Assembly (NCBI GenBank): GCA_044222065.1 | Contig: JBGAOA010000039.1 | Coordinates: 1 to 42,636 of the forward strand | Direction of reading: 5' to 3' | DNA length: 42,636 nucleotides | Source of the DNA: Candidatus Eiseniibacteriota bacterium | GTDB lineage: Bacteria; Eisenbacteria; RBG-16-71-46 | Shown here: piece after piece, positions 1 to 42,636 of the stretch | Layout: every line of letters starts with the position of its first letter | How positions within the stretch are numbered: the first letter of the stretch is position 1 | Translations under genes and position numbers: made by a program | The notes under the pieces: generated by a model | The model's input: only the letters and a program-made list of their open reading frames with translations | The model's database searches: none | Told to the model about the DNA's origin: nothing

Positions 1-351
1 GAGCGAGTCCGCGTCGCCGTCGCGGTCGAGGTCGAGCGTCCAGCGGACGAGTTCGCGCGCGCCTTCGTCGCGCCCGTCGCCCGCCGGCAGCGCGAGCACG
101 ATCTCGAGCGAATCCGCGGCGCGCACCGCGGGCCCGCCGCCGCCCGAGGCGGGGCGCGCCGCGCGAACGTCCGAGGCGAGGCGCCCGAGCGCGGCGCGCA
201 CGGCGTCTCGCTCGTCGGGCTCGCGGGCGCCGCGCGGGCCGGGTCCGCCGCCGAGCAGCACCGTTCCGAGGGCGAGCGCGAGCACCGCTCCGAAGGAGAG
301 CGTGATGAGCAGCTCGCTCAGCGTGATGCCGGATTCGCGCGTCCGCGTCAT
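1..351 (-). CDS. Prepilin-type N-terminal cleavage/methylation domain protein (type IV pilin/pseudopilin-like), 3' end truncated by window edge
   Basis: Not in the ORF track. Manual translation from ATG at 351: MTRTRESG|ITLSELLITLSFGAVLALALGTVLL..., a class III signal peptide (G at -1, E at +5, hydrophobic helix). Frame stays open to base 1. Confidence 0.8.
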   Translation of the reverse strand, partial: MTRTRESGITLSELLITLSFGAVLALALGTVLLGGGPGPRGAREPDERDAVRAALGRLASDVRAARPASGGGGPAVRAADSLEIVLALPAGDGRDEGARELVRWTLDLDRDGDADSL

Positions 352-418
352 GGTTCGTCCCGTGGCCCCGAGGGCGCGGAGCGCCTCGGGATCGGGCGCC
401 GCGCCACGGGGGAGCGGG

Positions 419-433
419 GCAAGCGACGTGCCT
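419..433 (-). promoter_or_regulatory. Putative sigma-54 (-24/-12) promoter of the prepilin gene
   Basis: Minus strand AGGCACGTCGCTTGC = GGCAC-N5-TTGC with exact GG-N10-GC spacing, about 70 nt upstream of the ATG. Confidence 0.65.
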
Positions 434-466
434 CGTCCGGCGCGACCTCGCGCGAGGGGAAACCGC

Positions 467-487
467 CCGTTACGCGGCCGTTACGCG
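467..487. repeat. Tandem direct repeat CCGTTACGCG x2 (11-bp period)
   Basis: Exact copies at 467-476 and 478-487 in the prepilin upstream region. Confidence 0.6.
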
Positions 488-527
488 TGCGATCCGGGCC
501 GCGATCGGCGCGGCGGCGGCGGCGCTG

Positions 528-542
528 CGTGCAATCTGCACG
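528..542. promoter_or_regulatory. Palindromic candidate operator/UAS CGTGCA-atc-TGCACG
   Basis: Perfect 6-3-6 inverted repeat; related copies at 16883, 22128 and 31684. Confidence 0.55.
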
Positions 543-560
543 GCGCGCCGTGCGCGCCGC

Positions 561-1016
561 TCAGCGGCGGCCGGTGTGGCCGAAGCCGCCGGCGCCGCGA
601 GCCGTCTCGGAGAGGGCGTCGGTTTCCTCCCAGACGAGGCGCGGCACGCGCTGCAGCACGAGCTGCGCGATGCGGTCGCCGCGCGCGACGACGAACGGGG
701 ACGCGCCCAGGTTCTGCACGATCACGGTGAGTTCGCCGCGATAGTCGGAGTCGATCGTCGCGGGACTGTTCGGAAGCGTGATGCCGTGACGCGCGGCGAG
801 CCCCGAGCGCGGACGCACCTGGATCTCGAAGCCGGCGGGGATTTCGACCGAGAGGCCGGTCGGGACGCGCGCGATGCCCCCCGCCGGGATGTCGAGCGGC
901 TCGCGAACGGCGGCGCGCACGTCGAGGCCCGCGGCGCCCGGGGACTCGTAGGCCGGCAGCGGCAGGTCGAGTGCGTGTTCGAGGCGGCGGACGCGGACGC
1001 GGACTTCGTCGCTCAT
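561..1016 (-). CDS. dut: dUTP diphosphatase
   Basis: AGLD, RPRSGLA, TIDSDYRGE, RIAQL and RGAGGFGHTG motifs. Start MSDEV at 1016 with GGAG upstream. Confidence 0.97.
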   Translation of the reverse strand: MSDEVRVRVRRLEHALDLPLPAYESPGAAGLDVRAAVREPLDIPAGGIARVPTGLSVEIPAGFEIQVRPRSGLAARHGITLPNSPATIDSDYRGELTVIVQNLGASPFVVARGDRIAQLVLQRVPRLVWEETDALSETARGAGGFGHTGRR

Positions 1017-1173
1017 GCGGACTCTCCGGGAGGTGTGGATCGAGGGAGGCGCACTATACACGCGCGGACGGCGCGGGCGGGCCGCGATTGCCGGCGGCGC
1101 GGGCCGAGGGTAGCTTCGGCGCGCCGGGACGCCCGGCGCGTCCACCGCGTTCCTCCGTGCCCGCGAGGTCCTC

Positions 1174-3195
1174 ATGCCGACGTTCCGCCGATTCCTCTTC
1201 GCCGTCACACTCGTGCCGGCGCTCCTCGCTCCGCCGTCGCACGCGGCCGGCATTCCGGCGGCCGAGATCGCGAAGCTCGCCTTCCCGAGCGACGTGGCGC
1301 TGAGTCCCGACGGACGCACCGTCGCGTTCCTCGTCGCGACCGCGAGCTTCGACTCCGCTGCGAAGCCGTCGGACGACGACACGCAGGCCGGCTGGACGCG
1401 CGAGCGTCAGATCTGGATCGCCCCGCTCGCGGGCGGTCCGGCCCGGGAGCTGACGCACGCGAAGGAGCGCGCCGGAGAGCCGGTGTGGTCGCGCGACGGG
1501 CGCGAACTGCTGTTCGTACGGAGCGTGAAGGGCACGCCGAAACTCCAGCGCCTGCCGCTCGACGGCGGCGACGCGCAGACGATTCCGACCGGCGACGTCG
1601 AACCGGGGCGGCCGCGACTCTCGCCCGACGGGCGCTGGATCGCATTCACCGCCCCGTCGCCGACGAGCGAGGCCGAGCGACGGGCGCGGTGGAAGACCGG
1701 CGGCGTGATCGCGTGGGACCGCGAGTGGCGCGGCGAGCGGCTGTGGGTCGTGGCGCGGGAGGGCGGCGAGCCGCGCGCGATCACGAACGCGATCGAGAGC
1801 GTCGCGGACTTCGAGTGGTCGCCGGACGGCACGCGTTTCGCGGTGCTCGTCGCGTCGTCGGGGGATCCCTACGAAGTGTCGAACCGGCTCACGCCACGAA
1901 TCGTCTCGGCCCGGGACGGCGCGATCGTGCGCACGCTCGAACGCGCCCCGGGGTTCTACGTCGCACCGCGCTGGTCGCCCGACGGACGCTCGATCGCGCT
2001 CCTCGTCGCGCACGAGTCGCTGAGCCTGCTGAACGCGTTGCGGCTCTACGACGTCGCGAGCGGTGCGGCGCGCGATCTCGCGCCGGATCGCGACCGCGCG
2101 TTCGGCTCGATCGCGTGGTCGCCCGACTCGCGCTCCGTGTACGCTCGCACGCTCGAGCGGACGACGAGCGCGCTCGAGCGTTTCGCGATCGAGGGGGGCG
2201 CGCCCGTCGGGGTCGGTCCCGCCGACGTGTTCTTCGAGGACGACTTCGAGCTGCTCCCGGACGGCACCGGCGCGGTCGCCCTCGCTTCGACGAACCTCGA
2301 GCCGACGGACGTCCGGGTGCTCGACTTCGCGACGCGTCGCTCGCGCACGCTCACGCGCCTCAATCCGCAGGTCGCGGGCTGGCCGCTCGGGCCGACGGAG
2401 CGCGTCCGCTGGCGGAACGCCGAGGGCATCGAGATCGAGGGGCTGCTCACGCTGCCGCGCGGACTGCGCGCGGGCGCTCGGCCGCCGCTGTACGTGAACC
2501 CGCACGGCGGACCCGACGAGGTGTCGAGCGAACGCTTCTCGGCGACGACGCAGTTCTTCGCCTCGAACGGCTACGCCGTGCTGCGCCCGAACTACCGCGG
2601 CGGCTTCGGCTACGGGCACGCGTTCTACGCGGCGAACCGCGGACGCTTCGGCGAGATCGAGCAGATGGACATCGAGAGCGGCGTGGACGCCCTGATCGCG
2701 GCCGGGCGCGTGGATCCGGCGCGGCTCTTCTTCGGCGGCTGGTCGTGGGGCGGCTACATCAGCGCGTGGACGCTCACGCACGTCCAGCGCTACCGCGCGT
2801 TCGTCGTGGGCGCCGGCGTCAACGACGTGTTCGTGCAGTACAGCGTCTCCGACATCAACCACGGCGTCGCGGCCGAGTGGGAGTACCTCGGCAACCCCTG
2901 GCGCGAGACCGCGAACTTCGACCGCGTGAACCCGATCCGGTTCGTCCGGAACGCGAAGACGCCGACGCTGATCCTGCACGGCGAGGAGGACGACCGCGTG
3001 GGCTTCGTGTCGTCGGTCGAACTCTACCGAGCGCTCAGCGACCTCGGCGTCGAGACGGAATTCCACGCCTACCCGCGCGAGCGCCACCCGCTGCTCGAGC
3101 CGGCGCACCAGGTGCACCGCTTCGAGGTGTGGCTCGACTGGTTCGCGCGGCACGGCGGGCCGGGGCCGCGCCGGACGGCGACGCGCGCGAACTAG
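1174..3195 (+). CDS. S9 family peptidase (prolyl oligopeptidase/acylaminoacyl peptidase-like), exported
   Basis: Signal peptide, WSPDG/PD40 propeller repeats, PHGGP, NYRGG, nucleophile GWSWGG, HGEEDDRV (Asp), ERH (His). Confidence 0.93.
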   Translation: MPTFRRFLFAVTLVPALLAPPSHAAGIPAAEIAKLAFPSDVALSPDGRTVAFLVATASFDSAAKPSDDDTQAGWTRERQIWIAPLAGGPARELTHAKERAGEPVWSRDGRELLFVRSVKGTPKLQRLPLDGGDAQTIPTGDVEPGRPRLSPDGRWIAFTAPSPTSEAERRARWKTGGVIAWDREWRGERLWVVAREGGEPRAITNAIESVADFEWSPDGTRFAVLVASSGDPYEVSNRLTPRIVSARDGAIVRTLERAPGFYVAPRWSPDGRSIALLVAHESLSLLNALRLYDVASGAARDLAPDRDRAFGSIAWSPDSRSVYARTLERTTSALERFAIEGGAPVGVGPADVFFEDDFELLPDGTGAVALASTNLEPTDVRVLDFATRRSRTLTRLNPQVAGWPLGPTERVRWRNAEGIEIEGLLTLPRGLRAGARPPLYVNPHGGPDEVSSERFSATTQFFASNGYAVLRPNYRGGFGYGHAFYAANRGRFGEIEQMDIESGVDALIAAGRVDPARLFFGGWSWGGYISAWTLTHVQRYRAFVVGAGVNDVFVQYSVSDINHGVAAEWEYLGNPWRETANFDRVNPIRFVRNAKTPTLILHGEEDDRVGFVSSVELYRALSDLGVETEFHAYPRERHPLLEPAHQVHRFEVWLDWFARHGGPGPRRTATRAN

Positions 3196-3671
3196 GGAAC
3201 GAACAGGGTCAGGCGTCCGGGCGGATACCCCTCGACCGCGCCTTCGAGGTCGAGGCGCGCGCCCGGCTTGTCGAGCACGGCGGTGACCGCCGCGGGGACG
3301 TCCGCCTTCGGCGGCACGATCTCGGTCAGCGCGACGTGCGCGTCGCCGCGGTCGTTGAAGAGCCCCGCCGCGATGTTCAGAACCTCGTGCGCGTTCTCCG
3401 TCAGGCGCTCGGTCAGCTCGCCGTCCTGCGCGCACTCCTTCACGACGTCGGCGGGGATCATCGTGAGCGCGGCGCCCACCCCCGCGGCGAACGCGACGTC
3501 GCACGCGATCGTGACGCCGAGAGCTCCGTCGTCGCTGCGATACACGGCGACGAGGCCCGGCGTGACCTTCGCGCGCGCGATCGGTCCAACCGACTTGAGC
3601 TGTACGTTCCGGCCGGTCAGGGAGTGGATCAGCGCGGACACCTGCTGGACCGTGGGCAGCGCCCGACTCAT
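3192..3671 (-). CDS. CheX/CheC-like putative CheY phosphatase
   Basis: 159 aa with ExxN motif (ENAHEVLNIAAGLF); last gene of the che cluster; GAGG RBS. Confidence 0.6.
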   Translation of the reverse strand: MSRALPTVQQVSALIHSLTGRNVQLKSVGPIARAKVTPGLVAVYRSDDGALGVTIACDVAFAAGVGAALTMIPADVVKECAQDGELTERLTENAHEVLNIAAGLFNDRGDAHVALTEIVPPKADVPAAVTAVLDKPGARLDLEGAVEGYPPGRLTLFVP

Positions 3672-3719
3672 GTGAGGTCCTCCGAACGTCGCGGGGCGGG
3701 GTGACGGAGCATCGCCGGC

Positions 3720-5141
3720 TCAGGCCGCCCGGGCCCTGCGCCGGGCCTCGGGCGATTCGAGGCCGGTGGAATCCTCCCAGCGGCACGTGCGCCCGAGTTC
3801 CAGCTGGCTCGTGATGTCGCTCACGCGTTCCGCCTGCTCGGTGAGGGTCATCGCGGTCGCGGTGAGCTGCTCGGCCTGGGCCGCCGAGCGCTGCGTGAAC
3901 TGGTCCATGTCGCCGAGCGCCGAATTGACGCCGCGCACGCCCTGCGCCTGCTCGTTCGCAGCGACGGCGATGTGCTCCACCATGCGCGCCACGTGCTTCA
4001 CGCGCTCGGCGCCGGCATCCACGGACGCGACGGCGGTCTCGATCAGTGCCTTGATCTCGCGCGCGGCGGTCGCGCTGCGTCCGGCTAGCGAGCGCACCTC
4101 GCTCGCGACGACCGCGAAGCCGCGACCCTGCTCGCCGGCGCGCGCGGCTTCGACGGCGGCGTTCAGCGCCAGCAGATTCGTCTGGAACGCGATCTCGTCG
4201 ATGAGCCCGACGATCCCCGCGATCTCCTTGGAGGACGTCTTGATCTGCTCGATCGCGTCCACGGCTGAGAGCTCGCGCACGCCGGACGCCGACGTTCCGG
4301 ACGTGACGGCGAGCCGGCTCGCCTCGCGCGCGTCCGCCGCGCTGCGGTCCACGGTCGCCGAGATTTCGTGCATCGAGGCCGCCGTTTCCTCGAGGGAAGA
4401 GGCCTGACGCTGGACGTCGGTCGAGAGCGTCTCGGCGGCGGCCGACAGCTCGTGGCTCGCGCGCCCGAGTTCGCGGCTCGCGTCGCACAGTCCTTCGAGC
4501 GCGCCGCGAATGCCGCCCTTCAGCTGGGCATAGGCGTCCGAGATGTCGAGCGCGGAGTTCGGGAGCTCGATCGTGTCCATGCGCAGCCCGACCGTCCGGT
4601 ACATGTCGAAGACGAAGCCGTCCACGACGGCCTGCATGTCGTAGTTGAACGCGACCTGGATGGAGCGTTCGGCGCGATGACGTCGGGCGAAGTCGAACGG
4701 GAAGCTGCGGGCGAGGTGCTTGCGGACGAGGTCGAAGTACATCGCGTAGCTGCCCATGTACCACTTGAGCGGCAGGTCGATCTGGAAGTGGAGCAGGCCG
4801 ACCGCGAGCCGCTTGTCGATGTACGCGGCGCCGAAGCCTCCCGACGACCGGGCCTCGGCGAAGATCTCGACGAAGTAGTTCGCCTGCGCACGCTCGAGTC
4901 CCTCGCGAAGAGTCTGGAGCGAGACGCCCTTCTTCTCGGCCACGCGCACGAAGAACGCCCGCGTGGGGGCGAACTCGAACTGGTGGTCGTAGAACTCGTG
5001 CGCGATCGCCGGCGCGACCCCGCGGGCCCAGTCGTGCAGCGATGCGAGCGTCCGCACGTCCCGGTCGTCGAAGCGCATGAACGCGCGCCGCAGCGCGAGG
5101 TTCTCTTCGTTGAACCGGAAGGTCTGGGAGAGCTGGGACAC
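3720..5141 (-). CDS. Globin-coupled soluble chemoreceptor (protoglobin/HemAT-like + MCP signalling domain)
   Basis: N-terminal sensor globin ([17 protein letters not shown] proximal His; WYMGSY), no TM helix, [30 protein letters not shown] tip. GTG start at 5141 with AAAGGA RBS. Confidence 0.9.
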
Positions 5142-5174
5142 GGCTTCGTCCTTTCGAGTGGGAGGCTTCGGGAA

Positions 5175-5201
5175 GTCTCGGTTTCGGGCGACTTCGATTG
5201 A
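5175..5201 (-). promoter_or_regulatory. Putative sigma-28 (FliA)-type promoter
   Basis: Minus strand TCAA-N15-ACCGAGAC upstream of the globin-coupled receptor. Confidence 0.55.
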
Positions 5202-5277
5202 GGGGTGGAGTTCGCCGGCCCCGGAGCGGCGCTTTCGCGTCACCGCTCGAAGGGCGGCGGCTCCCCGGCGTCCGCGC

Positions 5278-5637
5278 TCAGGCCGCTTCCTGGATGGCCT
5301 GCTTGAACGCGTCGGCCGTGAAGGGCTTCGCGATCAGGAACTGGGCGCCCGCATCCTTCACCTTCTGACGCATCTCCGCCGTGCCCTCCGTCGTCACGAA
5401 TCCGAACGGCACGTTCACGTTCGCCTGCCGGAGCGCCGCGAGCAGTTCCATGCCGGTCAGGCCGGGCATGTGCCAGTCGGAGAGCACGAGGTCCGGAGGG
5501 CTCTTCGTGATCGCTTCGAGCGCGTCCTTGCCGTTCGCGGCTTCCTCGATGGTGTGATCGCCGTATCCGGCCTCGCGCAGCGCCCGCTTCACGAGCATGC
5601 GCATGGCCATGCTGTCGTCCACGATGAAGATTCTCAC
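5278..5637 (-). CDS. cheY: Single-domain CheY-like response regulator
   Basis: VRIFIVDDS...LSDWHMP...VTTEG...IAKPF, 119 aa. GTG start overlaps the cheX stop (GTGA). Confidence 0.88.
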
Positions 5638-6128
5638 GCCGCCTCCTTTCGGGCATCGGTCGCCGGGTGGTGCCGGCTCGACGCGACGCGCACGTGTTCG
5701 TAGAGCCGCACCCAGATCGGCTCGCCTTCGCAAGTGAAACTGCGGTCCTCGATCGCCCGCACGTCGGGGACGAAGACGTGGTGTCCGTCGCCCTCGACGA
5801 CGGTCGGCAGCGAGAGCGCGCTCGTGCCGGTCATCTGCCCCTTGACCTGGCCGGCGAGGATGTTCGCCATCTCGCCGAACGCGTCGTGCACCATTTCGGG
5901 GGCGACGTCCTCGGGGGGCAGGTCGAACATCGCGGCCGTGACCCGGCGCGCGAGCCGCTGGGTCGCGCACAGCATGATGAGTCCCTGCCAGTCCCCGGTG
6001 ATGTGCACGAACGCGGACAGTTCCGGCTGCAGGTCCGGGCCGAACGCGGCGCCCTCGATGCCGAGCGTGAGGGTGGCGGTCCACGTCTCGGAGACGCTTC
6101 CCAGGTAGGACGTCGGCGATCCGCTCAT
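5634..6128 (-). CDS. cheX: Chemotaxis phosphatase CheX
   Basis: VHITGDWQG, DAFGEMANILAGQVK (ExxN) and LSLPTVVEG, typical of CheX. ATG at 6128. Confidence 0.87.
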   Translation of the reverse strand: MSGSPTSYLGSVSETWTATLTLGIEGAAFGPDLQPELSAFVHITGDWQGLIMLCATQRLARRVTAAMFDLPPEDVAPEMVHDAFGEMANILAGQVKGQMTGTSALSLPTVVEGDGHHVFVPDVRAIEDRSFTCEGEPIWVRLYEHVRVASSRHHPATDARKEAA

Positions 6129-6961
6129 TGCTGTTCCTCCGGTTCCGCGGCCATGGGTGCGCGCACCCCCGCCCACGAGCGGCTCCCGCCGACCGTGAGC
6201 CCGAACCACACCTTCGCGTCTCGTTCGCGTCCCGGTGCCACGATGCGCGCGTACGGGTCGCGGGCGACCATCGCGTGCACGCTCGGCGACAACGTCGCCG
6301 CGCCGAGCACGAACGAACTCGTCGCCGACAGGTCGACGTGCGTGAGCCCCGCCTCGGCGAACGTCGCGAGCTGGCCGGAGTGGACCTCCTGGCCCGCCGA
6401 CCAGCCGGCGGTCAGGCCGAGCTCCGGTGTCCACGACGCGTGCAGGGGCGGCGTCCACGCGAGTGCACCCTCGAGGTAGGCGCCTTCGATCTTCTGCACG
6501 TCCAGATAGCCGGCGAGCCGCGACTTCACGACACCGGGACGGTCGATGCGGGCGAACAGCTCCAGCGTGTTCGCGGCCGACGTGCTGCCCGCGTCGTTCG
6601 GGAACACGTAGCCGATCGTTCCGAACGCGACCGCCGCGGGGCCCAGCGCGCCGTCGAACTCCGCGGTGAGGTCGACTTCGCTCGGTCCGGATTCGTTGCC
6701 GAGCGACTGGCTGAGCTCGTTCGTCCCGCGGTAGCGGGCGGGCTCGACGTTCGCCCATGCTGTGAAGACGCCCGCGAAGCGGTCATTCCCGATCCGCAGC
6801 GACGCGTCGGGCTGAAGCACCGGGCGATTCGTGAGCGTGACGCCACGCCCGACGTAGGACGAGAGCGCGGCGGCGTGTGACGAGAGCACGACCTCGGCGG
6901 CGGCGACGCGGGCGTTCGCGGCGGCGGCGAGCGCGATCAGGACGGCGGGATGGATTCTCAT
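6125..6961 (-). CDS. TorF/Gcw_chp-like putative outer-membrane beta-barrel porin
   Basis: Signal peptide then SSYVGRGVTLTNRPVLQP, EVDL and GYVFP; alternating beta-strand pattern. ATG at 6961 with GAGGGAG RBS. Confidence 0.65.
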   Translation of the reverse strand: MRIHPAVLIALAAAANARVAAAEVVLSSHAAALSSYVGRGVTLTNRPVLQPDASLRIGNDRFAGVFTAWANVEPARYRGTNELSQSLGNESGPSEVDLTAEFDGALGPAAVAFGTIGYVFPNDAGSTSAANTLELFARIDRPGVVKSRLAGYLDVQKIEGAYLEGALAWTPPLHASWTPELGLTAGWSAGQEVHSGQLATFAEAGLTHVDLSATSSFVLGAATLSPSVHAMVARDPYARIVAPGRERDAKVWFGLTVGGSRSWAGVRAPMAAEPEEQQ

Positions 6962-6980
6962 GGCGTGGACTCCCTCGTGG

Positions 6981-8135
6981 TCAGGCGGCCTTGCGGCCCC
7001 CCACAGGGCCCCGAGGGCGGTCGAGGCCGGCTTCGGCGAGCAGACGCAACAGGGTGGATGTGATGTCGGTGAGCGACGCCACGACCTCGACGCCTCCCTG
7101 CAGGACGGCTTCGCGCGGCATGCCATAGACGACGCAACTCGGTTCGTCCTGGGCGACCGTGCGCGCGCCGGCGTCGCGCATCGCGCGCAGGCCGCGCGCG
7201 CCGTCGGCGCCCATTCCGGTGAGGATCGCGGCGACGGCGTTCGCGCCGAGGCTCTTCGCGCACGACTCGAACAGCACGTCCACCGACGGACGGTGGTATC
7301 CGACGGGCGGATCGGAGTTGAGCCGGACGACGGCGCTCGCGCCGTCGCGGACGACGACCATGTGCTGGTCGCCCGGCGCAATCAGAACGTGACCGGGGAT
7401 CACGCGGTCGCCGTGTTCGGCCTCTTTCACGCGCACGCGGCAGACGCCGTCCAGCCGGTTGGCGAACGCGCGCGTGAAGCCCGCGGGCATGTGCTGGACG
7501 ATCACCGTGCCCGGCGCGTCGGCCGGGAGCTCGCGAAGCACCGTGAGCAGCGCTTCGGTGCCGCCGGTGGACGCGCCGATCGCGATGACCTTGTGCGTCG
7601 CTCCGTTCAGGAGCGGATGCACGAACGCCCTGGGTGGCGCAACGCCCGCAGCCGCGGGCGGCGGCGCCGCCGGACGGCGCGGTCGCGCGCACGCCGCGGC
7701 CTTCACCTTCTCGACGATCTCTTGGCCGAGCGCCTGAGTTCCGCGGTCGATGTCGAGCTTCGGCTTCGTCACGATGTCCACGGCGCCGAGCTCGAGGGCC
7801 CGCAGGGCGGTCTCGCAGCCCTGCTCCGTGAGGGCCGAGATCATCACGACGGGGGTCGGGTTCTCGCGCATGAGCTTCTCGAGGAACGTGAGTCCGTCCA
7901 TGCGCGGCATTTCGACGTCGAGCGTCAGCACGTCGGGCGGGTCCGTGCGCATCCGCGTCTCGGCTGCGACGGGATCGCCCGCCGTGCCGATGACCTCGAT
8001 CGCGGGATCGCGGGAGAGGATGCGGCGCAGCACCTCGCGCATGAGCGCGGAATCGTCCACGACCAGCACCCGGATCTTGCGGCCCTGCGCGGCGCCGCCG
8101 GGCGTGCACGTGAGAGACGGACGCTTCGCGTCCAT
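6981..8135 (-). CDS. cheB: Chemotaxis response regulator protein-glutamate methylesterase
   Basis: REC domain (VVDDS, LDVEMP) plus esterase motifs GASTGG, VQHM and ILTGMGADG. Start overlaps the upstream stop (TAATG). Confidence 0.96.
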   Translation of the reverse strand: MDAKRPSLTCTPGGAAQGRKIRVLVVDDSALMREVLRRILSRDPAIEVIGTAGDPVAAETRMRTDPPDVLTLDVEMPRMDGLTFLEKLMRENPTPVVMISALTEQGCETALRALELGAVDIVTKPKLDIDRGTQALGQEIVEKVKAAACARPRRPAAPPPAAAGVAPPRAFVHPLLNGATHKVIAIGASTGGTEALLTVLRELPADAPGTVIVQHMPAGFTRAFANRLDGVCRVRVKEAEHGDRVIPGHVLIAPGDQHMVVVRDGASAVVRLNSDPPVGYHRPSVDVLFESCAKSLGANAVAAILTGMGADGARGLRAMRDAGARTVAQDEPSCVVYGMPREAVLQGGVEVVASLTDITSTLLRLLAEAGLDRPRGPVGGRKAA

Positions 8136-9781
8136 TAGAAGAGCTCCACGCCGTTCGTGGCCGGCGTCTCGACGGTGTGCTTCGCCTCTTCGACGTACGT
8201 CTCCTCTTCGCGCTCGACGCGGGCGGCCGTCGAGGGCTCGAGCGCGCGGACGAACGCGCGTCCCGAGTCCGTCTGGAAGCGGACTTCGAGCGGAAGCCGT
8301 CCGAGGAGCCGCTCGCTCACGATCGGAATGCCTTCGCGGTGGAGGAAGTCGCGAACGAAGTCCGCATTGCGCTTCGGGACCTGCGAGTCGAAGCCGTGGG
8401 CGTGAAGCACGTGGCCCGCGCCGAACACCTTCGCCTTCAAGCGCCGGCGGTCGCCGCCGCGCTTCATGATCTCGTTGATGAGGAGCTCCATGGCGTGAAC
8501 GCCGAAGCGCGCCGACGGTCCGCCGCCGCTGCCCTCGGGGAGCAGGAAGTGGTTCATGCCGCCGACCTCGGCGTCGGGATCCCAGAGGCACGCCGCGACG
8601 CACGAGCCGAGCAGCGTGCGCACGATCGCGGGCTCGCCGCTCGCGAACACGCCGCCGACGGTGATCACGTGGAGCTGCTGGTCGCCGAAGCGCGAGCGCA
8701 TCGTGGTCGTCTCGGTCACCGTCGTGGGCGCCGCGGGGGGCGCGGGCGGCGGAAGCGGCGCTCGCGCGGGACGCGGCGCCGCGACGGGCTTCGCGGGCGG
8801 CGGCACGTAGGCCTCGGGAGCCGCGGGCCGGACCGGGGAGGCGCCCTTCAGCCGGTAGACGGTGTTCGAAACCTGCAAGAGCAAGTCGCTCATCCAGTGC
8901 AGGCTCTCGGAGTGGCCGACGATGAGGTTGCCGTCCGGCTCGAGGTGGGAGGCGAGCCCGCGCAGGACGCGGTCCTGCGTCGGTCGGTCGAAGTAGATCG
9001 CGACGTTGCGGAAGAACACGACGTCGAACGTCGTGCGGATCGGCCACGGCGACTCGATCAAATTCAGCTGGCGGAACGTCACGAGCTGCTTCGCCTCGGG
9101 GCCCACGGTGACCTCGCCGTCCCGGGGGCCTTTCGTGAAGAAGCGCGACGCGAGCGCGGCGGGCACGGGCTCGATGCGGTCCTGCGGGTACACACCCGCC
9201 TGGGCCTTCGCGAGGATGCTCGTGTCGAGGTCGGTCGCGAGGATGCGCACGTCCCACGAGCGGTCCGAACCGAGCGCATCGAGCACCGTCATCGCGATCG
9301 TGTACGGCTCCTCGCCGCTCGAGCACCCGGCGCTCCAGATGCGCAGGCGCTTCGAGCCGCCGCGCCCGGCGCGAGCCGCGGCGCGCGGCAACACTTCGTT
9401 CCGCAGGAACGCGAAGTGGTGCGATTCCCGGAAGAAATCGGTCTTGTTGGTCGTGATCGCGTTGATGAGCTGCTCGAGTTCTCCGCCGGACTCGTCGGCG
9501 ACGACGCGCCGGTAGTAGTCCATGTACGAGGAAAGCCCGAGCGCCCGAATGCGGCGGAAGAGGCGGGAGGCGAGCAGCACCTTCTTGCCCTCGGCGAGAT
9601 CGATGCCCGTCTTCTGGTGGATCAAGTCCCGGAGCTTCTGGAACTCGGCGTCGGTGAGCGCGCGCGCGAGGTCGCCGGCCAGGCTGACGTCGTCGTGCAT
9701 GGCGAACGGCGGCGCCGCCGGATCGAACCGCGAGGCGGCCGAGGCGGGCGTGTGAGGCTCCGGGCGACGGGACGGATCCAA
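8135..9781 (-). CDS. cheR: CheR methyltransferase - CheD deamidase fusion protein
   Basis: CheR motifs TTNKTDFFRE, WSAGCSSGEEPY, RNVAIYFD and GHSESL; Pro/Ala linker; CheD motifs TLLGSCVAACLWD, GGMNHFLLP and KVFGAG. One uninterrupted frame. Start is TTG 9781 or ATG 9700. Confidence 0.93.
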   Translation of the reverse strand: MDPSRRPEPHTPASAASRFDPAAPPFAMHDDVSLAGDLARALTDAEFQKLRDLIHQKTGIDLAEGKKVLLASRLFRRIRALGLSSYMDYYRRVVADESGGELEQLINAITTNKTDFFRESHHFAFLRNEVLPRAAARAGRGGSKRLRIWSAGCSSGEEPYTIAMTVLDALGSDRSWDVRILATDLDTSILAKAQAGVYPQDRIEPVPAALASRFFTKGPRDGEVTVGPEAKQLVTFRQLNLIESPWPIRTTFDVVFFRNVAIYFDRPTQDRVLRGLASHLEPDGNLIVGHSESLHWMSDLLLQVSNTVYRLKGASPVRPAAPEAYVPPPAKPVAAPRPARAPLPPPAPPAAPTTVTETTTMRSRFGDQQLHVITVGGVFASGEPAIVRTLLGSCVAACLWDPDAEVGGMNHFLLPEGSGGGPSARFGVHAMELLINEIMKRGGDRRRLKAKVFGAGHVLHAHGFDSQVPKRNADFVRDFLHREGIPIVSERLLGRLPLEVRFQTDSGRAFVRALEPSTAARVEREEETYVEEAKHTVETPATNGVELF

Positions 9782-9785
9782 GGTC

Positions 9786-11434
9786 TCAGAACTCCTCGTA
9801 GGCGTTCGCGCCGCCGCCCGAGGCGGCGCGCGCGGGAGCGGGGGCGGACGCGGCGGGCCGCGCGGGCGCGAACGTGCCCTTGAGGACCTTTCGCGCGGAG
9901 GGGGCAGGCAGCGCGACGACGCAGGAGCGCAGCTTGTCCCACGAGATCTCGGCCTCCTGGCCGAGCTGGAAGCGCGCGACGAGCTTCTGCAGGTCGCGCG
10001 CCTGCGCCGCCATGGACTGCGCCGTCGCGCTCAGTTCCTCGGTCTGCGCGGCGGCCGACTGGGTGACCTGGTCCATGCGGCTCACGGCCGTGTTGACCTG
10101 GTCGATGCCCGACGTCTGCTCGCGGTTCGACGACGCGATCTCGGCCACGATGTCGGTGAGCCGCTTCACGGACTGGACGATGTCCTCGAGCGTCGAGCCG
10201 GACTCGGTCACGAGTTCGGCGCCGTGTTCGATCTCGCGCACGGAATCCTGGATGAGCGTCTTGATCTCGGCCGCGGACGTGGCGGAGCGCTGCGCGAGGT
10301 TTCGGACCTCGGTCGCGACGACGGCGAAGCCGCGGCCCTGTTCGCCCGCGCGCGCGGCCTCGACGGCCGCGTTCAGCGCGAGCAGGTTCGTCTGGAACGC
10401 GATCTCGTCGATCGTCGTGATGATGTCCGCGATGGCCTTACTGCGCTTGTTGATCCCGGACATCGCCTCGACCGCCGTGCCGACGACGCGCCCGCCGCGC
10501 TCGGCGACGTCGCGCGCGCTCGCCGCGAGCTGGTTCGCCTGCTGCGCCGAATCGGAGTTGAGGCGCACGGTCGAAGTGATCTGTTCGAGGCTCGCCGCGG
10601 CTTCCTCGAGGTTTGAGGCCTGCTGCTGCGCTCCGTCCGCGATCTGGTTCGTGCCCGCGGACAACTCGCCGGCCGACCCGCACACGGAGTTCGCCGACTC
10701 GAGCACTTGCCGGAGCGCGGCGCGCATGTTCTGCACCGCGACGTTGAGGTGCGACGTCATCCGGCCCAGTTCGTCGTGGTCCTCGACCTCGACCTGGCCC
10801 GTCAGGTCGCCCGCGGCGACGCGCTCGAGCGCGGACGCGGTCTCGACCAGGCGGACCACGATTCCGTGCAGGATCCAGAATCCGAGCCCGAGGCACACGA
10901 CGAGCACGGCGATGGCGATGACGATCGACGTGTTCTTCGTCGCCGACACGGTGGTCGTGTAGGCGTCGAGCGTCTCGTCGTGATACCGCTGGATCGCCGC
11001 GGTCAGCGCCGTGGCCGCGGCCTCGTTCTGCGCGAAGTGGTGCTGCAGTTCCTCGATGCGGACGCGCCGCGCGGCTTCGAGATCGCCGCGCCGGACAGCC
11101 GGCAGGAACGTCCCGTCGACGTCCTTCCAGAATTCCCGGCAGGCGTGGTCGTGGTTGCGCAGAGGCTCGACGAGCTGGGGTCGGGACGCGAACGACGCGC
11201 TCCAGTGGGCGCTTCGGTCGACGTACGACTCGTGCAGCGCTTCGAGCCGCCCGACCGCGGCGGCCCGCCGGGGCCCGTCGCGCTGCTCCGTCGCTTCATA
11301 GGCGAGCAGCATGGGTTCGAGCATGTTGAGCGGCGGCGGGATCACGTCCGCGACGGCGTCCTTCGCCCGGCGGCGAACAGGAAGAGCTGTGCGCCGAACT
11401 TGTGCTTGATCCCGAGCTGGAACTTTCCTGGCAT
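9786..11434 (-). pseudogene. Methyl-accepting chemotaxis protein with N-terminal deletion and frameshift (pseudogene or assembly error)
   Basis: RBS and ATG at 11434 give MPGKFQLGIKHKFGAQLFLFAAG, then a stop at 11342. The receptor body (KDAVADVIPPP, TM2, HAMP, MA domain, ending AYEEF) is in another frame from about 11366. About 25 aa including most of TM1 are missing relative to the paralog at 11961-13673. Confidence 0.75.
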
Positions 11435-11473
11435 CTCGATCTCCCTGCGCGGATCGCCGAGGGGCGTCCGGTC

Positions 11474-11959
11474 CTAGGCGGCGGCGGCCGCGTCCGCGAC
11501 CCCCGCGACGCTCTCGACCTCGAGAAGCCCAATGAGACGGTCTCCGGCGTGCGCCATGCCGGTGAGGAACGTGGTGTCTACGCCCACGCCGCATTCCGGA
11601 GCGGATTCGACTTGGGAGGCCTCGATGTCGAGCACGTCCGAAACCGCGTCGACGATGAGCCCCACGACCTTCGGCCCGACCTTCACGACGATGATCACCG
11701 TGAACGGCGTGTACTCCTGCTCGGGCATGCCGAACCGCAGACGGAGGTCGGCGACGGGCACGACGGAGCCGCGCAGATTCATCACCCCCTTGATGTGGAG
11801 CGGCGAGTTCGGAATGGGTGTGATGGCGGAGTAACCCTTGATCTCCTGGACCTTGAGAATCTCGATGCCGTACTCCTCGTTGCCGAGGCGGAAGGTGAGG
11901 AACTGGTGTCGGCCGTCGTGAAGCCCGGAGTGCGCCGGCGTCGTCGAACGGGTGTTCAT
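11474..11959 (-). CDS. cheW: Chemotaxis adaptor CheW
   Basis: QFLTFRLGNEEYGIEILKVQEI, GVMNLRGSVVPV and GLIVDAVSDV. ATG at 11959. Confidence 0.96.
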   Translation of the reverse strand: MNTRSTTPAHSGLHDGRHQFLTFRLGNEEYGIEILKVQEIKGYSAITPIPNSPLHIKGVMNLRGSVVPVADLRLRFGMPEQEYTPFTVIIVVKVGPKVVGLIVDAVSDVLDIEASQVESAPECGVGVDTTFLTGMAHAGDRLIGLLEVESVAGVADAAAAA

Positions 11960-11960
11960 C

Positions 11961-13673
11961 TCAGAACTCCTCGAATTCGCCGGAACCGCCGGCCGCGGCG
12001 ACCCTGACGCGGCGGGCCTGCGCCGGAGCGGTGCTCGAACCCGGACCGGGCAGCACCTTTGCGAGCTTCGGGGCTGCCGGCGCGGCGTGAGCCGCCGCCG
12101 AGCGGTCCGCCGCTGTGACACCCTCGTGACCGAGCTTGAACTTCGACACCATGCTCTGAAGCGCGCAGGCCTGCTGCGAGAGTGACTGCGCGGTCGCGCT
12201 GAGCTCCTCGGTTTGCGCCGCCGACGCCTGCGTGACCTGATCCATGCGGCTCACGGCCGTGTTCACCTGGTCGATGCCGGAGGTCTGTTCGCGACTCGCA
12301 GCCGCGATCTCGGCCACGATGTCGGTGAGACGCTTCACCGACTGCACGATCTCATCGAGCGTCTGGCCGGACTGGTTGACGAGCGTCGTGCCGTCCTCGA
12401 TCTGGCGGACCGAGTCCTTGATCAGCGTCTTGATCTCCTTCGCCGCCCCGGCCGAGCGCTGTGCCAGGTTGCGAACCTCGGTCGCGACCACGGCGAAGCC
12501 GCGGCCCTGTTCGCCGGCGCGCGCGGCCTCGACTGCGGCGTTCAGTGCGAGCAGATTCGTCTGGAACGCGATCTCGTCGATCGTGGTGATGATGTCGGCG
12601 ATGGCTTTGCTGCGCTTGTTGATCTCGGTCATCGCCTCGACGGCGGTGCCGACGACGCGGCCTCCGCGCTCGGCGATCTCGCGCGAATTCGTGGCGAGCT
12701 GGTTCGCCTGTTGCGCGGCGTCGGAGTTGAGGCGCACGGTCGAAGTGATCTGTTCGAGGCTCGCCGCCGTTTCCTCGAGGCTCGACGCCTGCTCCTGGGC
12801 GCCCGACGAGATGTCCGTCGCACCGGCAGACAGCTGTTCAGAGGCCGACGCGACGAGGTTGGACGCCTGAAGCACGCCGCCCATGGCGCCGGACAGCGAC
12901 GCGACGAGGTGATTGGTCGAGCGCGCCATGGCGCCGAGCTCATCCGGCACGCCTTCGACGATGTGTGCGGTCAGATCGCCCTCGGAGACCCGTGCGAGCA
13001 CGTCTTGCGTCGCCCCCAGTCGCCTCACGATGCCGGCGATCATCGTGATTCCGATGAGCAACGCGAGGGCCGTGATGACCGGGACGAGCACGATCACGCT
13101 CCAGCGCACCGTGTTCGTGACCCCGTCGAAGCCCGCCTGTTCGCGGTTCTCGGCCGCGGTGATGGAGCGCGTCAGGTCGTCGATCTTCGGCTCGTAGACG
13201 TCGTAGACGTCGCTGAGCTCCGTAGCCATGAGCGAGCGGGCGCGTTCGAGATCGCCGGCCTCGAATGCCGGCAGCAGATCGGCGTCCACGGCCGCGAAGA
13301 AGCGCTCGCCGTCATCCGCGAGGGCTTCGAGCTGCTTCACGATCTCGGGTTCGGACGCGAGCTTCGTCCTCCACACGGCGATCCCCGCCCGGTACTCCTG
13401 CTCGTTCCGCTTGGCCTCTTCGATTTGCTTCGCACGGTCGCCTTCGTGTCGCTCGGAAGCCGCGCGGAGGAGATTCAAATACGCGGGTTCGACGCTGATC
13501 ACGGGCGGGAGCGAGACCGCGGCGAGGTCCTGGATCCTCCCCATGGAGTCGGCGTGCGAGCGAAGCTCCTGAATCCCTTTGAAGCCGACCGCCCCGACCG
13601 CGAGCAGCCCGACGGTGAACAGGGACAGGAGCAGCGTGAACTTCTGTCGTATGGTCAGCTGCAGCGAGAACAT
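11961..13673 (-). CDS. Methyl-accepting chemotaxis protein (2 TM, helical periplasmic LBD, HAMP, Tar/Tsr-like signalling domain, C-terminal pentapeptide EFEEF)
   Basis: TM1, TM2, HAMP (GDLT...DELG) and conserved tip. ATG at 13673 with AGGAGG. Confidence 0.95.
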   Translation of the reverse strand: MFSLQLTIRQKFTLLLSLFTVGLLAVGAVGFKGIQELRSHADSMGRIQDLAAVSLPPVISVEPAYLNLLRAASERHEGDRAKQIEEAKRNEQEYRAGIAVWRTKLASEPEIVKQLEALADDGERFFAAVDADLLPAFEAGDLERARSLMATELSDVYDVYEPKIDDLTRSITAAENREQAGFDGVTNTVRWSVIVLVPVITALALLIGITMIAGIVRRLGATQDVLARVSEGDLTAHIVEGVPDELGAMARSTNHLVASLSGAMGGVLQASNLVASASEQLSAGATDISSGAQEQASSLEETAASLEQITSTVRLNSDAAQQANQLATNSREIAERGGRVVGTAVEAMTEINKRSKAIADIITTIDEIAFQTNLLALNAAVEAARAGEQGRGFAVVATEVRNLAQRSAGAAKEIKTLIKDSVRQIEDGTTLVNQSGQTLDEIVQSVKRLTDIVAEIAAASREQTSGIDQVNTAVSRMDQVTQASAAQTEELSATAQSLSQQACALQSMVSKFKLGHEGVTAADRSAAAHAAPAAPKLAKVLPGPGSSTAPAQARRVRVAAAGGSGEFEEF

Positions 13674-13786
13674 CTCGTGCCTCCTGGGCTCGTGCGCTCC
13701 CGGCTCCACGATCGGAAGCCGCATGGTTCAGCGCATTCGTGTGGTTTCGGTCCGAGGGGAGGGTGGGTTCGGAACATTGGAGTGCT

Positions 13787-15583
13787 TCATGGGGATACCG
13801 CCTGGGCGATCTCGATTCCGGAGTCGCGGGCGGTCCGGCGGCCGGCGTGGAGCCGCGCGAGGCCGGCGACGTCGAGGATCAGCGCCACGCGCCCGTCGCC
13901 CATGATCGTCGCGCCCATCGTGCCCTCGACTCGCCGGTAGTTGAGATCGAGGTTCTTGATCACGACCTGCTGCTGCCCCAGCACTTCGTCCACGAACACG
14001 GCCATGCGGCGGCCTTCGTGGCTCACGATCACCACGAGCCCCTGTGTGGGATCCGTGACCGCGCTCCGGAGTCCGAGGAGCGCGTGGGTGCGGAGGAGGG
14101 GCAGCGTTTCGCCGCGCAGCAGGATCACGTCGCCCTTGCCGAGCACGCGCCGCACGTCGTCGGTCGTGGGTCGCAAGGACTCCACGATCGCCGAGAGCGG
14201 GAGCACGAACACGTGTCCGCCAACCGCGAGCGTCAGGCCATCGAGGATCGCGAGCGTCAGCGGCAGACGGATGCGGATGCGCGTGCCACGATTCGGCCGG
14301 CTGTCCACCTGCAAGCCGCCGTTGAGTCTCTCGACGTTGCGCTTGACGACGTCCATGCCCACGCCGCGGCCCGAGACGTCCGTGACCGTGGCCGCCGTAG
14401 AGAAGCCAGCTTGGAAGATCAGCGAGAAGATCTGCTCGTCGGTCGGGGTCTCGTCCGGCCGCAGCAGTCCGCGCTCGACGGCCTTCCTGCGGATGCGCTC
14501 GCGATCGAGCCCCTTGCCGTCGTCCACGACCTCGATGTGCACCGTGCCGCCCTCTGTGCGGGCGACGAGCTTGAGCGTGCCCTCGGGGAACTTCCCGGCG
14601 GCGGAGCGTTCCTCGGGCGTCTCGATTCCGTGATCCACGGCGTTGCGGACGAGGTGGGTGAGCGGATCGCCGAGCAGTTCGATCACGCCCTTGTCGATCT
14701 CGGTGTCTTCACCCTCCATCTCAAGGTGAACGCGTTTGCCGATCTGCGCGGCGAGGTCGCGCACGACGCGCGTGAAGCGGTGGAAGACGCTCGAGATCGG
14801 CACCATGCGGATGCTCATCACGCGTTCCTGCAACTCGCGCGTGTTGCGTTCGACGTCCGCGAGCGCCTCGCCGAGTCGCACGAGCGACTCGGGACGGAGG
14901 TCCTGCGCGATCTGCGTCACGATCGACTGCGCGATCACGAGCTCGCCGACCAGGTTGACGAGCTGGTCGACCTTGCCCGTCGAGACGCGGATGGACGTCG
15001 CGACGTCGGCGTCGGTCGCGCGCCGGCGGATCGCCCCCGCGGCAGGTGCGGACGGCGCGGCGGCCGGCTTGGACGCCGTGATGACGACGTCGGGGCCGTC
15101 CTCGGACCAGATCTCGGCGAAGCCGGCCTCGGGCAGCGGCGCCGTCGCGGTCGCCGCGAGCGGGCCGGGCGCCGGAGCTGCGGCCGGCGTCGTACCCGTG
15201 TCGGCTTTCGCGCGCTCGAGTTCTTCGAGCACGTGGGCCGGCTCGTCGGACGCAGGTTCGTTCGCTCTCGCCGCGCCGAGCAGCTCCTTCAGGGAGTCGG
15301 TCGCGCGGAGGAGCAGGCTCGCGAGATCGCTCGTTACCGTGCGCTCGCCCCGACGCACCTGGTCGAGGAGTCCTTCCATGATGTGAGCGAAGTGCGAGAC
15401 GTCGGTGAGTCCGAAGCTCGACGCGCCGCCCTTGATGGAGTGCGCGGCGCGGAAGACGCTGTTCAGCAGCTCGGCGTCGTTCCCGGCCGTCTCGAGCCGC
15501 AACAGGCCGGTCTCGAGCGTTCCGAGGTTCTCGAACGCCTCCTCGAAGAACAGATCCAGGAATTCCTTCAGTTCGTCGTCCAC
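13787..15583 (-). CDS. cheA: Chemotaxis histidine kinase CheA (no P2 domain)
   Basis: Hpt FRAAHSIKGGA, dimerization SIRVSTGKVDQLVNLVGELVI, HLVRNAVDHGIE, DDGKG, SGRGVGMDVV and C-terminal CheW domain. Confidence 0.97.
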   Translation of the reverse strand: MDDELKEFLDLFFEEAFENLGTLETGLLRLETAGNDAELLNSVFRAAHSIKGGASSFGLTDVSHFAHIMEGLLDQVRRGERTVTSDLASLLLRATDSLKELLGAARANEPASDEPAHVLEELERAKADTGTTPAAAPAPGPLAATATAPLPEAGFAEIWSEDGPDVVITASKPAAAPSAPAAGAIRRRATDADVATSIRVSTGKVDQLVNLVGELVIAQSIVTQIAQDLRPESLVRLGEALADVERNTRELQERVMSIRMVPISSVFHRFTRVVRDLAAQIGKRVHLEMEGEDTEIDKGVIELLGDPLTHLVRNAVDHGIETPEERSAAGKFPEGTLKLVARTEGGTVHIEVVDDGKGLDRERIRRKAVERGLLRPDETPTDEQIFSLIFQAGFSTAATVTDVSGRGVGMDVVKRNVERLNGGLQVDSRPNRGTRIRIRLPLTLAILDGLTLAVGGHVFVLPLSAIVESLRPTTDDVRRVLGKGDVILLRGETLPLLRTHALLGLRSAVTDPTQGLVVIVSHEGRRMAVFVDEVLGQQQVVIKNLDLNYRRVEGTMGATIMGDGRVALILDVAGLARLHAGRRTARDSGIEIAQAVSP

Positions 15584-15608
15584 GTTCGTCGCAGGCCCGA
15601 GGCCTTCC

Positions 15609-16196
15609 TCAGAAGAGGTCCACTTCTCCGGGGTCGAGGGAATGCTGTTGCACGATCGGCTGCACCTTCGTCAGTTCGTCGCGCCCGCCGCGGAGCAGTC
15701 GCACCAGTTCGTCCAGCGAGCTGCCCGACGGACACGCGGGCCGTCCTTCGCCGTCCGTCAACGGCGCCGCAATGCTGTCGGTGAGGGCGTGAAGACCGCG
15801 CAGTCGCAGGTCCACTTCGTGGAGCAGCTGCGAGGCGAGGTCGTCGAACTGCAGCCCCTCCGTCGCGAGGCTGCCGGTCGTCGAGAGCATCTGGAACAGT
15901 CCCGTCAATTCGCCGTGCAGCTCCGCCGGCATCGTCGTTTCGTGGCAGGTCAGGATTTCCTGGAGGGAGAGCGTCGCGGAGCGCAGCTGCGTGAACGCCT
16001 GGACGAGCCGGCCGGCGGCTTCGCTCGTGATGCGGTTCGCGCGCACGAGTCCGTCCTGGGCCGCGTAGAACTCGCGCTCCAGCGTCATCCGCACCTCGTG
16101 CTTCACGTCCCGAACCCGGTTCACGCCGTCGCTCGAGGCGGCGACGCTGCAGGTTCCGTTCAACGTGTGCATTCGCTCTCCGGACTGTTCGGTCAT
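15609..16196 (-). CDS. Helical chemotaxis-associated protein (CheZ-like or MCP-fragment-like, function unknown)
   Basis: Lies between cheY and cheA; LQFDDLASQLL motif and C-terminal VQQHSLDPGEVDLF. Start codon uncertain. Confidence 0.65.
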   Translation of the reverse strand: MTEQSGERMHTLNGTCSVAASSDGVNRVRDVKHEVRMTLEREFYAAQDGLVRANRITSEAAGRLVQAFTQLRSATLSLQEILTCHETTMPAELHGELTGLFQMLSTTGSLATEGLQFDDLASQLLHEVDLRLRGLHALTDSIAAPLTDGEGRPACPSGSSLDELVRLLRGGRDELTKVQPIVQQHSLDPGEVDLF

Positions 16197-16244
16197 CGCG
16201 TTCGGGCACTCGTCGAGCGTGATCGCTCCGTTCGCTGCGTCGAC

Positions 16245-16616
16245 TCAAGGAACGAGCTTCTGCACCACCTGAAGCAGCATGTCCGGATTGAAGGGCTTCA
16301 CGATCCAGCCGGTCGCGCCGGCCTCCTTGCCTTGCTGCTTGATCTCGGCGCGCGTCTCGGTCGTGAGGATCAGGATCGGGATTCGGCCGTACTCGGGACG
16401 CGCCCGGACCGCGCGGACGAACGTGATGCCGTCCATCACCGGCATGTACACGTCGGTCACGATGATGTCCGGCGGCGTGCCGGTGAGACGGTCCAGCCCT
16501 TCCTGACCGTTCGCTCCGACGCGCAGCTCGAACCCCGCGCTTCGCAGGGTCTGCGACACCATCTCGCGCATGACGGACGAGTCGTCGACGACAAGCGCCG
16601 TCTTCGTCGCGGTCAT
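16245..16616 (-). CDS. cheY: Chemotaxis response regulator CheY
   Basis: LVVDDS, VTDVYMP, ILTTE and GATGWIVKPF; first gene of the che operon. ATG at 16616. Confidence 0.93.
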   Translation of the reverse strand: MTATKTALVVDDSSVMREMVSQTLRSAGFELRVGANGQEGLDRLTGTPPDIIVTDVYMPVMDGITFVRAVRARPEYGRIPILILTTETRAEIKQQGKEAGATGWIVKPFNPDMLLQVVQKLVP

Positions 16617-16691
16617 GAGAAAGGAGCCTCCGATGTGAATGCGCACAGGTCGCCCGGGGACCTGCCGTCCGGGGCGCTTCTGCCAGTGGCA

Positions 16692-16718
16692 ATCTCGGTC
16701 GGGGAAAGGCGGCCTTGA
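16692..16718 (-). promoter_or_regulatory. Putative sigma-28 (FliA)-type promoter of the che operon
   Basis: Minus strand TCAA-N15-ACCGAGAT, about 75 nt upstream of cheY. Confidence 0.6.
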
Positions 16719-16882
16719 GGCGGCGGCCGTGGATTCCGGCGTCGCGGACGCGAGGCGGCCGGGACGCGGCGCAGGCATCGCACGAAGGAAGCGCCGGAAG
16801 GGACTGACGTGAGGCGGGTTAGCGGACTCCCGTCGATCGCCCTCCGCCCCACGAGACCGCCGCCGCGGGTCTGTCAGTCGGA

Positions 16883-16897
16883 CGTGCGGATTGCACG
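16883..16897. promoter_or_regulatory. Palindromic candidate operator CGTGCG-gat-TGCACG
   Basis: One mismatch to CGTGCA-N3-TGCACG; intergenic, upstream of the che operon. Confidence 0.45.
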
Positions 16898-16910
16898 GCC
16901 CGGCCGCGGA

Positions 16911-18977
16911 CTATCGCGGGCGTTCCGTCGTGAGCGCCGCGCGCGCCGCGGCGATCGCCTCGCGCGTGCCGGCGAGCGCGACGACATCGCCTTCGCGCAG
17001 CACGACGTGCCCGTCCGGAACGAGCACGACCTCTTCGCCGCGCGAGATCGCGACGACGGTCGCGCCGGTGCGGCCTCGGAGTTCGAGCGCGCCGAGCGTC
17101 GCGCCGATCGCCGCGGCGTCGCGCGCGAGCCGCACCGGCACGGGCTCGCCGAGGCCAGGCAGCAGCTGGTACGCGCGATGGAGCGCCTGCTCGGCCTCGT
17201 CCTCGCGCACGGCGGTCGAGTGGCGCCCGATCGCATCCACGATCGCTTCGGCCGCGGCCCGGACGTGGCCCTGCAGGTCGTTCGCCGTGCGCCACACGGC
17301 GAGGGCGAGCGCCGAGAGCGAGACCACGACGAGCACGGCCGACACCGCCGGCGGCAGGAACGGCTGCGTGAGCGCGACGAGCGGCGCGCCGACGACGAGC
17401 ACCGTTGCGAGCTGGATCGTCACGACGAGCGCGCGCCGCGGCGCGGCGGCGCGGTCGAGGCGGCCCGGCTCGGGATCGGGGAACGCGCGGCGGCCGAGCT
17501 GCTGGCCGAGCCGGCGGCCGTTGCCGACGATGCCGCCGAGGAACGGCAGGGCGACGAGCCCGGCGGCGACGCCGACGATTGCGACCGCGCTCGCGGGCGG
17601 AAGCGCGGTCGCCGTCGCGAGCCGCGCGCCCACGGACGGCGCGCCGACCGCGGCGCCGATCGCGATGCCGAGCACGACGACGGCATCGAGCGCGAGACGG
17701 CGCAGCGTGACGTTGAGCGCGGCGCGCTCGCTCGAAGTCTCGGGGCGGGTGCGCACGTTCTCGATCCACGAGCCGTAGAGCGCGACGAACGTCTGGAGCG
17801 AGCGCGGGAGCCGGCCGTCGATCGTCGCCGCGACCGGCCCGGACGCTCGCACGAGCAGCGGCGTCGTGAGGGCCGTCACGGTCGAGACCGCGATCGTGAG
17901 CGACGTGAGGAGCGGCGAGGCGGCCCCGCCCGCGAGCCCGACGCCGGCGAGGATGAACGAGAACTCGCCGATCTGGGCGAGGCTCATGCCGGTCGCGACC
18001 GCGGTGCGGATGCCCGTGCCCGTCAGGAACGCGCTGAGAGTCACGGCGCCGATCTTCCCGAACAGCACGACCGCGACGAACAGCAGCACGAGCCCGCCGT
18101 GCGTGACGAGAACGCGCGGGTCGAGCGTCATGCCGACCGACACGAAGAACACGGCCGCGAACAGGTCGCGCAGCGGCGCGACGAGCTTCGAGATGCGCGG
18201 CGACTCGCCGGACTCGGCGACGAGCGACCCCGCGAGGAACGCGCCGAGCGCGACCGAATAGCCGATCGTGTGGGCGAGCAGGGCGGTCGCGAAGCAGATC
18301 CCGACGCTCGCGACGAGCGTCGTCTCGGGCTGGTCGAGGCGCACGACGAAGCGCACGAGGCGCGGGACCAGCAGCATGCCGGCGCCGAGCAGCGCGACGA
18401 GGAACCCGACGAGCCGCACGACGGTCTCGAGCACGCCGAACCCGGACGGCGCGTGCCCGGCGGCCACGGGGGTGAGCAGCGCGAGCAGCAGGATCGCGAT
18501 GAGGTCCTCGAACACCAGGATGCCGAAGACGAGGTCCACGAACGGCGCGCGCGCGCGGCCGTCGCCGAGCGTCTTCACGACGATCGTCGTGCTCGAGATC
18601 GCGATCGCGGCGCCGGCGAACAGGCTCTCGAGGCCGGTCCAGCCGAGGACGCGGCCCGCGAGGTAGCCGAGCCACAGCACGAGGCTCGTCTCGAGTACCG
18701 CGATCATCGGCACGCCCCAGCCCGCGGCGAAGAGCCGCGGCAGCCGGAACTCGAGCCCGAGCGAGAACATCAGCAGGATGACGCCGAGCTCCGAGAGCGT
18801 GCGGATGATCTCGACGTCGGCGACGAGCGGCACGGGGACGTGCGGGCCCACGACGAGCCCCGCGAGCAGGTAGCCGAACACGACCGGCATCCGCATCCGC
18901 TGGAACACGATCGTCGTGACGGCCGCGACGCCGAGGACGAGCGCGAGGTTCGTCAGGAACGCTGGAGCGTCGTGCAC
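16911..18977 (-). CDS. CPA2-family cation:proton antiporter with C-terminal TrkA-C (RCK_C) domain
   Basis: Many TM helices; LGVILLMFSLGLEF, ISSTTIVVK, LVFEDL and AQIGEFSF; C-terminal LRGRTGATVVAISRG...LREGDVVALAG. GTG at 18977 with GGAGG. Confidence 0.92.
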   Translation of the reverse strand: MHDAPAFLTNLALVLGVAAVTTIVFQRMRMPVVFGYLLAGLVVGPHVPVPLVADVEIIRTLSELGVILLMFSLGLEFRLPRLFAAGWGVPMIAVLETSLVLWLGYLAGRVLGWTGLESLFAGAAIAISSTTIVVKTLGDGRARAPFVDLVFGILVFEDLIAILLLALLTPVAAGHAPSGFGVLETVVRLVGFLVALLGAGMLLVPRLVRFVVRLDQPETTLVASVGICFATALLAHTIGYSVALGAFLAGSLVAESGESPRISKLVAPLRDLFAAVFFVSVGMTLDPRVLVTHGGLVLLFVAVVLFGKIGAVTLSAFLTGTGIRTAVATGMSLAQIGEFSFILAGVGLAGGAASPLLTSLTIAVSTVTALTTPLLVRASGPVAATIDGRLPRSLQTFVALYGSWIENVRTRPETSSERAALNVTLRRLALDAVVVLGIAIGAAVGAPSVGARLATATALPPASAVAIVGVAAGLVALPFLGGIVGNGRRLGQQLGRRAFPDPEPGRLDRAAAPRRALVVTIQLATVLVVGAPLVALTQPFLPPAVSAVLVVVSLSALALAVWRTANDLQGHVRAAAEAIVDAIGRHSTAVREDEAEQALHRAYQLLPGLGEPVPVRLARDAAAIGATLGALELRGRTGATVVAISRGEEVVLVPDGHVVLREGDVVALAGTREAIAAARAALTTERPR

Positions 18978-19195
18978 CGCGATCGCCTCCGAGGCCCGGG
19001 ATTCGGAATCGGCGCAGGAATAGTCCACGGCGCGAAGCGCGCGCAACCCGGCCCCGCGTTCGGGGGTGGTCAATTCTGCCGCTTCGGCGCACGCACGCGG
19101 CTTCGCGCTGGAACCGGACGGGCGGGGTCGTGTAGAGGAGGGCTGCACCGTCCCGCGGGCCCCTCGCACCCGCGCACTTCCGTGGAGGCACCCCG

Positions 19196-19705
19196 TTGCG
19201 AAGCGCGTCGCTCGTCCGGCCGTGGTTCGCGTTCCTGCTGCTCGTGTGTTTCGCCCGCGGCGCCGAGGCGCGCGCCACGCTTCGGCCCGGCGATCCTGCT
19301 CCCGAATTCCGCGTCGCTTCGGCGAACGGCCCCGTGACGCTCGCCTCGTTCCACGACCGCGTCGTGCTGCTCGACTTCTGGGCCTCGTGGTGCGCGCCGT
19401 GCGCGCGCTCGTTCCCGTGGATGAACGGACTCTCGGAGCGCCTCGGGGATCGCGGGCTGACGGTGCTCGCGGTTGGACTCGATCACGAACGAGCCGACGG
19501 CCGCGCGTTCGTCGAGCGCCTGCGCCCGCGGTTCTCGATCGCGTGGGACTCGGCCGGGGCGTGCGCCGAGCGCTACGGCGTGACGGCCATGCCGACGAGC
19601 GTCCTCATCGGACGCGACGGAAGAGTGGTCGCCGTGCATCGGGGATTCGATCCGCGCACCGCGCCCGAGTTCGAGCGGCGCATCGAGGAGGCGTGCGCCC
19701 GATGA
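19196..19705 (+). CDS. TlpA-family thiol-disulfide oxidoreductase
   Basis: Signal peptide, DFWASWCAPC, cis-Pro motif AMPTS. Confidence 0.92.
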   Translation: MRSASLVRPWFAFLLLVCFARGAEARATLRPGDPAPEFRVASANGPVTLASFHDRVVLLDFWASWCAPCARSFPWMNGLSERLGDRGLTVLAVGLDHERADGRAFVERLRPRFSIAWDSAGACAERYGVTAMPTSVLIGRDGRVVAVHRGFDPRTAPEFERRIEEACAR

Positions 19706-19938
19706 ACCGGCACCGTTCGACCGCGATCCGCCTCGCCGTGGTCTTCGCCGTCGCGCTCGTCACGGGCGGCTGCGCGGCCGCGAGGGTCAAGCCGTGGGAC
19801 CGGGACCTGCTCGCCCGGCCGTCGATGCGTCTCGTGCCGCTGCCGCTCGAAGCCGAAGCGGACGCGCACATCTACTTCAGCAAGGAAGGCTCGATGGGCG
19901 GCGCCGACGTCGGCGGGGGAGGTTGCGGATGCAATTGA
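19702..19938 (+). CDS. DUF4266-domain lipoprotein
   Basis: Lipobox-like VTGGC, VKPWDRDLLA and C-terminal GGGGCGCN. ATGA overlap with tlpA. Confidence 0.85.
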   Translation: MNRHRSTAIRLAVVFAVALVTGGCAAARVKPWDRDLLARPSMRLVPLPLEAEADAHIYFSKEGSMGGADVGGGGCGCN

Positions 19939-21194
19939 ACGCGGCTCCTCGTCCCGGCGCGCTGCGCCGGCGGCTCGCCGCGGCGGCGTGCACGCTGCTC
20001 GCCGCCGGACTTCCGGTGCGGGCACACGCGCAGGAATCCGCCCCGTGGCAGTTCGAAGGCAGTGCGCTGCTCTACTCGGAGCGCGAGCGCGCGAGCGTCG
20101 TCGAGCCCGTCGCGCGGATCACGAGGCTCTTCCCGGACGGACAGCGCGTCACGGCGCGGCTCGGGTTCGACGCCATGACGGGCGCGTCCCCGAGCGGGGC
20201 CGCGCCGTCGGGCCGCGTCCAGACCGTGACGACGCCGTCCGGCATGCTCAAGACGACCGCCGCCGACCAGATCCCGCTCGATCGCTTCCAGGACGTCCGC
20301 GGCTCGCTCGACCTGGAGTGGGTGCGGCCGCTCGGGGCGATCGCGACGGTCACGACCGGCGGACACCTTTCGCGGGAGAAGGACTACCAGTCGCTCGGCG
20401 CCTCGGGGAAGCTCGCGCTCGAGCTGGACCAGCGGCTCACGACGATCACGCTCGGCGGCGGCGTCAACCACGACGGCGTGTTCCCGATCGGCGGGACGCC
20501 CGTGGGACTCACCGACGGTTCGCTGCCCACGTCGGACGCGACGCAGCGTAAGGACGTCAAGAGCGTGCTCGCGGGCGTCTCTCGCGTCCTGACGCGAAGG
20601 TGGCTCGTCGGCGTGAGCTGGACGCGGAACGCCGAGGAGGGCTACCTCACGGAGCCCTACAAGCGCGTGAGCCGCATCGACCCCGCGACGGGCTATACGG
20701 TGGACGCGCTCACCGAACGCCGTCCCGACCGTCGTCAGCGCACGGCGTGGCTCACGAACTCCGTCTATCACCTGTCGCGCGACGTGCTCTACCTGTCGCA
20801 CCGCGCGTACCGCGACGACTGGGGCGTGCGATCGCAGACGTTCGACGTGAAGGTGCGGCGCGATCTCGACGCCGACCGCTTCGTGCAGCCGCACGCGCGC
20901 TGGTACCGCCAGACGTCCGCGGACTTCTTCACGTTCGGCCTCCCGGACGGATCGACGCTGCCGGCGTACGCGAGCGCCGACGAGCGGCTCGGTCCGCTGC
21001 GCTCGCTGACGCTCGGTGCGACCTACGGCTTCCGGCTCGGCGCCACGCCCGGGCAGTTCACCGTGCGGGCGGAGTACCTGCGCCAGTGGGGCGACGGACA
21101 TCCGCCGGACGCGATCGGCGTTCAGCGCACGTTCGACCACATGCCGCCCGTGAGCATCGGGGAAGTGCTCGTCGGCTACTCCGTCGGGTTCTGA
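19929..21194 (+). CDS. DUF3570-domain outer-membrane beta-barrel protein, candidate flavinylation substrate
   Basis: MQL start overlapping DUF4266; FDAMTGASPSG, SREKDYQS, YRDDWGV and ADERLG; terminal Phe (GYSVGF). Confidence 0.85.
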   Translation: MQLNAAPRPGALRRRLAAAACTLLAAGLPVRAHAQESAPWQFEGSALLYSERERASVVEPVARITRLFPDGQRVTARLGFDAMTGASPSGAAPSGRVQTVTTPSGMLKTTAADQIPLDRFQDVRGSLDLEWVRPLGAIATVTTGGHLSREKDYQSLGASGKLALELDQRLTTITLGGGVNHDGVFPIGGTPVGLTDGSLPTSDATQRKDVKSVLAGVSRVLTRRWLVGVSWTRNAEEGYLTEPYKRVSRIDPATGYTVDALTERRPDRRQRTAWLTNSVYHLSRDVLYLSHRAYRDDWGVRSQTFDVKVRRDLDADRFVQPHARWYRQTSADFFTFGLPDGSTLPAYASADERLGPLRSLTLGATYGFRLGATPGQFTVRAEYLRQWGDGHPPDAIGVQRTFDHMPPVSIGEVLVGYSVGF

Positions 21195-21200
21195 GGGCGC

Positions 21201-22118
21201 ATGAAGCGGCGCGACGCGACGGCGGCCGCCGGGGCGTCGCGCACGCTGCGGCGCGACGGCGACACGTTCGTCGGGCGGTTCGTCGCGATGGCGAGTCCGT
21301 GCGAAGTGCTCGTGGACACGGACTCGCGCCCGCTCGCGCGGCGGGCGCTCGCGATCGCCGCCGACGAAGCGCAGCGCATCGAGCGCAAGTTCAGCCGCTA
21401 CCGTTCGGACAGCGTGGTCGCGCGCATCAACGCCTCGAACGGCGAAGCGGTCGACGTCGACGACGAGACGGCGAATCTGCTCGACTACGCGGCCGAGTGT
21501 CACGCGCTCTCGGAGGGGAGCTTCGACGTTACGTCGGGCGTGCTGCGCCGCGTGTGGACGTTCGACGGCGGTGAGCGCGTACCCGACCCGCAGGCGGTCG
21601 CCGGCGTGCTCGCGCACGTCGGCTGGAGCCGGGTCGCCTGGGCGCGGCCCCGGATCACGCTCGAGCGCGGCATGGAAATCGACCTGGGCGGGATCGGGAA
21701 GGAGTACGCGGTGGACCGCGCCGCGGGACGGGTCGGCGCCGAACTCGACGCGCCGGTGCTCGTGAACTTCGGCGGCGACCTGTTCGCGAGCGGACCGCGC
21801 CGCGGCGGACGAGCGTGGATCGTCGGGGTGGACGATCCCGAGCGGACGGGCTCGGCGGCGCCGCTGCGGATCGAGATCGAGCGCGGCGGACTCGCGACGA
21901 GCGGGGACGCGCGCCGCTTCGTGCGCTGGCAGGGGCGGAGGCTCGGACACATCCTCGATCCGCGCACCGGCTGGCCGGTCGCGGACGCTCCGGCGGCGGT
22001 GACGGTGCTCGCCGGCACGTGCCTCGAGGCCGGCACGCTCGCGACGCTCGCGATCCTGCACGGATCGCGCGCGCGGACGTTCCTCGAAGGCGAAGGCGCG
22101 CGGCACTGGGTGTTCTGA
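21201..22118 (+). CDS. apbE: FAD:protein FMN transferase ApbE
   Basis: AMASPC, FSRYRSDS, FDVTSG, DLGGIGKEYAVD, VNFGGD, LATSGD and HILDPRTGWP. Confidence 0.93.
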   Translation: MKRRDATAAAGASRTLRRDGDTFVGRFVAMASPCEVLVDTDSRPLARRALAIAADEAQRIERKFSRYRSDSVVARINASNGEAVDVDDETANLLDYAAECHALSEGSFDVTSGVLRRVWTFDGGERVPDPQAVAGVLAHVGWSRVAWARPRITLERGMEIDLGGIGKEYAVDRAAGRVGAELDAPVLVNFGGDLFASGPRRGGRAWIVGVDDPERTGSAAPLRIEIERGGLATSGDARRFVRWQGRRLGHILDPRTGWPVADAPAAVTVLAGTCLEAGTLATLAILHGSRARTFLEGEGARHWVF

Positions 22119-22127
22119 ACCGGCCGC

Positions 22128-22142
22128 GTTGCAACGTGCACG
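22128..22142. promoter_or_regulatory. Palindromic candidate operator GTTGCA-acg-TGCACG
   Basis: Its 13-nt core TGCAACGTGCACG (22130-22142) is the exact reverse complement of 31684-31696; about 120 nt upstream of the cytochrome gene. Confidence 0.5.
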
Positions 22143-22262
22143 CGGGCGCGCCCCTTCAGCGCCGCGCACGGGCTCCGAGACTGCGAAGCGCGCGGGGTGT
22201 CTCTCGCGAGTCAGCCCGCCGCTTCGACCTCACGCTCGCGTCCCGTCGCCTGAGGAGCCCGC

Positions 22263-23300
22263 ATGGAACGCCCGGCTCTCGTGCTCGCGCTCGTTCTCGC
22301 CGTCACCGCATCGTCCTCCGCGCCCACGTCCTCGCGGCGCGACGCGTCGTCCGCCGATCTCCATCCGGGCGGCGCGACGCGCGCGGCGAGCGGGAACTTC
22401 GCCGACGCACGTCCGCGCTACCACGTTCGCGGGGCAATGGTGTGCGCCGACTGCCACCTCGCGCACACCTCGGCCGACTCGAGCCGCGGCCCGAGCGCGC
22501 TCGTGCCGGCGGACCCGCTGGACGTGTGCCTGCGCTGCCACGACGACCAGGAGCGCATTCCGGACGTCGTGGGCGCGGACGCGAACGGTCTCCGCCAGCG
22601 ATCGGCGGGCCACTTCGCGGCGCCCGGTGTGCGCAACCTGAACGGCCACGACCTCGGTCGCGGGCTCGGCGCCGAGGACCTGTGCGAGCGCTGCCACGGG
22701 GGCGGCATGGCGGGCGCGAGCGTGACGTGCACCGACTGCCACGATCCGCACGGCAACGGCGTCGCGCGCAACCTGCGGTGGGCGAGCGCCCCGGACCGGA
22801 CGCCCGATCTCGGGCTGTTCACGAACCCGGCCGCGAGCGGGCCCGAGCGCTACGAAGCGCGGAGCGTGACGTACGGCACCCTCGATTCGGACGAACTGCG
22901 GGAGGCGAGCAGCGTGTGCCTCGACTGCCACCACGTGTTCAGCGGCCGCATCCACGTGGATCGCGACGGGGACGGGGTCCACGAGCGCCACCCCGCCTAC
23001 GACAGCGAACGGCACTCGCCGAACACGATCGCACGCGGCCGCGCGAAGCAGACGACGTCACCCGCGCACTGGAATGCCGGCGACGGAGCGGGATTCGGAG
23101 AGACGCCGCGGCTGCGCACCGTCGTGCGGGGCGCGCGCGACTTCGCCGGCGCGTCACGGGTGGATGCCGATCGGAACGGCGTGTTCTGTCTGAGCTGCCA
23201 CCGGGCGCACGGATCGGACCAGCCCTTCGCGCTCACCTACGACGCGTCGCCCCGGACGGCCCCGGCAGGCTGCCTCCAGTGCCACGTCGTGGGTGAGTGA
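22263..23300 (+). CDS. Exported heptaheme cytochrome c
   Basis: Signal peptide and seven CxxCH motifs: CADCH, CLRCH, CERCH, CTDCH, CLDCH, CLSCH, CLQCH. GAGGAG RBS. Confidence 0.92.
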   Translation: MERPALVLALVLAVTASSSAPTSSRRDASSADLHPGGATRAASGNFADARPRYHVRGAMVCADCHLAHTSADSSRGPSALVPADPLDVCLRCHDDQERIPDVVGADANGLRQRSAGHFAAPGVRNLNGHDLGRGLGAEDLCERCHGGGMAGASVTCTDCHDPHGNGVARNLRWASAPDRTPDLGLFTNPAASGPERYEARSVTYGTLDSDELREASSVCLDCHHVFSGRIHVDRDGDGVHERHPAYDSERHSPNTIARGRAKQTTSPAHWNAGDGAGFGETPRLRTVVRGARDFAGASRVDADRNGVFCLSCHRAHGSDQPFALTYDASPRTAPAGCLQCHVVGE

Positions 23301-23351
23301 GGGCCCCGCCTATTTCAACTCCGCCGCGCGGGCTGCTAAGCTGCGCGCGCA

Positions 23352-24749
23352 ATGTCCTCCGAGATCCCGCCCCGCTCCGACGCCGAAGCCGACGAAACGC
23401 CGTCGGCCGAGTTCGCGAAAGCCCTCGAAGCGTTCGAACGCCAGCCCGAGGCGTCGCCCGCTGCGCAGCCCGCGGCCGAGCCGCCGCGCGTGGGCGCCGC
23501 CGTGCACGGGACCGTCGTGTCCCTTACCGACACGCACGCGCTGATCGACATCGGCGGCCGCAGCGAGGCGATCGCGGATCTCGCGCACTTCCGGAACGAG
23601 GACGGCACGCTGCGCGTCGAGGTGGGCGCGGGCGTGGACCTGTTCGTGGCCGAGGCCGGCGAACAGATCGTGCTCGCGCCATCGGTCAAGACGCGCGCCT
23701 CGTCGAAGGCGAACCTCGAGCGCTTCCGCGCCGCCCGTGAAGCCGGGATGCCGGTGAGCGGGCGTGTGACGACCGTGAACGCCGGCGGGCTCCAGGTAGA
23801 TCTCGGCGGCGCGCGCGGTTTCTGCCCGATGTCCCAGATCGAGCGCGGCCACTGCGCCGACCCTTCCGTCTACGTGGGACGCACGCTCGAGTTCGTCGTC
23901 GTGTCGGTCGAGGACGCGCGCCGCAGCGTCGTGCTGTCGCGCCGCGCGATCCTCAAGCGCGAGGAGGCGGTCGCCGGCGCGGCGCGGCTCGCGGCGCTCC
24001 AGGTGGGCGACGAAGTCGAGGGCACGGTCCGAAGGCTCGAGGGGTTCGGAGCGTTCGTGGACCTGGGCGGCCTCGACGGCATGGTGCACGTCTCCGAGAT
24101 CTCGCACACGCGCGTCGCCCATCCGAAGGACGCGGTGCGCGAGGGCGAGAAGGTGAAGGCGCGCGTGCTGCGGATCGAGACCGGCAAGGACGGACGCCCG
24201 AAGATCGCGCTGTCGATCAAGGCCGCGATGCCCGATCCGTGGGGCGGGATCGCGGCGCGCTTCACGCCCGGCGCCCGCGTTCAGGGCCGGGTCGCCCGAC
24301 TCACGGACTTCGGCGCGTTCGTGACGCTCGAGTCCGGGATCGACGGACTCGTCCACGTCTCGCAGATCGCCGCCCGGCGCATCGAGCATCCGCGCGATGC
24401 GCTCACCGTCGGGCAGGAGATCGAGGCGGTCATCCTCGCCGTCGAGCCCGAGAAGCACCGCATCTCGCTCTCGATCCGCGCGACGCTCGAGCCCGAAGGC
24501 TCCGCCGAGGCGCGTCCGCCTCGCGAGGGGCGCGGTCGAGGCGAAGGGCGTCCGGAGCGCGGCGAGCGCGGCGACCGCCCTCGCCGCCGGGACGGCGGAC
24601 GCGATCGTGACCGGGATCGCGACCGCGACCGCTCGGGGCCGATCGTGATCAGCACGCCTTCGCCCGCGGGCGAGCTGACCACGATGGCGATCGCGCTGCG
24701 CAAGGCCGAGGAAGAAGCGCGCCGCAAGCGCGAGCGCTCTTCCCAGTAG
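23352..24749 (+). CDS. S1 RNA-binding domain protein (four S1 repeats; bS1/RpsA-like, probably a paralog)
   Basis: Four S1 repeats (e.g. FGAFVDLGGLDGMVHVSEIS, FGAFVTLESGIDGLVHVSQI) and an R/D/G-rich tail. Confidence 0.9.
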   Translation: MSSEIPPRSDAEADETPSAEFAKALEAFERQPEASPAAQPAAEPPRVGAAVHGTVVSLTDTHALIDIGGRSEAIADLAHFRNEDGTLRVEVGAGVDLFVAEAGEQIVLAPSVKTRASSKANLERFRAAREAGMPVSGRVTTVNAGGLQVDLGGARGFCPMSQIERGHCADPSVYVGRTLEFVVVSVEDARRSVVLSRRAILKREEAVAGAARLAALQVGDEVEGTVRRLEGFGAFVDLGGLDGMVHVSEISHTRVAHPKDAVREGEKVKARVLRIETGKDGRPKIALSIKAAMPDPWGGIAARFTPGARVQGRVARLTDFGAFVTLESGIDGLVHVSQIAARRIEHPRDALTVGQEIEAVILAVEPEKHRISLSIRATLEPEGSAEARPPREGRGRGEGRPERGERGDRPRRRDGGRDRDRDRDRDRSGPIVISTPSPAGELTTMAIALRKAEEEARRKRERSSQ

Positions 24750-24758
24750 CCCCCGGCC

Positions 24759-25292
24759 TCAGGCCGGCAGGGGCGCGTCCTTCCGCCGCCGGCTGAGGAT
24801 TCCCGCAGAGACGAGCGAGAACACGAGCGCCACGGGCAGCGGCTCCAGGAACGTGAGCGCCGAGTTGAAGAACGGATTCCGGTACAGGTCCGCGAACTTC
24901 TGCATCTCGGCCTGCTTCGCCGCGAGTTCCGCCTCGCCGAGCCCGCTCGCGCGCAGTTTCTGCATCTCCGCCGCCTGGTACTTCTCGATGTAGTCGCTCT
25001 TGCCGCCGAAGTACATCACCTCCCAGGTGGCGACGTAGCAGGACGACGCGATGAGGGCGATGAGCGCGCCGACGCCGAGCGCCTTCGCGAACCCGATGCG
25101 GCCGCCCGCGACGTTGTCCCGGTAGGAGCGCACGCCGAAATAGACGAGCAGGAACGCGAGCACCATGGTCGTGTAGCCGACGATCAGGGCGCGGTCGTTG
25201 CCCAGGGCGTCGTGGAACGGCAGGGTGATGAGCATCATGCCGGACAGGATGGCGCCGGAGATGAGGCCGAACGTCAGGACGATCTTCTTCAT
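24759..25292 (-). CDS. DUF4199-like inner-membrane protein
   Basis: MKKIVLTFGLISG, GVRSYRDNVAGGRIGFAKALGVG and TFLEPLPVAL; four TM helices. Confidence 0.8.
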   Translation of the reverse strand: MKKIVLTFGLISGAILSGMMLITLPFHDALGNDRALIVGYTTMVLAFLLVYFGVRSYRDNVAGGRIGFAKALGVGALIALIASSCYVATWEVMYFGGKSDYIEKYQAAEMQKLRASGLGEAELAAKQAEMQKFADLYRNPFFNSALTFLEPLPVALVFSLVSAGILSRRRKDAPLPA

Positions 25293-25367
25293 GGTCTGGT
25301 CTCCTCGGAGTGCGTGTCGGTGCTGCGGTGGACACGCGCATCCTCGCGTTCCCGGCCCGTCCGCGCG

Positions 25368-25422
25368 TCACCCGAACGGGTGAATCTGGCTTCGGGCGCG
25401 GCGAAATCACCCGATCAGGGGA
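25368..25422. promoter_or_regulatory. Paired palindromic operators upstream of the DUF4199 gene
   Basis: Perfect TCACCCG-AA-CGGGTGA at 25368-25383 and imperfect TCACCCG-AT-CAGGGGA at 25407-25422. Confidence 0.6.
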
Positions 25423-25873
25423 TGAGTCCGGCCTCCTTCGCGAGCTGCACCGCCTGGGTGCGGCGCTTCGCCGAAAGCTTGCTGAACACCCGTGCCGCGT
25501 GCGTCTTCACCGTGTTTTCGCTCACGAACAACCGCTCGGCGATCTCCTTGTTGCTGAGCCCGGCCGCGATCCCGTCGAGGATGTCGAGTTCCCGGGGCGT
25601 GATCCCGAGCGCCTCGGCCCGGGCGGGGTCGCGTACGAACGGCTCGCGGCGTTCGACCGGAACCTCGACCCGAACGGGCACCTCGCGCGTGACGACACGT
25701 TCGCGGGTCAGCTTCTGGCCGAGCCAGATGCCCACCACGGCGAACACCAGCGCGACGATCCCGCCGTAGATCTCGAGCGAATGTTCGAGCACGAGATAGC
25801 GGTACTCGACCCGCTTGAGCAGCGCGATCAGCACGCCGCAGAGGAGGCCGTAGAGAAGGACGGTCTTCTTCAA
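25415..25873 (-). CDS. Membrane-anchored LuxR/NarL-type HTH transcriptional regulator
   Basis: Two N-terminal TM segments, then ITPRELDIL...GLSNKEIAERLFVSENTVKTH...RRTQAV. No receiver domain. Confidence 0.9.
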   Translation of the reverse strand: MKKTVLLYGLLCGVLIALLKRVEYRYLVLEHSLEIYGGIVALVFAVVGIWLGQKLTRERVVTREVPVRVEVPVERREPFVRDPARAEALGITPRELDILDGIAAGLSNKEIAERLFVSENTVKTHAARVFSKLSAKRRTQAVQLAKEAGLIP

Positions 25874-26029
25874 TCCAGTGCCGCTCCGGAGTGGGGAGGC
25901 CGGGGCGTTCCGCCGGCCGGGTGGAGCGGGAAGGCTAGCGCGTCGCGGGCCGCCGCCGCGAGCAGAATCGCGTCGCGCGGAGCCCGGGGGCCCGCGGGGA
26001 TCGACGTCCGTGCGCCGGGGGCCGCGCGA

Positions 26030-28108
26030 TCAGGCCGCCCGAGCGTCCTCGATCGCGTCGTCGTTCACCCGGAACTGGCCGATGAGGTCGCGGAGATGGT
26101 CCGCCTTCTCCCCGAGGGCCCGCGCGGTTTCGGAGTTCGCGCTCGCGATCTCGCTGCTCTCGCGCACGGCCGCGTCGATGCGCCCGACGGTCGCGCGGAC
26201 CTCGTCGATGCGCGCCGCCTGCTCGACGCTGACGGCAGCGATCGAGTTCACGCGCGCCGCCAGGTCCGAGATCGCGGTCGCGACTTCCGAGAGCGTTCCC
26301 CCCGAGCGCTGCACGAGGTCGTTCATCTCGCGGCTCCGGCCGGCCCCCTCGGCGACGTGGTTCCGCACCTCGCGTGCCGCCTCCTGCGTGCGCGCGGCGA
26401 GCGTCCGGACCTCGCTCGCGACGACCGCGAAGCCGAGTCCGTGCGGGCCCGCGCGCGCCGCCTCGACCGCGGCGTTCAGGGCGAGCACGTTCGTCTGGAA
26501 CGCGATCTCGTCGATCAGCTCGACCATGGCCTCGATTCGCTTCGACGACTCGAGTACGGCCTCCATCATCGAAGCGCTCTCGGACACGGCGGCGACCGAG
26601 GCCTGCGCCCGGCCGGAGATGTCGAGCGCGCAGTCGTTCAGGGACTGCGCCTGCCGGGCGTTGTCGCGCACCGTATCGCTCAGCTCCGTCACGGCGCCGG
26701 TGATCTCGGCCGTCGCCGCCGCCTCGCGCGCGAGGCCTTCGGACGAGCGGGCGCTCGCGCGTGCGATCTCGCCCGCGCCTTCGCCCACCGCGCGCGAGGC
26801 GCGCTGGATGCGCAGGACGAGGTCGTGGATCGTCTCGAGCAGGCCGTCGAAGCTCTGCGCGAGCATGCCGACCTCGTCGCACCGCAGGATGTCGAGGCGC
26901 CGCGTCAGGTCGCCGCCGCCCGCCGCGATCTCGCGGATCGAGGTTTCCACCTGCATCACCTGCTCGCGCTTCGTGCGCAGGCGGAACCACGAGACGACGA
27001 GCGACACGATCAGGACGACGACGATGCCGAGCTTCATCGTGAGCAGCAGCAGGTGGCGCTGGCGCACGAGCTGGAGGACGTCGGGGTCGTAGCGGTAGAT
27101 GAGCACCCACGGCGACACGTCGGCGACGTTGACGTTCTCGAGGTAGTAGTCGTCGCCGGAAGGCGGATCGGCGCTGAAGATCGAGCGCGCGACGCGCACG
27201 ATGCCGGGATCCCGGCGGTCGCCCACGTAGAGGTCGCGGTCGGTGCAGACGAGCACGAATTGCGAGGTGCGCTCCGGCATCGCGTAACCCGCTTCGGAGG
27301 CCGCCACGGAATCCTGCGGCGTGACGATCAGGTTCGGCACGCCGACGAGCATCGCCTCGAGCACGTTCGTACGGAAGATCGCCGAGACGATGCCGCGGAA
27401 CCGTCCGCCGTCGTCGTAGAACGGGACCGAGTAGAGGAGGCCGTTCGCGTTCGCGGGATCGCCGCTCGCGATCGACGTGTACTGCGCGTTGTCGCACGTT
27501 CGCAGGATCGGACTCGCCGAAGCCGGGACGTCCGAGAGCCGGTCAGCGTCGAACGTCGGGTGGTTCGTGCGGAATTCGGCGAGCTGCTTGACGTAGTACG
27601 CGTACTCTTCGGACTCGACTTCCTCGGGCGTGTCGGACGTGCGCTCGGCCTCGGGCTCCGGCGTGCCGCCGTCGGCGCCGAGCACGACGCGGTCGAACAT
27701 GAAGAACGGCACTTCTCCGCGATCGGGACGGAATCCGTCCACGACGCAGTAAACCTCCGAGACGCCGACGTTGCCCGCGAGGTTGTTGTAGATCTGCTGG
27801 ACGGTTCGCTCGCCCTCGCGCGTGAAACGCCCCTCGGCGCGGACGTCCTGGCGCTCGTCCGTGCGGTTGCCGCCGCGGATCGCGCGGACGCTCGGCAGGA
27901 AGCCGATCGTGCGGACCGACTGGTAGGCGAGCGTGAAGAGCCGCTCCACCTCGCGCCGCCGCGGCTGGAACTGCGTCGCGACCAGCATCTCGCGAGTGCG
28001 GGCGAGTTCGGCCTCGAGGGCGCGGTGGTAGTCGAAGACGAGGCCTCCGACCACGCCGAGCGCGATTGCCGCCGCGACCCCCACCTTCCAGGGCTCGAGA
28101 TTCGCCAT
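26030..28108 (-). CDS. Methyl-accepting chemotaxis protein with large (about 310 aa) periplasmic sensor domain
   Basis: TM1, long periplasmic region, TM2, HAMP (GDLTRRL...DEVG) and [20 protein letters not shown]. Confidence 0.93.
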
Positions 28109-28131
28109 GCGGGCACGGAGCTTCGTGCCGG

Positions 28132-28158
28132 TCGTCGGCTTGCACGCCGGGGCCTTGA
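28132..28158 (-). promoter_or_regulatory. Putative sigma-28-type promoter (proximal) of the MCP
   Basis: Minus strand TCAA-N15-GCCGACGA. Confidence 0.5.
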
Positions 28159-28272
28159 TGCGGACCTCCTCGATCGAGAGCGGTCACGCAGCGACGGAGG
28201 GAGTTCGGGCACGCGTTGTCGAACGTCGTTGCCGGTCCTCGCGCTCGAGAATCGGCACTCGGACTTTCGGGA

Positions 28273-28299
28273 GCTTCGGCGGCAGGCGGCGTCGCTTGA
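28273..28299 (-). promoter_or_regulatory. Putative sigma-28-type promoter (distal) of the MCP
   Basis: Minus strand TCAA-N15-GCCGAAGC. Confidence 0.5.
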
Positions 28300-28320
28300 G
28301 CCCGGGGTGGGCCCGTCGGC

Positions 28321-29505
28321 CTAGAACTCGATCGAGAGCTGGGCCGCGACGAGGGAGGAGCGTTCCCGACCGTCCACGAAGGGCCCCGAGCGCGAGCGCG
28401 TGTGCTGGTAGACGAGCTTGCCGCGCACGGAGGAGTCGAAGCGGTAGCCGAGACCGCCTTCGAAGCGGTCGAGGTCCCGGTCCCACGGCGTCGGTCCGCC
28501 CGAGGACCCGGTGATCTCGCCGAAGCGCTCGACGTCCACGCGGCCGGCCGCGTAGATGCCCGAATCGAACAGGTACTTGAGCTCGACGTAGCCCGCGGTC
28601 ACGTCGAGATCGCCGACGTACGGAGTCTCCCACGCGTTGCGCGCGCCCTCAGCGCGCAGTTCGGCGTGGCCCGCGAGCCATTCGAGGTCGGCCATCAAGA
28701 GCCGCTGGTGGTAGTCCGTCGCGCGCTTTCCGGGCGGGAGCGCGGGTTCGAGCGTCGTGAGCAAGTAGGGTCCGAGGGCGCCCGACACGCCGATGCGCAG
28801 GGCCGGGTGCGGGGTCAGCCCGAGGCGTCCGAGCACGGTCTTTCCGGCGTTCTCCTCGCGCGACGTCGAGCCCCAGCCGGGCGTCCCCTGCGTCACGCCG
28901 AGCGCGGCCTCGAAGGGACGCGCGCTGCCGGCGAGCGTGACGCCGACGTCCCAGTAGGAGTCGTCCACGATCGGCATCCCGACGCCTTCGCGGTAGCCGT
29001 GGTAGTTCACGCCCCATTGGCCGCTCCCCGCGGTTGCGAGCAGGGCGTCGGCGTCCGGCGCGACCTCGTAGAACAGCATCGTCGTGTGGTGCTGGTAGAG
29101 GAGCGGCGTGCCGACGAGCGGGTTGTGATCCGAGTAGGTGCGCGGCGCCCACGTGCCGAGCGCCCACGGGATCTTGCCCGCGAGCACGTGCGCGTCGCGC
29201 TCGGGGAACGGCGTGAACACGGCGTAGGCCCCGTCCACGTAGGGCGCGGTCGCGTCCCGGAGCACGGTCTGCGCGAAGACCTGAATGCGGTCGTTGACGC
29301 GCGCGTCGGCGAACACCCGGAGACCGTAGGGATCGAACGGCGAATCGCCGCGCGTCAGTCGGTTGAGTGGGAACGCGGGGCTGTCGTCCACGGCGACGAC
29401 GTCGAGCAGTCCGCGGAAGCGCACCTCGGCGGCCCCGGCGGCGCCGGAGCCGGCGAGTGCGGCGGCCGCGGCGAGCGGCGCGATGACGCGGCGAGCGAGG
29501 CGCAC
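28321..29505 (-). CDS. Putative outer-membrane beta-barrel protein (porin-like)
   Basis: Signal peptide, amphipathic beta strands and C-terminal LVAAQLSIEF (BAM-type terminal Phe). GTG at 29505 with GGAGG. Confidence 0.78.
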   Translation of the reverse strand: MRLARRVIAPLAAAAALAGSGAAGAAEVRFRGLLDVVAVDDSPAFPLNRLTRGDSPFDPYGLRVFADARVNDRIQVFAQTVLRDATAPYVDGAYAVFTPFPERDAHVLAGKIPWALGTWAPRTYSDHNPLVGTPLLYQHHTTMLFYEVAPDADALLATAGSGQWGVNYHGYREGVGMPIVDDSYWDVGVTLAGSARPFEAALGVTQGTPGWGSTSREENAGKTVLGRLGLTPHPALRIGVSGALGPYLLTTLEPALPPGKRATDYHQRLLMADLEWLAGHAELRAEGARNAWETPYVGDLDVTAGYVELKYLFDSGIYAAGRVDVERFGEITGSSGGPTPWDRDLDRFEGGLGYRFDSSVRGKLVYQHTRSRSGPFVDGRERSSLVAAQLSIEF

Positions 29506-29540
29506 GAATCCTCCGGGGAGCAGGTGGGAAGTTCGTGCTC

Positions 29541-29568
29541 TTATCGGCCCTCGGCCCGGCGCGCTTGA
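29541..29568 (-). promoter_or_regulatory. Putative sigma-28-type promoter of the beta-barrel gene
   Basis: Minus strand TCAA-N16-GCCGATAA; the -10 box equals the FliA consensus. Confidence 0.65.
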
Positions 29569-29723
29569 GCGCGCCGGCCGCATTCCGACCACGGGGCTCG
29601 CCAGGCTCCGTTTGAAAACCCGATTGCCGCGTTGGCTCGGTCGTTCGTCACTGCGGAGTGCCCTGCGGACACACCTCGTTCCTCACTCCCTCGCCGCCTT
29701 GCACTCGGGTTTTCGAACGGAGC

Positions 29724-31520
<1,797 letters not shown>

Positions 31521-31683
31521 GACGACCTCGATGGGGAAGCCGCGCTCGAACGCGCGAACCGGCGCGCGGCGCGGCGGACGGCGGCAGGGAAGAGGAGGGA
31601 AATAACGGCATCCGGCCGCGCCTGTCCAGCCGCGCCCGGCCGGGGCTCGGAAGCGCCCGTGCGTCCGCACGGGGCGGGCGGAT

Positions 31684-31698
31684 CGTGCACGTTGCACG
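31684..31698. promoter_or_regulatory. Palindromic candidate operator/UAS CGTGCA-cgt-TGCACG
   Basis: Perfect 6-3-6 palindrome in the divergent glnS/31856 intergenic region. Confidence 0.55.
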
Positions 31699-31855
31699 TC
31701 CGGCGTCGGCGGGCGGGCGATTCCGTGCGAGCTGCGAGATCTGACCCGGGCCGCACGACTCCCGGACTTGTGCGAGGCGGTCGAGGCGCTAGAATCGCGC
31801 GCGTTCCGTCGTCATTGGCACCCGCTTTCCTCTCCCAATCTCTCCGGAGGCGGTC

Positions 31856-34800
31856 GTGTTCGCGTCCCGCTCTGCTCCCTCGGCGGCCCTCTTCCTCGCG
31901 CTCGTGCTGGCCTTCGCCTCGCCGGCCGCGGCCGTCACCGTTCCCGCTCAGTTCGTGGTCGAGAACGCCGTCACGAACTCGACCTTCAACGTGCCGGTCG
32001 GCATGGCGTTCCTGCCCGACGGCCGGTTCCTCGTCGCCGAGAAGCAGGGCCGCGTCCTCATGGTGAAGAACGGCCTGCAGCAGGCGGCGGTCGTGTTCTC
32101 GAACCAGAACGAAGTCCTCGACAACACGGACCGCGGGTTCCTCGGCGTGGCGGTGGATCCGAACTACTTCGTGAACCACTTCGTCTACTTCCTCTACACC
32201 GTGGACCCGGACTCGAACGGGGTGGACGACAATCTCTACGGGTTCGGACGCCTGACGCGTTACCGCATGCGCACGACCGGCGACACGAACACGGTGGACC
32301 CGACGACGCGCACCGTGCTCATGGGCACCGACTGGCGCCACGGGCCGACGATCCTCTCGAACTCGCACACGATCGGCGCGCTGCGCTGGGGGCGCGACGG
32401 CTCGCTGCTCGTCTCCTCGGGCGACGGAGCGGACTTCAACGGCATGGACGCGGGCGGCCGGCAGCCGACGGGCTTCGGCCCCGGCAAGACCGACCCGTAC
32501 GAGGACATCGGCGCGTTCCGCGCGCAGGACATCACGAGCCTCAACGGCAAGATCCTGCGGATGAACCCGCTCACGGGTCACGGCTACGCGAGCAACCCGT
32601 ACGCGACGTCGGATCTCAACTCGAACCAGTCGAAGGTCTACCTGTACGGCGTTCGCAACACGTTCCGCTTCGGCGTGCGACCGGGTACGGGCTCGACCGA
32701 CACGACGACGGGCTTCCCCGGTCAGGTCGCGATGGGCGACGTCGGCTGGGACACGTGGGAAGAGCTGAACATCAGCACGGCGCCCGGGCAGAACTTCGGC
32801 TGGCCGTGCATCGAGGGGCCGTTCCCGGCGGGCGCGTACCAGGCGGCGACGCCGGCGCACAACGACTGCAGCAGCGTCGGCACGCCTTCGAATCCCACGG
32901 GCTACACGTACCCGCCGTCCTACTGGCACCACACGACGCCGAGCCTCAGCAATCCCGAAGGCGTAATGGGCAACGCGTCGGTCGGCGGCGTGTTCTACAC
33001 GGACTCGCTCTATCCGAGCGCCTATCGCACGCGCTACTTCTTCGGCGACTACGTCGGTTCGTTCGTCCGCGTCGCGACCTTCGATTCGAACGGGCTATTG
33101 ATCTCGAACGATCCGTTCGGCGACAACATGGACAACCCGGTGGACTTCGCGCGCAATCCGCTCGACGGAAACGTGTACTACGTCTCGATCACGACCGAGC
33201 AGGTCCGCCGCATCCGCTGGACAGGCACGACGGGCGGGAACGCGGCGCCGATCGCACAGGCGCTTGCGACCCCCTCGAGCGGCGGCGTGCCGCTCAACGT
33301 GTCGTTCTCGAGCGCGGGGACCTACGACCCGGACAACAACACGCTCACGTACGCGTGGAACTTCGGCGACGGCGGCACCTCGAGCGCGCAGAACCCGAGT
33401 CACACGTACGTCGCGCCGGGCGCCTACATCGCCACGCTGACCGTCACCGACAGCCGCGGCGGCGTCGGAACGCGCAACGTCTCCATCAGCGTCGGCAGCG
33501 GCTCGGTGTTCCCGACGACCGCCGTGCTCGACGACTTCAACCGGCCGAATGGTCCGATCGGCGGCGCGTGGGTGAACCAGACGTCCGCGCTCTCGATCGT
33601 CAGCAACACGATGCGCGAGACCGGGCTCACCGCGACCACCGTGTGGAGCGGCCAGGAGTTCGGCGCGGACCAGGAGGCGTACATCACGATGCAGACGATC
33701 ACGCCCGGCGCCGAGGAAGTGAACCTGATGCTCAAGGTCCAGGGCCTCTCGTGGAGCGACGGTCACATCGAGGTGCGCTACGACGACAATCCGGGCCGCG
33801 TGCGCGTCGGCACGTACAGTCCGGCGCTGGGCTGGCAGGCGTGGGGCGAAGTGAACCCGCTCACGTTCTCGCCCGGCGACCGGTTCGGCGCGCGCGCGTT
33901 CGCCTCGGGACTCGTCGAGGTGTTCAAGAACGGCGTCGTGCAGGGGCAGGTGTCGGTGCTCGGCTGGCCGTTCGCGGCGAACGGCGGATACGTCGGCCTG
34001 ACCATCACGGGCGCGAACGCGACGATCTTCGACGACTTCGGCGGCGGCGACTGGGTGCCGCAGCCGCCGGTCCCTGTCGTTCAGGTGCTGTCGCCGAACG
34101 GCGGCGAGAACTGGGTCGGCGGCAGCTCGCACACCGTGACCTGGCTCGCGACCGACGACATCGGCGTCACGTCGGTGGACGTGGACTTCAAGGACGGCGC
34201 GACCGCCCCGTGGATCCCGATTGCGATCAACCTCTCGAACAGCGGCAGCTTCACGTGGTTCGTCCACAACATGCCGACGACGGCGGCGCGCGTTCGCGTG
34301 CGCGCGCACGACCTCTCGGGCAACGTCGGCGCCGACTCGAGCGACGCGAACTTCACGATCTCGGCGACGCCGGGCGGCATCGTGCCGACGACGCTGCGCG
34401 ACTTCTTCCAGCCCGGCACGCAGCCGCTCCGCGGCGGAGACTTCGTCTCGAGCAGCACGTGCAACCAGTGCCACTCGGGCTACGACAGCGCGGTCGAACC
34501 CGGCTTCAACTTCAAGGGCGTCATGATGGGACAGGCGGCGCGCGATCCGCTGTTCTACGCCTGCCTCGCCGTCGCGGAGCAGGACGCGCCGTCATCGGGC
34601 GACCTGTGCATCCGCTGTCACTCGCCGGGGGCGTGGCTGTCGGGCAAGAGCCAGCCGACGAGCGGGGCGAACATCGACGCGCTCGGGCGCGACGGAGTGA
34701 ACTGCGACTTCTGTCACCGCATGGTCGACCCCATCTACCAGCCGGGCGTGAGCCCGGTCGAGGATCTCGCGGTGCTGAACGGCATGCTGCCGGCGCACGT

Positions 34801-36277
34801 GCCGACGACGTACGGCAACGGCCAGTACGTCGTGGACAGCGACACGCGCCGTCGCGGGCCGTTCGCGGACGCCGCGGCGCCGCACTCGTTCCTGCAGTCG
34901 CCGTTCCACACGAAGAGCGAGATGTGCGCGACGTGCCACGACGTCTCGAACCCGGTGTTCGACCGGACCGGTCCTTCGGACTACACGCCGGGCCCGCTCA
35001 ACGCCGCCGCTCCGGCGATCGCCGTGAATTCGCTCATGCCGCTCGAGCGCACGTACAGCGAGTGGCTGAACAGCGCGTACCCCGCCGGCGTCTACGCGCC
35101 GGACTTCGCGGGGAACGCCCCGGGCGGCATCGTGTCCGACTGCCAGGGCTGTCACATGCGCCAGGTCACGGGGCGCGGCTGCAACGACGTCAACGCGCCG
35201 GTGCGGAACGACCTCCCGGTGCACGATCTCACCGGCGGAAACGCGTTCATGCCGGGCGTGATCGGCACGCTCTATCCGGCCGAGACCGACACCGCGGCGC
35301 TCAACAACTCGGCGAACCGCGCGCGGGCGACGCTGCAGAAGGCGGCGCTGCTCGACGTGACCGTCGCGGCCGAAGGCGACAGCTTCCGCGCGAGCGTGAA
35401 GGTGACGAACCGCACCGGACACAAGCTGCCGACGGGATACCCCGAAGGCCGGCGCATGTGGATCTCGGTCGTCGCGCGCGACGAGAACGGCGCGGTCGTC
35501 TACCAGTCGGGCCACTACGACGGCGCGACCGGCGTGCTCACCGAGGACGCGGACGCGCGCGTGTACGAGGCGCACCTCGGCATCTCGCCGGCGCTCGCGT
35601 CCGCGATCGGGCTCGCGCACGGACCGTCGTTCCACTTCGCGCTCAACGACACGCTCTACAAGGACAACCGCATTCCGCCGCTCGGCTTCACGAACGCGGC
35701 GTTCCAGCCGTTCGGCGGCGCGCCGGTGGACCCGACGATGCCGGCGCCGCGATACGCCGACGGACAGAACTGGGACACGGCGACGTACCCGCTGCCGGGC
35801 TCGGCGCGGTCGGTCGCCGCGACGCTCTACTACCAGACGACGTCGAAGGAGTACGTCGAGTTCCTCGCCGCGCAGAACACGACGAACGGCGCCGGCGCCA
35901 CGCTGCTCAACGCGTGGACGAACAACGGCCGCGGTGCGCCGGTTCCGATGGTCGGCGACTCGGCGACGATCGAAATCGTCGGCACGGGGGATCCGGTCGC
36001 GCGTCCGCTCGCGTTCCGCGTGCTTCAGAACCCGTTCCGCGGCACGCTCGACCTGTCGCTGTCGCTGCCGCGCGCCTCGGACGTCACGCTCGAGGTGCTC
36101 GACGTCACGGGCCGGCTCGTGCGGCGCACGCCGTACGGACGCCTCGCCGCGAGCGAGCATCACCTGCGCTGGGACGGGCACGACGCGTCGGGCGGAAGCG
36201 CGGGCCCGGGTCTCTACTGGGTCGTCGCGCGCGTGGACGACCGCCGGCTCGTGAAGACCGTGGTGAGGCTGCGCTGA
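31856..36277 (+). CDS. Secreted multidomain protein: GSDH/PQQ-dependent sugar dehydrogenase-like propeller + PKD + lectin-like + Ig-like + pentaheme cytochrome c + FlgD-Ig/T9SS-CTD-like domain
   Basis: Signal peptide; PVGMAFLPDGRFLVAEKQG, RGFLGVAVDP, SLNGKILR, YGVRNTFR and NFGWP; PKD (YAWNFGDG); SPNGGE; CNQCH, CIRCH, CDFCH, CATCH and CQGCH; NPF...DVTGRLVR...WDG...PGLYW tail. Confidence 0.9.
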   Translation: MFASRSAPSAALFLALVLAFASPAAAVTVPAQFVVENAVTNSTFNVPVGMAFLPDGRFLVAEKQGRVLMVKNGLQQAAVVFSNQNEVLDNTDRGFLGVAVDPNYFVNHFVYFLYTVDPDSNGVDDNLYGFGRLTRYRMRTTGDTNTVDPTTRTVLMGTDWRHGPTILSNSHTIGALRWGRDGSLLVSSGDGADFNGMDAGGRQPTGFGPGKTDPYEDIGAFRAQDITSLNGKILRMNPLTGHGYASNPYATSDLNSNQSKVYLYGVRNTFRFGVRPGTGSTDTTTGFPGQVAMGDVGWDTWEELNISTAPGQNFGWPCIEGPFPAGAYQAATPAHNDCSSVGTPSNPTGYTYPPSYWHHTTPSLSNPEGVMGNASVGGVFYTDSLYPSAYRTRYFFGDYVGSFVRVATFDSNGLLISNDPFGDNMDNPVDFARNPLDGNVYYVSITTEQVRRIRWTGTTGGNAAPIAQALATPSSGGVPLNVSFSSAGTYDPDNNTLTYAWNFGDGGTSSAQNPSHTYVAPGAYIATLTVTDSRGGVGTRNVSISVGSGSVFPTTAVLDDFNRPNGPIGGAWVNQTSALSIVSNTMRETGLTATTVWSGQEFGADQEAYITMQTITPGAEEVNLMLKVQGLSWSDGHIEVRYDDNPGRVRVGTYSPALGWQAWGEVNPLTFSPGDRFGARAFASGLVEVFKNGVVQGQVSVLGWPFAANGGYVGLTITGANATIFDDFGGGDWVPQPPVPVVQVLSPNGGENWVGGSSHTVTWLATDDIGVTSVDVDFKDGATAPWIPIAINLSNSGSFTWFVHNMPTTAARVRVRAHDLSGNVGADSSDANFTISATPGGIVPTTLRDFFQPGTQPLRGGDFVSSSTCNQCHSGYDSAVEPGFNFKGVMMGQAARDPLFYACLAVAEQDAPSSGDLCIRCHSPGAWLSGKSQPTSGANIDALGRDGVNCDFCHRMVDPIYQPGVSPVEDLAVLNGMLPAHVPTTYGNGQYVVDSDTRRRGPFADAAAPHSFLQSPFHTKSEMCATCHDVSNPVFDRTGPSDYTPGPLNAAAPAIAVNSLMPLERTYSEWLNSAYPAGVYAPDFAGNAPGGIVSDCQGCHMRQVTGRGCNDVNAPVRNDLPVHDLTGGNAFMPGVIGTLYPAETDTAALNNSANRARATLQKAALLDVTVAAEGDSFRASVKVTNRTGHKLPTGYPEGRRMWISVVARDENGAVVYQSGHYDGATGVLTEDADARVYEAHLGISPALASAIGLAHGPSFHFALNDTLYKDNRIPPLGFTNAAFQPFGGAPVDPTMPAPRYADGQNWDTATYPLPGSARSVAATLYYQTTSKEYVEFLAAQNTTNGAGATLLNAWTNNGRGAPVPMVGDSATIEIVGTGDPVARPLAFRVLQNPFRGTLDLSLSLPRASDVTLEVLDVTGRLVRRTPYGRLAASEHHLRWDGHDASGGSAGPGLYWVVARVDDRRLVKTVVRLR

Positions 36278-36569
36278 GACCCACGGGAGCGTCGTGAGCG
36301 GCGCGGCCCCCGGAGCCGCGTCGAACCCGTGCGCCGGGCGCGGTCTCGTCGCCGCGCCCGGCGCGCGCCCCACTTCGCGGAGCGCTTCGACGCGCGGCTC
36401 GCGCTCGCGAGGCGCTGGATCGCCGAGGCGCCGCGGCGCCGATCGCGCGGAACTCCACGGTGAGTTCCCGGTCACGACGGCGAGGGAGAGCGCCACGCGG
36501 CCCCTCCGCGGGACGAGGCGGACGGACGAACGGCCGGCGCCGTTCGCGCTGCGGGCACGCGAAGCAGTC

Positions 36570-36794
36570 CTAGCGCCGTCGGGGAGCAGGGGGCGCAGGC
36601 GCGTCCGATTCGCCGCGCGAGCGCCCGGAGGCGAGCGCCGCGCCGAGTCCCGCGCCGACGCCGGCGCCGACCGCGAGCCCGACGATCGCGTCCCCGAGGC
36701 GCGAACCGGCGACGATACCCACGGCGGCGCCCAGTCCGGCTCCGAGCGCGACACCGAGCAGCCTGCGCACCACGTCGTCCTGTCGCCGTTCCAT
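36570..36794 (-). CDS. Small glycine-zipper membrane protein (hypothetical)
   Basis: 74 aa MERRQDDVVRRLLGVALGAGLGAAVGIVAG...GAGVGAGLGAALA with GGGGAGGG RBS. Confidence 0.55.
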   Translation of the reverse strand: MERRQDDVVRRLLGVALGAGLGAAVGIVAGSRLGDAIVGLAVGAGVGAGLGAALASGRSRGESDAPAPPAPRRR

Positions 36795-36940
36795 CGCGCC
36801 CTCCCCGCGCCGGACGCGCACGTGCCGTGCGCCGTCCTTCCGAACCGCAGGATCGGCCCCCGAGTCGCGACGCGCCGCGGTCGCGCGACCAGCGATGCGG
36901 CGAACGCGCCGTGCGCGGGGAATCGCGATGCGACCGCGCG

Positions 36941-37675
36941 TCAGCGCGCGCGCGCGTCGCGGTAGCGCGCGGTCGCATCCTCCCAGTCCACGACGTTCGC
37001 GAACGCCGCGACGTACTCCGCGCGGCGGTTCTGGTAGCGCAGGTAGTAGGCGTGCTCCCACACGTCGATGCCGACGAGCGGCGTGCGGCCCGCCGTGAGC
37101 GGCGAATCCTGGTTCGGCGTCGTCTCGACGCGCAGCGCGCCCGCCGCGTCGCACGAGAGCCACGCCCAGCCGCTTCCGAACACCGAGAGCGCCGCGGCCG
37201 AAAGCTTCTCGCGGCACGCTTCGAAGGCGCCGAAGTCGCGCTCGACCGCCTTCGCGAGTTCGCCGGACGGCTGCTTCGCGCCCGACTTCGCGAGGCTCGT
37301 CCACAGGAGCGAGTGGTTGTAGTGCCCGCCGCCGTGGTTGCGCACCGCGGCGCGCAGGTCCTCGGGCACCGCGGCGAGATCGCGCACGAGTCGATCGAGC
37401 GTCCAGCCGGCGACCTCGGCGCGGCCGGTCACGGCCTTGTTGAGGTTCGCGACGTACGCCGCGTGGTGCTTGTCGTGGTGGAGCTGCATCGTCGCCGCGT
37501 CGAGGTGCGGTTCGAGCGCGTCGAAGGCGTAGGGGAGCGGCGGCAGCGTGAAGGGGCCCGCCGGCGCGGGCGGTGAGGCGGACGCGGTCGGAGCGGCCTC
37601 GGCGCCGGCCGGGTGCGGCAGCGACAGTGCAACGGCCCCGAGCGCGAGTGACTGGAGCGCCTGACGGCGATTCAT
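36941..37675 (-). CDS. sodA: Fe/Mn superoxide dismutase (Mn-type signature) with Tat signal peptide
   Basis: MNRRQAL twin-arginine leader; HHDKHH, NHGGGHYNH, FGSGWAW, NQD and DVWEHAYY. Confidence 0.93.
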   Translation of the reverse strand: MNRRQALQSLALGAVALSLPHPAGAEAAPTASASPPAPAGPFTLPPLPYAFDALEPHLDAATMQLHHDKHHAAYVANLNKAVTGRAEVAGWTLDRLVRDLAAVPEDLRAAVRNHGGGHYNHSLLWTSLAKSGAKQPSGELAKAVERDFGAFEACREKLSAAALSVFGSGWAWLSCDAAGALRVETTPNQDSPLTAGRTPLVGIDVWEHAYYLRYQNRRAEYVAAFANVVDWEDATARYRDARAR

Positions 37676-37885
37676 CGGAGTTCCTCCTCGAGGGTCTGTG
37701 ACGACGCACGCGGCGCGAGCGGGCGCAGTCTAGCAGCGGTCGGGTGCGGCGACTCGCCCGTCCGTCCGCGCGCCGCGCTCGACGGAAAACTCGCCCCGCC
37801 CGCGGACCGTGGACTACCGTGCGCCGCTCGTTCGACACGCGGCCGCCGTCGCGGCCGCTCGCACCACTCGCTCTCCGGGGGATTC

Positions 37886-40800
37886 ATGTCGCACGCCGCA
37901 CTGGAACTCCGCGCGCGGAACCGCCGCGCGGCCGCCGCCGCACTGACGCTCGCGCTCGTCCTCGCCGGAGGCGCGCCGGCGCGCGCCCACGTCGGAGCGC
38001 ACGAGGCCGGGACCGACACCGCGAAGACGACGGCCGACACGACGAAGGCGGCCGACACGGGGTGGTTCGTCAACGCCGCCCACGGCCCCGCCGACACGGT
38101 CCGCTTCGAGGTGCGCGAGGGCACGTGGATGTCGGTAGACGTGAGCCCGGACGGGCGCACGCTCGTGTTCGACCTGCTCGGCGACCTCTACACGCTGCCG
38201 ATCGGCGGCGGGCGCGCGACGCGCATCACGAGCGGACCCGCGTGGGACTACGGACCGCGCTGGTCCCCGGACGGACGGCGGCTGCTCTTCACGAGCGATC
38301 GCGGCGGGTGCGACAATGTGTGGGCGAGCGACGCCGACGGTTCGAATCCGCGGCCCGTGACGGGCGAGAAGCGCGTCGTGAACCAGGGCGACTGGAGCCC
38401 CGACCAGGAATGGGTCGCGTGCAAGAAGCGCCTCACGGACTACAGCTCGCTCGGCACGGCGGAACTGTGGCTCGTGAATCTGCGCGGCGGATCGGGCGTG
38501 CAGATCACCGCGAAGGGCGAACTGCCCGAGGCGGGCGAGCCCGTGTTCTCGCCGGACGGCCGCTACCTCTATTACAGCGCGCGGCCGAGCCGGTACCAGT
38601 ACGACCGCAACGTGTTCGCGGGCATCTACCAGATCCGCCGCTACGACCGCGTGACGGGGGAGAGCACGCCGATCACGGACGGCTTCGGCGGCTCGTGCCG
38701 CCCCGTCGTCTCGCCGGACGGCAAGACGCTCGCGTTCGTGCGCCGCGACCGGCTGAAGACCGTGCTCGGACTGTTCGACCTCGAGCGCGGCACCGAGCGC
38801 ATCCTGTGGGACGGGCTCGACGACGACCTCATGGAGAGCTTTTCGTTCAACGGCGTGTACCCGTCGTTCTCGTTCACGCCCGACGGCAAGTCCATCGTCG
38901 TGAGCGGCGGCGGTCAGCTGCAGCGCGTGGACGTCGCGACCGGCCGCGCGAGCGTGATTCCGTTCACGGCCGCGGTCGAGCAGGTCGTGAGCCGCGCGCT
39001 CCGCTTCCCGCAGCAGGTCGGCACCGACCGCTTCCGCGTGCGCATGATTTCGTGGCCGACGTGGAGCCCGGACGGGCGCACGCTCGTGTTCGCCGCGGTC
39101 GGCAGCCTGTGGCGGCAGTCGCTGCCGAACGGCACGCCGCAGAAGCTCGCGACGCAGGGCGGCCTCGCGTACGCGCCGGCGTTCTCGCCGGACGGCCGCA
39201 CGCTCGCCTACGTGTCGTGGAACGACGCCGAGGGCGGTCACGTGTGGGCGATGCCGGCGGGCGGCGGCGCGTCGAAGCGCGTCACGAGCGTCGCGGCGCA
39301 GTATGCGAACCCCGCGTTCTCGGCGGACGGCTCGAAGCTCGCGCTCGTGCGCGGCGACAACGCGCCCTTCCGCGGCCACGACCTCGGCGACGAAGGCCGG
39401 CAGGAGATCGTGTGGGTGCCCGTGCGCGGCGGCGAGGTCCGGCACGTGCTGGACGTCGAGTCGCGCGGCTCGGCGCGGCGCATGCCGCGCGTGTCGTGGA
39501 ACCCCACGGGCGAGCGGATCTTCTACGTCGCGACCGAGAACACCGGACCGTTCGACCAGAAGACGAGCCTCTGGTCCGTGCGTCCCGACGGCACCGACCG
39601 CATCGAGCACCTGACGTTCAAGTACGCCGAGGAAGTGATCCCGTCCCCGGACGGCAAGTGGGCCGCGTACGTCGAGCAGTTCAATGCCTACCTCACCGCG
39701 CTGCCGCAGGCGGGGCGGAAGGCGGTCGAGATCTCGGGCGAGGACGGACCCGTGCCCGTGAAGAAGTTCACGAACGACGAGGGCGCGGACTGGGTGCAGT
39801 GGGCCGACGGCGGCCGCTCGATCACGTGGTCGTTCGGACCGCGGCTCTTCCGCACGCGTCTCGACTCCGTGCTCGCGCTCTGGGACCGCGAGGCGCTCGC
39901 GAAGGGCAAGAAGGCGTCGCCGCCCGCGGCCGGCGCGAAGGGCGACGCGCCGAAGGAGGCCGCGGCGACGCTCGCGTGCGACACGCTCGAAGTGTCGCTG
40001 TGGCTGCCGCGCGCGAAGCCGGCGGGCACGTACGCGCTCACGGGCGGCCGGCTGATCACGATGAACGGCGACGAGGTCATCGAGGACGGCACGATCGTCG
40101 TCGAGGGCAACCGCATCACGGCGGTCGGGGCGACGGCGGCCGTGACGCTGCCCGCGGGCACGCGCACGTTCGACTGCCGCGGCAAGACGCTCATGCCGGG
40201 CATGATCGACTCGCACGCGCACCTGCACTACAACGCGCTCGACATCATTCCCGAGAAGCAGTGGCCCTACTGGTGCAACCTCGCGTACGGCGTCACGACG
40301 ACGCACGACCCGTCGGCGAGCACCTACGCGGTCTTCACGCAGTCCGAGATGGTGGAAGCCGGCGTCATGAAGGGCCCGCGCACGTTCTCGACGGGCTACA
40401 TCCTGTACGGTGCGGACGGTCCCGGGAAGGCCGTCATCAACAGCCTCGACGACGCACGCCACCACCTGCGCCGGCTCAAGTCGCTCGGCGCGTTCAGCGT
40501 GAAGAGCTACATGCAGCCGCGTCGCGAACAGCGCCAGTGGGTGATCGCCGCCGCGCGCGAGGAGTCGATGCTCGTCGTGCCCGAGGGTGGCGGCAACCTC
40601 GAGATGGACCTGTCGTTCGTCGTGGACGGCCACACCTCGAACGAGCACGCGCTGCCGGTGACGCCGGTCCGCGACGACGTCGCTCAGCTCTTCGGCCACA
40701 GCGGCACGGTCGAGACGCCGACGCTGCTCGTCGCTTACGGCGGGCTCTCGGGCGAGCACTGGTTCTACCAGCACTACGACGCGTGGGCGAACGAGAAGCT

Positions 40801-41296
40801 GCTGCGGTTCTACCCCCGCGGGGCGCTCGATGCGCGTGCGATCCGCCGTCCGGTGATGTCCATCGACGGCGACTGGCACCACATGAAGGTCGCGGCCGGC
40901 TGCAAGCGCATCCTCGAGCGCGGCGGCAAGGTCGGCTTCGGGGCGCACGGCCAGCTGCAGGGCCTCGGTCCCCACTGGGAGCTGTGGGGGCTCACGCAGG
41001 GCGGCATCCGCAACCACGACGCGCTCAAGGCGGCCACGATCACGGGCGCCTGGGAGCTCGGGCTCGACCGCGATCTCGGCAGCCTCGAGCGCGGCAAGCT
41101 CGCCGACATCGTCGTCATGGACCGCAATCCGCTCGACTCGATCGAGAACAGCAACTCGATCCGCTGGGTCGTCAAGAACGGCGAGGTGTTCGACGGCGAC
41201 ACCATGCGTCAGGTGTGGCCGGCCGAGCGGCCTGCGCCGCGCTTCACGTTCCAGACGCTCGGCGGCAGCCTGCCGCCGCCGTCCGCGGCGCACTGA
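37886..41296 (+). CDS. Exported amidohydrolase-family protein with N-terminal TolB/PD40 beta-propeller repeats
   Basis: Signal peptide; EGTWMSVDVSPDG and many (W/F)SPDG repeats; MPGMIDSHAH, SVKSY, GAHGQLQG and GSLERGKLADIVV. Confidence 0.92.
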   Translation: MSHAALELRARNRRAAAAALTLALVLAGGAPARAHVGAHEAGTDTAKTTADTTKAADTGWFVNAAHGPADTVRFEVREGTWMSVDVSPDGRTLVFDLLGDLYTLPIGGGRATRITSGPAWDYGPRWSPDGRRLLFTSDRGGCDNVWASDADGSNPRPVTGEKRVVNQGDWSPDQEWVACKKRLTDYSSLGTAELWLVNLRGGSGVQITAKGELPEAGEPVFSPDGRYLYYSARPSRYQYDRNVFAGIYQIRRYDRVTGESTPITDGFGGSCRPVVSPDGKTLAFVRRDRLKTVLGLFDLERGTERILWDGLDDDLMESFSFNGVYPSFSFTPDGKSIVVSGGGQLQRVDVATGRASVIPFTAAVEQVVSRALRFPQQVGTDRFRVRMISWPTWSPDGRTLVFAAVGSLWRQSLPNGTPQKLATQGGLAYAPAFSPDGRTLAYVSWNDAEGGHVWAMPAGGGASKRVTSVAAQYANPAFSADGSKLALVRGDNAPFRGHDLGDEGRQEIVWVPVRGGEVRHVLDVESRGSARRMPRVSWNPTGERIFYVATENTGPFDQKTSLWSVRPDGTDRIEHLTFKYAEEVIPSPDGKWAAYVEQFNAYLTALPQAGRKAVEISGEDGPVPVKKFTNDEGADWVQWADGGRSITWSFGPRLFRTRLDSVLALWDREALAKGKKASPPAAGAKGDAPKEAAATLACDTLEVSLWLPRAKPAGTYALTGGRLITMNGDEVIEDGTIVVEGNRITAVGATAAVTLPAGTRTFDCRGKTLMPGMIDSHAHLHYNALDIIPEKQWPYWCNLAYGVTTTHDPSASTYAVFTQSEMVEAGVMKGPRTFSTGYILYGADGPGKAVINSLDDARHHLRRLKSLGAFSVKSYMQPRREQRQWVIAAAREESMLVVPEGGGNLEMDLSFVVDGHTSNEHALPVTPVRDDVAQLFGHSGTVETPTLLVAYGGLSGEHWFYQHYDAWANEKLLRFYPRGALDARAIRRPVMSIDGDWHHMKVAAGCKRILERGGKVGFGAHGQLQGLGPHWELWGLTQGGIRNHDALKAATITGAWELGLDRDLGSLERGKLADIVVMDRNPLDSIENSNSIRWVVKNGEVFDGDTMRQVWPAERPAPRFTFQTLGGSLPPPSAAH

Positions 41297-41305
41297 CGGT
41301 CACGC

Positions 41306-41337
41306 GACGGGCCGCGCGAGGGATCGCGCGGCCCGTC
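41306..41337. terminator. GC-rich hairpin between convergent genes (possible terminator)
   Basis: GACGGGCCGCGCGA-GGGA-TCGCGCGGCCCGTC, 14-bp perfect stem; no U-tract. Confidence 0.55.
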
Positions 41338-41341
41338 CGCT

Positions 41342-41758
41342 TCACGCTCCGGGGACTCGCTCGGGCGACTCGACCGCGCGCACGACGATGTCGGGCGGAT
41401 CGTGGAGCACCTTCTTCACCTTGCAGCCCGCGGCCGCCTGCAGGACCGCGTCGCGGTACTTGGCCGGAAATCCCGGCGGGAGCGTGACCTCGATCTCGAC
41501 CGCTTCGAGCTTGCCCGTCAGCGGATCGAAGCGATGGTGCTGCGCGAGCGCGAGCCCTTCGGTCGGAAGGTCGCGCGCCTGGCAGAAACCGAGCACGTAG
41601 ACGCCGGCGCACGTCGCGAGCGAGGCGAGGAAGAGCGCGAACGGCTCGGGGGCGGAGCCTTCGCCGCCGCCGCGCGGCGACTGGTCGGTCCGGATCACGA
41701 AGTCGCCGACCTGCGCGTCCACGCGCTTTCCGCCCGGGAAGGAGACGCCGATGCTCAT
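41342..41758 (-). CDS. OsmC/Ohr-family protein
   Basis: TDQ...GGEGSAPEPFALFLASLATCAG and a second Cys in AAGCKVK. ATG at 41758 overlaps the trx stop. Confidence 0.88.
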   Translation of the reverse strand: MSIGVSFPGGKRVDAQVGDFVIRTDQSPRGGGEGSAPEPFALFLASLATCAGVYVLGFCQARDLPTEGLALAQHHRFDPLTGKLEAVEIEVTLPPGFPAKYRDAVLQAAAGCKVKKVLHDPPDIVVRAVESPERVPGA

Positions 41759-42156
41759 CGCGCGCCTCCCGCCTGCGGCGACGTGCCCGTCGCGAGCGCG
41801 GCGTCCTGCTCGGCGATCTCGCGCCGCACGGCGTCCATGTCGATCTGTTGCGCGCGCGTCACGAGCTCTTCGAGCTGCGCGGCGTTCAGGGCGCCCGGGC
41901 GCGCGTACAACAGCACGTTGTCGCGGAACACCATCAGCGTCGGGATGCTCTGCACCTCGAACGCGGACGAGAGTTCGGGCTGCTGCTCGGTGTTGATCTT
42001 CCCGAAGCGGGCCTCGGGATGGCGCGCGGCGGCGGCTTCGAAGACCGGGCCGAACGAGCGGCACGGGCCGCACCACGGGGCCCACCAGTCCAGAAGGACG
42101 AGTCCGTCGCGAATCGTCGCTTCGAAGTTCTCGGGCGTGACGTCGATCGTGTTCAT
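41755..42156 (-). CDS. trxA: Thioredoxin
   Basis: WWAPWCGPCR and SIPTLM. ATG at 42156 with GGAGG. Confidence 0.93.
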   Translation of the reverse strand: MNTIDVTPENFEATIRDGLVLLDWWAPWCGPCRSFGPVFEAAAARHPEARFGKINTEQQPELSSAFEVQSIPTLMVFRDNVLLYARPGALNAAQLEELVTRAQQIDMDAVRREIAEQDAALATGTSPQAGGAR

Positions 42157-42244
42157 GTGACCTCCCGGACGTATGAGCCCGGGAGGCGTTCGAGGATTCG
42201 CGGAATTCCGGCGGAGGGCCCCGGGAGGGCCCCGGCGAAGCGGC

Positions 42245-42636
42245 TCAGCGCGCCGGGGCGGCTTCCGGGTGCAGCGTGACGCGCAGCACGTCCCGATCGA
42301 GCGCCACGGTCGCGCGTTTCGCACGGAGCGTCACGCCCGGCAGCTCGAGCGCGAGCGGCCGCGGCTCGGAAGCGCCGAGCACGGCGGGGGCGAGGCGGCG
42401 CGCGAGTTCGGCGCGCGGCAGGCGCGACTCGAGCCGGAGGAGCACCTCGCGACGGCGCGTGTCGCGCAGCAGCGGGAGCGCGAACTGCTCGCTCAACAGC
42501 GAGCCGTCGTCGAACTCGGCCTCGATCGGCACCTGGCCGAAGATCGTGCGCACGGAGTCGAGCACGGTGATGCCGAACGGCGTGAAGCCGCGCGCGACGC
42601 GCGGCGCCGCGAGCCGCGAGTAGTCCACGAGCAGCC
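42245..42636 (-). CDS. Hypothetical protein, C-terminal part (5' end beyond window)
   Basis: Open frame to the window edge with protein-like composition; no family recognised. Confidence 0.5.
   Translation of the reverse strand, partial: LLVDYSRLAAPRVARGFTPFGITVLDSVRTIFGQVPIEAEFDDGSLLSEQFALPLLRDTRRREVLLRLESRLPRAELARRLAPAVLGASEPRPLALELPGVTLRAKRATVALDRDVLRVTLHPEAAPAR

Follow-up and report, generated by a model that had tools for sequence, protein, structure and literature searches.

A putative exported quinohemoprotein joining a GSDH-type propeller to a pentaheme cytochrome c in Candidatus Eisenbacteria

Can a bacterium carry a sugar-dehydrogenase-like propeller and a pentaheme cytochrome c in one polypeptide, and would such a protein be a redox enzyme complete in itself? 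This question is raised by a gene in the stretch of DNA analysed here (the window, 42,636 nucleotides), which comes from an uncultured sludge bacterium of Candidatus Eisenbacteria. A preliminary description proposed an extracellular oxidoreductase that would bind a glycan or a surface, oxidise a sugar and relay the electrons through its own hemes. The reading that we favour, with a probability of about 0.5, is that of an exported quinohemoprotein whose propeller would oxidise a substrate and pass the electrons to its own hemes.

Gene and domain organization

The single frame of 1473 aa that had been proposed was confirmed by ORF analysis, by GC3 (0.91-0.97 across 15 of 15 blocks) and by homologs. 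Its features are the following:

31846..31850, + strand: GGAGG resembling a Shine-Dalgarno motif, 5 nt upstream of the start codon GTG (sequence)
31856..36277, + strand: whole gene, GTG start, 1473 aa and stop (ORF)
31856..31933, + strand: likely Sec signal peptide covering aa 1-26 (judged by eye, with an AxA site that alignment A1 shows to be conserved)
31934..33229, + strand: six-bladed GSDH-type propeller, aa 27-458 (Pfam, fold search, alignments)
33239..33499, + strand: PKD domain, aa 462-548 (Pfam PKD_4, E 2e-21, aa 462-543)
33512..34060, + strand: conserved domain, putative beta-sandwich, aa 553-735 (conservation in homologs)
34073..34369, + strand: Ig-like domain of SPNGGE type, aa 740-838 (common to the six-heme paralog family)
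34388..35989, + strand: pentaheme and Ig-stem module of c552/MccSep (PHC) fold, aa 845-1378 (profile, fold, alignment)
34460, 34607, 34703, 34925 and 35141-35155, + strand: five CxxCH, aa 869, 918, 950, 1024 and 1096 (motif search)
34526..34528, + strand: M891, aligned with a distal His of c552/MccSep (106 of 112 modules have Met here)
35045..35050, + strand: E1064-R1065, where MccSep/c552 have Cys (the heme-2 ligand of MccSep is C239, and the register may be off by one)
35420..35455, + strand: H1189-K-L-P-T-G-Y1195-P-E-G-R-R loop, with Y1195 in the column of the catalytic Sec325 of MccSep
36008..36274, + strand: FlgD-Ig/T9SS-CTD-like C-terminal tail, aa 1385-1473 (Pfam FlgD_ig)

An assembly artefact merging two genes is extremely improbable. 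No evidence supporting it was found, although the assembly comprises 131 contigs and one relative has a read-through of two tandem copies. It is refuted by the 24 full-length proteins with all six parts among the 120 best heme-region matches, by the 12 of 206 genomes of the phylum in which a single frame encodes both propeller and heme module (10 of these sequence-checked), by the uniform GC3 and by bridging contigs from independent runs. Single DNA contigs span the propeller-PKD-sandwich-Ig and the sandwich-Ig-hemes joins, and the contigs covering the gene showed no indel in 4 of 4 public DNA runs (one of them, X1, may be the source sample). The join is thus genuine and the architecture recurs in other genomes. 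Contigs from four RNA runs match short exact pieces along the gene, which does not in itself prove expression. The gene is solitary, glnS being divergent upstream and sod convergent downstream; no operon conservation was seen across the 13 loci compared, in 3 of which glnS recurs, and neither a sigma-70-like promoter nor a downstream terminator was found around the gene.

Most of the domains listed in the preliminary description were recovered. The signal peptide, judged by eye, has an AxA site whose A26 is nearly invariant among 25 aligned sequences; Pfam GSDH matched the propeller (aa 45-321) with E 7e-28 and 98 bits, the cut-off being 25, and PKD_4 matched the PKD domain. The SPNGGE Ig domain holds as part of the architecture, although its Pfam Big_7 match (aa 740-814, E 1e-3) stays below the cut-off. 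In the tail, FlgD_ig is above its cut-off (aa 1401-1459, E 6e-10), but the T9SS CTD model TIGR04183 gave, on the isolated tail, 19 bits, just below the cut-off of 23. The region aa 553-735, previously called a lectin-like beta-sandwich, is 40-63% identical in 24 of 24 full-length homologs but has no Pfam, NCBIfam or PDB sequence match; for this reason the lectin-like label, and glycan binding with it, is an unproven lead. The Atlas leads for this region, PelX_N and GH43_C2 at 0.93, had low shared-feature counts.

Origin of the fusion

The fusion arose once, in one family of Candidatus Eisenbacteria, when the front of a heme-less propeller-PKD protein was joined to the rear part of a six-heme protein. 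Each half forms one clade inside its parent family (SH-aLRT 99 and 98), and six CxxCH are carried by 95 of the 96 shorter proteins among the 120 best heme-region matches. The propeller block replaced an N-terminal mono-heme domain, that is, another redox module. The fused proteins keep one domain order, a length of 1442-1571 aa and about 60% identity across five genera. In addition, GSDH propellers 23-35% identical to the one under study were found in 3 of 36 long pentaheme proteins scanned (picked by length out of 150), GSDH being the sole catalytic domain recurring among these fusions. A single origin of all GSDH-pentaheme fusions, the others being P0268, P0269, P0279 and P0338, was rejected (p-AU 5e-32), and distantly related propellers joined the same pentaheme independently at least two more times, at least three origins in total. 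Such repeated fusion fits an electronic coupling of the modules and, since the pairing evolved at least three times, the protein likely works extracellularly as a self-contained redox enzyme, even though three residues that usually bind the cofactor are missing from its propeller.

It could also be argued that each module is active without being coupled to the other, and that the fusion reflects frequent shuffling among tail-bearing surface proteins and saves no more than a secretion event. Each module occurs alone with its own tail in the same genome (propellers C20 and C66; six-heme form C84), both families are promiscuous, the spacer is long and there is no co-occurrence at genome level (79 genomes of the phylum have the pentaheme, 62 the propeller and 25 both, against 23.8 expected by chance). 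However, the fixed domain order, length and identity across the five genera, together with the recurrence of GSDH alone among catalytic domains, make this explanation improbable.

Several observations weigh against the quinohemoprotein reading. About 385 residues, with three spacer domains among them, separate the propeller and heme modules, which are mostly found apart (98 of the 120 best propeller matches have no heme), and the pentaheme is also fused, among the 36 proteins scanned, to many non-redox domains, adhesion-type ones included. On the supporting side, a separate GSDH gene lies directly downstream of the pentaheme in 2 of 79 loci.

The pentaheme module

The five CxxCH motifs were found where they had been placed, between 34460 and 35155. 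The model of the module (pLDDT 97) matched 5ZE8 with Z 25.2 (rmsd 2.6, 335 aligned), the next match being at 9.7, and profile-profile comparison with c552-like small PHCs gave E 3e-41. MccSep (9WT8) was absent from the two fold searches, so that its link to the module comes from sequence, and NF040886 reached 31.6 bits on the protein against a cut-off of 250. Members of the PHC family (c552 5ZE8 of T. tepidum, MccSep/ExtKL 9WT8 of G. sulfurreducens, PtdA, and the cable-bacteria sPHC/lPHC and hemoglobin fusions) share the five hemes, the Ig-like stem and the motif order. The present module differs in having Met for one His, exceeds the chain of 5ZE8 by about 150 aa, and is predicted to be exported whereas the PHC members are periplasmic. 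The heme ligands were assigned from alignments and not from coordinates; three distal His columns are kept (H1010, H1123 and H1189).

Conservation of the pocket was counted in the 112 diverse pentaheme modules of alignment A3: Glu, Gln or Asp at 1064 in 109, R1065 in 102, Y1195 in 89 (Phe in 10, His in 8), H1260 in 103, K1190 in 110 and R1199 in 111. The 79 genome loci were not used for these counts, since GHKLP was the pattern of that scan and its conservation there would be circular. The conserved Glu/Arg/Tyr/His set at the Cys/Sec site of MccSep suggests that the module is not a generic wire. Nor is it a polysulfide reductase of MccSep type, because Tyr stands at the Sec position and Cys is missing at that of the heme-2 ligand, where L1063/E1064 are found. 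The idea that the hemes are a plain relay is therefore weakened, as the characterised member of the fold is an enzyme and a conserved pocket is retained at that very site. The module matched 2906 clusters at 50% identity, and stand-alone members of the Tyr/Met type are present in two cultured flavobacteria (L070 and L085, according to the record titles).

The propeller and its putative cofactor site

The propeller model (pLDDT 96) was closest to six PQQ aldose dehydrogenases, 3A9G with Z 42.0 (rmsd 2.2, 327 aligned), followed next by HHIP (Z 34). The six-bladed fold is shared with Asd 3A9G (P. aerophilum), YliI 2G8S (E. coli), 2ISM (T. thermophilus) and sGDH 1C9U (A. calcoaceticus), at Z 33-42, and so are the catalytic His, the Arg-Asn pair and the acidic metal loop of these enzymes. 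H171, R267 and N268 coincide with the YliI residues in the alignment, with 99-100% conservation; they occur in 26 of 26 fused propellers and in 98, 97 and 97 of 98 heme-less relatives, and their counterparts in CcPDH (His363, Arg430 and Asn431) hold the PQQ o-quinone (PMC6881789). The metal loop reads G-D-V-G-W, and its acidic residues D295, E302 and E303 are almost invariant in 124 sequences.

Thus, the GSDH-type propeller of the preliminary description stands, while its PQQ site is kept only in part. The blade-6 Arg-x-Arg and the blade-5 basic residue, found in each of the 4 aligned Asd-type structures, are replaced here by N427-P-V429 and V400, as located by sequence alignment and not by coordinates; Lys or Arg occurs at the former (424-430) in 2 of 124 clade members and at the latter in 11. 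As in Asd/sGDH the Lys and Arg-x-Arg bind the PQQ carboxylates, their absence weakens PQQ use. The AA12 substitute Arg of blade 1 (Lys or Arg at 47-49) was seen in 1 of 124, and of the AA12 and PQQ-6beta-Ln signatures the propeller lacks equivalents of Arg273 and Arg621 and the NERD/NGRD metal motif. R93, R271 and H359 are specific to the clade. Unlike Asd/sGDH, the propeller has invariant R271 and H359 and a Cys pair (318/338), is fused to five more domains and is export-tagged. Regarding the pqq genes, pqqC was detected in none of the 206 genomes of the phylum (the S. meliloti pSymB control was positive), neither PqqD nor TENA had a match in the organism's own genome (94% complete), and the best PqqU-like match, 27% identical, lacks Y99, R365 and R536. 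With the carboxylate binders absent clade-wide, no pqqC and no clear PqqU, the use of PQQ is weakened and unproven.

These same results, the AA12 substitutes included, favour a propeller that is not a PQQ enzyme; it would hold another cofactor or bind a ligand or surface as HHIP does, leaving the pentaheme as sole catalyst and the front as a targeting arm. The position of HHIP directly behind the Asd enzymes and the many adhesion-type domains of the pentaheme family agree with this, as does the precedent of a secreted Teredinibacter heme protein whose likewise annotated propeller neither bound PQQ nor oxidised glucose (PMC10916295). However, the near invariance of H171, R267, N268, D295, E302 and E303 over 124 sequences is active-site-like, PQQ synthesis is lacking in many bacteria that have six-bladed PQQ proteins (10.64898/2026.07.10.737718; PMC12124388), and an exported enzyme requires no PQQ importer. 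We regard this alternative as less probable than the quinohemoprotein.

A MauG-like scheme, with the heme module generating a protein-derived quinone within the propeller, was dropped, since W298 and W301 are variable and the propeller is mostly found without a heme module.

Export and electron-transfer genes

The T9SS-type export previously suggested from the tail is supported in part by the genome, which has SprA, PorV and PorU-like genes (PorV beside a Peptidase_C25 gene) and 152 ORFs with the same tail at their end, of which six have CxxCH; in close flavobacterial homologs Por_Secre_tail is above cut-off. However, GldM and PorP were found in none of 31 genomes, where the control queries were equally silent, and transport by a T9SS-like route thus stays inferred. 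Ccm-type heme maturation is supported by CcmE in the same genome.

The genome also encodes 20 multiheme ORFs as well as an MtrB/PioB porin next to a decaheme. This would suit the version of the quinohemoprotein given in the preliminary description, with a PQQ dehydrogenase as propeller and hemes that merely relay electrons, most likely to a porin-cytochrome conduit or to surface cytochromes, so that respiration would be fed by sugars oxidised outside. MtrB occurs in 9 of the 12 genomes that carry the fusion, compared with 18 of 77 others of the family (kin, not independent), H1260 could serve as sixth ligand of heme 2, and a cable-bacteria PHC fused to a truncated hemoglobin is read as a relay in PMC11976967. 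On the other hand, 3 of the 12 fusion genomes lack MtrB, the pentaheme and MtrB co-occur across the phylum at chance level (21 observed, 23.4 expected), no LPMO was found in the genome, and the polar set at the MccSep active-site position appears to exceed the needs of a wire. We consider this version unlikely; what probability it has is a share of that of the favoured reading and does not add to it.

Proposed mechanism and comparison with known systems

According to the favoured quinohemoprotein reading, the protein would be exported by Sec and receive its five hemes from Ccm in the periplasm, and would then cross, folded, a reduced T9SS-like channel by means of its tail. The propeller may use H171/R267/N268, together with the non-canonical set R93, R271 and H359, to bind Ca2+ and either PQQ obtained by scavenging or an o-quinone like it, and would oxidise an aldose-type substrate. 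Electrons would pass on to the hemes once the tethered domains come into contact, in the manner of fungal CDH/PDH, with the His/Met heme as a plausible entry. Their exit would be, somewhat more probably, at heme 2, where the E1064/R1065/Y1195/H1260 set could reduce a small acceptor, and, with a little less probability, onward to the surface cytochromes of the cell. Prediction of a propeller-heme complex (score 0.00 twice, mark 0.32) counts neither way.

The analogy with fungal cellobiose and pyranose dehydrogenases drawn in the preliminary description holds for the layout only, because no LPMO partner was found. CcPDH (AA8-AA12-CBM1) and cellobiose dehydrogenase are likewise secreted, with tethered catalytic, heme and accessory domains between which electrons are transferred (PMC6881789). 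They have one b-heme and the present protein five c-hemes; AA12 Arg273 and Arg621 have no counterpart in its propeller.

Type II quinohemoprotein alcohol dehydrogenases carry a propeller and a c-type heme on a single chain. The same is true of PVC-type CxxCH proteins (TIGR02604, 16-22 bits on this protein against a cut-off of 122) and of Teredinibacter TERTU_3803, and PQQ-6beta proteins with a heme domain are mentioned in 10.64898/2026.07.10.737718. All of them belong to other propeller classes and, so far as described, have small cytochrome domains and not the PHC module. The preliminary description knew of no characterised protein of this architecture, and no published account was found in our search; subscription journals were mostly outside its coverage, and such proteins could be listed in the supplementary data of the preprints on MccSep and PQQ-6beta.

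Significance

If the favoured reading is true, the protein would represent, in a phylum without a described redox secretome, a multiheme bacterial equivalent of the fungal cellobiose/pyranose dehydrogenases, and folded multiheme cytochromes could be T9SS-type cargo. With its built-in five-heme chain, such a dehydrogenase would also suggest itself for direct electron transfer to electrodes. Two questions become testable, namely whether the very common GSDH propellers devoid of the canonical arginines count among the PQQ enzymes, and which role the Tyr/Met-type pentaheme family plays.

As a broader and rather speculative proposal, the pentaheme may represent a large undescribed family of surface redox enzymes, with its own Met ligand, a Glu/Arg/Tyr/His active site and a tail varying by lineage, which would repeatedly have captured propellers binding PQQ in a third, undescribed way. 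In that case the fusion would be the first multiheme quinoprotein exported via a T9SS-like channel; it would oxidise sugars extracellularly, and its electrons would either reduce a small acceptor there or enter the cytochrome conduits of the organism.

Gene and domain organization

The studied gene was analyzed together with its surroundings in the window:

31856-36277, + strand: single 1473-aa frame, preceded by a ribosome-binding site and uniform in its codon use
19136-23300, + strand: redoxin, DUF3570 barrel, ApbE flavin transferase and seven-CxxCH cytochrome genes in series
28321-29592, - strand: protein without a Pfam or NCBIfam match, encoded upstream of an MCP gene; it has a signal peptide and a C-terminal Phe and is barrel-like by eye
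36941-41296: PD40-propeller amidohydrolase and, convergent to the studied gene, a Fe/Mn superoxide dismutase that bears a Tat-like leader; the two are not conserved as neighbours

The gene stands alone, and no operon is shared among 13 loci compared. Pfam matches to GSDH, PKD, Big_7 (weak) and FlgD_ig followed the domain order of the preliminary description, and the five CxxCH motifs were located where it had placed them. The region labelled there as a lectin-like beta-sandwich (aa 553-735) is a conserved domain that matches no known family; an embedding search gave only weak leads, PelX_N and GH43_C2.

The best 120 of 2399 heme-region matches, among 7991 scored, were examined. They comprised 24 full-length homologs with all six parts (1442-1571 aa, 57-64% identity), one cut fragment and 95 proteins of about 900 aa in which a sixth CxxCH sits in the N-terminal domain. 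Close homologs carrying labels were from Ca. Eisenbacteria. Propeller and heme module share one frame in 12 of 206 genomes of the phylum (10 of them checked individually), all within the window's family and spread over five genera. In addition, contigs from four DNA runs spanned the gene without indels and bridged the domain borders. Together, the homologs, genomes and contigs rule out a chimera. At L014:5554-14508 (contig C20 of a relative's genome, G081) two tandem fusion copies form a single read-through frame of 2985 aa. The first copy has its end in another frame, so that these are probably two genes with an indel.

Half or more of the gene's words were present in 14 of the 24 runs listed, which came, where labelled, from sludge, biofilm, wastewater and bioreactor samples. 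A sludge secretome survey (PMC11495043) does not describe the fusion in the part consulted. No description of the architecture was found in the literature searched; fusions of AA12-type propellers to heme domains are mentioned, without being specified, in a preprint (10.64898/2026.07.10.737718).

Origin of the fusion

For each half, a tree was built from a subset of the sequences (71 heme modules, 45 propellers) with quick IQ-TREE runs under LG+G4, without bootstrap. The fused proteins formed one clade in both, nested among the six-heme proteins in the heme-module tree (SH-aLRT 99) and among the heme-less propeller-PKD proteins in the propeller tree (SH-aLRT 98). A single clade per half, nested in each parent family, indicates that the gene arose once. 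Judging by these trees, the mono-heme domain that preceded the Ig, pentaheme and tail parts gave way to a block of propeller, PKD and aa 553-735 domain. Both parent types are retained in the own genome, with two propeller-plus-tail genes and one six-heme gene with a frameshift. In this six-heme-form paralog (mono-heme, Ig, pentaheme, tail; G000:C84:16950-19666, locus L005) the frameshift lies directly past the third CxxCH and reflects either a pseudogene or an assembly error.

Propeller and cofactor

The propeller model (pLDDT 96) matched best the PQQ aldose dehydrogenases (3A9G, Z 42.0), followed by HHIP and sGDH (32-34) and AA12 (29-31). H171, R267 and N268 are kept with respect to E. coli YliI in the alignment and are near-invariant in 124 clade members. 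The counterparts of these residues in CcPDH are described as holding the o-quinone oxygens, and His144 of sGDH as the catalytic base; Lys377 and Arg408 in sGDH, and Arg273 and Arg621 in CcPDH, are given as PQQ ligands (PMC6881789). By alignment, H171, R267 and N268 of the studied propeller are retained, whereas the canonical Arg-x-Arg and Lys are absent. The Arg-x-Arg motif, found in 4/4 Asd-type structures aligned, is N-P-V in the studied propeller, and basic residues were present at this site in 2/124 sequences, at the Lys position in 11/124 and at the Arg273 position in 1/124. Candidates to replace the missing ligands would be R271 and H359, both conserved in 124/124, and R93 (Arg in 113 and Lys in 5 of the 124, but Val in the own paralog on contig C20). 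H359 would lie near the place of CcPDH His539.

The pqqC gene was found in 0/206 genomes of the phylum, with the positive control detected, and neither PqqD nor a clear PqqU was found in the own genome. PQQ scavenging is common in bacteria (PMC12124388; 10.64898/2026.07.10.737718). That the propeller is not a PQQ enzyme at all would fit the missing ligands, and the propeller of a secreted Teredinibacter heme protein, annotated in a similar way, bound no PQQ (PMC10916295). This is the less likely reading, and the propeller probably performs PQQ-type catalysis.

Heme module

The heme model (pLDDT 97) had the penta-heme c552 of T. tepidum as top match (5ZE8; Z 25.2, Foldseek E 3e-19), with others far below, and its sequence links it to MccSep/ExtKL. 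MccSep is reported to reduce polysulfide in the periplasm; four of its hemes are bis-His, and heme 2, with His/Cys ligation, adjoins Sec325 (10.1101/2025.11.18.688581). The family also holds PtdA and cable-bacteria PHCs, some with a truncated hemoglobin fusion (PMC11976967; 10.1101/2023.11.21.568154).

Ligands were mapped by alignments via a bridging family, with a register uncertain by one. In 112 diverse modules, the distal His is retained at three columns (in 110, 112 and 112 of them), and the fourth column has Met in 106. E1064-R1065 stand at the Cys position of MccSep and Y1195 at its Sec position; as a consequence, the heme module is not a MccSep. K1190, E1197, R1199 and H1260 are conserved in more than 90% of these modules. 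On alignment, a conserved polar set is kept at the site where MccSep works. H1260 could also be a sixth ligand. The Arg/Tyr/His pocket may resemble NrfA-type active sites. Other families of the phylum have small c552-like pentahemes (L028-L032) in which the Sec position is Met and the residue near the heme-2 ligand position is Met (or Leu), by alignment a further active-site type.

Recurrence of propeller-heme fusions

The pentaheme family is large and modular, with 2906 clusters at E 0.001 and about 3100 stretches in species genomes. The best 150 members were narrowed by length to 36 long ones for scanning, of which three (P0268, P0269 and P0279) carry a GSDH propeller and a fourth, P0338, starts with the apparent end of one. 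The propellers of the first three are 23-35% identical to the studied one and 19-36% to each other, and the heme modules of the other fusions fall in other clades, a single clade being rejected (p-AU 5e-32). A separate GSDH gene lies directly downstream in 2/79 genome loci, both planctomycete as labelled. Arg-x-Arg is also absent from all these propellers.

The two modules might nevertheless be uncoupled: the pentaheme module is also joined to many non-redox domains, and its co-occurrence with the propeller across genomes was not above chance (25 observed vs 23.8 expected). Considering the repeated joining of both modules on one chain, we regard this as improbable.

The same pentaheme module shares a chain with a Lysyl_oxidase domain, another quinone-enzyme fold, in P0283 (Pfam E 3e-25). 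At G000:C85:5502-11679, two tandem genes are further propeller-heme fusions; each has the export tail of the studied fusion, a beta-propeller-like region and a part with two CxxCH that looks peroxidase-like by eye. Genes for 34- and 20-heme proteins are nearby.

Electron transfer, export and proposed function

Regarding the ccm and T9SS genes, the own genome (94% complete) has CcmE, SprA and, adjoining a Peptidase_C25 gene, PorV, while GldM and PorP gave no match in 31 genomes, where controls also gave none. As many as 152 ORFs of the own genome end in the same tail as the fusion, six of them with CxxCH motifs. One six-CxxCH protein with this tail (G000:C72:35312-36883) belongs to a different cytochrome family. 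The own genome also has 20 multiheme ORFs and an MtrB/PioB porin adjoining a decaheme cytochrome (G000:C35:52510-55713), with 13-, 18- and 19-heme genes on the same contig; no LPMO was found in it. MtrB was present in 9/12 fusion genomes vs 18/77 other family members, which is a lead only because kin are not independent.

The fusion belongs to the GSDH and PHC fold families, but its residues differ from those of Asd/sGDH, AA12 and MccSep. The preliminary description had inferred an extracellular, sugar-oxidising enzyme relaying electrons through its own hemes. We propose that the fusion works like CDH/PDH and quinohemoproteins: scavenged PQQ would sit in a non-canonical propeller pocket, an aldose-type substrate would be oxidised, and electrons would pass to the heme chain across a tether that is flexible. 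They would more likely leave at a catalytic heme 2 and otherwise go to surface cytochromes. Architecture, folds, residue patterns, ancestry and recurrence are observed, and cofactor, substrate, coupling, acceptor and export are inferred. We assign a probability of about 0.5 to the fusion being such an exported quinohemoprotein.

Finally, the C-terminus of pentaheme homologs is a Por_Secre_tail in Bacteroidota and consists of dockerin-like repeats in planctomycetes; elsewhere, as judged by eye, other lineage-typical tails occur. From such tails on homologous pentahemes, surface export looks to be a family trait. Stand-alone pentahemes with a canonical T9SS sorting domain occur in two named Flavobacteriaceae isolates, as labelled (L070:4902-6854 and L085:4893-6860), and these hosts are tractable organisms for testing.
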